From a virus: 43,365 bases of DNA. Where the stretch lies: UHGV virus genome UHGV-1378837; one strand, given 5' to 3'. This document shows positions 1 through 43,365 of this stretch, in pieces. How positions within the stretch are numbered: position 1 is the first letter of the stretch; each line of letters begins with the position of its first letter. The translations under genes and the position numbers were made by a program. Below the pieces are notes generated by a model that had not been told where the DNA came from, made no database searches, and worked only from the letters and a program-made list of their open reading frames with translations.

Positions 1-47
1 ACAGAACGGACCTTTTGGTATAAGTCAAGATTTTCCATACACAACAC

Positions 48-509
48 CTACTTAATCTGTATATTCTGTTTCTGTTCAATATGCGCCCCTGGAACTGTAA
101 GACCTCCTTTTATGGCTTCTTTAATTTTGGTTTTGCTCGGTTCCGGCTCCTTGGTAACAAGGTATTCTGTAGGGATATTAGATGTATCCTCAATCACAAC
201 CGATTCTGATTTACGGTAAGATATTGAAATTCTCGCCGTTTTGAACTTCTCACCGTCAAGATATCCAGATAAGTATTCCTTAAGCCGTTCGGCCTGATTA
301 CCTGCGGCTACTTTTCTTGCATTAAGATTTTTAATTTCAGAATCAATGGCACCCTCCTCCGCTTTGAGATTTTTGTACCAGCAAGCTATATTCTCAATCT
401 TCTTTTCCTTTTCCATCTGGAGTCGGTCCAGACGTCCATCGTCTATGATTTCCCCTGTTTCCATGTCAACGCAACCCAATATTTCTGTATCAATTTCATA
501 TAAGTTCAT
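48..509 (-). CDS. Siphovirus Gp157-like protein
   Basis: 153 aa, N-terminal MNLYEI and coiled-coil pattern typical of the Gp157 family. Position immediately upstream (minus-strand sense) of a Rad52-like SSAP if the genome is circular. Stop TAG at 48-50. Confidence 0.5.
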   Translation of the reverse strand: MNLYEIDTEILGCVDMETGEIIDDGRLDRLQMEKEKKIENIACWYKNLKAEEGAIDSEIKNLNARKVAAGNQAERLKEYLSGYLDGEKFKTARISISYRKSESVVIEDTSNIPTEYLVTKEPEPSKTKIKEAIKGGLTVPGAHIEQKQNIQIK

Positions 510-720
510 CTACTTGTCCTCCATCTGAATATAAAGTGTAATTCTGACCCTCTGATTTGATAAGCTCCTGCATTCTTTCTACCTTTTTCACTCGCTTAAA
601 TTCCCTCTGATGGCATTTATCACATTCTTTCCAATGTTCCGGGTCAAGAAAACATCCGCAAGAATCACATTTAGAATTATTCATCATGTGTTTTATCCTT
701 AGGAACTTTAACCGGTACAC
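496..720 (-). CDS. Small cysteine-rich (CxxC...CxxC) zinc-ribbon-like protein
   Basis: 74 aa ORF with CDSCGC...CDKCH motifs. The real start is possibly the internal MMNNSK. No family recognised. Confidence 0.3.
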   Translation of the reverse strand: MYRLKFLRIKHMMNNSKCDSCGCFLDPEHWKECDKCHQREFKRVKKVERMQELIKSEGQNYTLYSDGGQVDELI

Positions 721-874
721 CTCTCAAAATACCTACCAGCACATTACGACTGGCATATTCATCGTTATCCAAAAAAATCAAAGCTGCATTTACCCGACCT
801 TCAAGCTCAATAAGCTTTCTATATTCATTGGCAGAAATTTCAACTGTTCTTTCTTCCATCTTGCAAACCTCCAT
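677..874 (-). CDS. Hypothetical early protein
   Basis: 65 aa ORF in a co-oriented early operon. No recognisable motif. Confidence 0.25.
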   Translation of the reverse strand: MEVCKMEERTVEISANEYRKLIELEGRVNAALIFLDNDEYASRNVLVGILRGVPVKVPKDKTHDE

Positions 875-1046
875 AATCTCTGATATAATCAGACCGAGTT
901 GTTTTTTGTATCCGGTCGTTTAGCTCTGTCAAGCTGACGGCCCTTTTTATTGGCTTACCATATCCGGTGTACCGACTGGCATTTGTCATTGCTCCGGCCC
1001 GGTTGGTGCCATTCCGACGGCGGCTCATAATATCACCGCCACGCAT
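840..1046 (-). CDS. Hypothetical basic protein
   Basis: 68 aa Arg-rich ORF starting MRGG. Overlaps neighbours slightly. Weak call. Confidence 0.2.
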   Translation of the reverse strand: MRGGDIMSRRRNGTNRAGAMTNASRYTGYGKPIKRAVSLTELNDRIQKTTRSDYIRDYGGLQDGRKNS

Positions 1047-1151
1047 ATCACCAGCAATCCGCTTAAGACCATCACCGCAGCGGTCAAGCCGCGAATAATC
1101 ATACGGTCTTTCTGCCGTGGGCTTAAGTGTGTTTTACCAACAGGTATGTAT

Positions 1152-1379
1152 TCAAGCTGTTTCAACAAATTTCATCTCCTTCCCGGTCAATTGCAGAAGT
1201 ATCTGTAATTTTTCTATTGTCAGTTTTTGAGGGTTGGCTTTACGCTCTCTAAACGAGCTTGTACAAAAACCCAAATACAAGGCCAGCTCATTATCATCAA
1301 AGTTATTTCTTATTTTGGCTTCTTCTATCAGCAACCGGATACTGTCCTTTTGCCATTCTGACGGCTTCTTAGATTTCAC
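1152..1379 (-). CDS. Putative helix-turn-helix DNA-binding protein
   Basis: 75 aa; segment LALYLGFCTSSFRERKANPQKLTIEKLQIL resembles an XRE-type HTH. Confidence 0.35.
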   Translation of the reverse strand: MKSKKPSEWQKDSIRLLIEEAKIRNNFDDNELALYLGFCTSSFRERKANPQKLTIEKLQILLQLTGKEMKFVETA

Positions 1380-1397
1380 TCCACTTCCTCCTTAATG

Positions 1398-1727
1398 TCA
1401 GTTTTGCTGACTAAATGGTTTCGGTAAAGACATCCAAGCCAACACATCCTCATCATAACGTAATGGCTTTCCCCATCTATACCCATACCATGTGCCAATG
1501 GTCACATCCCTATCCCGCAGGGTAATCAACACAGTATCACCTATTTCCGGCAACCGCTCTGCTACTGGTATCCAACCACAGCAATCACCTCCGCCTTCTT
1601 TAAACGCCTCCATTGCTGAATTCATACCAGCCATAAACATATGCAATTCAGCATTGCTTAATTTTGACTTTTTTAATATTTCTCTTTTCTTCTCATCTAC
1701 TTTTTCAATGAATCTACTGACATTCAT
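1398..1727 (-). CDS. DUF551 family phage protein
   Basis: C-terminal WIPVAERLPE...VLAWMSLPKPF matches the DUF551 signature. A second copy with the same signature is at 38802..39254. Confidence 0.6.
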   Translation of the reverse strand: MNVSRFIEKVDEKKREILKKSKLSNAELHMFMAGMNSAMEAFKEGGGDCCGWIPVAERLPEIGDTVLITLRDRDVTIGTWYGYRWGKPLRYDEDVLAWMSLPKPFSQQN

Positions 1728-1762
1728 ATATGCAATTCCCTCCTCCGATTCTCCCAGAAATG

Positions 1763-1990
1763 CTAATTCTCCCGTCTATTCCAAGCCTCTACTGCTGCCT
1801 TAATTGTAGGCTTATAGCCTGTTGAAGCACCGCACCCGCCATCATTTCCATTACATACGGCAGAATAATATCCTGTATCTTCACACCTCTCAAAATTTTC
1901 GCAATCCTCTAAATCATGGCATATATCAATTACGATATTTTTACTTCCACAAAATGGACATGCTTTCAAATCACCTTCAACCACTCTCAC
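1763..1990 (-). CDS. lar: Lar-family restriction alleviation protein
   Basis: 75 aa, CPFCGS zinc-ribbon near the N-terminus and C-terminal AAVEAWNRR motif characteristic of Lar/Ral-type restriction alleviation proteins. Confidence 0.55.
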   Translation of the reverse strand: MRVVEGDLKACPFCGSKNIVIDICHDLEDCENFERCEDTGYYSAVCNGNDGGCGASTGYKPTIKAAVEAWNRREN

Positions 1991-2010
1991 AGTCTTTTCC
2001 TCCTAAAATG

Positions 2011-2184
2011 TTAATTCTCTGGGATATCCTTTTCCAGAATATACTCCAGGCAGGTGTGATTATCTTCTAAATATGTTTCATTGCACATGACCACTATCCA
2101 ACCTTTATCCAGGCTTTCTCTAAGAGCAGTCATAGGATTTGCATAATTGTTCGGATATGTTCTCACTACCTTCTGTTTTTTCAT
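2011..2184 (-). CDS. Small hypothetical protein (57 aa), not in supplied ORF track
   Basis: ATG at 2182-2184 (minus) preceded by a GGAGG RBS. Translates MKKQKVVRTYPNNYANPMTALRESLDKGWIVVMCNETYLEDNHTCLEYILEKDIPEN. Stop lies 20 nt before the Lar start. Confidence 0.35.
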   Translation of the reverse strand: MKKQKVVRTYPNNYANPMTALRESLDKGWIVVMCNETYLEDNHTCLEYILEKDIPEN

Positions 2185-2210
2185 TCCACGCCTCCATCAA
2201 AATGTTAAGT

Positions 2211-2300
2211 TGGCGGCGGCCGGAGTTGAACCGGCACCCTCTTACTTTCCACCATGGTTATGCCAGGAATCGAACCTGGACCTGTGTACCACACACCGCC
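2211..2300 (-). tRNA. tRNA-like element (about 90 nt; type II or degenerate tRNA; contains two T-arm-like hairpins)
   Basis: Minus strand reads GGCGGTG...CGCCGCC-A with a 7-bp acceptor-like pairing. Canonical T-arm GCCGG-TTCAACT-CCGGC lies next to the 3' acceptor strand. A second T-arm-like hairpin CCAGG-TTCGATT-CCTGG is internal. No CCA encoded. The cloverleaf could not be completed by eye. Confidence 0.3.
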
Positions 2301-2301
2301 A

Positions 2302-2400
2302 TTAACTCTTAAAATACTGGTAAAGCGCTATTGCTATAATTATTAGTATATCTGCAAAAACAGTGCAAACTACTCCTGCTAAAAATGGATTGATGTACAT
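2302..2400 (-). CDS. Small hydrophobic peptide (32 aa; MYINPFLAGVVCTVFADILIIIAIALYQYFKS)
   Basis: Strong AAGGAG RBS 6 nt upstream of the ATG (2398-2400, minus). Single predicted TM helix. Not in the ORF track because it is under 60 aa. Confidence 0.4.
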   Translation of the reverse strand: MYINPFLAGVVCTVFADILIIIAIALYQYFKS

Positions 2401-2449
2401 CGTTTATCTCCTTCTCTTCCTCTTGATTCCCCGGCTCTTGCCGTTCTTC

Positions 2450-2716
2450 TTAATCCTGGCTCTCTGTCCCATTCTCTAAGTCTCCTTGCGTTCCTGTGTT
2501 GATGTTGTTCAGTCCAGTGCCATCCTGGGAAACATAGTCATAAGTGCCGGCCGTATAAAGCCATGCAGCATTGGTGCCTATCAGCGCCGCCAGCGTTACC
2601 AGAAACGCTATAAACCAATGCTTTGCATTCCTCTTGCTCTGCTCTATTACCTCTACAGCAAAATACTGCTCCAGCCCTTCCCATGTTGGCTTGTCCTTCT
2701 GGTTTTCAATGTTCAT
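2450..2716 (-). CDS. Small membrane protein
   Basis: 88 aa, AGGAGG RBS 9 nt upstream. TM segment HWFIAFLVTLAALIGTNAAWLY. The plus-strand ORFs overlapping it are judged spurious. Confidence 0.45.
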   Translation of the reverse strand: MNIENQKDKPTWEGLEQYFAVEVIEQSKRNAKHWFIAFLVTLAALIGTNAAWLYTAGTYDYVSQDGTGLNNINTGTQGDLENGTESQD

Positions 2717-2735
2717 AAATATTTTCCTCCTGTGC

Positions 2736-2851
2736 TTGCGTAATACAGGAGAAAATGGTAAAATATTCCTGTATCCGCATTAGACTGATTAATGTGTGAT
2801 ACCGGGGTTATCTGTGTTCGAGACAGGTGGCCCCACCTTTATTTTGTTTCC
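2736..2851 (+). ncRNA. Putative small RNA unit: sigma-A-like promoter plus intrinsic terminator with no ORF
   Basis: TTGCGT (2736-2741), 17-nt spacer, TAAAAT (2759-2764). Followed by an 11-bp GC-rich stem with GU wobbles (2804-2834) and a U-tract (2835-2851). Lies in the intergenic region 3' of the antirepressor gene on the opposite strand. Confidence 0.3.
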
Positions 2852-3012
2852 TTGCTTCTATGACTTCCTTCATTAAGAAATCCATCCACGGGTATTTTTC
2901 TGCTTGCATATGTACAAGTTCATTAAATGATTTATCACTAAGCGAAATGCAATCATCATAAAATTGAGTTCCGATTAAAATAATATTTCCTCCTTGTAAG
3001 CTAATCTGAGAA

Positions 3013-3759
3013 TTACTTTTCCCTCCTTAAAAACTTGTTAATAAAATACTGCTGACCTTTTCCAGTAACTTTGGTAGTCTTGTTTATTCTTACGGAGCCA
3101 TCAGGATTATTCACTGTACTTTCCTTCACCTCAAACAATCCAGCCTCCATACTGCGTTGTGTTGGCATATTCCATTCCGAACCATTCCGTTTAATGAGAT
3201 AGCCATTATCCCTCAACCAAGAAAATAGTCTTTTCTGTCCGATGTCCACGCCGTTTTGTTTAATCAGCTTTGCCAAGTCACCAATAAGAATTGATGTATG
3301 ACTAGTTGCCACAGCATCAGCGAATATTTCTTTCGGTTTCATACGCTGAACGTCCTCCAGGAGTACAGTGTTTTGTGACTTTAGTTTGTCAATGGTCTTT
3401 CCTGCCATTTTTAACGCCCTTGCCATGACCTGCTCCGGTGTGTTCCATGCTTTCTCTAAGTCAAGGAAATACTGACGGTACTGCCTGCCTTTTTCGGAAC
3501 GTTGTATCATGCAAATCTGTTTTGCCATGTCTACGCTAATCTGATAGTCAACTATCTCCCTTTTAACCTCTCTACTTCCCTCAATTTGAACCCGCTCATT
3601 TTTGAGCATGTTGAAATCTTTACCGATTTCAAATCCATATTCTGCCATTCTAGGAAACCAATCCTTAAAAGCTGTCTTGATTTCCAGTCCCTCATGCAAT
3701 TCCCTTGCCGATACTGTTGGCTGTTCAGCATCGTAATTGATTTTTATAATTTCTTCCAT
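3013..3759 (-). CDS. Phage antirepressor (ORF6N/AntA-like N-domain + KilA-C domain)
   Basis: N-terminal SARELHEGLEIKTAFKDWFPRMAEYGFEIGKDF (ORF6N-like). C-terminal FSWLRDNGYLIKRNGSEWNMPTQRSMEAGLFEVKE (KilAC-like). Immediately downstream of Cro. Confidence 0.7.
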   Translation of the reverse strand: MEEIIKINYDAEQPTVSARELHEGLEIKTAFKDWFPRMAEYGFEIGKDFNMLKNERVQIEGSREVKREIVDYQISVDMAKQICMIQRSEKGRQYRQYFLDLEKAWNTPEQVMARALKMAGKTIDKLKSQNTVLLEDVQRMKPKEIFADAVATSHTSILIGDLAKLIKQNGVDIGQKRLFSWLRDNGYLIKRNGSEWNMPTQRSMEAGLFEVKESTVNNPDGSVRINKTTKVTGKGQQYFINKFLRREK

Positions 3760-3772
3760 TAAATCTCCTAAT

Positions 3773-3973
3773 CTAAGAAATAAGCTTGTCCACTTTAACT
3801 TTTAAAACATCCGCGACCGCTTTGAGGCTTTTTACAGTTGGGCTTGAATCATTCCATTTGCTAATAGCTCCATTTTTTAATCCTGCTTCGATTTCAATAG
3901 ACCTAACGCTCAAACCTCTTTCTTCGCATATTTCTTTAATTTTGTCATAAATCAATTTATCACCCCCTCTCAT
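3773..3973 (-). CDS. cro: Cro-like XRE-family HTH regulator
   Basis: 66 aa HTH protein divergent from the CI-like repressor. Intervening region carries operator palindromes. Confidence 0.65.
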   Translation of the reverse strand: MRGGDKLIYDKIKEICEERGLSVRSIEIEAGLKNGAISKWNDSSPTVKSLKAVADVLKVKVDKLIS

Positions 3974-3997
3974 TTTAGAAAATATTCAGCAAAACCC

Positions 3998-4160
3998 TTG
4001 ACAAAACTTAGAAAGTATTCTAATATAAAGTTACCACACAATTTATTAGAAAAATATCTGTACCCATTAAGTTTTACCGAAAGTTTTCTGTGTTCATACC
4101 TCTATTATACAGAATTCTTTCTAATTGTCAAGCCTTTTTTACAGAAATTTTTCTGTAGGT
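3998..4160. promoter_or_regulatory. Genetic-switch region: face-to-face promoters and ACAGAA/TTCTGT operator half-sites
   Basis: Plus promoter TTGACA(3998-4003)-17-TAATAT(4021-4026). Minus promoter -35 TTGACA (plus 4126-4131) and -10 TATAAT (plus 4104-4109). Palindromes TACAGAAAtttTTTCTGTA (4139-4156) and ACAGAATTCTTTCT (4108-4122), plus a TTTCTGTG half-site (4085-4092). Confidence 0.5.
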
Positions 4161-4174
4161 TAGAAAGGAGTTAT

Positions 4175-4597
4175 ATGACCGTATATGAGCGGATTGAAAG
4201 CTTAAGGAAATCCACTGGGCTTTCGCAAGGAAAATTAGAAAAAGAGCTTGGTTTTTCTAATGGTTCTGTATCAAAATGGAAAACCAGCACTCCCACACCG
4301 GAGCGATTACAGAAACTCGCTGATTTCTTTGGTGTAACTGTTGATTACTTAATGAATGGGAAGGAGGAAACCCCAGAAGAAAAGAAGCCCACTCTTTCTA
4401 ATAACGAAGAGCTTAATGTAATTAATGATGTTGACGAAATTATGAAGCGCATAAGGAACAACGAGACGGTTGTCCTAAGATTTAACGGCGAGGATTACTC
4501 GGGGGATGAGGATGAGGATAAATTATTAAGAGACTCACTGTTATCACTTTGTAGGGCAGCTAAGATTAAGAAAAAGCAGGAAGGCTTTGGAGAGTAG
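4175..4597 (+). CDS. CI-like repressor, XRE-family HTH
   Basis: ATG at 4175 with AAAGGAG RBS. N-terminal MTVYERIESLRKSTGLSQGKLEKELGFSNGSVSKWKTSTPTPERLQKLADFFGVTVDYL is a classic XRE HTH; acidic C-terminal tail. The upstream part of the track ORF (from 3998) is non-coding switch region. Confidence 0.7.
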   Translation: MTVYERIESLRKSTGLSQGKLEKELGFSNGSVSKWKTSTPTPERLQKLADFFGVTVDYLMNGKEETPEEKKPTLSNNEELNVINDVDEIMKRIRNNETVVLRFNGEDYSGDEDEDKLLRDSLLSLCRAAKIKKKQEGFGE

Positions 4598-4600
4598 CGA

Positions 4601-5026
4601 TTGGAGATTAAAGATACTGTTTTGAATCTGGTTGAAAAATACGGAACCAGAAATCCTATGGAACTTGCGGACTATTTAGGTTTTATTGTACAAAAGCATG
4701 ACCTGGGGAAATACTCGGGTTACTACATAGAATACGAAGGAGTACCGTGTATATGCATCAACTCACGCATTACCGATACCAAATACAGTGATATTGTCTT
4801 AGCCCATGAAGTAGGTCATGGGGTGTTACACAAAGGTACTGAATGTATGTTTTTTGGAGGAACTTTTTTTAGTAAAGCCAAGCCAGAGCAAGAAGCAAAT
4901 ATTTTTACTGCGGAGCTACTGATACCGGATACTACTATATTAGAAAACCCAGGATTAAACAAAAAGCAACTTTCCTGTTTAACAGGATACAGAGAAAAAC
5001 TTTTTGAATTTAAAGAATGGAGATAG
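4601..5026 (+). CDS. immA: ImmA/IrrE-family zinc metallopeptidase (anti-repressor protease)
   Basis: HEXXH motif within DIVLAHEVGHGVLH. Gene immediately follows and is coupled to the XRE repressor, the typical ImmR/ImmA arrangement. Confidence 0.75.
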   Translation: MEIKDTVLNLVEKYGTRNPMELADYLGFIVQKHDLGKYSGYYIEYEGVPCICINSRITDTKYSDIVLAHEVGHGVLHKGTECMFFGGTFFSKAKPEQEANIFTAELLIPDTTILENPGLNKKQLSCLTGYREKLFEFKEWR

Positions 5027-5029
5027 CCT

Positions 5030-5710
5030 ATGCGTCCCAGTCAATACCATTATATAAAGCGCATGTGGGTAAGAAGTTCGTATAAGCGAAAAGAAAAAAG
5101 GAAACGTATATTATTGCTACCATTTCGACTGTTTTATAATTTATATAGTTTTCCTTTTAGGTTAATGGCCTATCCATTTAAAAGTAGCAGAAAAATAAAA
5201 ACATATAAAAATGATATGTCTAAAGAAATAATAAAAGGTATTTTGGGTGGGGTATCAATTTTACTTATAATATTTTTAATATTATACTGTATTCAGAATT
5301 TCTTTTATTTATTTGGTTATGGACCTATAATATTGTTTGTGATTTTATTATCTATATTTATATATTGTAAGTGGGCTAAAAAAGAAATCTATGAATTACC
5401 AGAAAAAATTTTAGAACATATAAAAACATTGGCAGAAATCGTAAACACCACCAAAGATGAAGATATATTTGAAACTTCATTGAATGAGATTAAAATAGAA
5501 TTGAATAAATTGGTATCTTATGAAAAAAATGGATGTCTGGGGCCAGAATTTTGTCCATCAAAGGACCTGGAAAAAATTACTGCTAACGAACAATTAACCA
5601 GAAAAAGATTTGAAGAAAGAAAAAAGTTTGATGTAGAACAATATGCAAAAATGTGTAATGCCTATATTGAACATCAAGAAGAGATGGAACAGTATAAGGA
5701 TTCTAATTGA
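5030..5710 (+). CDS. Membrane protein (2 TM), low-GC moron
   Basis: GGAGA RBS directly after the immA stop; an alternative start is at 5215 (MSKEIIKG). Two hydrophobic helices, then a charged cytoplasmic domain. Strongly AT-rich relative to the rest of the genome. Confidence 0.4.
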   Translation: MRPSQYHYIKRMWVRSSYKRKEKRKRILLLPFRLFYNLYSFPFRLMAYPFKSSRKIKTYKNDMSKEIIKGILGGVSILLIIFLILYCIQNFFYLFGYGPIILFVILLSIFIYCKWAKKEIYELPEKILEHIKTLAEIVNTTKDEDIFETSLNEIKIELNKLVSYEKNGCLGPEFCPSKDLEKITANEQLTRKRFEERKKFDVEQYAKMCNAYIEHQEEMEQYKDSN

Positions 5711-5757
5711 ATCACAGGGATGGTTATTGAGTCTGATGCACATTACGGAGGATGTTC

Positions 5758-6453
5758 ATGAGTATTAAGGGCGCTTCGCAAGAGTTATTTGTAGGTAAAA
5801 AGGATTCCAAAATTATAGACTTGTTTGGGAATTCTACAAAAATTTTTTACTCAGATTTAAAAAAAATTGAGTATTGCTATTTTCAAATTGGCGTAGGTGG
5901 TGGATATCTGGATTTTGTTTATGATTCAAATAATGTAAAACGTTTTGACTTTAATCATAAAGCAAATGATAAAATAAGAAGAACTATTGAACTAATACAA
6001 GAAAATAATCCAGAATTAGAAATTATTGAACATTCTACTGAAGATTATAAATTCTATCAAAAGGATTGGTTTTATCTTCTAATGCTTTTCATTTGTTGTA
6101 TGCCTTTAGGATTGTTTTTAATGTGGTATTACAAAAAAGGCACAAAATCAATGCGAATTATACTTACGGTTTTATTTATAACTTTATGGGGCATTGGGAT
6201 ATTCTCATCATGGCCACGCACTTACAGTTATCACATAACACTGAATGAATATAATCAATGTACTACTGGAATGACATACCAAGAATGTGTAAATATAATT
6301 GGTGGAGAAGGAGAACCTATGGCAGAAACTAATATTTTAGACATTAATTCTACCGCATACATTTGGTACGGAGATGATTCATCAGGAGCTAATGCAACGA
6401 TGTATTTTACAAATGGAAAATTGACTTCAAAAGCGCAATTTGGTTTGAAATAA
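5758..6453 (+). CDS. Membrane protein with 2 internal TM helices and C-terminal extracytoplasmic domain, low-GC moron
   Basis: GGAGGA RBS at 5740-5745. N-terminal soluble region, TM pair (FYLLMLFICCMPLGLFLMWYY / ILTVLFITLWGIGIFSSW). C-terminal domain ...YIWYGDDSSGANATMYFTNGKLTSKAQFGLK. Confidence 0.4.
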   Translation: MSIKGASQELFVGKKDSKIIDLFGNSTKIFYSDLKKIEYCYFQIGVGGGYLDFVYDSNNVKRFDFNHKANDKIRRTIELIQENNPELEIIEHSTEDYKFYQKDWFYLLMLFICCMPLGLFLMWYYKKGTKSMRIILTVLFITLWGIGIFSSWPRTYSYHITLNEYNQCTTGMTYQECVNIIGGEGEPMAETNILDINSTAYIWYGDDSSGANATMYFTNGKLTSKAQFGLK

Positions 6454-6619
6454 GTAAAAACCGGCCCCTGCGCCAACAGGAACCGGCCTACATACCCGAA
6501 GATATGCACTATAATTCGCACCTATATTGTACCATCTTCGGGGCGGCTTTGCAAGATATTTGCGGAGCTGTATTTTTTATACCTATTTTTAGGAAAATCA
6601 ATTGAAGGAGGAAAGAGAA

Positions 6620-7690
6620 GTGACTACAAAAGCCCCGAAAAAGAAAAAAGGAGAACTACCATCCAAAAATATCCGTGTACAATTATATTTATACACGGAT
6701 GAAAAAGGTAAACGGCATTACAAAAGCTTTGTTGCCCCATCACGCAAAATCGCACAAGAAATGGCTGCCAGATGGAAATTAGATATGAAGGATAAGCCCA
6801 TAGAGAAATACAATGAACCGGAAGAGGACGAAGAAGATATTACAGTCAATGATGCTATTGAACGCTATTTAAGCGCCAAGAGCGGTGTTTTAAGCCCTTC
6901 TACGCTTAGAGGGTACACTGGTCTGCAAAGACAGTATTTCGGCGGCGCATTTGGTCAAAAAAAGCTTTCAGAACTGACAAGTCCATCTGTGCAAATATGG
7001 GTAAGTAATTTAGCTGCAAAAAAACTATCTCCAAAAACGGTAAGAAATGCCTATGGTCTGTTATCTCCAACGCTGGAAATGTTTGCACCCGAATTAACTT
7101 TAAACGTTAAGCTGCCTCAAAAAAAACGTCCTAACTTATATTGCCCCAATGACAATGATATTAAAAAGTTGCTGGACGCTATCAAAGGCACTGATTTAGA
7201 GATAGCCGTATTGCTGGCTGCGTTTGGTCCACTTAGAAGAGGGGAAATAAGCGCTCTAACCGATAAGGACGTGGATGGTAAAATTATCCATGTAAGAGAT
7301 AATATGGTCAAGGGACCAGACAATCAATGGTATATCAAACAGCCAAAGACAGATGACAGTACAAGGGATGTAGAAATGCCAGCATTTGTAATTGACCGGA
7401 TATCTGAAAAAAAAGGAAAGCTGGTTGATATGAACCCGGATTACATCACACACCGATTCGGGCGAGTACTCAAAAAGATTGACATACCCCATTTCCGCTT
7501 TCACGACCTACGGCATTATGCCGCATCCATTATGCACGCTATAGGGATACCGGACCAATATATTTTGCAGCGGGGAGGATGGGCCAGCGACAATATTATG
7601 AAAACCGTATACAGAAATGCGATTGACTCTGAAACCGTCCGGCAAAATAAAAAAATTAATAAGCACTTTGAAAAGTTGAACAGCATGTAA
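6620..7690 (+). CDS. int: Tyrosine integrase (phage integrase family)
   Basis: GTG at 6620 after an AAGGAGGA RBS (track ORF starts at TTG 6602). C-terminal catalytic region with FHDLRHYAAS and terminal Tyr region (KTVYRNA). N-terminal SAM-like domain. Adjacent to the putative attP. Confidence 0.85.
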   Translation: MTTKAPKKKKGELPSKNIRVQLYLYTDEKGKRHYKSFVAPSRKIAQEMAARWKLDMKDKPIEKYNEPEEDEEDITVNDAIERYLSAKSGVLSPSTLRGYTGLQRQYFGGAFGQKKLSELTSPSVQIWVSNLAAKKLSPKTVRNAYGLLSPTLEMFAPELTLNVKLPQKKRPNLYCPNDNDIKKLLDAIKGTDLEIAVLLAAFGPLRRGEISALTDKDVDGKIIHVRDNMVKGPDNQWYIKQPKTDDSTRDVEMPAFVIDRISEKKGKLVDMNPDYITHRFGRVLKKIDIPHFRFHDLRHYAASIMHAIGIPDQYILQRGGWASDNIMKTVYRNAIDSETVRQNKKINKHFEKLNSM

Positions 7691-7699
7691 TAAAATAGC

Positions 7700-7930
7700 A
7701 TATTTTTCGTGTTGCATCGTGTTGCATATATCATAAAAAATATAATATAATCCTCCGTTATAGGCAGAGGAAGTGATGTTTAAAAACATGAAAAAACCTT
7801 GTAAATACGTTGTTTTTCCCGTATCTACAAGGTTTTATGGAAAAGCTGCTGACGGGAATCGGACCCGTAAAATACAACGGTTTTATGCGGTTTCCAGGCT
7901 CCGTGTTGCATATCGTGTTGCATATTTCCG
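7700..7930. repeat. Putative attP: two copies of tandem direct repeat CGTGTTGCAT(AT)CGTGTTGCATAT flanking a 170-bp core containing a tRNA T-arm-like hairpin
   Basis: Repeat copy 1 at 7708-7730, copy 2 at 7902-7925. Between them ACGGG-AATCGGA-CCCGT (7851-7867) resembles the complement of a tRNA T-arm. Located between the integrase stop and the last late gene (endolysin). Confidence 0.4.
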
Positions 7931-7978
7931 AAGATGGTATAATATTTATAGAAGCGTCAGTGTAAAAATCTGGCGCTT

Positions 7979-8719
7979 TTATATTGAATTAGAATCCTCT
8001 ATGTACCAGATTTCCTGCGCGCCATTATCTTGACTATGCCAGCATGCCCCCTCCAATAGACCGTTTGGTGTAGGGTCAAAGTAATACCAATCCCCCGAAC
8101 CGTCATCCGGGTCACATGTACTGCCATTCCATCGGTGCCAGCTGGTACAAGCATAACCATCCTTATTGAATAGATACCAATGGTGATTTATGATACACCA
8201 CTTATTAGCCGGGTAACTTCCATCCGGTCTGCGGTACCACCAGCCGTTATTATCCTTAATCCAGCCTGTGCGCTCCTGCTCAGTCCAGGTTTTCATAAAT
8301 TGTTCTGGATTTTGGTACAATTTTTTGATTCCACTGGTGGAGCTGCCCCAATCAGGAAGTTGAAAATGTGGCTTGTCCACAGGAGACTTCCAGTTTCCTC
8401 CCCATTCAAGGCCGATAGATACACCAATAGCACCCACGCGGTTAAAAAAGCCGCCAATTTCGTTATAGGCTCCAGTGCCATCATTGCGGAATATATCAAA
8501 AGCTGTCCCCCACTGATGATAGGAGCTGTAGCTGCTGCCGGGAGCATTAGTTACAATGTTACCCGGTTTAGTCCTACCCTGAGCGTATAGTGCATCCTGT
8601 TCTGCCACGGTCCGAAGTGTCTCGCCTATCTTAATTTTTAATCCCTGTTTATTACATTCATCCACCAACTGACCTGCTAAAAGCTGTAAGCGTGGATGGC
8701 ACAATGTGATATCTCTCAT
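7979..8719 (-). CDS. Endolysin: M15-family (VanY-like) L-alanyl-D-glutamate peptidase domain + C-terminal cell-wall-binding repeats
   Basis: Start ATG at 8719 (MRDITL) with GGAGGA RBS. N-domain CHPRL...GETLRTVAEQDALYAQGRT...H..G.A.D (M15 zinc peptidase). C-terminal repeats GWIKDNNGWWYRRPDGSY / NHHWYLFNKDGY / GDWYYFD (choline-binding-type repeats). Confidence 0.75.
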   Translation of the reverse strand: MRDITLCHPRLQLLAGQLVDECNKQGLKIKIGETLRTVAEQDALYAQGRTKPGNIVTNAPGSSYSSYHQWGTAFDIFRNDGTGAYNEIGGFFNRVGAIGVSIGLEWGGNWKSPVDKPHFQLPDWGSSTSGIKKLYQNPEQFMKTWTEQERTGWIKDNNGWWYRRPDGSYPANKWCIINHHWYLFNKDGYACTSWHRWNGSTCDPDDGSGDWYYFDPTPNGLLEGACWHSQDNGAQEIWYIEDSNSI

Positions 8720-8721
8720 AA

Positions 8722-8847
8722 TCATCCTCCAATTATGCTGTTTTTCTGCTGCTCTGTAATCCATCCAATTGACACGGCCCGGTTGAGTTCGGAAACGGTT
8801 AAGGGTCCTTTGCCATTGTTATATAGCCTTTTTAATGTTGTATACAT
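8722..8847 (-). CDS. XkdX-family small phage protein (42 aa), not in ORF track
   Basis: GGAGG RBS; MYTTLKRLYNNGKGPLTVSELNRAVSIGWITEQQKNSIIGG. The SIGWITE..K.SI pattern is typical of XkdX proteins found just upstream of lysis genes. Confidence 0.5.
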   Translation of the reverse strand: MYTTLKRLYNNGKGPLTVSELNRAVSIGWITEQQKNSIIGG

Positions 8848-8848
8848 A

Positions 8849-9298
8849 TCACACCTCCAACTGGCTTAAAATTATTGCGTCTACTGTATCTTGCAAGGTC
8901 TGCACTGTATCCCGTATATCCGGCCTACGAAGCTTTGCAACCATAATGGTATCCTTCACTTCGCTGGTTGTATAATATGGCTCTTCCTCGGTGCCAGTAT
9001 TTATTGTATCGGAAGATATGACATAATCTATTTTCTTTTGCATCTCTACCAGCCGAGTAAACCCGGTTTTTACTTCCATCGGCTGACCGTCCAAACCAAG
9101 TATGTAAATTTTTGCTGTATGTAAAGGATTGAATTCTGATTCTACCGTTTCAAAACTGTCTAGGCCTGGAAGAAACGACAGGGTTAGGTATTCGCCTGAT
9201 TCTTCCACCCCGTTTGTTATTAAGTCGTATTTTGTGTTGTTTGATAATTTTAATTGGTTCATTTGACTCCTTTCGTGGATATGGTTTTTATATAGCAA
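8849..9298 (-). CDS. Hypothetical tail-associated protein (possibly XkdW-like)
   Basis: 149 aa (the real start may be the internal MNQLKL). Lies between the tail fiber genes and XkdX. Confidence 0.3.
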   Translation of the reverse strand: MLYKNHIHERSQMNQLKLSNNTKYDLITNGVEESGEYLTLSFLPGLDSFETVESEFNPLHTAKIYILGLDGQPMEVKTGFTRLVEMQKKIDYVISSDTINTGTEEEPYYTTSEVKDTIMVAKLRRPDIRDTVQTLQDTVDAIILSQLEV

Positions 9299-9447
9299 AT
9301 AGCAATTTTACATATTTTAAGGATGGCAACAAGTATACTCGCAGCACAACCGATGGCCAACTGTCTCTTTTTTACAATCCTGACTCGAAGGCGCTTAGTG
9401 TATATGTTGATGGAGTAAACAAAGGTGGTATTAAGCTTGTCTAATGA

Positions 9448-10014
9448 TTATTTTGTACTGAAGGCATACAGATTGGTAAGGATTGGAACCTGATTATCAT
9501 AACCAATAAACTTTACGGCATCGCCCTTATGCACCGCAAAGCAAACAGGGGCAAAAGAATTGGTTGCCGCATCATTATTGACCCAAAATATAGTTATGCT
9601 ATTAACTGATACATAACATCCATGGGCTGAACTATTAAAGCCTATGGAACCACAGACTATACAATTTTCTGTGGCCGTCCAACTGGTTCCGTTAGCAAAT
9701 CCATCTTTGATTTTTTTGCTGGTATCTATGTATGGTAAATTGCTATTTGCAGTAGCAATATCCTCTTTGTTTTTTGTGATTTCTTGCTGCATTGCATAGG
9801 CCAACGAGGATGACGGAACAGTGTTATCAGAATTTGTTTGAACGGTTGAAATTAATGTTTTTAAAGCATCAATGATTTCATTGGCTTTTGCAACCGTTTC
9901 TTCAAGTTTATTTTCGGTTTTATTCAGATTATCAGCATCAATATCTGGTTCAGAATTATTTACATAATTAGTTGGATTATAGATATCCATTTTTTCTAAA
10001 TTTTTGATTGCCAT
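9448..10014 (-). CDS. Tail fiber / receptor-binding tip protein
   Basis: 188 aa, N-terminal coiled-coil then a beta-rich C-terminal domain. Position at the distal end of the tail module. Confidence 0.35.
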   Translation of the reverse strand: MAIKNLEKMDIYNPTNYVNNSEPDIDADNLNKTENKLEETVAKANEIIDALKTLISTVQTNSDNTVPSSSLAYAMQQEITKNKEDIATANSNLPYIDTSKKIKDGFANGTSWTATENCIVCGSIGFNSSAHGCYVSVNSITIFWVNNDAATNSFAPVCFAVHKGDAVKFIGYDNQVPILTNLYAFSTK

Positions 10015-10026
10015 GTATGCCTCCTG

Positions 10027-10992
10027 TTACATAGTACATTTTAATTCACGTAATGTCATATTAACAACTGATGTGCTTGCTGTAGTGCGCATAAAAAGTG
10101 ATATGTATATAAATCGTGTTCCAGTAATATTGGACACATCAAAATTATTCGTTTTTAAATTTCCTGATGTATTTGGTATCTCTCTCCTCCAATAATCTCC
10201 TAATCCAGAGTTATAATCTTTACCGGAGCCACTGGAATCTCGCATATATATATAATCACTGACATATCCAGTAGCTAGAACCATTTCACATCCTCCAGAA
10301 GCATTGGCGAGAGAATATTTCAGCGTTATTCGATTGATATTATCAAAATTGAGAGGGACATTAAATACAATTGCCGTTGTTACATAATCTGTGCTAAGAG
10401 GATTTTCAATGTGAATGTTATCTCGCCCAAATGTCACATCTCCTTTATAGTAAGGTCCACCTTTACGCCCAAAAGATGGAAACGAGCTTATTGATTGGCC
10501 TGGACCAAACACGCCATTGTAATACGGTGTATACGGGTCATCATTCTCATATCCTTCGTAATCTCCTACAATAGTTGTATCCCCTACTCTAATAACTACA
10601 TTTTTTTTAATATTCGATGCAATAAGATTCGGGAGACTTTCTACAAAAACATCACCTTCCATATATTTACCAGCTGTTTCTATTGTTTGTAAATCTGCGC
10701 TCGGAACAACATATTGATTGCCTAATGTCGGTATGTTTTGTGTTACAGTACTACCTGCTTCATAAAATCCTTCTCCCAAAGATAGCGTCTGATTTAATTG
10801 CAATTCATACCTTTCAGGTTGTATAATTGGCATTTTTCCAATTTGTTCATTATCACTTCCACGACCTAAAAATATTTTTCCTTTTTTTACGCTCGATGGA
10901 AGAGCAGTTAAATCACTTGTATCTGCATTAGCTCCATTTTTTTTAATTATGCAATCAGCCATTTTAATCAACCCATCCCTCAAACGTCCCAA
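10027..10992 (-). CDS. Tail fiber / receptor-binding protein
   Basis: 321 aa, Gly/Tyr/Asn-rich beta-type composition, in the tail-tip gene block. Confidence 0.35.
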   Translation of the reverse strand: MGRLRDGLIKMADCIIKKNGANADTSDLTALPSSVKKGKIFLGRGSDNEQIGKMPIIQPERYELQLNQTLSLGEGFYEAGSTVTQNIPTLGNQYVVPSADLQTIETAGKYMEGDVFVESLPNLIASNIKKNVVIRVGDTTIVGDYEGYENDDPYTPYYNGVFGPGQSISSFPSFGRKGGPYYKGDVTFGRDNIHIENPLSTDYVTTAIVFNVPLNFDNINRITLKYSLANASGGCEMVLATGYVSDYIYMRDSSGSGKDYNSGLGDYWRREIPNTSGNLKTNNFDVSNITGTRFIYISLFMRTTASTSVVNMTLRELKCTM

Positions 10993-11368
10993 TATATGGA
11001 CCTATTTTAACTCCCTTTTTTATTACAGCACTTGAAATTCCCGATATGCCACCTATAAAGGTATTTCCAGTCATATAGGTTCCTTTGACCCCGGCGGTTG
11101 TTCCATTGATAGAAGGGTCAACGTATTGCGCCCCTAGCGTTGGGATATCCTGTTTTAATGTTATTGAAACAAAATATCCTTCTGGGATATAAAATTTTCC
11201 ATTAATCGGGAAATCATGTTCCACATTATAATAAGTTGGCATAGTTCCCTCTTGTGCATTTTCTGTTCCTGCACCAATAAACGTTTCTCCATACCTGACA
11301 TCTTCTGGTTTTGCAGTAAGATAGTCATTATTAAACATGCCTCCGTTATATAGTATACATTCTGCCAT
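10964..11368 (-). CDS. Tail fiber-associated protein
   Basis: 134 aa Gly-rich ORF within the tail-tip block. Confidence 0.3.
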   Translation of the reverse strand: MAECILYNGGMFNNDYLTAKPEDVRYGETFIGAGTENAQEGTMPTYYNVEHDFPINGKFYIPEGYFVSITLKQDIPTLGAQYVDPSINGTTAGVKGTYMTGNTFIGGISGISSAVIKKGVKIGPYIGTFEGWVD

Positions 11369-11369
11369 G

Positions 11370-11846
11370 CTAATTCCCTGCCCCTTTTACGAGAATTTGA
11401 AAATCTGTTGATGGTTTAGAACCATAGCAATATAATGTAACAACTCCATTTCCGCTTTCAGCACTATCGACATATCCAAAAGCTTTTTTTCTCTCTCTGG
11501 CTACGCTTGCGCTTGGTTTATCCCCTAAATATGGACCACCAATAATAAGCCCTATGTTCTCTTTTGCTCCAGGAACACCAACAGTCTGCGAATAGGGCAC
11601 AGATGTGCTCCAATTTTCCGAAAGAACCATAATTCTTTTTATACCTTTAATATCTTCGATTTCTGAGTTATTTTGTAATACAGCCTTATTGGTTTCGTTA
11701 ATATCATCAGCCGTAAAAATGTCTCCTATTTCCTGATACTCTGTTTTATCTTCAAGCGTTGTTAGGCCGGTTGACGCATCTGTGGTCATCTTATATTTTC
11801 GTAATCCGGAAAATTTGTCATTTTTAAAATTTGTTTTCAAATTCAT
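11370..11846 (-). CDS. Hypothetical tail protein
   Basis: 158 aa, co-oriented and tightly packed with tail genes. Confidence 0.3.
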   Translation of the reverse strand: MNLKTNFKNDKFSGLRKYKMTTDASTGLTTLEDKTEYQEIGDIFTADDINETNKAVLQNNSEIEDIKGIKRIMVLSENWSTSVPYSQTVGVPGAKENIGLIIGGPYLGDKPSASVARERKKAFGYVDSAESGNGVVTLYCYGSKPSTDFQILVKGAGN

Positions 11847-12283
11847 AGCTTAATACCTCTATTTCCTAGAACTTTGGTTCCCAATTTAAACGACAAATGC
11901 TGAGGACCAGGATAGGACTTTTCAATCAAATTACCTAAATCATAAATGATTTTTTCTATGGCATTGGCCTGATAAATTGATGTGTATGTTATCTTATCTG
12001 GGGTAAGGGGAGTGCTATCGCCTGTATAGTACGCGTTTCTTATTGCAACTATATTTTTTCTTAGACGTTCCATTTCTTTATCCGTCCTATGGTCCTCAGG
12101 TTTCCAATTCAGCTTGTTGTTTGTCGTATTTCTATATCCATACTGATTGAGAACATAAGATACCCATTTAATCGCCTGTTCGATACGGTTTAGGTCTTTA
12201 TAATCAATGTAAGCTTTATCGGTTAATTCTATTATGTCTGACTGCGTACGGTCAAAAATAAGAGATTCTAAATACTTACTCAT
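11843..12283 (-). CDS. Hypothetical tail protein
   Basis: 146 aa; 4-nt overlap with the upstream gene (translational coupling). Confidence 0.3.
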   Translation of the reverse strand: MSKYLESLIFDRTQSDIIELTDKAYIDYKDLNRIEQAIKWVSYVLNQYGYRNTTNNKLNWKPEDHRTDKEMERLRKNIVAIRNAYYTGDSTPLTPDKITYTSIYQANAIEKIIYDLGNLIEKSYPGPQHLSFKLGTKVLGNRGIKL

Positions 12284-14138
12284 GTATTTTTACCTCTGCC
12301 TTAATTTCGTTGGGAGAAAAGCTGTAATTGTAGCTCTCAATAATACCGGTGCGGTATCCATCATAATCTGTATCAATCCTAACCTTCTGTCCTAGTTTTT
12401 TATTTCCTATAAGTACATCCCCCACCACATTTTCTGCGCGCTGGTAATATGCATATACGCGTTCAAGCACTTGCTGAGCATTACCATTGTGCACCAACGT
12501 TGCATCTGTTACTTCACGAATATTTTTGTTAAACACAATATCAGGATTCTCTTTAAGGATTGATGTTGTAAGATGGTTGTATTTCTTTCCAGTTAGTATT
12601 ACATTTCCACCGGTTCCGGTTATGTAAGCATAGTTATCACCAGACTGACCAATGGTGCCGCCAGTTATCTCCAGACCATGATAAGGCTCACTAAAAATAA
12701 CCTCTGCTGTTCCATTCAAAGTATCATTATATAGTTCTTGCGCCTCATCCGATTTTTGATATGTATGAACTGTTAGCCGGATTCCTGTGACAATATCAGA
12801 ATGCTCCAATGTAACCCCAGAAAATACTTCATCATTCAAAAATTCACCACTCAAAGCATTTTCTTGCGGATAGATAACAATTCCGTCATAATTGCTTGTA
12901 TCTGCAATAGCTCCAATAGCAAAGCATATATATACTAATGCGTTTCTCTTTGTGGTATACGGTATGTAACCATAAAGCGGAATATCCGAAAATGATTCAT
13001 CCAACAAATAATTAAAATCTTCATTCTCAAATATTTTCTCTAATACTTCAGAAACCGGCTGGCCTGTATATATTCCTCCAGCAAATTCATTACCATCCAA
13101 CACCCCCACTGCATCATGCGCGTCCATATGGTAATCCGTTTTGTTTTTCCTGGCACCGTTTTTAAGATAAAAATTTCCTATCAACTCACCGTTGAAATAT
13201 AAAGTAAGTTTCTGCTTTTTCTGTAAATCAAACGGTATATCGGATGTTGTCCTGACCGTGAAATTCAAGGTGTTAATACTTATGCTTTCTGATATTGCAT
13301 TGATTTCTTGCAAACAGTTTCTTTCCAATAATTCGTTGTCCAGAAAATCACGGTATATTCCATAATCTATTCTGGTAACAAATACTGGCCTTATGGGTTT
13401 TGATGTCTGCAAAAACGTGATTTCAAGTTTATTATATCCTCTCACATAGTTATTACAAAAATATCGCACTGATTCCGGGGAAAACTCCATATCTGACAAT
13501 AGGTTATTATCCGCGTACCACTTTACTCTCATTCGTGTGCAATAATCTCCAGACATCATATTAAAAGTAAAAAGCAGTCCTACACTGGTGAATTTTTGAT
13601 TAAAGGTTACTGTCAGCATGGGGGATTCAATTAACTTTTCAGTTGTTGATTTAGGATATAAAAACATTCCTGGATGCAAACCCATTTGGGGCTTAAGTCC
13701 TTGGCTTTGCTTAACATATCCGAACAATCCTTGTTCATTTGATACTTCTGGGCTTATATATCCATACGGAAGCGGATTATCTGGAAAATTGATATACTTT
13801 CCATTCAGCAGAGAAAACCGTGGAAAGCATAGAGCATATCCAGGATAAGAAATATCATCTCGCTTTAATTCTGGAAATTCCTGCTCTGTTATTGTCCCAC
13901 GCGGATGTAAACCAGGGCCTGGACGAAGTCCTATTCTCGGTCTTAATCCAGGTCTTGTAATGGATGCTGTACTATTTTCTTTGGCATAAGGGGCCAAGTC
14001 ATCATAAACAATCTTTAATCCCTCAGTATTCTGTTCTGCATCAGATAATATGGATTGCTTTAAAAACACATCACGGCCTCCTCTGCGGCTCCATAGCGGT
14101 AAAGGTAATGGATAACCCGGTCCAATGGTTACGCTCAC
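12276..14138 (-). CDS. Tail tip protein (Tal / prophage-endopeptidase-tail-like)
   Basis: 620 aa, immediately after the TMP and the small distal-tail gene. Contains Pro/Gly/Arg repeats (PGLRPRIGLRPGPGLHPRG). Size and position typical of a siphovirus tail-associated lysin/tip protein. Confidence 0.45.
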   Translation of the reverse strand: MSVTIGPGYPLPLPLWSRRGGRDVFLKQSILSDAEQNTEGLKIVYDDLAPYAKENSTASITRPGLRPRIGLRPGPGLHPRGTITEQEFPELKRDDISYPGYALCFPRFSLLNGKYINFPDNPLPYGYISPEVSNEQGLFGYVKQSQGLKPQMGLHPGMFLYPKSTTEKLIESPMLTVTFNQKFTSVGLLFTFNMMSGDYCTRMRVKWYADNNLLSDMEFSPESVRYFCNNYVRGYNKLEITFLQTSKPIRPVFVTRIDYGIYRDFLDNELLERNCLQEINAISESISINTLNFTVRTTSDIPFDLQKKQKLTLYFNGELIGNFYLKNGARKNKTDYHMDAHDAVGVLDGNEFAGGIYTGQPVSEVLEKIFENEDFNYLLDESFSDIPLYGYIPYTTKRNALVYICFAIGAIADTSNYDGIVIYPQENALSGEFLNDEVFSGVTLEHSDIVTGIRLTVHTYQKSDEAQELYNDTLNGTAEVIFSEPYHGLEITGGTIGQSGDNYAYITGTGGNVILTGKKYNHLTTSILKENPDIVFNKNIREVTDATLVHNGNAQQVLERVYAYYQRAENVVGDVLIGNKKLGQKVRIDTDYDGYRTGIIESYNYSFSPNEIKAEVKIHE

Positions 14139-14481
14139 CTTCTTTTCCGTTCTTGTTGATTTTTAAATCATCATCCCCGCTCGTTATGTATGCTTCAAAC
14201 TCTTTGGTAACTTGACCATATGGAAATACCATATTATGAGACTCGACCGGAGCGGAGATAATTTCATAAAATGTATCATAGTCAGCTGGGTTACTTCTTT
14301 CTGCATCAATATCAAGCGTATAATTATAAAATGTACCGATAATATCACGGTGCATCCTATAAGACTGCAAACGTCCAGAATTTTCACTATCTGCGACCGA
14401 AAAATTTCGCTTTAAGGATTTTACCCATAGGCGGAGATTAACTCCGTCTATGGTAAATACTCCGTTCCCATTCTGAGCCAT
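14071..14481 (-). CDS. Putative distal tail protein (short Dit-like)
   Basis: 136 aa directly downstream of the tape measure gene. Confidence 0.3.
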   Translation of the reverse strand: MAQNGNGVFTIDGVNLRLWVKSLKRNFSVADSENSGRLQSYRMHRDIIGTFYNYTLDIDAERSNPADYDTFYEIISAPVESHNMVFPYGQVTKEFEAYITSGDDDLKINKNGKEGERNHWTGLSITFTAMEPQRRP

Positions 14482-16937
14482 TATACGCTACCCTCCGTGA
14501 CCATTCTTACACCCACACGGTTCTTTTCGTTGTTTCCAAATTTGACTACAAGCTGACCAAATCTTGTACCATCAAGTATTAGCTCCGCTTTAGCAATCTG
14601 GTTTCCACCAGATATATTGCTTTCTGCCAGCGCTTCCTTAAGTGCTTGCTTCATAGTTGATAGCGGAGACACAACTTCTGTTTCACGGTTGTTATCTCCC
14701 AAGATAGCAGCAAACATTCCTGCCCGCGGTGGTACTACTGTACCGGTTGCAAGCATTGGCATTTTATAGGGGACTGCTGCATAGGCAGACATGGGGTAGG
14801 CACTTCTTCCTCCATACCCACCAGAATATCCGGCAGATGCAGCACGCTTACCAGCATTAATTGCTATTGTAGCAGCAGCTATTCCAGCAGCTAATGAAGC
14901 AGCTACAACACCAGCGCCTACACCACCAGCTAATGCTCCTAAAGCGACTGCAAGAATTCCAACTGCCGAAGCCGCTGCAAGAATACTTGCTATAACTTTT
15001 TCTGTTGGAGACATGTTGTTCCAGTTCTTGGCCAACACAGCAATCAGCGATATTATGCCTGATATAGCAAGGACAAGGGGATTTATATTTGATACGGTTC
15101 TTGCTAAAAGTGAAATAACACGTTCTCCAATTGCTAAAAAGCCTCCAAGATTGCTTATTAATTGTCCTATTCCCAATACAAATTCTGAAAACTTCCACGC
15201 TGCAAAAAATGCCAGTACTGCAAGTGTAATATTTTCCACCAATGTCTGGTTTTGACTTACCCAATCCGAAAATCTAGTAAGCCATTCTACAACTTTTTCC
15301 AATGCGGCTATAATAACTGCTCCCGTCCACTCGCCTAATGGTTTTAAAAATTCTTCCCAGAGCCACAGACCTAATGGCTTAAGTGCTTCAACCACACTAT
15401 GTACTGCTTTCAACGCTGATGCAATTAAATCAAATATTTTTGGTAATGCTTGCTCTATTCCCCATTTTGCAATAGGAAGTAGTACATTGTTAAGAAACCA
15501 TAATAGTAAGTTTCCAACATCTGATACAATAGGTTTTACAGCAATCAAAGCCCTGTCAAAGCTTTCCAGCAAAGGTGAAAAATCCAAATCCGCAGACCAT
15601 TCTTTTAAACTTTCTGATGCTTGACGGAAAAATCCTGTTATTTCAAGAATAATATCCCCAAGGTGCCTTAAAATGTTTGTGCCAGTATCGCCAGATACCC
15701 ACGCCTTATCAAAGTTTGTAACTAGATTACCAACTGTATCAACCAGATTTGCAAAAGTAATTAGTAAATCATCCGTGATTGCTTTCCCATATCCCTCTAC
15801 ATTCCACACCTGCATAAACGATGCGCCTACATCACTTGCAAGCTGCTTAATAGCAGAGAATGTGTTTTGCAACGAACTCATTACCTGTGGGCCATTTTCA
15901 AGCCACGATTCCTTAAGCGGGTCGAACAGTTTCCCGAGCGTATCCTTTATAGCCTCTGCCTGTAGCTTAATATCATTGGATACTTCTTCCGTGGTAAACA
16001 TATCCTCTGGTTTAAGCTCGTTCTTTTCTTCGCTTTTTTTCTTTCCTGTTGTTATCTGTATCAGCTTGTCAAATGGTGCTAATGCCTTTTCTGTTTCTTT
16101 GGCTGCATCCTTGGTTTCGTCTTTGGTCTTATCCAGACTATCCGCATAATCCTGCTGAACTTTAACCGCCTTGACAAATGTATCCTTTCCAGTTAATGCC
16201 GCCAGCAGTTGCGCCGTCCAGGTGACGGCCTGGGATAACAAATTGATGAACTGTGCCAGGGCTGGAGCTGCGTACTCAACCAACGGGGAAAAGGCTGTGC
16301 CAAAGGAGTTTTTAAGCTGGGTCATACTGGACATTAGCATGGATAATGCTTTATTGGTATCATCTGAATACTGGGCCAGATTATCCATACCTTCTTTTAA
16401 TCCGCCCGTTACTGCGGAAATGGCACGGAATACAGTGCTAAATAAGATAGATGTTGCAAGCATTCGGCCCAATCCCATTCGTGCACCTCGGGATGCTTTC
16501 TCAGTACCTTTTAATGATTTATTGAGCTTACTTCCACTTTTGCTTGCCTTCTTTTGCTCATTATCAACACCGAGCAGCTTTTTTTTGTAATCCTGCATTG
16601 CTTTTTTAGCCCGTTGCAATCCTGCTAATGCCTTGTCATATGGCGCATCGCCAAGTCCATAACCAGCCTTTTCAGCGTAATACAATGCATCTTTATACCG
16701 GTCCACTTCATCTTGCAAATTGCGTACACTTGGTGTAAGACTTTGTATGGATTTAGAAGCAGATGAAAATGTATGTTTCATAATGCCTGGAATATCCTTA
16801 AAAGCCTGAGGTAGCAATTTTATATAATCCATTGTGCCGGATAGCGTCCTTTTGATATCTTCGCTGCCTGTTTTTGCACCATCCGTATTGATTTTAGTAT
16901 CTATTAATACAGTTCCATCAGGTTGCAAAGATATCAC
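14481..16937 (-). CDS. Tail tape measure protein
   Basis: 818 aa, longest ORF. Coiled-coil-rich with a Gly/Ala-rich hydrophobic C-terminal segment (ILAVALGALAGGVGAGVVAASLAAGIAAATIAINAG). Preceded by a G/GT chaperone pair. Confidence 0.85.
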   Translation of the reverse strand: MISLQPDGTVLIDTKINTDGAKTGSEDIKRTLSGTMDYIKLLPQAFKDIPGIMKHTFSSASKSIQSLTPSVRNLQDEVDRYKDALYYAEKAGYGLGDAPYDKALAGLQRAKKAMQDYKKKLLGVDNEQKKASKSGSKLNKSLKGTEKASRGARMGLGRMLATSILFSTVFRAISAVTGGLKEGMDNLAQYSDDTNKALSMLMSSMTQLKNSFGTAFSPLVEYAAPALAQFINLLSQAVTWTAQLLAALTGKDTFVKAVKVQQDYADSLDKTKDETKDAAKETEKALAPFDKLIQITTGKKKSEEKNELKPEDMFTTEEVSNDIKLQAEAIKDTLGKLFDPLKESWLENGPQVMSSLQNTFSAIKQLASDVGASFMQVWNVEGYGKAITDDLLITFANLVDTVGNLVTNFDKAWVSGDTGTNILRHLGDIILEITGFFRQASESLKEWSADLDFSPLLESFDRALIAVKPIVSDVGNLLLWFLNNVLLPIAKWGIEQALPKIFDLIASALKAVHSVVEALKPLGLWLWEEFLKPLGEWTGAVIIAALEKVVEWLTRFSDWVSQNQTLVENITLAVLAFFAAWKFSEFVLGIGQLISNLGGFLAIGERVISLLARTVSNINPLVLAISGIISLIAVLAKNWNNMSPTEKVIASILAAASAVGILAVALGALAGGVGAGVVAASLAAGIAAATIAINAGKRAASAGYSGGYGGRSAYPMSAYAAVPYKMPMLATGTVVPPRAGMFAAILGDNNRETEVVSPLSTMKQALKEALAESNISGGNQIAKAELILDGTRFGQLVVKFGNNEKNRVGVRMVTEGSV

Positions 16938-16938
16938 C

Positions 16939-17963
16939 TCACTTTAGCAACTCTGCAAAATAATCAAATTCTTCTTTAGATTTGTCAGTGGATTTTTCAA
17001 GTTCACATAGCTTTTTATTGTTCTGTAAAAACTCCTGCTCCCACTTTTCTAAGCGCTTCCCTTTTGACAGTTTCTGCCGGATAGAAAGGACCTGAGAAAA
17101 CAATCCGTCCCCAATTTCCATGAACCATCCGTAGAAAGTCCACCAATGGATTATCTGGCATCCGCGTGTTTCAAACCCTGCAATCCTGTTAACCGCTGGG
17201 AAAATAATTCCTGCGTCCTGTTCCCAGTCAATTACACGCGGTGATGGAGTATCTTCATGCACCACACCACAGTCGATAAACCATAATGCTTTTTCTGCCG
17301 CTTCTGTTAAATCGTGCGGAGGCGGGATAACGGGCCAGTAAAGAATTTCAAGCATTGCTTGTGTTTTCTCTGGGTCAGATAATTCTTCATCTGCAAAGGC
17401 TGATAAAATATCTAATATTGCCCGGAAGTCCTCACGAATTTCATAGTCTATTCCATTAACAGAGAGAGAATATGGGAGGGACCACGCTGCGCTCATTTTA
17501 CGGGAAATGGGTATTTTCCCGGACCGGCATTATACGGTTGTGTATATTTTCCGGCCTTACTTTCCATTTCCGTAAAATTCTTACCGGTTTCCTGCTCTAT
17601 GATTTTTTGGACACTTTCAAGTATTACCAGCGCCCAGGGGTCGCCATTTTCCATAGGGGTAAATGGACTGGCGATTTTGAAAAAACCGGAAGTATCGGCA
17701 TTAAACAGATAATCAAACTTATCTTGCAGAGACTTTGCGTATCTGTTGATTGTCTCTAGGGAAAGTTCTTCCTTTTTTTTACTATCAAGAGTTTCTTTTA
17801 ATTCCATCCACATATCCTCGAATGCTCTATACACATTCTGCTGCCGCTCGAATATGTCAAGGTCTGTTGGAACAAATTTAAAAGTTGCCAACACATCTCC
17901 ATGCTGGTCAGTAAAATCGTAGTATTTAACCGGACTTTCAATATTTATTGGAATATTAGGCAT
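16939..17963 (-). CDS. Tail assembly chaperone pair (G-like 17493..17963 and T-like 16939..17496) with programmed -1 frameshift giving a G-T fusion
   Basis: The two ORFs overlap by ATGA. Slippery heptamer G_GGA_AAA (plus 17515-17521) lies 7 codons before the first stop. The -1 frame from there runs open into the second ORF. Position immediately upstream of the TMP. Confidence 0.55.
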
Positions 17964-17974
17964 GATTAATCTCC

Positions 17975-18511
17975 TTATTCGGACAACGAAGCAGGACTTG
18001 CCCCATCAGCCGTAAAAGCCATTGTTGTAGGGTCTACAGCGCCAAGAGTCCTATCACCTACATAATGCACTGTATGAGCTGCGGAAACACCTTTCAGTCC
18101 TCCTGCAAAGTCTCCCAACTCAACAACCCCCTCTTGCACCCATGCACGCATCTTTCCCGTGCTGTCGGTTTTGTATCGCTTTACACAAAGATATTTCAGC
18201 CGCAAATCTGACAGAGTTGCCCTTTCTTCCATAAGCGTATCTATCTTTTGAGCATATTTACTTTCGCCTGATACATTAGTCGGGTCCACTGTCATGCTTT
18301 CCGCATATCCGGTGATATCATAGTTATTATTTCCAAGCACATCCTGGCTTTCTTCCGTCTCTGGATTCATCGAAATCGGCATATCCTCAACGCCTTTTCC
18401 AATAATTTCAAGTTTATCTTTTGTGATATTTGTGGTGCTTCCATCAGTTATCCAAAAGACCATAAAGTCTTTTCTTTTTGCCTCTCCATCGGCATAAGTC
18501 CACGTTGCCAC
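17975..18511 (-). CDS. Major tail protein
   Basis: Likely GTG start at 18509-18511 with a GAAAGGAG RBS (the track's upstream Met codons lie inside a terminator hairpin). About 178 aa, directly upstream of the chaperone genes. Confidence 0.5.
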   Translation of the reverse strand: MATWTYADGEAKRKDFMVFWITDGSTTNITKDKLEIIGKGVEDMPISMNPETEESQDVLGNNNYDITGYAESMTVDPTNVSGESKYAQKIDTLMEERATLSDLRLKYLCVKRYKTDSTGKMRAWVQEGVVELGDFAGGLKGVSAAHTVHYVGDRTLGAVDPTTMAFTADGASPASLSE

Positions 18512-18575
18512 TGCTTTTCTCCTTTCAAACAAAAATAGAGCCATCACACAAGGCTCTGCGTCTTAGCGTCTGGCT

Positions 18576-19091
18576 CTACCATCTTTCAAAATCATATTTA
18601 TATTCTATTGACACTGGAAGTATCCAGTCCTGCACACCACTTTCCTGCGGTTCCAGGCCATATGAGTTATCACGGGTAACTTTGGTTATCTTTCTTCCCT
18701 GGGATAATGTGGGATATTTTGATAATCGTTGCTCACTCCCATTAATCACAACCGGCTCCCGGCATAACCACTTTCCAAATGTATCAAGAAATTCCTGTAT
18801 ACTCATTTTCTGCCGCTCTTTTGTGGATGATGTACGGTATATAATATAGAAGGGATACTGGCAGGTCTGGCGCACTCCACCCAGTACATCCTCAGTCTCA
18901 GAAAAGATTAAGGCTCCATTATCTGCCGAAAATGCAATCCCACTATCCTCGCCCAATTCTTCAAACTTAACGGTTTCATTTTCATACAAACCGGGGAATT
19001 GATTAAGCAAGGCCTTTACAGCGATTGTCAGCACATCATATCCGCTTGCGTCTTTTCCTATTGGTTTTCGTTCATCATCCACGCTTTCCAC
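18576..19091 (-). CDS. Tail terminator / tail completion-like protein
   Basis: 171 aa; position between the head-tail joining genes and the major tail gene. Confidence 0.3.
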   Translation of the reverse strand: MESVDDERKPIGKDASGYDVLTIAVKALLNQFPGLYENETVKFEELGEDSGIAFSADNGALIFSETEDVLGGVRQTCQYPFYIIYRTSSTKERQKMSIQEFLDTFGKWLCREPVVINGSEQRLSKYPTLSQGRKITKVTRDNSYGLEPQESGVQDWILPVSIEYKYDFERW

Positions 19092-19587
19092 CTCCAGCCG
19101 TTTTCTTTACTTGCTTTATCCACTCTTTACCATCTGCTTTTTTGGCTGCGTCAAACCATTTAGCTTGTGCCTTAGGATGCGCTGTTTTGGTATATTGTAA
19201 ATCCTCTTTTGCTTTGGTTTTTCCGCTATACTGGCTAACCAGCACTTTCTTTTCACCTTTTTTTGCCCATGTACTGCCTGTCACTGGGCTAACCATAGTT
19301 TTGCCCAGATATAAAAACCAACTAGTAATTCCATAGGCAGCATACACTTTTCCAATTCCTTGTATTGTGGCGCTTGCGGCTCTGGTAACATCCACAAAAT
19401 CGCCTGTAACCATAGGCATAAAAGGAACCATACTATTCATGACATTTCCATCAAGCTCATACTGCGCACGCTGGAATTGTTTATCAAATCGGGATAATTT
19501 GAGCGTAATCTTTATCTCTCCATCAACAACGGAAAAGCCTTTAAAATGTGTTGTTTTGCTCGCCATATTATTTCCCCAATATCTCAA
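19075..19587 (-). CDS. Head-tail joining protein (HK97 gp10-like position)
   Basis: 170 aa, lysine-rich C-terminus. Gene order only. Confidence 0.3.
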   Translation of the reverse strand: MRYWGNNMASKTTHFKGFSVVDGEIKITLKLSRFDKQFQRAQYELDGNVMNSMVPFMPMVTGDFVDVTRAASATIQGIGKVYAAYGITSWFLYLGKTMVSPVTGSTWAKKGEKKVLVSQYSGKTKAKEDLQYTKTAHPKAQAKWFDAAKKADGKEWIKQVKKTAGGGKRG

Positions 19588-20035
19588 AGTGAGGAATCAC
19601 AGAGTATGGACCTCCAACAGAGGATACCAAATATACGAAGTCATACCGATTATTCATATAAGCATAAAAACCGTCACGATAATCTTCATCGTTTACCGGG
19701 CCGTTATCCCATACTCCTTCCCAGAAAAAGCAATTATCCGATGCATCAAAGGTAATGGTATCGTCCAGCAAATCATTTACCTGTCTCATCCACTCCTTCG
19801 GAGGAAGCCACGGCAATTCTTTACCGTCAGTATCACGGATTATTTGTTTACCATCCTGTAATTCATAAGCTATGTGTAATTCGGCATTATCCGTGCTGTC
19901 TGGCCCATACTTTTTTAGTATTGCGCCTTTGTCGGTATTAAGGTCAACGCCTGATAATACATGGGGATACCAAATACCAACGCCAGTTGTGGATGATTCG
20001 TAGTAATTAAAAACTGTCACCGTGGCATTGTACAT
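19568..20035 (-). CDS. Head closure / head-tail adaptor protein
   Basis: 155 aa; gene order after the connector gene. Confidence 0.3.
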   Translation of the reverse strand: MYNATVTVFNYYESSTTGVGIWYPHVLSGVDLNTDKGAILKKYGPDSTDNAELHIAYELQDGKQIIRDTDGKELPWLPPKEWMRQVNDLLDDTITFDASDNCFFWEGVWDNGPVNDEDYRDGFYAYMNNRYDFVYLVSSVGGPYSVIPHFEILGK

Positions 20036-20050
20036 AAGGTATCCCCTCCG

Positions 20051-20314
20051 TTATTTATTCATCTGCTTATACATCTGGTTAACGCCTGTAGCTGCCAGAC
20101 CAGACACAGCACCGACCGCCACAGCCGTGATATAGTCCGATGCCGGGAAATCTGGTATAGTTCCCATACCAAGCGCTCCCAGAACGCCACCCACAACAGC
20201 CATAATGACCGGTATCCATTCGTCCGGTATCTTTTTTGCCGCTTTGCATCCAAGACCAACCACATAGCTTAAAGCCACAATAGCCACACATGTTCCCAAT
20301 GTCGTTATATCCAT
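20051..20314 (-). CDS. Small membrane protein with 2-3 TM helices (holin-like topology)
   Basis: 87 aa, TM segments LGTCVAIVALSYVVGLG / WIPVIMAVVGGVLGALGMG / ITAVAVGAVSGLAATG. Sits in the head-tail gene block. The overlapping ORFs 20059..20265 and 20079..20351 are judged spurious. Confidence 0.4.
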   Translation of the reverse strand: MDITTLGTCVAIVALSYVVGLGCKAAKKIPDEWIPVIMAVVGGVLGALGMGTIPDFPASDYITAVAVGAVSGLAATGVNQMYKQMNK

Positions 20315-20316
20315 AT

Positions 20317-20814
20317 CTACCCCATTCCGGCGTACAGCAATGGAACGCCATTATTATCTCTTACTCCCATCAGATACACCTTTGCAGTATCATACAGGGG
20401 ATTATTTGTTTCCTGTTTATTCCCCGCCGCAGAATATATATCACTCCAGGCTTTAGCTCCGTTAGCTATTTCTGACGGGGATGCATAGCTGATTGATTCG
20501 GAACCGGATGACTTTGACGTGATAACGCCTGTGGTTGCGCCGCCGGTCCCGCTGGTTATACTTCCCGCGGCGGCAGATAGCACCTGTTTTTCTGCCAGTT
20601 CCAAACCATACAGTTTATCAGATACGGCACATACGGCTTTCTTGATTTTAGTTTGCGCTCGTTCATTGTCTGGGAGGCCGTCAACCAATCGTTCAAATGT
20701 TATAGTGTCAAGAAAGTCGCTTGCCCGTTCTGCCTGCTTATCAAATGATTGGGAATCCGGTATGTCGCTGCCATAGTATTTTGTTGTGTAAAACTCATAG
20801 TCTGCATATGCCAT
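20317..20814 (-). CDS. Head-tail connector (gp6-like) protein
   Basis: 165 aa directly downstream of the major capsid gene; MAYADYEFYTTKYYGSD start typical of phage head-tail connector proteins. Confidence 0.4.
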   Translation of the reverse strand: MAYADYEFYTTKYYGSDIPDSQSFDKQAERASDFLDTITFERLVDGLPDNERAQTKIKKAVCAVSDKLYGLELAEKQVLSAAAGSITSGTGGATTGVITSKSSGSESISYASPSEIANGAKAWSDIYSAAGNKQETNNPLYDTAKVYLMGVRDNNGVPLLYAGMG

Positions 20815-20831
20815 GCCGGATTCTCCTTTCT

Positions 20832-22004
20832 TTAAGAGCGAGACGTTACATCGTCATTTCCAGATTTCAACGCCTTATATGTATTGTCACACTCAACTAC
20901 TGTGATATGATTCCCGGTCGTTGCCTTGATATCAGTTTTACCGTCCCATGCTGTCCACGTCTTTACATTCTGACCATATTTCACTTCTGGAGCGGAATCA
21001 GCTGCCACTTTGTACTTGTACATGTGTCCTGTTTCGAGGGGAGGTTCAACGGTTAATTTTGTGTTTCCCGATGTACTTCCGGCCGAAGAAGTTACCGTCA
21101 GTGTTCCAAGAACGGGATTATCAGTAACATCAACAACCGCTATTCCGTCAATATATTCTGCAAACAAGGTCAAACCCATGATTGCAAATGCTTCGGAAAC
21201 AGCTGTATTGTAGTTCCCCTGAGTATGGAATCCGATAAGGTTTGTCTCCCCGGCTCCAGTGGTATATACCAGACCCGCCCGTGCAAAATCGCTCTCATTT
21301 GGGTCAACATAGTACATTACAATGTTTTCCACTGGTGTAGCTATTACCTTTCCTCTTGCAATTTCCGAATCGGACAGCAGGAAGATTGTATTGAATCCCA
21401 TGAAATCCTTAAGATACTGGAAACCAAACTGATTCTGCACGGTGATTTCAGCGGCACCTAGATACTGGTAAACATCCAGTATATTCACGAACCCAACCAC
21501 ACCTGTAACATTCCGGTGCATCTGTTTGAATTTGTTTTCTACCATTCCTTTTGCCATAGCAAGGGCCATCTGGAAGGTGGTTTCTGTTCCGGTAAGCGTG
21601 CCGGTATTCAGATATGTATAAAATCGTTCTGTTACATCCGATTGAAGCTGGAACAAAAATTCATCGTCTGTCATCTGAACGGCATTTTCATAGCCGTGGT
21701 CTTTAATTGCTTCAATGGAAACGGCCTTTGCATACTTCTCAATGGTCATTTCCGCATACGTCTTTTCCTTTACTGTGAATTTGCTGTAAGGGATTTCCTC
21801 TCCTTCGCCTACAGCACCGCTCTGTAAAGTTCCTTCTGCGTATTTGCTTTTCAACACCGCGCCCGGTGTTTTCTTAATAGGACGCATAATCCCCAGGATA
21901 TCCCGGAGGTGCTGCCAGTTCCGTTCAAACCGGGTCACAAAATCAATTTCTCGCGCTGTTACCTGTATGTCCGCGCTTGTGATTAAATTGGCTTTTGCTG
22001 CCAT
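20832..22004 (-). CDS. Major capsid protein
   Basis: 390 aa, follows the scaffold gene with overlapping stop/start (ATGA-type at 22004). Confidence 0.65.
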   Translation of the reverse strand: MAAKANLITSADIQVTAREIDFVTRFERNWQHLRDILGIMRPIKKTPGAVLKSKYAEGTLQSGAVGEGEEIPYSKFTVKEKTYAEMTIEKYAKAVSIEAIKDHGYENAVQMTDDEFLFQLQSDVTERFYTYLNTGTLTGTETTFQMALAMAKGMVENKFKQMHRNVTGVVGFVNILDVYQYLGAAEITVQNQFGFQYLKDFMGFNTIFLLSDSEIARGKVIATPVENIVMYYVDPNESDFARAGLVYTTGAGETNLIGFHTQGNYNTAVSEAFAIMGLTLFAEYIDGIAVVDVTDNPVLGTLTVTSSAGSTSGNTKLTVEPPLETGHMYKYKVAADSAPEVKYGQNVKTWTAWDGKTDIKATTGNHITVVECDNTYKALKSGNDDVTSRS

Positions 22005-22615
22005 TACTGTTCTCCTTTACCAAATAAATGTAGGTTACTGGCGATTGCAGACTGTCGCTCAGACGGGTCTTTAATCGCTTCAATATCCTTTCGTGTCATA
22101 GTTCCTGGCGTATTCTGCTTACCTACTGGTGTGGTAAACCTCGCCATGTTCTGCTGTGCATCATCAATAAATGCCGAAGCATCATTTTCTTTCATTTGGG
22201 CCAAAAGGTCATTTAAACCAAGAATTTTACCATCCTTAAATTTAAGACCGGCTTCTTTAATGTCTGCCACCGCAGCTCTCTTTGCTGCCTCACTTGAAAA
22301 CTTTACACTTTCAAGCTCAGTTTTCAATGCATCCGAAAAATCACGCTCGTAAAGCTGCTCCTGGGCTTTTTTTTCGGCTTCTGTAGCCTTCTGTTTCCAG
22401 TCAGATATTTCCCTCTGCATCGTCTCCAGGTCAACCCCTTCAAAGCCTTTCAACGTTGTTTCTGCTGCTTCTGCTTTTTCTTTCCAGGTATCCCGGTCCG
22501 CGCTCAGATTGTCGTTTTCTTTCTGCAACTTTTTGAGGTCTTTCCCATTTTCAGCCATGACAAATGATATCTGTTCCTCTGTCAATCCCTGTGCTTTTAA
22601 TTCTTCGGTTTTCAT
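22004..22615 (-). CDS. Scaffolding protein
   Basis: 203 aa, highly charged E/K-rich coiled-coil composition, immediately upstream of the capsid gene. Confidence 0.55.
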   Translation of the reverse strand: MKTEELKAQGLTEEQISFVMAENGKDLKKLQKENDNLSADRDTWKEKAEAAETTLKGFEGVDLETMQREISDWKQKATEAEKKAQEQLYERDFSDALKTELESVKFSSEAAKRAAVADIKEAGLKFKDGKILGLNDLLAQMKENDASAFIDDAQQNMARFTTPVGKQNTPGTMTRKDIEAIKDPSERQSAIASNLHLFGKGEQ

Positions 22616-22818
22616 TGATGCTTCTCCTTTTCCGTTATTAGGTTATTTGTAGGTGTGTAACCGTCCACCAACGGTTGCCATTTTGTAGGACTTGACTTGT
22701 CCAAAAACGCACATGCCGGAAATTGCATCCGCTTTTCAACCTCCAGGCTGTTCACGCTATGCGCTAGAACCTGTTTCTTTTAAGGACATGTGCTATAGGA
22801 GGGAGGTCAATATAAAGA

Positions 22819-22872
22819 AAGAGCCAAACAAACTCTTGCATCTGTTTGGCTCTGCGTCTGGCGTCTGGCTCT
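22819..22872 (-). terminator. Intrinsic terminator (10-bp stem GAGCCAAACA/TGTTTGGCTC + U-tract) overlapping conserved 28-nt element copy A
   Basis: Hairpin at plus 22821-22852. The minus strand follows with TTTCTTTATATT. Element GGCTCTGCGTCTGGCGTCTGGCTCT (22848-22872) recurs at 18550-18580. Confidence 0.5.
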
Positions 22873-22876
22873 AAAG

Positions 22877-23062
22877 TTATGTTGCAGGTGATAAACCACT
22901 TTTATCTAAATCACTTGCTTTTCCTTTTGCAATATTCATTATGGATGTATTCTTGCATACAGGGCAAAATACGGGAAGGTTTTTCGCAACCGTATCTGGT
23001 CGTATTTTAGTCCGAGTTTTATTGTTACATATAGGGCAGTACACCCAACTGTCTTTTACCAT
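22877..23062 (-). CDS. Cysteine-rich KTR-type small protein
   Basis: 61 aa, CPICNNKTRTK...CPVCKN pattern characteristic of Cys_rich_KTR proteins of Clostridia. Two late-promoter motifs lie upstream. Confidence 0.45.
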   Translation of the reverse strand: MVKDSWVYCPICNNKTRTKIRPDTVAKNLPVFCPVCKNTSIMNIAKGKASDLDKSGLSPAT

Positions 23063-23118
23063 GTTTTCACCCTTTCTGCTTATTCCTACTCCTATTTTAC
23101 CGTATTAGAAAAAAATAA

Positions 23119-23198
23119 TCGTCCCCACATTTTGTAAGGTTAGATATCCCCTCTCATTATACCAGATTATTTTACTCTTCGTATCCCCACATTTTAAC
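23119..23198 (-). promoter_or_regulatory. Two tandem late-promoter-like motifs AAAATGTGGGGA(C/T)(G/A)-N18-20-TA(T/A)AAT
   Basis: Minus-strand reading: AAAATGTGGGGATACG...18 nt...TATAAT and AAAATGTGGGGACGATT...20 nt...TAAAAT, upstream of the KTR/scaffold/capsid operon. A third copy lies upstream of TerS (33783-33797). Confidence 0.45.
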
Positions 23199-23262
23199 TA
23201 TGTACTAATTGATTGTTTCTCGTTCTTATGATATAATATTGAATATAGAAAGGGGTTACTTA

Positions 23263-24240
23263 ATGACAAAAAGAATTGATTTAACAGGTCAAAAGTTTGG
23301 AATGTGGACGGTGTTGGAATATCTGGGAAATTTGTATTATCTATGCCGTTGCGATTGCGGAACGACACGAAAAATCTATACCGGAAATTTGCGTAACGGA
23401 AAAACAAAATCTTGCGGATGTGCCAATAAAGATGATTTTATAGGTAAGAAAATCGGAAAATTAACTGTACTGCGAAAGCTTCAGAAAACAAAATCATATA
23501 CGCAATATGAATGCCAATGCGATTGCGGGAAAATATTTGTTACCAGTGATAATACTTTAAAATCCAAATACAACAAGTCATGCCCCGATTGCCGAAAATC
23601 AAGAGTAGAGGACATTTCAGGAAAGCGATTTGGAAGATTGGTCGCTATTCGATATGCCGGAAAAAGCAAGGGAAATCAAACTTTATGGGAATGTAAATGT
23701 GATTGTGGGAATATAAGTATTGTTCATCAACAAGATTTGACAACCGGGCATACTAAATCGTGTGGATGTTATAGCAGAGAGTCCATAATACAAAGAAATA
23801 AAACTCATGGAGATACCAAAACCAGGATTTATAGAATATGGAGCGATATGTTGTTTCGCTGTAGCAGTGTAAAACATGATTCGTACTATTTATATGGTGG
23901 AAAAGGGATTTCTGTATGTGACGAATGGAAAGATTACAATAACTTCAAAAAATGGGCTTTAGAAAACGGGTATTCAGATAACTTATCCATTGATAGGATA
24001 GATAGTTCAAAAAATTATGAACCTTCAAATTGTAGATGGGCTACAATTATTGAGCAGAACAATAATACAAACAGAAATTTGATGTTTGAAATAGACGGAA
24101 CAACGAAATCTCTTGCGGAATGGTGTAGAGAATACAATGCTTCTTATGCAAGAGTACATAGTCGCATATATAGCGGGTGGAACATTATAGATGCTTTGAC
24201 ACGTCCTGTACAAATTCATCATAAAAAGGCAGGAAATTAA
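23263..24240 (+). CDS. Free-standing HNH homing endonuclease (HNH_3/AP2-type) with four N-terminal CxC-DCG...SCGC zinc-ribbon repeats
   Basis: Start MTKRIDLTGQKFG at 23263. Three to four repeats of G.(K/R)(F/I)G.L.V....Y.C.CDCG....SCGC. C-terminal YRIWSDMLFRC...YGGKGISVCDEWKD...LSIDRIDSSKNYEPSNCRWATIIEQNNN is the classic phage HNH endonuclease signature. Opposite strand to all flanking genes. Confidence 0.7.
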   Translation: MTKRIDLTGQKFGMWTVLEYLGNLYYLCRCDCGTTRKIYTGNLRNGKTKSCGCANKDDFIGKKIGKLTVLRKLQKTKSYTQYECQCDCGKIFVTSDNTLKSKYNKSCPDCRKSRVEDISGKRFGRLVAIRYAGKSKGNQTLWECKCDCGNISIVHQQDLTTGHTKSCGCYSRESIIQRNKTHGDTKTRIYRIWSDMLFRCSSVKHDSYYLYGGKGISVCDEWKDYNNFKKWALENGYSDNLSIDRIDSSKNYEPSNCRWATIIEQNNNTNRNLMFEIDGTTKSLAEWCREYNASYARVHSRIYSGWNIIDALTRPVQIHHKKAGN

Positions 24241-24250
24241 TCCTGCCTTT
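24227..24250. terminator. Bidirectional intrinsic terminator
   Basis: AAAAAGGCAGGA-AATTAA-TCCTGCCTTTTGT: perfect 7-bp GC stem flanked by an A-tract and a T-tract. Sits between convergent genes (HNH on plus, 24255..24794 on minus). Confidence 0.55.
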
Positions 24251-24254
24251 TGTA

Positions 24255-24794
24255 TTACATCATGTTGCGCAGTTTGTCTATATAGCGCTTCATGACCTCC
24301 CTTTCCTCTCTGCATTCGGCATCGGCACTCATTTCCCCGATTTCATTTGCTAAAGCGTCCATATGCTCTTCCAAGGCTGCAAGCATACGCCGCTTACAAT
24401 CTTCATCTTTTCCGCCGTTTCTGTAGCTCTGCTTCTGGTTCATGTAGTCATCATAGGCCGGTCCAGTGGCGCGACTGTAATGACCTCTGACGTAATGCTT
24501 TCCACGTGTGCCGCGATATGAGCTGTCATTATCATAGTCCTGCGACATTCCGTCAGCACGGCTATAACGTCCCATGCTGTCGCGCTTGCGGCGCGCTTCG
24601 CTGTATTCTCCGCCGTCCATTTCATCCATTACCTGATTGTAGTACTCTTCTTTGCACTTCCAGTACTCCACATTCTCCATGTCTTTCCACATGTCAATCA
24701 GTTTGTATGCGTTTTCAAGGTTGCTGGTGTTCAGGCCCTTCTCCGCAATATTGTCCAGCTCTTCGTGGATTTTTTGCATTAATTTATAACTCAT
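24255..24794 (-). CDS. Hypothetical protein (accessory cluster)
   Basis: 179 aa; charged, Tyr/Arg/Asp-rich central region (YRGTRGKHYVRGHYSRATGPAYDDY). No family recognised. Confidence 0.3.
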   Translation of the reverse strand: MSYKLMQKIHEELDNIAEKGLNTSNLENAYKLIDMWKDMENVEYWKCKEEYYNQVMDEMDGGEYSEARRKRDSMGRYSRADGMSQDYDNDSSYRGTRGKHYVRGHYSRATGPAYDDYMNQKQSYRNGGKDEDCKRRMLAALEEHMDALANEIGEMSADAECREEREVMKRYIDKLRNMM

Positions 24795-24806
24795 AGCCTT
24801 ACCTCC

Positions 24807-25205
24807 TTAACCTATTCTGCTAACTACAAGGTTAGCGTCTGATACTGTCGCCGCTGCGGTTCCAACGTTTTTCACCGACAGTGTAGCGCAACATGGTTTG
24901 CATACTCGTACTTCTACAGTTGCGGAACCATTGATTGTTGCGCCAGCGGCAACTGTGTTCTGGATTCTTGCACCGGGAATGCCTTCGCCGTCCTGCTGTA
25001 TTTCAAAAATTACATCTCCTGCCGCAGCTGCGGAAAAGTTTCCGTTAAATCCTACACGGTACAGGCCAGGAAGTAAAACTACTCTCCCAGAAAGCGGCTC
25101 ATGTCTTATATTTGGACAATTGCAAGAATATATCCGATTTGCTGCAAACAAAACACTTGCATTGACTTCAACGGTCTGTGTGCCAGCAGTTACAAAATCT
25201 GCCAT
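24807..25205 (-). CDS. Hypothetical beta-rich protein, possibly TNF/C1q-like (BclA C-terminal-domain-like) fold
   Basis: 132 aa, alternating hydrophobic beta pattern with G.Y.V and NG motifs reminiscent of exosporium/collagen-like protein C-terminal domains. Tentative. Confidence 0.25.
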   Translation of the reverse strand: MADFVTAGTQTVEVNASVLFAANRIYSCNCPNIRHEPLSGRVVLLPGLYRVGFNGNFSAAAAGDVIFEIQQDGEGIPGARIQNTVAAGATINGSATVEVRVCKPCCATLSVKNVGTAAATVSDANLVVSRIG

Positions 25206-25270
25206 AATAATTCCTCCTTATATGCACAGAAGGGCAAGCCTGTGCCTACCCCTCCATGTGTGTAATACTA

Positions 25271-25507
25271 CTATTCAGTAGACATGTCCTTTTCGGACAA
25301 GATACGCAATATGCGGTTGTTTTGGTAGATAACCTTTTCCATGTATTCTTTATTTTGCTGTTGAAGCGCCTCCATAATATCATTATTAGAAGCTTCTCCC
25401 AAAAGCAAAAACACATCAATCATTTGTAATGCTGCTGCATATAAAGCAAGATTATCGTAAAACTGTTCGTTTCGAGTTAGCATCCGCATCCAGCATTGCA
25501 CCCACAA
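25271..25507 (-). CDS. Small alpha-helical hypothetical protein
   Basis: 78 aa; overlaps the upstream gene by about 30 nt. Confidence 0.25.
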   Translation of the reverse strand: MWVQCWMRMLTRNEQFYDNLALYAAALQMIDVFLLLGEASNNDIMEALQQQNKEYMEKVIYQNNRILRILSEKDMSTE

Positions 25508-26178
25508 TTAGATGCATATGGATATGGCGCCGGTACTGTATAAGCCGGTACAGGCTGCGGCTGACGAAGCTGGGCAACGATTGAGTTACCAACCGCATCA
25601 ATAAAACCATTCTGGGAAGTCTGACTTGCCTGGAACCTAAGTGTCTGATTCTCTGCCTGTAAAGTGGAAATCTTATCTTGGGTTAAGAAGTCAAGAATAG
25701 CTCTTGTGTTGCTATTGTTATTGTCCAGAATATCTCTGGTTGCAGTCTGAATGGTATTTCTGGTATCACATGACTGTGTAGCCAGATTGTAGTTTACGCC
25801 GTCAATTGCGCGCTGTGTCTGGCAGCAGCAATCCTGGAGCTGATAGCCCATCTGGCATAAGCTCCGGTCAACACCATTGAATCCGCTAGTAATAGTGTTG
25901 TTCAGTGCGTATGTGCTGTCACAGATACCCTGCTGGATACCTCTAATTCCGTTTTCTATACCATTCAAAGCAAAGCCCTCATTGATATCTGCTCTGGTTG
26001 CAAGACCCTGGAGTCCTGCGCCATTTACACCGTTTCCGCCAAAGCCATTGCCCCAGCCTCCACCAGCAAATAGAAAGAGAACGATAATCCAAATCCAGTC
26101 GCCCCACATACCGTCACCATTTCTGTTATTGTTTCCTGTAGCGGCTGCAATGTCCGCTAAAGAGTAACCACTTTCCAT
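25477..26178 (-). CDS. Gly-rich, Cys-cluster membrane-anchored protein
   Basis: 233 aa; TM helix WIWIIVLFLFAGGGW, then a Gly/Asn-rich region, CCC and C-terminal NCGCNAGCGC cysteine clusters. Atypical for a phage structural module. Confidence 0.3.
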   Translation of the reverse strand: MESGYSLADIAAATGNNNRNGDGMWGDWIWIIVLFLFAGGGWGNGFGGNGVNGAGLQGLATRADINEGFALNGIENGIRGIQQGICDSTYALNNTITSGFNGVDRSLCQMGYQLQDCCCQTQRAIDGVNYNLATQSCDTRNTIQTATRDILDNNNSNTRAILDFLTQDKISTLQAENQTLRFQASQTSQNGFIDAVGNSIVAQLRQPQPVPAYTVPAPYPYASNCGCNAGCGC

Positions 26179-26232
26179 AAATATTTACTCCTTTAAAATT
26201 TATTTACAAAATCATGCGCATTGATTTGTGTA

Positions 26233-26481
26233 CTATTTTTTCATGCCCCCAAGCATCTGCTGAAACTGCTGGGCCATCTGTTGTGCCTGGTCTAACTGCT
26301 GCTGAGTTATCTGCCCAGACTGTAGCATCTTCTGCACTTCTTCCTGGGGATTCCCTTTGAAGTTGTTCTTAAATTCCATAAACTTCTGAATCATCTGCAT
26401 TGGGTTGTTTCCCCCGCCCATTCCAGGCATCATGCCGCCCATTGGTGAGCCGCCGCCCAACATGCTAAATAATGGATTCAT
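26233..26481 (-). CDS. Low-complexity Gly/Met/Gln-rich small protein
   Basis: 82 aa, MGGMMPGMGGGNNPMQM... and Q-rich C-terminus. Confidence 0.25.
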   Translation of the reverse strand: MNPLFSMLGGGSPMGGMMPGMGGGNNPMQMIQKFMEFKNNFKGNPQEEVQKMLQSGQITQQQLDQAQQMAQQFQQMLGGMKK

Positions 26482-26484
26482 ATA

Positions 26485-26955
26485 TTATTTCCCCTTTCCG
26501 CTTGGCGCTGTGCTGGATTCTAAAAGGCCATATAATTCATCATATTTTGCCTTTAAATCCTGATACTCGTTTCTGGTAACATACTTTTCATCCAGATTTT
26601 CAGTCGGTGCAATTTCCTTCTTCTGACCATTTACAATCTCTTTATATTCAAAAGTGCGGAGTGTTGGCATCCCTGCTGCATCGGTTGTCTTAATATAAAA
26701 ATACTCATTTTCGCTGTCCATCAGCAATATGGATGTGCTGGGCGCTACTAAATACGACTTTGCCCCGGCCTCACCCTGCACCCATAATATTCCCTGGTTG
26801 GTCTGCGGGACCTGTGGAACCTGCGTCTGTTGCGGCATCTGGTATGGTGCCTGTAGCTGCTGCAATCGGTCCATAGGTGGTTGCATCTGTGGTTGATATG
26901 GGTATGCGTTTGGATATGTATTCAGATAGTTTGGATTGATAAATGGTTGCGGCAT
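26485..26955 (-). CDS. Pro/Gln-rich N-terminus protein with globular C-domain
   Basis: 156 aa, PYQPQMQPPM... then GILWVQGEAGAKSYLVAPSTSILLMDSENEYFYIKTTDAAGMP. Confidence 0.3.
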   Translation of the reverse strand: MPQPFINPNYLNTYPNAYPYQPQMQPPMDRLQQLQAPYQMPQQTQVPQVPQTNQGILWVQGEAGAKSYLVAPSTSILLMDSENEYFYIKTTDAAGMPTLRTFEYKEIVNGQKKEIAPTENLDEKYVTRNEYQDLKAKYDELYGLLESSTAPSGKGK

Positions 26956-27047
26956 TAAATCCCCTCCGTTCTTTTATAATCCAATTATCCCATAAAAAAT
27001 AAGCCTCTGACAGTTCGTCAAAGACTTATAAAAGTATCATGCAAGTA

Positions 27048-27248
27048 TCAGCATACTCTAATTATTTTATTGTTGACTTTTCGGCTCAATCTCTTGGCTG
27101 TGGATACACTTACATTCATTAGTTCAGCGCAATATTCCAAAGGATAATTTTTAGCCCGGTACTCAAACAGCGCCCGTTCTTCATCCGTAAAGTTACAATA
27201 TGTACGAAAATAATTTAGTTCTGGCACTGTAAAGTCATATACCTTCAA
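27048..27248 (-). CDS. Sigma-70 region-4-like / ArpU-RinA-type small transcriptional regulator
   Basis: 66 aa; ...FTDEERALFEYRAKNYPLEYCAELMNVSVSTAKRLSRKV is a region-4-type HTH. Candidate late-gene activator. Confidence 0.45.
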   Translation of the reverse strand: MKVYDFTVPELNYFRTYCNFTDEERALFEYRAKNYPLEYCAELMNVSVSTAKRLSRKVNNKIIRVC

Positions 27249-27259
27249 AGCAACGCTCC

Positions 27260-27553
27260 TTAAATACCCTCTGACAAATGCTTTATCATAGCTTCTTTGG
27301 TTTTTTTTAAACCCTCTATGTTGTTACCGGTTATACGATTATCAATTAATGCTATCATTCCCTGGCATAAAAGAGATTGCATATCTCTTATTTCTTGGAT
27401 AGATTTATAATCCTTTTCCACATTTATTTCTAATTTATCCACTCTGTTTTTTAGCTTAAATGCCGGGTGAAACAATTTATATATTACGGCTCCTGCTCCT
27501 CCAAGAGTAATAAGCCAACCGCATACAACCATAATAGAGTTTAATGTTTCCAT
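27260..27553 (-). CDS. Single-pass membrane protein with coiled-coil tail
   Basis: 97 aa, N-terminal TM VVCGWLITLGGAGAVIY. Confidence 0.3.
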   Translation of the reverse strand: METLNSIMVVCGWLITLGGAGAVIYKLFHPAFKLKNRVDKLEINVEKDYKSIQEIRDMQSLLCQGMIALIDNRITGNNIEGLKKTKEAMIKHLSEGI

Positions 27554-27556
27554 AAG

Positions 27557-27937
27557 TTATCGCCTTTCCCAGTAATATATTGGTATCTCTTGCCCGCTGT
27601 CCCATGTATCCCAGTAATAACCATCCTGCACACACACCACATGCCCTGTAATTGCTAAGATGTACGTTCCTATAGGATTATCCTGGCAAAAGTCCTCGAC
27701 CGTGTATACATCTTGTCCGTGGTCATCCACTATGTACCGTTTAAATCCATTCTGGCGTAGGTAGGACCCCCATACATGGTTTGCAGATGGCATATCAGAT
27801 AAAGCACAGGCGCAGACAGTTACACCAGCAAATACCGTTTCCCAGTCGCTGTCAAGGGCTTTTGTTATAGCCCGGATGGGGCAATCCCCCACACGCTGAT
27901 TGCGTGGATTAGGGTTGAATAATTTCCATCTGCTCAT
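27557..27937 (-). CDS. Hypothetical protein with Cys/His-containing motifs (possible thiol peptidase-like)
   Basis: Likely starts at MSRWKLF (27937), overlapping the stop of the head morphogenesis gene. GDCPIRAIT...SANHVWGSY suggests a Cys/His dyad. Unassigned. Confidence 0.3.
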   Translation of the reverse strand: MSRWKLFNPNPRNQRVGDCPIRAITKALDSDWETVFAGVTVCACALSDMPSANHVWGSYLRQNGFKRYIVDDHGQDVYTVEDFCQDNPIGTYILAITGHVVCVQDGYYWDTWDSGQEIPIYYWERR

Positions 27938-29157
27938 TCTTCTTTTCCTTTCGCATTCTGATACCGCCGCGCTGCTCCCCTGGCCTTTTCCGCCTGCTCC
28001 CGGTTCCATCTGGCAATCTGTAACCGTTCCTGCTGGGTGCGTAAGTCGTTCTCTTTGCAAAATTCGTTGTATGCCTTATTCTGCCGCTGTAACAGATACG
28101 ACTTTCGGTCAAGTTCAAGCTGCATTTCAAATTTAGCTGATTCGTCCTTGCATTTATCCACGGCCTCCTGCATCCCCATGACCTCGCGTTTGGTCTTTCT
28201 GATGCGCAGTTCAAGCGTTCGCTGCCGCTCCTCCAGCTGCTCAACCTTGTAATTGTCTGCGGTTTGGATGTCTTTGTATGGATTGTTTACCCCATCACCG
28301 CTTCCGAAGGAGTGACGGCAGTTCCATCCACATAACCCTTCACCTGTTCCGTATCCAGTCTGGGAAAATGGAGGAAAGCGCTTATCCTTTCCAGTCCTGC
28401 TATAAAACTGCCCTTGCCACCATAAATGATTGCCCGGATTCTGCCCTCCGTCACCAGTTCTGGCCCCGATGTGCGCCGACACCAGTATGATATCCCAGTC
28501 CATTTCTTCCATACGCTTAATAGATATATCTCCCGTGGCCTGGGCTACTCCGGTGCGTACTGCACGCGCTGTGGCAGTTTCTATGGTATCTTTGTGTCCC
28601 GAAGGATATTGTACCATCACTCCGACCGATACCACATTATTAACTGCTTCTTTGACAGCCTGTGTGTACGATACAGCCCCAGAAGATACAAGGTGGTATG
28701 CATTATCACATTCGTTTATAAAAAGCCTTTGTGCGGCTTCTGCTGTGGTCCTAGTATAGTTTTTCCACTCTCCCATTGTTGCATCCATGTTTCGTTCCAT
28801 CAATCGAATAAGCTGCGGTGATTGGGTAAGCGGTGTTGGAGACAAACCAGCAGCTTCATATATTTTATGGTCGTATTCCAGGGCCTTGACTCCCGCTTCT
28901 TCCATTGCGGACTTGATTTCTTTTTCCTGCCGCTTAGTGATTTTGGATAACTCTACCGTTATGTCCTCCAGCAGATATCCTGCATCCTGCAATATCTGTA
29001 TGCGCCATCGGTCAGATGAGGTGAGCAGGTAATCATCACCGCGGCCTATGCGTATCATCATGCGGTCTATTATCTGACCGATAATGTATGTATGGAGTTG
29101 TGAGGCTATTTCTTCGCTTCCTTCTGCGATTCTTGCAAGGTACTCAGGGCTTAACAT
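27934..29157 (-). CDS. Head morphogenesis / minor capsid protein (SPP1 gp7 / Mu F-like)
   Basis: 407 aa directly after the portal gene; GWNCRHS motif and overall layout typical of the Phage_Mu_F family; coiled-coil C-terminus. Confidence 0.7.
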   Translation of the reverse strand: MLSPEYLARIAEGSEEIASQLHTYIIGQIIDRMMIRIGRGDDYLLTSSDRWRIQILQDAGYLLEDITVELSKITKRQEKEIKSAMEEAGVKALEYDHKIYEAAGLSPTPLTQSPQLIRLMERNMDATMGEWKNYTRTTAEAAQRLFINECDNAYHLVSSGAVSYTQAVKEAVNNVVSVGVMVQYPSGHKDTIETATARAVRTGVAQATGDISIKRMEEMDWDIILVSAHIGARTGDGGQNPGNHLWWQGQFYSRTGKDKRFPPFSQTGYGTGEGLCGWNCRHSFGSGDGVNNPYKDIQTADNYKVEQLEERQRTLELRIRKTKREVMGMQEAVDKCKDESAKFEMQLELDRKSYLLQRQNKAYNEFCKENDLRTQQERLQIARWNREQAEKARGAARRYQNAKGKEE

Positions 29158-29263
29158 TTACTCTTCCTTCTTTCCCTTATGTCCAATTGCCCATTCAAGC
29201 ACTTTCGGAGCAAATGGGCCAAGTGGGATATTGAATACTATCCAAATTAATAAGCTTCTCAAT

Positions 29264-30691
29264 TTATTCCTCCTCAAACATCCTTGTCCCATCCTTCGGC
29301 TGCGCTTCCTGTACCATAGCCTTTGCATCTTCTTCGGATAATCCTTCAAACTTCCGAAAATACATCCATGCCGGCACCTTTCCCTGCACAACATATTGCC
29401 ACCATCTTGCCCGGTCCTCCTCACGGTTGTATGTAATGTCCCCAAAATCATATGTGATTTCGTAGTTTCCGGCTGGTGCCAGTCCGTACAGGTCCGCATA
29501 TACATTAAGCGCATATATTGCCCCGTCAAGACAGCTTTCCAGTTTGTCGCGCACATCCTTGATTAATTGGATAGTGCGGCGGTCGTCAGCTTCTACCTGT
29601 GTCGCTGTGACCATGCCTGTTTTTTCATCAAGCACAAAGTACCCGTTGGAATATCCACACTTAAATCCAACAAACGAAAGAAGATTATTAATGCCTGTAA
29701 TCCTGGTATCAGTGTTTAATGAAGGGACTATTTCTCGATAAAAGTTTTCTGCTCCATCTCCAAATACATTTATTGCATAGTGTGGAAGTTTAATATCCGA
29801 TATTCTTGAATTCTTTAAATTCTGTCCACTTTTAAGCATCAATCGGTCATCAACTAAAATAATCTTTTCACTGTCAAATATTTCACCCACATTCCTGCTA
29901 TACGCCACATCAAGGTCCTTTAATTCCTCTATGGCCTCGGCATATATTGGCAATCCTAAAGGTGATGAAATATCCAAATTATTAGCCTGTGGAGTGCGTA
30001 GTATGCCAAACATGGGACCATCTATTTTCTCATTATTGGCCTTGAGTATGGGCGGTGTCTCTGGAAGCAAGTCGGACCACTTAGTCCTGTTTAATACTAT
30101 CGGGTCCCCCACACTTTTTGCAGAGCGGGACACATAAGCTCTATTGGATATGTAATATGGGTAATAGATGTTTTCCCCGTCCTTGACCTCGACAAACCGA
30201 TGATACTCAAACCGGGTATAGTACTTATCGTTCTCACTGTAACTATCTTTGAATACGATTCCATAGATACCTTCATTGTCGCAATCCGTAATGATAAAAT
30301 CCATAGGTGTGAATATGTCCAGTCCCTTACCGTTTGGCTTAAGTATGATTGTGCCGTAGGCCATACCATATTCTACCCAGTGGCGAATCTGGAAATATAT
30401 CTTGTCAATCTGCTCCTGGAGCCACGCCGCCCGCGCGCTTCCATCAATCTGTATTCCGATTGCCAGGGTAGCAAGCCGAGCCGTCTCCGAGCATATAGCC
30501 TTTGCAAAATTGATTGTCTTAACGTTATCGTCAGCATTCACCCAATAGGGAGTACCCCGGTAGATATTGGCACACTCTGCAATCTTGCTTTCCATCTCCG
30601 GGGATACCACTGATTCAACGTTGAAATCTTCTTCTGCCTGTCGCTTGAATATCATTCCTATCACCTTTTTAGCCCATGTTATTAGTCCCAT
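29264..30691 (-). CDS. Portal protein
   Basis: 475 aa, located between the TerL genes and the head morphogenesis gene. Size and position typical of SPP1-type portal proteins. Confidence 0.65.
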   Translation of the reverse strand: MGLITWAKKVIGMIFKRQAEEDFNVESVVSPEMESKIAECANIYRGTPYWVNADDNVKTINFAKAICSETARLATLAIGIQIDGSARAAWLQEQIDKIYFQIRHWVEYGMAYGTIILKPNGKGLDIFTPMDFIITDCDNEGIYGIVFKDSYSENDKYYTRFEYHRFVEVKDGENIYYPYYISNRAYVSRSAKSVGDPIVLNRTKWSDLLPETPPILKANNEKIDGPMFGILRTPQANNLDISSPLGLPIYAEAIEELKDLDVAYSRNVGEIFDSEKIILVDDRLMLKSGQNLKNSRISDIKLPHYAINVFGDGAENFYREIVPSLNTDTRITGINNLLSFVGFKCGYSNGYFVLDEKTGMVTATQVEADDRRTIQLIKDVRDKLESCLDGAIYALNVYADLYGLAPAGNYEITYDFGDITYNREEDRARWWQYVVQGKVPAWMYFRKFEGLSEEDAKAMVQEAQPKDGTRMFEEE

Positions 30692-30695
30692 TTAG

Positions 30696-31031
30696 TCACC
30701 CTATAACTTGCTTTAACTTTTCTATGCATTTTTTGCAAAAATGTATGTCTCCTGCAATTTCAGTTGCACATTTACTGCATATGCTTTTGTCACATGTATT
30801 AGTCAACCACTTAAAGCTATTTTCGTAATCAGTTGTTCCATCATCATTTTTAAAATGAAGTGTTCTCATTCTTCCCACTGGCATATCACAAAGAAATTCT
30901 GCTTTTCTCTTGCGGCATATCTGACACCGTTCATTTGCAGGCAGGATTTTCGTAATATCACTCATTATTAGTATCCACCCTCGTTCTGAGATAGCCACTC
31001 TTTCAGTGCTACATGCGCTTTTGCAAAGCAC
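30696..31031 (-). CDS. Small Cys-rich (zinc-binding) hypothetical protein
   Basis: Probably starts at MSDITKIL. CQICRK...CDM...CSKC...CKKC cysteine pairs. Confidence 0.3.
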   Translation of the reverse strand: MLCKSACSTERVAISERGWILIMSDITKILPANERCQICRKRKAEFLCDMPVGRMRTLHFKNDDGTTDYENSFKWLTNTCDKSICSKCATEIAGDIHFCKKCIEKLKQVIG

Positions 31032-31201
31032 AATTCCATATCATTATCCTGCACACTCAATATTTCAATGTCTTTTCCACTTTCATCACAACCTTTTTTC
31101 CAGATGTGAATACACCAATCCATAATTTTTGAATAATATATTTTCATGTGCATAGGATAGTTGTTTACTTTATCATCAAAAAACTTTAAAAAGTCACTCA
31201 T
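30968..31201 (-). CDS. Hypothetical small protein
   Basis: 77 aa between TerL and the portal gene. Confidence 0.25.
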   Translation of the reverse strand: MSDFLKFFDDKVNNYPMHMKIYYSKIMDWCIHIWKKGCDESGKDIEILSVQDNDMELCFAKAHVALKEWLSQNEGGY

Positions 31202-32028
31202 TACGCGCTGTTTCCCCTTCGCATTGATAATGGGCTTGTGGCATAACGAAGAGCATCTATCCAGTGGTCGTTTCCATCTGGGTAATCCGCTATCACTTCT
31301 CCATTACTGTCAACCTCATGCTCATATTCTATGATTTCCTTGTATGCTCGCGGTGTACGTGCCGGGTCTATAACGATTGTACGGCACTGCAACCACTCAA
31401 AGGTATATTTCCTGCTTCCTGGTGTTACAATGGCTTTACGTGCCGGTAAACCAGCGTCACGGAAGTCAATAATACTTTCTTCTTCATCCACACCGCAATA
31501 GATTGTATAATCATCGTACCCTGCCGTCTGTATATCCTCCGCCATCTTACTATTACGGATTTTACAGCCACCCATTTCATCAAGCAACACAACCAATTCC
31601 TTGTTTGGTATGTAAGCGACCCGGATAAAGGCTTTGGGGTCCGGGAACCAGCCCCAGTCTTGCCCCTGGTATATGCTTTGATATCCCTTGATTTCATCAT
31701 CCGTAATGGTCCTCACATCCAGCATATCAAATATATTTGTACCAAGCCCAACCGGTAAACCTAAATACTCATGATTATATGCCCGCTCATTGGTGGCTTT
31801 AAGATGTTCAGCGCGCTCAATAAACATTTCTCCTAACCACTCTTCCGGCACAGAACGGTAATCGCTTTTATGCCTATACGCACTATCATCCGGCGTATTT
31901 ACATACTGATTCGCCCAGTTGCTTTGACTGATAGGCGGGTTGAAGGATTTAAATACAACAAACTTGCTGCCACCACGCAATACTGACTGTTCAACAGTTC
32001 GTATTTCATCCGGTCCTGCAAATTCGTC
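31201..32028 (-). CDS. terL: Terminase large subunit, exon 2 (Walker B DE + C-terminal nuclease domain)
   Basis: The frame is open upstream of the annotated Met back to 32046: ...CEELDEFAGPDEIRTVEQSVMRGGSKF. Joining exon 1 YLWL to DEFAG restores a Walker B motif hhhhDE. The C-terminal region has conserved acidic residues of a terminase RNaseH-like nuclease (FIRVAYIPN..., HWIDALRY). Confidence 0.65.
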   Translation of the reverse strand, partial: DEFAGPDEIRTVEQSVLRGGSKFVVFKSFNPPISQSNWANQYVNTPDDSAYRHKSDYRSVPEEWLGEMFIERAEHLKATNERAYNHEYLGLPVGLGTNIFDMLDVRTITDDEIKGYQSIYQGQDWGWFPDPKAFIRVAYIPNKELVVLLDEMGGCKIRNSKMAEDIQTAGYDDYTIYCGVDEEESIIDFRDAGLPARKAIVTPGSRKYTFEWLQCRTIVIDPARTPRAYKEIIEYEHEVDSNGEVIADYPDGNDHWIDALRYATSPLSMRRGNSA

Positions 32029-32887
32029 CAGTTCTTCACAATTTTGTTACGCATATACCGTTTCCGTATACACTCACCATATTACTATGGTGTTCAGACT
32101 ATATCATGTAAATGGAATCTGTTACCAATTCCACTCACCCCACTTTTTCAACCTCACTCGAGGCTTACTCTACTCGTTCTCAGTTATAGATTTCTCTATA
32201 ACCTACCTTTCGATAGTCGTTGCACATTATTATTCGACATTCTTATAGCTTTTTCTTCTTACGCATTTATCAATTACAGAAGGACTTACATTATATTTTT
32301 TTGCTAGAGCGTTCATTCCAAACTCTTTATCATGTCCCTTATAAATTCTGCGAATTTCTCTCACTTCATCTTCGCTCAAAACATGATTCCCTTGTAAATA
32401 TCCTCGAACTGGCTTTTTTAAGCCATTTGCATAAGCATGCTGCATTTGCTCCTCGCGGGTAGCCCATTCTAAATTGTCTGCGTTGTTATTGGATTTATCT
32501 CCATCAATGTGATTAACTGTAGGTTTATTTTCTGGGTTATTAACAAAAGCCTCAGCCACAAGCCTATTTGCTCGCTTTGTGTACTGTTTGCCATTCATGC
32601 ACAAGTTGTACCATACATAACCATCATGCGATACTCTTTGCTTTAAAATGACTTCTCGGCCATGCTTATGGCTTTTTACCCTTCCTGTATTGCTAATCTC
32701 ATAGTCCTCAAACCCTTTAATAATTCTCCAAATTTCTTTCATGGTATTTTCTCCTTAAATTCGTTTATTATATTGTACCATAAAAGATGAATTTATTAAA
32801 TATTATGTCGAATAATCTTTGCTCAGGATTGTCCTATTTTGTAGGAGTTTCCCTGAATTTAATGGGTTTAACGTGGTCAGAAGTGTT
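32029..32887 (-). mobile_element. Putative self-splicing group I intron interrupting terL, carrying an HNH homing endonuclease ORF
   Basis: About 860 nt separate the terL ATPase and nuclease coding parts; contains a free-standing HNH ORF; intron ends in G immediately before the GAC GAA (DE) codons. Boundaries are approximate (about 3 nt). Confidence 0.55.
32230..32742 (-). CDS. HNH homing endonuclease (NUMOD4 + HNH + C-terminal HTH)
   Basis: 170 aa; IKGFEDYEISNTGRVKS (NUMOD4-like), VNHIDGDKSNNNADNLEWAT (HNH core), C-terminal IENR/HTH-like segment. Nested within the putative terL intron. Confidence 0.7.
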   Translation of the reverse strand: MKEIWRIIKGFEDYEISNTGRVKSHKHGREVILKQRVSHDGYVWYNLCMNGKQYTKRANRLVAEAFVNNPENKPTVNHIDGDKSNNNADNLEWATREEQMQHAYANGLKKPVRGYLQGNHVLSEDEVREIRRIYKGHDKEFGMNALAKKYNVSPSVIDKCVRRKSYKNVE

Positions 32888-33328
32888 TAACCACAAATAT
32901 TTGAAGTATCCCTTACTAGCTTTAATTGACTTTGTTTTCTTTGCCTTATCAAGTCCACGGAATATTATCTTTTGTCCCGTTGGCTTATAAACGAATCTGT
33001 ATGGGCTTGTACGGGATTCCCACAAATCTGTTACCCCTAATGCGTCTATAGCCCACTGTATCTGTTCAAATACTGATTCTCCAATGGTTACGGCGTACTT
33101 ACGAAATATGACAGCATTGGCCTCTGGGTCATCCATCAAACCTAGCACAATCTCCGCTGATATAAAAGAGGACTTCGCGGAACCTCGCCCTCCGTACAGG
33201 TCGTAATATGTATGGTTCCCTTCTAGGATATCCCAGTGAACACCATAGAAGGAAGGGGCGATTACATCAGTCAGTTTAACAATTTCACCCATACTCTTTG
33301 TTCTGCCTTTCTTCCTTTGGTATATCAT
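32888..33328 (-). CDS. terL: Terminase large subunit, exon 1 (ATPase Walker A region)
   Basis: Walker A LYGGRGSAKSS. Open frame ends 16 codons past YLWL without Walker B acidic residues. The real start is possibly MGEIVKL (33292), just after the TerS stop. Confidence 0.65.
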
Positions 33329-33713
33329 TCAAAATAGTAATACCTTCTGTGTTATCTCCCCTTTTAGTGTTATCCATAAACTTATCAACCACAATTCCCA
33401 TAGCTGTTGCAATTTGTGAAATAGTAGCGTTTTCTAATTTCTTTGGGTCTGCTAACTTCTTTAAATATTCATCAATGATTCCCTGCGCCTGTTCTTTTCG
33501 GGAATCCATATAAGCTAACATGTCCGCTGTGTTCTGTTCCTTTTTTTGTTTGCATTTTTGTGCAATATCTGCATTTTGTGTGCATATTTTTTTGACTGTG
33601 TTCAGCGCCACTCCAAATCTCTTTGCTGTAGCATTGTAGCTTCCAGTCTCTACATAATCAGCAATAATATCTTTTTTCTGCTTATCCGTCAGTCTGGAAG
33701 CCACAATCACCAC
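33285..33713 (-). CDS. terS: Terminase small subunit
   Basis: 142 aa, N-terminal HTH (LTDKQKKDIIADYVETGSYNATAKRFGVALNTVKK), immediately upstream of terL. The late-promoter motif lies 70 nt upstream. Confidence 0.6.
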   Translation of the reverse strand: MVIVASRLTDKQKKDIIADYVETGSYNATAKRFGVALNTVKKICTQNADIAQKCKQKKEQNTADMLAYMDSRKEQAQGIIDEYLKKLADPKKLENATISQIATAMGIVVDKFMDNTKRGDNTEGITILNDIPKEERQNKEYG

Positions 33714-33782
33714 CCCTTATTCTTTGTGCTTCACACGGTATAATAGTCCTATACTAATTTTACCATGCGTATGTAATGTAAA

Positions 33783-33797
33783 TCGTCCCCACATTTT
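33783..33797 (-). promoter_or_regulatory. Late-promoter motif copy 3 (AAAAAATGTGGGGACG, 21 nt, TAAAAT) upstream of terS
   Basis: Same motif and spacing to a -10-like hexamer as the two copies at 23119-23198. Confidence 0.45.
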
Positions 33798-34151
33798 TTA
33801 CCACAACAGAAATTCGTCTGGAATTTTTATATGAAGTTCATTTCCTTTCATTTCTCCATAAAGTTTTGTATATTTAGGAATGTGCGAAACTACATTTAAA
33901 AAATAATGTCCAGAAAAGCATCTTGTCCCTTTTATTTTTGTCACTTTGTAATCTGATTCTGGTTTTTTTCCAGCAGATATTTTAATCGTGCCTTTGTCAA
34001 ATTTAACCCCAACTAAATCAGGGTCATTTAAAGCATCACGCGCACAAGCATTTAGTTTTATATGTTTATTGTCAAAATACACTGCACACCTATCTTCTCT
34101 AACTCCTATTAACGGTATTCCCTTGTTTATTTTCATAGCTATCCTTTCCAC
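33798..34151 (-). CDS. Hypothetical protein
   Basis: 117 aa between the recombinase and terS; no motif recognised. Confidence 0.3.
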   Translation of the reverse strand: MERIAMKINKGIPLIGVREDRCAVYFDNKHIKLNACARDALNDPDLVGVKFDKGTIKISAGKKPESDYKVTKIKGTRCFSGHYFLNVVSHIPKYTKLYGEMKGNELHIKIPDEFLLW

Positions 34152-34447
34152 CTCCCAAACAATGTCATTAACCGCCTATATTCATCCAGCGTTTTTCTTT
34201 GGTACCCATAAAAATCATCCCGTTTAATTGGTATGTTCTTCCTCTTACTCAGCTTGTCATATCCGATGTTACCTACAAGGCTCTCATATATTTCCACTTC
34301 CAGGCCAGGAGCAGAGGATATGGCACACTGGAACAATGTAAGCTTATCTTCTACGCTGGCGGTCTGGCAGTATTCTTTTATGCGCTTTGCTTCATCATCG
34401 GTAATGCCATAGTCACTATAGTTCTTGTCCCTGGTTCTCATATCCAT
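34139..34447 (-). CDS. Hypothetical protein
   Basis: 102 aa, immediately downstream of the second recombinase. Confidence 0.3.
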   Translation of the reverse strand: MDMRTRDKNYSDYGITDDEAKRIKEYCQTASVEDKLTLFQCAISSAPGLEVEIYESLVGNIGYDKLSKRKNIPIKRDDFYGYQRKTLDEYRRLMTLFGRWKG

Positions 34448-34452
34448 CCTTC

Positions 34453-35499
34453 CTACACATTAACCCTTTCTCTTATCGACCGAAGGGTGCGGGGATTAGA
34501 CTGTGCATAATACCGCGCTGTAACTCCTGGGTCTGCATGGCCCATAATCTCCTGTATTGTCCCAATATCAACCCCTCTGTTCTTCAAATTCATTCCCAGC
34601 GTCTTGCGTGACTTATGCGGATATCCCCGGCATGTTAATCCAGCCCTCTTTTTTATAGTTTTCAATATTGCCCGGAATCCACAAGTGGTCATTTTTCCAT
34701 ACGGCTTTCTGGAGCGTGGGAACATATATGGACAATCATCTTTCCTATTGTTCATATACAGGCCATAGTAATGTCGCGCATCATCATCAAGATAGATTGT
34801 ACGGTATCTTCCTCCTTTTTCTCCTTGTATCCATATATCTCCGGTTCTCATGTCTATCTGGTCCAGAGTTATTTCTGCAATCTCCCCTATCCTGGCCCCA
34901 GTACTTCGAAGTACCTCCAGCAAGGCCCTCTCGCGGATATTTTTGCACGCATCCCTTAATCTTGCAGATTCTTCTGGACTGTAGTAATCAATCGGTTTAA
35001 TTGGTACTTTCTTAGCTGGGATAGATTCTGCGGGATTGTCTGTGATTAATTTTTCAAGGCGCATCCATGTAAAGAATGCTGACAAAAAACGGCGCTCGTT
35101 ATTATAAGTGCTAGGCTGGTTTTTCTTTCCTCCACTGGACACATTTCTGATTTCATATCGCGATAAATACCAATCAATATCAGTGGTGTCCATCTGGTCC
35201 AGTGATTTTGTGCTTATCTCTGTCAGCAATCTTCGTATAGAATTAAGATAGTTTTCTTTGGTTCCTCTTGCTAAATCACGCTTTTTAATCAGGAATAACT
35301 GTATTATGTACTGATTCCGTTGACTTATATCATCTTTTCTTTCTACTGGAAGTGTAGTTATTTCTTCCATGTTCACCCTAACCAATTCCTGCTGCATTAC
35401 ATTTTGCAGAATGGTAAGAGTCTGCTGCTCCATGATATATAAGGACATTGCTACCAGTACATTGTTGATGATTTCGGCTTTTATTGTCTGTGTACTCAT
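34453..35499 (-). CDS. Second tyrosine recombinase (phage integrase family), internal to the genome
   Basis: Start MSTQTIKAEI at 35499 with AGGAGG RBS. Catalytic motifs RSTGARIGE, PHKSRKT, IMGHADPGVTARYY (R...H..R...H...Y). N-terminal SAM-like core-binding domain. Confidence 0.8.
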   Translation of the reverse strand: MSTQTIKAEIINNVLVAMSLYIMEQQTLTILQNVMQQELVRVNMEEITTLPVERKDDISQRNQYIIQLFLIKKRDLARGTKENYLNSIRRLLTEISTKSLDQMDTTDIDWYLSRYEIRNVSSGGKKNQPSTYNNERRFLSAFFTWMRLEKLITDNPAESIPAKKVPIKPIDYYSPEESARLRDACKNIRERALLEVLRSTGARIGEIAEITLDQIDMRTGDIWIQGEKGGRYRTIYLDDDARHYYGLYMNNRKDDCPYMFPRSRKPYGKMTTCGFRAILKTIKKRAGLTCRGYPHKSRKTLGMNLKNRGVDIGTIQEIMGHADPGVTARYYAQSNPRTLRSIRERVNV

Positions 35500-35570
35500 A
35501 ATTATATCCTCCTCATTCGTATTGATTTTCACGTCCGAGTAAGGTATAATATACTCAGACGTATTTACGG

Positions 35571-35615
35571 GAGCGGTGGAATCATCTTGGCGGGTGTCCA
35601 CCGCTCAGTTTTTAT
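35571..35615 (+). terminator. Perfect 10-bp inverted repeat GAGCGGTGGA...TCCACCGCTC with 16-nt loop followed by a T-tract (plus-strand intrinsic terminator or recombinase binding site)
   Basis: 35571-35606 hairpin then AGTTTTTATT. Lies 70 nt upstream (minus sense) of the second recombinase start. No plus-strand gene precedes it. Confidence 0.4.
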
Positions 35616-35670
35616 TCTGTGCATATAATGTGTTCCTTTACTTTTTATTATTATGTTTGAAAATATCAGT

Positions 35671-35949
35671 TTAGTCAAATAATCTTTGTCCGCAAAATTC
35701 ACAATACTTCTTTAACGGATTTTCTGTTCCTAAAACGATTGTTCCGCATGTTGGGCAATAACTTCCACAAGTATGAGGTTGTTTGACTATCTGTTTTTCC
35801 AGGGCTTCAATACAGTTTCGGCTGTGTGCCACTGAAAGAAGTGTTTTTTCTGAAAAATCCTGCGGAAAAATCATACCCTTTTCCCGATTTAAACTCTCTT
35901 CCATCGTCAATTCTGTTTTCATCTTTACCTCCAAAATCTTAATTTTCAC
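35671..35949 (-). CDS. Zinc-ribbon hypothetical protein
   Basis: 92 aa, C-terminal CGSYCPTCG...CEFCG. Confidence 0.3.
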   Translation of the reverse strand: MKIKILEVKMKTELTMEESLNREKGMIFPQDFSEKTLLSVAHSRNCIEALEKQIVKQPHTCGSYCPTCGTIVLGTENPLKKYCEFCGQRLFD

Positions 35950-36685
35950 GAATAAGCAGTTTCGGGAACTCCTGCATCAACGGCTTTCCCCATATCTCTG
36001 CTAAACTGGATTTCATAAACACTGGAATACTCTCTGCCTGGCACTGTTCCACAATACTCTCTATCCATTCACACTTTGGAACGACCTTGTCTTTACGGCG
36101 TCCAGTTTCTGCGCCGATGATAACCCAATCTATACCTCTTATGTGATATTCCTCAAATGGCTTTAATAATGGCTCAATGCTTATGAAAGTATGGACAGAA
36201 TGGTGTGTTGAGAAAGAAAAATCTGCTCCCGCTGGCCCCGTCTGCGACCAACCAAACCACATATTAGGCGGCATATAGCAGTTAAGCAATTTCTCATAGC
36301 GTCCAGGATTCTTTGTCAAGAACAGATAATTATGCTGTGGAGCCTTATCACAAGCCTCAAACACTTCATAAATCCATGAATCTGGCACCCACTCCCCAAA
36401 CAAATCCGCCATAGAGCAGACAAATATATTTCTGCCTTTCTTGTTCAGATATTCATTCAAGCGATATCTGTGAAAAGTTGGGTAGAAGTCAAACGGGTAA
36501 GGAAGTACCTTTCCGCTATCTGAATCCTTCCACGGATGAATAACCGTCTCTACATTATTTTCCGCTTTTGCATGACAACCAAAGCGATTTGCTATCGACT
36601 TTGCATAACAATATTCACAACCATGTAAACAGCCCGTGACCGGATTCCAGGTGCTGTCACACCAATCAATTTTTGTTTTATCCAT
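35939..36685 (-). CDS. Phage Gp37/Gp68-family protein (DUF5131)
   Basis: Start MDKTKIDW with AAGGAAA RBS. N-terminus IDWCDSTWNPVTGCLHGCEYCYA closely matches the Gp37Gp68 family signature. Confidence 0.65.
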   Translation of the reverse strand: MDKTKIDWCDSTWNPVTGCLHGCEYCYAKSIANRFGCHAKAENNVETVIHPWKDSDSGKVLPYPFDFYPTFHRYRLNEYLNKKGRNIFVCSMADLFGEWVPDSWIYEVFEACDKAPQHNYLFLTKNPGRYEKLLNCYMPPNMWFGWSQTGPAGADFSFSTHHSVHTFISIEPLLKPFEEYHIRGIDWVIIGAETGRRKDKVVPKCEWIESIVEQCQAESIPVFMKSSLAEIWGKPLMQEFPKLLIREN

Positions 36686-36986
36686 AGTTTTCCTTTCTTC
36701 TGAAAACCTTAATTTACTGGTTCCCAATACCAGTCAACCCGTTGCATGACAATTTCTTTAATATCCTCTTCTATTTCTTCGTCTGTCGCCCCGTCCGGAT
36801 ATTCCAGCTCATCCTCTACATCAGTACCAGCGTATCCATAATTAGCTTTATATTTTACTTTTCTCATTTTTCATCTCCGTTAAAATACTAATTTGCAATT
36901 ATGCTGCTTTTTTCTTATACCAGCCTCTCCATTTCTCCGCCATATTGCACAGAAGCCCGCAGCCCCAACTGGTTCCCGGAATGAGT

Positions 36987-37211
36987 TTACTTTTTCCATT
37001 CCTCTCCGTCTGGATGCTTCGGAGGATATGCCCAATAGCAGAATACCGTATTGGCCGATGCGGGATATATCCCACATTGAAATCCTCTTAAAACACTCCA
37101 ATGTCCCATAACCACATCATTAAGACTATTGTGTCGAATTGCCAATAATACATATCCTGAATTTTTAGGCAGTTCTGACATCGGATGAAATTCAATTTCT
37201 TGTCTTATCAC
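36987..37211 (-). CDS. Small DUF551-like protein
   Basis: 74 aa; LPKNSGYVLLA...VFCYWAYPPKHP echoes the DUF551 C-terminal pattern. Weak. Confidence 0.3.
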   Translation of the reverse strand: MIRQEIEFHPMSELPKNSGYVLLAIRHNSLNDVVMGHWSVLRGFQCGIYPASANTVFCYWAYPPKHPDGEEWKK

Positions 37212-37236
37212 GTCTTTAACCTTTCAAATGTTAATT

Positions 37237-38028
37237 TTAAAGCTTAAGCTCCGCTTGCCCTATCTCATAATTCATCCACAATGTTTCCACTCTAGGTATG
37301 CCTGCTTCTGCTTGCGTTTTCTTCTGCGCTTTCCGCCATCCAAGAAGATACTGGTTGTATAGGTCATTGTCATATCCAGATAGCAATACTTTCCCTGGAT
37401 GTTCTGCGAGTAACTTTAGCAGTTCAATATGTTCTGCATCCCCCATCTCATACCGGTAAAGATAATTTTTCCGTGTTCCATGTAAATATGGTGGGTCAAC
37501 ATACATAAAGACATCTGGCGTATCATACCGTCTAATCAATTCCATTGCTGGTAGATTCTCAATCTGTGCATTCTTTAACCGTTCTCCAGCAGCCAATAAC
37601 CTCTCCGGCAAGTTTCTCCATTCTTTTGTGGTATAAGGACTTTTGGATTGTTGACTACTCCTGAACCCGCTAACATAATAGTTACTGGCTCCATATCCCA
37701 TCCAACATCGTACCGCAAACTTTCTGGCTTTCTCAATATCTGAATTCTCTGGATCATATTCACATGCCCGGTAATATTCGTCACGGCTATATGGTGTCAT
37801 TTCCAGCTGGACAGCTAACTCATTCGGCCTTTCCCTGACTACCTTGAAATAGTTAACCACATTTCCGTCTAAGTCATTCAGTGTTTCAATTCTGGCCGGA
37901 ACTTTATTAAAAAACACCGCCCCGCTACCGAAGTACGGTTCTAAATAAACGTCGTGCGATGGTATGTATTCACATATCCAGTTAGCAATACGGTTCTTGG
38001 CTCCTGGATATTTCAGTATACATTTCAT
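37237..38028 (-). CDS. dam: DNA N6-adenine methyltransferase (Dam/D12 class)
   Basis: N-terminal KYPGAKNRIANWI...EPYFGSGAV (SAM-binding motif I) and motif IV DPPY (YVDPPYLHGT). Confidence 0.8.
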   Translation of the reverse strand: MKCILKYPGAKNRIANWICEYIPSHDVYLEPYFGSGAVFFNKVPARIETLNDLDGNVVNYFKVVRERPNELAVQLEMTPYSRDEYYRACEYDPENSDIEKARKFAVRCWMGYGASNYYVSGFRSSQQSKSPYTTKEWRNLPERLLAAGERLKNAQIENLPAMELIRRYDTPDVFMYVDPPYLHGTRKNYLYRYEMGDAEHIELLKLLAEHPGKVLLSGYDNDLYNQYLLGWRKAQKKTQAEAGIPRVETLWMNYEIGQAELKL

Positions 38029-38058
38029 GATTCACTCCTTTTCAAATAACGATTTAAT

Positions 38059-38310
38059 CTATTCGTTATAGAACATACCTAACAGTTTCATACGCTCTAC
38101 ATACTCCTGTTTGGTCTGACGCACTTTCTTCTCATAGTCTGCCATAATCGCTCCCGTCAGCCTATCCACTGCCTCGCGTCTTTTCCACAAATGTTCCGCT
38201 CGGCAGCCTTTTACCAGGATATTGTTAAGTCCCATCCGGCTCATTCCGGTTACTTCGCACAGGCCATTGACCGTTAGACCCATTTTATTGGCATACTCTT
38301 TTACCGTCAT
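38059..38310 (-). CDS. Hypothetical small protein (possible DNA-binding)
   Basis: 83 aa; MTVKEYANKMGLTVNGLCEVTGMSRMGLNNIL resembles an HTH. Confidence 0.3.
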   Translation of the reverse strand: MTVKEYANKMGLTVNGLCEVTGMSRMGLNNILVKGCRAEHLWKRREAVDRLTGAIMADYEKKVRQTKQEYVERMKLLGMFYNE

Positions 38311-38538
38311 GCCGTCTCACTCCCTTCTGCTTTACGTTTTTGATTGATTTTGTAAATAACGATATAGTGGATGTGCGCCAGACCGGAACCCCTGGCCGTA
38401 TGGTCCTCCATTATCTCTCCATAGGCACATCCGCTGCTGGTCTTACTGGTTGTGCATACACCAGAGCCACGCCAGCTATCTTTACGCAGTCTCGGTCCTG
38501 CGAATCAGGTACCGGTATGCGCTGCTGCGTTATAAGCA

Positions 38539-38805
38539 TTACACGGGCATCTGGTATGGACAAGGACTCCCCAGGTAACACCGGTCCATAAACCCCTCCG
38601 TTTCACCGCTCTCCAGCGCTTTAATAGCCATCTCGTAAACCTGTATCTGCCTCTCTGCCTCTGCTATAAAAGCTATTTTTTCTGGTATCGTGTTTCCGAC
38701 AATTCCAGTGCGTACCATTTGCTCCCATCCCTTATCTGTAGTTTGGTATCGGTATGTATTAATGTGCTCCTGTAATATCGCAATTGCTCCCTGTCTATCT
38801 ATCAT
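38539..38805 (-). CDS. Hypothetical protein
   Basis: 88 aa, 4-nt overlap with the upstream DUF551 gene. Confidence 0.25.
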   Translation of the reverse strand: MIDRQGAIAILQEHINTYRYQTTDKGWEQMVRTGIVGNTIPEKIAFIAEAERQIQVYEMAIKALESGETEGFMDRCYLGSPCPYQMPV

Positions 38806-39254
38806 TCCTCTGCCTCCTTATATGGCTCCGGCAATGGCATCCAGGCCAACACTTTCATTGGTTCTGCCTTATCGTTATGAAAATTTTTCACCCCGAACCG
38901 CTCAAAATAAAATGCTCTATCTGTCACGATATATGCATTTCCCTCTGCATTCCTCTTCTGTGCAGATACCAACACCGGGACTACTGCATATTCTCCTCGT
39001 TCTTTGATTGCGCTTTGAAGCTCTGATTCTGGTAGCCGCTCCGCCACCGGAATCCACTTATGCAGCATCCCCTCTATTTCCTCTGGTTCCAATCCAGTGT
39101 TTTCGTAGCGTGACAGTTTTTCAACACATGCCGTAGCCTCAAACTCCCCGCGGCACCAATATCCAGTTAATTTGTCTGCTCTTTTTCCCTCCGCTCCGTG
39201 CGGAAATTCCTCGTTTGTTGTCAGTCTATTCATCTTTATTCCTCCACGCACCAC
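38802..39254 (-). CDS. DUF551 family phage protein (second copy)
   Basis: WIPVAERLPESELQ...KVLAWMPLPEPYKE, the same signature as 1398..1727. Confidence 0.6.
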   Translation of the reverse strand: MVRGGIKMNRLTTNEEFPHGAEGKRADKLTGYWCRGEFEATACVEKLSRYENTGLEPEEIEGMLHKWIPVAERLPESELQSAIKERGEYAVVPVLVSAQKRNAEGNAYIVTDRAFYFERFGVKNFHNDKAEPMKVLAWMPLPEPYKEAEE

Positions 39255-39559
39255 TCAATATCCCATTTGATTCTCTGCCCACAGTGTCCACAATATGGAT
39301 AATTTGAATTAACCCCTTCACCGCAAGATGGGCACAATCCGATATTCTCTTTGTCTTTAATAAAACACCTTTCATCCTCTGGTTTTTTTGCTATCTGTTT
39401 CTGTAGAGCTGATATGACAGCCTCAACATTTTTCAATGGTATATGTCTAAATGACTTAACCTCTTGGCATCCCATCAATTTTGCATTTTCAACTACCATT
39501 GATAGGTCTTTCGCGATTCCTTCTTCAATCATCCCTCTACCTCCTCCGGTTTTCCACAC
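39236..39559 (-). CDS. Zinc-ribbon hypothetical protein
   Basis: 107 aa; CPSCGEGVNSNYPYCGHCG. Confidence 0.3.
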   Translation of the reverse strand: MWKTGGGRGMIEEGIAKDLSMVVENAKLMGCQEVKSFRHIPLKNVEAVISALQKQIAKKPEDERCFIKDKENIGLCPSCGEGVNSNYPYCGHCGQRIKWDIEWCVEE

Positions 39560-40173
39560 CGCTCAAATTCTATCACCCATACCCAGGGGTTGGCGGTCCA
39601 TCCATAACGGTCAATATTTAACTTATCAACCGTAGAATCCCATAGTTGCGAAAAAACATACTGCTGTTCCTGCCCATTCAATACATGAGGATGCTCTGTT
39701 TTAACCCCTTCCTTTTCTATCTGGTCGAGTGTTATCTTCTGCAACCTCTCCACCCTCACATCTGTCACTTTTAGCCAGATGCGAGCTGCTTCCTTTGGCA
39801 TATGGATTGATGGGTGCCACTTATGCATTGACGGCGGAAACGTATCGTCTTCTGTGGTTCCGTAGTCTGTTCGATATACAAAACATCCTGGTGCTCCTTT
39901 ATATGTATCCGGCGCCGGAGTATTACACGCATTTGCACATCTTGTACAAGGATTAAATCCCCATGTTTCCCGAACATACAGGATATCTCCCAGTCTATAA
40001 TAGGGTTCTTTTACTCTAAGCCCCGTTTTTTTGTCGAATAAACCAGGACCAAGCCCGCACAAACCTGCATACATTGAGTCGTCTGTGTCCTTAATTACTC
40101 TCCGCGTGACTGTTTTGCGCCTTTCCAGGATTGCCCGAACCATGTCACTGTTAAATAATATCGGTCTTACCAT
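39529..40173 (-). CDS. Phage protein with ASCH/PUA-like N-terminal signature (GRKTxTRR-type)
   Basis: MVRPILFNSDMVRAILERRKTVTRRVIK is typical of a conserved Firmicutes-phage family often annotated as ASCH-domain. Assignment by motif only. Confidence 0.35.
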   Translation of the reverse strand: MVRPILFNSDMVRAILERRKTVTRRVIKDTDDSMYAGLCGLGPGLFDKKTGLRVKEPYYRLGDILYVRETWGFNPCTRCANACNTPAPDTYKGAPGCFVYRTDYGTTEDDTFPPSMHKWHPSIHMPKEAARIWLKVTDVRVERLQKITLDQIEKEGVKTEHPHVLNGQEQQYVFSQLWDSTVDKLNIDRYGWTANPWVWVIEFERCGKPEEVEG

Positions 40174-40375
40174 GACCTGCTCCTTCCTCCGCTAAATACG
40201 TGTTTTGATTACTTGGACGCCTAGAAAAATCAGGACATATTTCAGTCCTATCATATGCCGGTCGAAGAAATGCTTTAGTCATAGGTGATGGGTATTTCTC
40301 CATTTCCTTAATCGCTGCCATTCTTTGACGTTCCGAATTCTCGCTATATTGATTTTTCATTTTGTTATCTGGCAA
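40151..40375 (-). CDS. Hypothetical protein
   Basis: 74 aa ORF. Confidence 0.25.
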   Translation of the reverse strand: MPDNKMKNQYSENSERQRMAAIKEMEKYPSPMTKAFLRPAYDRTEICPDFSRRPSNQNTYLAEEGAGHGKTDII

Positions 40376-40376
40376 T

Positions 40377-40574
40377 TCAATTCCCCCTTGCCTGAATGTT
40401 ATCCTTGGTATCGCATGTGTAATGCATTCCTGGTATTGTTATAGTTCTAGGGCATTCATCCACATAACCAATTAACCCTATCTCTTTCATATCTCGCAGA
40501 TATCCCCAGATAGTAGAGCTTGACGTATAACCAACCCCGTCCCCTATTTCCCTGGTTGTGGGGGGGATAATCAT
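40377..40574 (-). CDS. Winged-helix (LexA-DNA-binding-domain-like) small regulator
   Basis: 65 aa; TREIGDGVGYTSSSTIWGYLRDMKEIGLI resembles a LexA N-terminal wHTH. Confidence 0.35.
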   Translation of the reverse strand: MIIPPTTREIGDGVGYTSSSTIWGYLRDMKEIGLIGYVDECPRTITIPGMHYTCDTKDNIQARGN

Positions 40575-40612
40575 GCTCGAACATGTATTGCTTTACAAAC
40601 ACCAGGATTTTT

Positions 40613-41272
40613 TTATGTATTTCCTTCATTTGCTTCCTCCGCCACCCAGTCTTTTACCTGTTTTAACATCAATGCATCATAGTCCATATCTCGCTGGTCA
40701 AAATTGTGAAACTGATTTTTACTGCCTTTGGCGGTCGATTCCTGCCGCTGGCTTCGTACCCAGGTCCTTACCGAGGCTTTCCAGTCCTTCATCTTGTTTT
40801 TCCCAACCATCCATCCCTTTGATGCATAAAAATCAACAAAACTCTCTGGGTCAATGCCATATCCATTCAAAGTGCAATAATCGGAAACATCCGACACCGA
40901 AGGTGGAGTAAATGTTTTTTTATTATTATCATTTACATTATCCTTTTCCTTTACATTATCCTTTTCCTTAGGTTTTGCTTTGGTTATGGTTTGGTTATCA
41001 CTTGGTTTATTATAATTTGATTCTAGGTTATTGTTTGGTTCTGGTTTGGTTACTGGCCTACCACCCTTAGTTCCGTTTTGGTATCTGCGATTATTCGCAT
41101 CAATTTGTGGTTTTGCCATTAAAAACATTGCCGATGCAACACCTGCCGATTTAGGTTCTATTTCATCAAGTCCATATTCTAAGATTGCTGTAAGAGATTC
41201 CAATCTTTCTTTTTCCGGCAGCTGCTTAATGGCTTCCCAGAAGCTGCGATAAAATACAACACTATCTCTCAT
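40613..41272 (-). CDS. Replisome organizer / replication initiator (Lin1244-like N-domain + DnaD-like C-domain)
   Basis: N-terminal MRDSVVFYRSFWEAIKQLPEKERLE...ILEYGLD, low-complexity N/K/P linker, and C-terminal YCTLNGYGIDPESFVDFYASKGWMVGKNKMKDWKASVRTW (DnaD-like). Iteron-like repeats lie inside the linker-coding region. Confidence 0.55.
   Translation of the reverse strand: MRDSVVFYRSFWEAIKQLPEKERLESLTAILEYGLDEIEPKSAGVASAMFLMAKPQIDANNRRYQNGTKGGRPVTKPEPNNNLESNYNKPSDNQTITKAKPKEKDNVKEKDNVNDNNKKTFTPPSVSDVSDYCTLNGYGIDPESFVDFYASKGWMVGKNKMKDWKASVRTWVRSQRQESTAKGSKNQFHNFDQRDMDYDALMLKQVKDWVAEEANEGNT
40925..41060. repeat. Iteron-like direct repeats (candidate phage replication origin) inside the replisome-organizer gene
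   Basis: 2x ACATTATCCTTTTCCTT (40929-40975), then a series of GGTTAT / TGGTTT units (GCTTTGGTTATGGTTTGGTTATCACTTGGTTTATT...GGTTATTGTTTGGTTCTGGTTTGGTTACTGG). Confidence 0.4.
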
Positions 41273-41643
41273 AACCCAGCTCCAAACATACTAATCTGAC
41301 CGGGAATACCTTTATCTTTTTTCTTATTCCGGCTTATAAACAGCTGTGCGCCACGTTCTGCTGCCTTTATACTCTTAGTCCTATTATTCTGGCTGACAAG
41401 CCATTTCTCTGTTTCTTGTCGTCCCTGTGCATCGTCACGGGGTATATAGTAACCTTTCCCTGTTGGCAATGTAAGAATCACTTTATCGTGCCTTAATATC
41501 TCAATGGCGGTTCGTATATCTCTATCCGATTCCCCTATCTTGGATACCAGTTCATCTCTGTTCAATGCATTCTCTTTACCTACAAGGAGCGCATTATATA
41601 CCCTTGCTTGAACATCTTCACTAACAGTTCGCTTATTCTTCAA
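41269..41643 (-). CDS. Hypothetical wHTH-like protein, TTG start
   Basis: AAAGGAGGG RBS 6 nt upstream of the TTG. 124 aa with ...ELVSKIGESDRDIRTAIEILRHDKVILTL... Confidence 0.3.
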   Translation of the reverse strand: MKNKRTVSEDVQARVYNALLVGKENALNRDELVSKIGESDRDIRTAIEILRHDKVILTLPTGKGYYIPRDDAQGRQETEKWLVSQNNRTKSIKAAERGAQLFISRNKKKDKGIPGQISMFGAGL

Positions 41644-41787
41644 ATAATCCCTCCTTTCGGGCCGGGTAAAGGAGGTTTGATAGGTCCCGGCCCAGGGTCA
41701 GAAAGTATATCGTGACATATTAGCATTCTGACCGATAATCATTACCGTTGTATGTATCAGCCTATTGGCATTGATACTAATATCAAT

Positions 41788-42078
41788 TTACAAAATCTTA
41801 TGAAATCCTTTTCCCTCAGCTCTTCTAAGCGTCTTATATCTAAATCTGTTTGGATATATGTATTTTTCTTTGTTGTTTTCAAATGTTACACCTAAAATGC
41901 ATGCAAGTTCTTCGTATTCATCAGAATCATCACAATTCCTGTAATAATGATTGACTATGACATCTTCGTGATACATTCTTTCTTGCCTTTTTAATTCTTT
42001 GTAAGACATTACATATCCCCAAATCTCCTCGCAATCACTTCCGTGTGCATTTCTCTTTTTCTTTTTCCGCTTGTTCAA
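41788..42078 (-). CDS. Hypothetical protein
   Basis: 96 aa, basic N-terminus. Confidence 0.25.
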   Translation of the reverse strand: MNKRKKKKRNAHGSDCEEIWGYVMSYKELKRQERMYHEDVIVNHYYRNCDDSDEYEELACILGVTFENNKEKYIYPNRFRYKTLRRAEGKGFHKIL

Positions 42079-42098
42079 TTTCGGTCTCCTGCTAAATG

Positions 42099-42728
42099 TT
42101 ATTTATTATCAAACTTGATTCCATATACTTTATATTTGCTCTCAAATTCTGTCATACCTATGTTATGCGCTTCTGTATGGTGCTGCCGGCATAGACATAT
42201 TTTCCGATAATCCGAATCATCAACCTTTCTCCGGTTATTCCCCATGCCAATTGTGTTTACATGGTGTACCTCTCCATCTCGACCGCATATAGCACATTTC
42301 CGAAGTTTGAGACATGCATATAGGTAATGGCCTATATCATCGGTACGGTTAAGTGCAAAGTCCAGCAACGGTATTCCCTGTTCCAGCGCATAATCCAGCA
42401 TGGTATTAATAAATTCCCTGGCAGTATCCATGGAACAATCAGACAGGGAAAAATATCCGCATCCAGTCCGATTGATATGTAAATACTTAAGCCACTCTTT
42501 CTCGACTTCTGGCACATTCCCGGAATAAGCCGATATGTCATTGACTGTGGCATAAATCTTTCGGCGCTGGTCTGAACTGATGTGCCTGCCATCATCAAGC
42601 CATATGCTGCAACTATTCATGTGCTTCTCAATAATCGGCTCCATGAGATTCTTCCCAGGAATAAATATCTGCAAATATGTCCCCTCAGGAACCAGCTTGT
42701 ATGCTGTTATATCCGCTGACTCATGCAT
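42099..42728 (-). CDS. HNH-motif nuclease-domain protein
   Basis: C-terminal CAICG...EVHHVNTIGMGNNRR...CLCRQHHTEAH fits an HNH (His-Asn-His) zinc-finger nuclease core. Adjacent to the SSAP gene. Confidence 0.4.
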   Translation of the reverse strand: MHESADITAYKLVPEGTYLQIFIPGKNLMEPIIEKHMNSCSIWLDDGRHISSDQRRKIYATVNDISAYSGNVPEVEKEWLKYLHINRTGCGYFSLSDCSMDTAREFINTMLDYALEQGIPLLDFALNRTDDIGHYLYACLKLRKCAICGRDGEVHHVNTIGMGNNRRKVDDSDYRKICLCRQHHTEAHNIGMTEFESKYKVYGIKFDNK

Positions 42729-42740
42729 ATAATCACCTCT

Positions 42741-43365
42741 TTAATTCCAGGGAAGTCCACTATCCTGCATATCATTTGGAGGCTGGGTTGCTGACTCTTT
42801 ATCTGGATTCCTTTTCAGCTTTTTGATTGTTTCATTCGCCTGAGAACTGGTCATATCATGGATATCAGTCAATCCATACTTTGATAGCACATTCTTAATC
42901 CCTATTCCTGTCCGTTTCAGCTCCAGGAATATTTCATTGATATCAGATTCAGTAATCAAATCAGGATTATTCTGCTTATTGTATTTAGTTCGGTCTGAAT
43001 CCCAATACACATCAGCGCCAATCCCAAGCTGCTTACACGCTACCGATATAGCATCTGTGGTTGCCATCTTATAACATTCGTCCGAAACGTATATGCCGGA
43101 TTTCTCTTTTGATGCAAACATGCTGCCGCCGTTTCCTGGTATTGGTTTAGACCATTCCCCATCAACCTTTACATATAACTCGATATCCACAAAAGCTGCT
43201 ATCTCATTACCCGATGTTTCCAACCACTTCTTCGTTGGGATGTAGTACCATCCTATCCCACATGGACCGAACTGCTCGGTAAGGACTTTTATGCGCCACA
43301 TAGGGTTAATATCGGTCATACCGCTGGTACGACCTCCCTTAATGGTTTTCTTAGCGCTATCTGGA
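42741..43365 (-). CDS. Rad52/Sak-like single-strand annealing protein, 5'-truncated at window end (continues in frame to ATG at 36..38 if the sequence is circular)
   Basis: ...EQFGPCGIGW...VDGEWSKPIPGNGGS...ECYKMATTDAISVACKQLGIGADVYW matches the Rad52-family pattern (FG..GW...DG...G.G...KxAxTDAxKRAx..GxG). Frame is open upstream of the listed Met to the window edge. Confidence 0.5.
   Translation of the reverse strand, partial: PDSAKKTIKGGRTSGMTDINPMWRIKVLTEQFGPCGIGWYYIPTKKWLETSGNEIAAFVDIELYVKVDGEWSKPIPGNGGSMFASKEKSGIYVSDECYKMATTDAISVACKQLGIGADVYWDSDRTKYNKQNNPDLITESDINEIFLELKRTGIGIKNVLSKYGLTDIHDMTSSQANETIKKLKRNPDKESATQPPNDMQDSGLPWN

Follow-up and report, generated by a model that had tools for sequence, protein, structure and literature searches.

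The gene for the large terminase subunit (TerL) of UHGV virus genome UHGV-1378837, a 43,365-nt stretch of DNA referred to as a whole as the window, appears in the open reading frame (ORF) list as two pieces on the minus strand within positions 31201 to 33328. A sequence-only reading had identified the ATPase piece by its Walker A motif GGRGSAKS and proposed that a group I intron with an HNH endonuclease gene lies between them. A precise indel, Rfam half-matches, covarying helices and a stable minimum free energy (MFE) fold uphold this proposal. On these comparative and structural grounds, it is highly probable that the TerL gene of a temperate phage or prophage is broken by a mobile IA-type group I intron, with an I-HmuI-like NUMOD4-HNH gene in its P6a loop. 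The locus is divided as follows:

33328..32889, minus strand: TerL exon 1, the N-terminal part of the ATPase with Walker A GGRGSAKS; 3′ end set by alignment with uninterrupted TerL
32888..32039, minus strand: group I intron of 850 nt; placed by the exact indel, Rfam half-matches, covariation and MFE
32742..32230, minus strand: endonuclease ORF of 170 aa within the intron; Pfam NUMOD4 and HNH_3, match to PDB 1U3E
32038..31201, minus strand: TerL exon 2, the remaining ATPase and the putative nuclease domain, up to and including the stop codon

In the N-terminal ORF (33328..32834), GGRGSAKS occupies residues 46-53; past ...KYLWL, the frame runs through unrelated codons into a stop, as had been described, although these codons number 17 rather than 16. 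The C-terminal frame is indeed open upstream to ...QNCEELDEFAGPDE. An ATG at 33292 overlaps the TerS stop codon (ATGGGTGA), and translation of TerL may start there instead.

The break can be placed exactly by comparison with uninterrupted genes, which read KYLWFEELDEFAG in the TerL of Dulem virus 35 and of MT835739. Among the best 80 IMG/VR relatives, which were fetched and reach up to 97% amino acid identity, the gene is uninterrupted in all 80, and each gives one HSP against the joined exons that runs across position 440/441. The window differs from these intron-less relatives at TerL by a clean 850-nt insertion, which for this reason is beyond chance, and excision of the 850 nt makes TerL collinear with its uninterrupted homologues. 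The insertion lies between the second and third bases of the Walker B Phe codon, TGG TT/[850 nt]/T GAA GAA (motif LWF/EE; slashes mark the break). Exon 1 thus ends with TT, the first two bases of the Phe147 codon; exon 2 begins with T, its third base, followed by GAA GAA for the Walker B glutamates. Since the uninterrupted homologues read KYLWFEELDEFAG, the boundaries and join given previously need correction. The intron had been placed at 32887..32029, off by 1 nt at its 5′ and by 10 nt at its 3′ boundary; joining YLWL to DEFAG would delete EEL and put the 5′ splice site after A rather than U, and the Walker B motif reads LWFEE instead of YLWLDE. A shifted boundary, TGGT/.../GTGAAG, was also rejected: it would give WCEE where the homologues have WFEE, and the intron would end in U.

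In the spliced protein, the match to Pfam Terminase_3 (PF04466) is unbroken, with residues 39-240 covering profile positions 2-200 of 201 (131.7 bits, E 3.4e-38), and its Walker B motif LWFEE does not differ from the one in the uninterrupted homologues. The C-terminus, where an RNase H-like nuclease domain would lie, scores 22.3 bits against Terminase_3C, under the 26.7-bit cut-off; this region stays collinear with complete TerL homologues up to the final residue. The predicted spliced junction is ...TTGTGGTT/TGAAGAAC..., the exon join expected in RNA would connect ...AAATATTTGTGGTT to TGAAGAACTGGACG..., and the corresponding junction-spanning TerL peptide would be YLWFEELDEFAGPDEIR.

Within the insertion, the complete NUMOD4-HNH ORF reported earlier is present, and both of its Pfam domains exceed their cut-offs: NUMOD4 at 47.5 bits (cut-off 23.4) and HNH_3 at 38.4 bits (cut-off 24.8). 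Residues 5-107 of the protein match I-HmuI (PDB 1U3E; E 1.3e-14) in an alignment that keeps the catalytic His/Asn motif ...NH.DG.K.NN...NL.W, and the C-terminus holds a helix-turn-helix. A Shine-Dalgarno sequence, AAGGAG (32756..32751), stands 8 nt 5′ of the endonuclease ATG. Further upstream, an extended -10-like element, TGGTACAAT, occupies 32780..32772, with TGGTATAAT at the equivalent position in Clostridium perfringens phage CPQ4 and in the contigs L088 and L210. A promoter scan returned 6 sites against 6.1 expected, not above chance, and the scanned region yielded no terminator-like site.

The sequences flanking the ORF can be folded into a group I ribozyme with the full canonical helix set. 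The intron begins with AAACAC... and ends with ...AACAAAAUUG, its final base, at 32039, being the terminal G (omega-G), a boundary fixed independently by the alignment to intron-less alleles. The structural elements are:

32894..32873, minus strand: P1 hairpin, exon end GUGGUU (32894..32889) with guide GACCAC (32878..32873)
32866..32817, minus strand: 5′ half of the ribozyme core, with the P3 5′ strand, P4, P5 and the P6 5′ strand
32866..32861, minus strand: P3 5′ strand CCCAUU; RNAalifold and pair counts
within 32866..32817, minus strand: P4 UCAGGG with UCCUGA, P5 CUCCUA with UAGGA, P6 5′ strand GCA; RNAalifold and pair counts
32816..32229, minus strand: P6a, a perfect 12-bp stem of AUUAUUCGACAU (32816..32805) with AUGUCGAAUAAU (32240..32229)
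32228..32039, minus strand: 3′ half of the ribozyme, with the P6 3′ strand UGU, J6/7, P7 to P9.1 and the tail
32220..32215, minus strand: P7 5′ strand A-C(bulge)-GACU; sequence reading
32202..32183, minus strand: P7.1 hairpin; sequence reading and MFE fold
32165..32150, minus strand: P7.2 hairpin; family pair counts
32144..32139, minus strand: P3 3′ strand AGUGGG; RNAalifold and pair counts
32132..32114, minus strand: P8 hairpin; RNAalifold
32100..32096, minus strand: P7 3′ strand AGUCU, preceded by J8/7 AUGAUAU
32092..32075, minus strand: P9; RNAalifold
32073..32051, minus strand: P9.1; MFE fold

P1 was read from the sequence and is also recovered by unconstrained MFE folding. It sets the final U of exon 1 opposite G, giving a U·G pair at the 5′ splice site; the helix is the same in CPQ4, and in L210 the guide is GGCCAC, with pairing kept. 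A P10 helix is possible between CUUC (32883..32880) and GAAG of exon 2 (32037..32034). The loop of P6a measures 564 nt and houses the endonuclease gene, whose last codons and stop codon fall within the P6a 3′ strand. In the 3′ half, the conserved sequence AGUAGAGUA stands between the P7.1 and P7.2 hairpins, and P9.1 is followed by the tail GUAACAAAAUUG; members of the family share a GUAACAnnAnUG tail at the 3′ end. The 3′ core motif was found in more than 120 phage contigs.

Phage IA2 introns, such as those of T4 td, nrdB and sunY and of Twort, carry P7.1/P7.2 between P7 and P3′ and loop the ORF out of a peripheral helix, and P2 is usual among them. The window intron can be likened to them in P7.1/P7.2, in the J8/7-P7 sequence GAUAUAGUC and in its looped-out ORF. 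Unlike them, it has no P2 helix: in both the sequence and the MFE fold, GACCAC runs straight into GUUAAAC and then P3. P2 is likewise missing in the family members L223 and L252 and present in L237. By its predicted helix content (P7.1/P7.2 present, P2 absent), the intron is IA-like; a firm assignment to IA2 is not made because P2 is missing here and variable within the family.

The fold was assessed on an alignment of the window intron with 23 relatives (24 sequences). An exact-pattern scan including the guide sequence had returned near-identical copies only, of no use for covariation, and a broader 3′-core pattern was used to gather the family. Given no input structure, RNAalifold predicts P3, P4, P5, P6, P6a, P7.2, P8 and P9 from the 24 sequences, with compensatory changes in 36 of the 44 pairs. 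Pairs were then counted on this structure with P7 added: 94.9% of pair cells are paired, compared with 34-42% in slid-partner controls, and the covariation score is 0.686, compared with at most 0.123 in slid controls; none of 500 shuffles reached the observed pairing or covariation values. The P6a columns are 98.1% paired, with both-sided changes at all five pairs, and the equivalent stem of CPQ4 has 10 bp and is fully compensated (UUUAUAACUU with AAGUUAUAAA). P7.2 shows both-sided changes at all six of its pairs across the family. Both P7 strands and J8/7 AUGAUAU are invariant in 24 of 24 sequences, so that covariation lends no separate support to P7, whose strands can pair.

Energetic and profile-based evidence points in the same direction. 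The ORF-deleted intron (313 nt), folded without constraint, has an MFE of -98.4 kcal/mol (z = -8.1), and the fold recovers P1, P3-P6a, P7.1, P7.2, P8, P9 and P9.1. The covariance-model search put forward in the sequence-only reading gave a mixed outcome. At the gathering threshold (50 bits), no Intron_gpI (RF00028) match was found in the entire window; in E-value mode on a 1.4-kb region, two sub-threshold half-matches to Intron_gpI flank the endonuclease ORF, one at 32222..32075 (29.5 bits, E 3e-5) and one at 32856..32773 (22.3 bits, E 0.004). The 564-nt ORF loop cuts the ribozyme into two halves and separates these matches, and ORF-less relatives sharing the core motifs reach 55-94 bits against RF00028, over the 50-bit gathering score.

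Three other pairings were set aside. AAAGAU with AUCUUU, which also appears as P6 in the Rfam half-alignment, was dropped in favor of the family frame GCN-AAG-(P6a)-AA-N′GU, which yields the 12-bp P6a around the ORF. The P3 register ACCC with GGGU alone was replaced by CCCAUU with AGUGGG, found by RNAalifold and compensated in CPQ4. A hairpin CUAUC-GAAA-GGUAG, drawn by RNAfold and in part by RNAalifold, is in competition with P7. CPQ4 does not conserve it, and its RNAalifold pairs never vary; it is treated as spurious, or as a folding intermediate at most.

The distribution of the intron adds a further line of evidence. The same 850-nt insertion is found at the same nucleotide in nine further contigs, which come from different samples (L084-L089, L210, L211 and L327) and of which L327 is a Dorea sp. 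contig (uncultured Dorea MAG). The intron is 99.9-100% identical in L085, L086, L087, L089 and L327 and 98.9% identical in L088, compared with exon identities of 82-94% in L085-L089 and L327, the exception being L086, in which exon 1 is 100% and exon 2 82% identical to the window. In L210 and L211, the intron is 95% identical and the exons 65-72%. A near-identical intron in diverged exons points to recent homing. Alleles that carry the intron have synonymous variants next to it in common, reading TTGTGGTT/TGAAGA, where most alleles without it read CTATGGTT/CGAGGA or a close variant; judged from these sequences, the shared exon flanks would fit co-conversion together with P1/P10 pairing. The element thus appears to sweep through, and to recombine, the TerL alleles of related phages. 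Six more TerL lineages are broken at the same point (L175, L185, L186, L259, L295 and L319). The window also contains an integrase gene (34453..35601).

Against this background, three other explanations can be weighed. Splicing may have been lost or become too poor, leaving TerL as a pseudogene in a defective prophage. The integrase gene means that the window could represent a resident, possibly decaying prophage, and certain phage introns depend on host factors for splicing (PMC11878797). Such decay is nevertheless very unlikely, as the window's own row has a standard pair at 46 of 46 counted positions, the invariant core motifs are undamaged, the two exons and the endonuclease gene keep open frames, and identical copies occur in at least six independent contigs with diverged exons, as would be expected for an active mobile element.

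Less probable still, to the point of being far-fetched, is a TerL that is genuinely two polypeptides, divided by a free-standing HNH gene and assembling into a working terminase, which had been offered as the alternative to the intron. A mechanical ORF list does show two TerL ORFs, and public records give three separate CDS for CPQ4 and for Lactobacillus phage LBR48. The break, however, lies inside a single Walker B codon, and the first possible start in exon 2, TTG at 31980, is preceded by no Shine-Dalgarno sequence and would drop FEELDEFAGPDEIRTVEQSV with both catalytic glutamates. Moreover, the HNH ORF is flanked by a conserved, covarying ribozyme for which a free-standing gene has no need, and TerL is a single gene in all of the 80 fetched relatives. 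That the insertion arose in assembly or resembles an intron by chance is barely credible, given its recurrence in nine other contigs from different samples and independent assemblies and covariation statistics far beyond the controls.

An intron-interrupted TerL is thus the preferred reading, and TerL introns are already well documented. Group I introns in TerL are known from Lactobacillus phage LL-H (Mikkonen and Alatossava, 1995, cited in PMC4299906), Bacillus phage Moonbeam (PMC4299906) and Streptococcus phage 2972 (PMC6356513). In the Bastillevirinae, 5 of 52 TerL genes are split, with splicing shown in vitro and/or in vivo; several phage introns were spliced in vivo and not in vitro (PMC11878797). 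In all of these, TerL is broken by a self-splicing group I intron, often with an HNH gene, as is predicted for the window; the host lineage differs, the present carrier being a temperate phage or prophage whose intron also occurs in a Dorea MAG contig. No BLAST-level similarity to the LL-H, Moonbeam, 2972 or Bastillevirinae introns was found in the phage collection. The element in the window is an ordinary further example.

Closer relatives were found among isolate phage genomes, of which four records matched the 3′ ribozyme half by BLAST. In CPQ4 (MZ401006), the insertion point is identical, read directly as TGG TT/T GAA GA; the phage shares P1 (GUGGUU with GACCAC), its ribozyme is homologous (61% identity to the window intron, with P3, P4, P6a, P7.2 and P9 compensated), and its NUMOD4-HNH gene lies in the same P6a loop. 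It differs in that its exons are about 53% identical (DNA), its intron measures 799 nt and the stop codon of its ORF extends into J6/7; the record contains no intron feature. The phage vB_CpeP_PMQ04 (MZ995505) gives the same BLAST match as CPQ4, covering an endonuclease CDS, the junction having been read in CPQ4 only. LBR48 (GU967410) has a related 3′ ribozyme half (70% identity across 135 nt) and an endonuclease gene between two TerL pieces; its insertion lies at another site, some 28 codons upstream (FRGL/DD), with a guide GCCCAC that pairs with GUGGGU. The I-HmuI-type phage introns likewise combine a group I intron with an HNH endonuclease, in a DNA polymerase gene rather than in TerL. Enzymes of this type nick one strand within a few nt of where the intron inserts, and even very divergent phages use the same site (PMC3428280). 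The window's endonuclease is a candidate sequence-specific nickase, with the intron-less junction ...TATTTGTGGTTTGAAGAACTGGAC... (as in L010) as its likely target.

From these elements, a pathway can be proposed. After transcription, the intron would fold, the exon 1 end GUGGUU pairing with the guide GACCAC to form P1, in which a U·G pair marks the splice site. The bond after U32889 would then be attacked by a free guanosine held in P7, where, if the Tetrahymena intron is a guide, the G-C beside the bulged C would bind it. The terminal G32039 would next take the guanosine-binding site, P10 (CUUC with GAAG) would position exon 2, and ligation would give ...UGG UUU GAA GAA.... The endonuclease, presumably made from its own ribosome-binding site, would nick or cut intron-less TerL alleles of co-resident phage genomes, and recombinational repair would copy the intron and short flanking exon tracts into the target, i.e., homing. 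Because functional TerL needs splicing first and splicing needs a free guanosine nucleotide, the intron could also gate DNA packaging by timing or energy, its position in the Walker B codon making TerL production dependent on GTP level and RNA folding; a comparable "molecular on-switch" has been raised for the Bastillevirinae introns (PMC11878797), but such a role here is doubtful.

This case leaves the understanding of how group I introns work unchanged. Its consequences lie in annotation and in phage population biology. Gene callers and public records split such TerL genes into two or three, as for CPQ4 and LBR48, and this disrupts phylogenies based on TerL, the prediction of packaging type and completeness checks; with the splice coordinates in hand, a complete 425-aa TerL can be rebuilt (full-length about 47-48 kDa). 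The Walker B codon (LWF/EE) of Terminase_3-type TerL is interrupted at this point in several other lineages of phages and viral contigs, namely CPQ4, L175, L185, L186, L259, L295 and L319. Finally, an intron that is 100% identical within exons diverged by 6-18% offers a clean natural case of recent homing among related phages.

The minus strand carries the large terminase gene (TerL), which a mechanical ORF list resolves into three ORFs in this region:

33328..32834, minus strand: N-terminal TerL ORF of 164 aa, with Walker A GGRGSAKS; 17 unrelated residues separate the final ...KGYFKYLWL from the stop
32742..32230, minus strand: middle ORF of 170 aa, with NUMOD4 and HNH_3
31980..31201, minus strand: C-terminal TerL ORF of 259 aa, its frame open upstream to ...QNCEELDEFAGPDE

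By the ORF list and Pfam, the layout drawn in a sequence-only reading (a Walker A part, a NUMOD4-HNH ORF in the gap and a C-terminal frame open upstream) was essentially correct; the unrelated tail and stop after ...KYLWL were also recognized, with a count of 16 codons where there are 17. A distant BLASTN search against isolate and metagenomic phage genomes retrieved Dulem virus 35 (PP511522), in which query bases 49-2128 are matched by only 1230 bases of the record, leaving exactly 850 bases over. The TerL annotated there, like that of MT835739, runs uninterrupted through ...KGYFKYLWFEELDEFAG..., and at the junction the homologues read TGG TTT GAG GAA, whereas the window reads TGG TT[850 nt]T GAA GAA. 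This comparison therefore sets the following limits:

33328..32889, minus strand: TerL exon 1
32888..32039, minus strand: intron, 850 nt
32038..31201, minus strand: TerL exon 2

Aligning the joined exons with intron-less homologues, a check proposed in the earlier reading, thus gave a precise 850-nt insertion that splits the Phe147 codon TT|T and leaves an in-frame protein of 425 aa. Spliced TerL matches Pfam Terminase_3 in a single unbroken stretch (residues 39-240, profile positions 2-200 of 201, E 3.4e-38). The Walker B motif is LWFEE, as in uninterrupted homologues, and not the YLWL+DE that had been reconstructed; joining YLWL to DEFAG would remove three residues present in every homologue, and both splice sites had been misplaced.

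The window is a phage/prophage morphogenesis region, with these features around TerL:

34453..35601, minus strand: tyrosine recombinase/integrase (Pfam Phage_integrase, E 3.5e-30), immediately 5' of the packaging genes
33285..33713: small DNA-binding protein in the TerS position, preceding TerL
between TerL and the portal gene: two small ORFs
29264..30691: portal gene (phrog_533)
22794..22708, minus strand: RAGATH-21 RNA (Rfam, 83.5 bits, above gathering threshold)
22702..22639, minus strand: GP20-b RNA (Rfam, 40.9 bits, above gathering threshold)
22615..22004, minus strand: head scaffold gene (phrog_194)
20832..22004: major head gene, beyond the portal gene

An integrase beside the packaging genes makes it probable that this is a temperate phage or a prophage. 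The two RNAs lie back to back (22639..22794), directly 5' of the head scaffolding and major head genes. The TerL start is ambiguous (33285..33330, minus strand): the longest ORF begins at ATG 33328, and an alternative ATG, at 33292, shares bases with the stop codon that ends the preceding TerS-position gene (ATGGGTGA) and agrees with residue 17, where the alignment of many homologues begins. The in-frame read-through tail past exon 1 (32834..32888, minus strand), LNTSDHVKPIKF..., resembles tails in two unrelated TerL lineages (loci L175 and L186), FNISDQVKPLEF...; the simplest explanation is conserved intron P1-P3 RNA sequence, not peptide function. G+C content is 35.8% in the intron, lower than in the TerL exons (44.1%) and the whole window (40.8%), which is consistent with a foreign origin.

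The covariance-model search suggested beforehand had a divided outcome. At the Rfam gathering threshold, no intron match was found in the region; in E-value mode, two Intron_gpI matches lie either side of the endonuclease ORF, one at 32856..32773 (model positions 60-142, the P4-P6 region; 22.3 bits, E 0.004) and one at 32222..32075 (29.5 bits, E 3e-5), whose span includes the P9 hairpin and the conserved GAUAUAGUCU. On inspection of the sequence, P1 is GUGGUU/GACCAC, in which the last exon U pairs with G, P10 has a candidate pairing (CUUC/GAAG) and the last intron base is G. Two exact-pattern scans of IMG/VR found the 3' core AACGACUAUCGAAA...AGUAGAGUA...GAUAUAGUCU in more than 120 viral contigs; many copies are without an ORF, and those tested score 55-94 bits with RF00028 against a threshold of 50 bits. 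An alignment of 24 rows was built from the introns of the window and of Clostridium perfringens phage CPQ4 (P6a loop replaced by GAAA in each) and 22 ORF-less relatives. Without an input structure, RNAalifold predicted P3, P4, P5, P6, P6a, P7.2, P8 and P9, with compensatory changes in 36 of its 44 pairs. Once P7 is included as a pseudoknot, giving 46 pairs, standard pairs fill 94.9% of cells versus 34-42% when partners are slid by 1-3 columns, a control in which the unslid structure has an inherent advantage, the RNAalifold structure having been predicted on the same alignment. The covariation score is 0.686 versus at most 0.123 in the slid controls, on an alignment anchored on strongly conserved motifs with members chosen by the analyst, and none of 500 shuffles attains any observed measure. 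In the window row, each of the 46 positions forms a standard pair; the P7 columns are invariant, compatible with the model and without covariation of their own. The ORF-deleted intron, folded unconstrained, reaches -98.4 kcal/mol (z = -8.1) and recovers all helices except the P7 pseudoknot. From these features, the intron is predicted to splice.

The helices run P1 – (no P2) – P3 – P4 – P5 – P4' – P6 – P6a[ORF loop] – P6' – P7 – P7.1 – P7.2 – P3' – P8 – J8/7 – P7' – P9 – P9.1 – omega-G. The intron is assigned to subgroup IA by P7.2 and by P7.1, the latter read from the sequence and the MFE fold; because P2 is absent, it is not called a typical IA2. A perfect 12-bp stem, P6a (32816..32805 with 32240..32229), closes a 564-nt loop, and the 3' strand of the stem comprises the last codons and stop codon of the ORF. 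Bacterial group I intron ORFs running into structured intron sequence have been described (PMC3984707). The alternative that TerL is naturally two polypeptides, split by a free-standing HNH gene, is very unlikely: the catalytic strand is broken in mid-codon, exon 2 offers no usable start from which both glutamates would be retained, and a conserved ribozyme flanks the HNH gene on either side.

In the 170-aa ORF of the intron, NUMOD4 and HNH_3 both score above Pfam cut-offs, with a weak C-terminal helix-turn-helix. An AAGGAG Shine-Dalgarno lies 8 nt 5' of its ATG. An extended -10-like TGGTACAAT also belongs to the ORF, with TGGTATAAT at the equivalent position in CPQ4 and in loci L088 and L210; a generic promoter scan gave a count not above chance. 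The sole solved structure matched is I-HmuI (1U3E; E 1.3e-14, residues 5-107), with the HNH motif conserved. I-HmuI and related enzymes nick in a strand-specific way and are encoded by group I introns within DNA polymerase genes of phages, and such introns occupy the same site across very divergent phages (PMC3428280). By analogy, we infer a nicking homing enzyme that would be aimed at the Walker B region of intron-less TerL genes; its activity is likewise predicted from this kinship.

The best 80 IMG/VR relatives of the spliced protein are all uninterrupted and span the junction as one HSP. The intron sits at the same nucleotide in nine other contigs, one from an uncultured Dorea sp. genome. 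It is 99.9-100% identical to the window's in L085, L086, L087, L089 and L327 and 98.9% in L088, whereas the exons of these six loci are only 82-94% identical, except L086 exon 1 (100%); for L210 and L211, identity is 95% in the intron and 65-72% in the exons. Alleles with the intron have the flanks TTGTGGTT|TGAAGA in common, whereas most intron-less alleles use other synonymous codons, e.g., CTATGGTT|CGAGGA. This pattern fits co-conversion in homing together with P1/P10 pairing needs, and the intron probably homes. The intron-less L010, with flanks nearly identical to the window's, could plausibly serve as a target for homing, or may have arisen by precise loss of the intron. That this is a dead intron in a decaying prophage seems unlikely, with pairs, motifs and ORFs all intact and identical copies spread across diverged alleles. 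An artefactual insertion is excluded by recurrence in independent assemblies.

L086 (IMGVR_UViG_3300045988_067708) is a mosaic, with exon 1 and intron 100% identical to the window and exon 2 only 81.7%, which suggests a recombination breakpoint at or beside the intron. Among 185,579 representative genomes, the only match to the intron pattern was L327 (UQRE01000019.1), a 44-kb contig of the uncultured Dorea sp. UMGS566 metagenome-assembled genome, which hints at a Lachnospiraceae host for the phage group.

In CPQ4, a diverged homologous intron (61% identity) interrupts the identical codon, and its P6a loop likewise holds an endonuclease gene of this type; PMQ04, another C. perfringens phage, gave the same BLAST match, which covers an endonuclease CDS. 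Compared by eye, the window and CPQ4 introns show compensated changes in P3, P4, P6a, P7.2 and P9, P6a being wholly different in sequence yet perfectly complementary. Among the loci fetched, another six TerL lineages have an exon 1 that stops at ...W(F/I) and a protein that restarts at EE.... Lactobacillus phage LBR48 (L328, about 1320-2125) has a related intron at another TerL site, FRGL|DD, lying some 28 codons 5' of the Walker B site, and its guide sequence GCCCAC pairs with exon GUGGGU. The records of CPQ4 (L003, MZ401006, 1748-3824) and LBR48 (GU967410, 975-3114) list the interrupted TerL as separate CDS, named 'large terminase', 'endonuclease' and 'terminase large subunit', and annotate no intron. 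In some viral contigs, several group I introns of this family are clustered, all above the Rfam threshold: three within 2.6 kb in L237 (6169-8763), two of them just 14 nt apart, and two in L311 (11087-12809).

Terminases are described as typical phage intron targets (PMC3984707). A terminase intron of LL-H (Mikkonen and Alatossava, 1995) is cited in PMC4299906, which also reports Bacillus phage Moonbeam, with two introns, as a terminase case; terminase introns occur in Streptococcus phage 2972 and a related prophage (PMC6356513), and 5 of 52 Bastillevirinae TerL genes contain introns, whose splicing was demonstrated in vitro, in vivo or both (PMC11878797). The window therefore presents a case of an already known kind, and what is new here is only the lineage, the exact coordinates, the recurrent insertion in the Walker B codon and the signature of a recent sweep.
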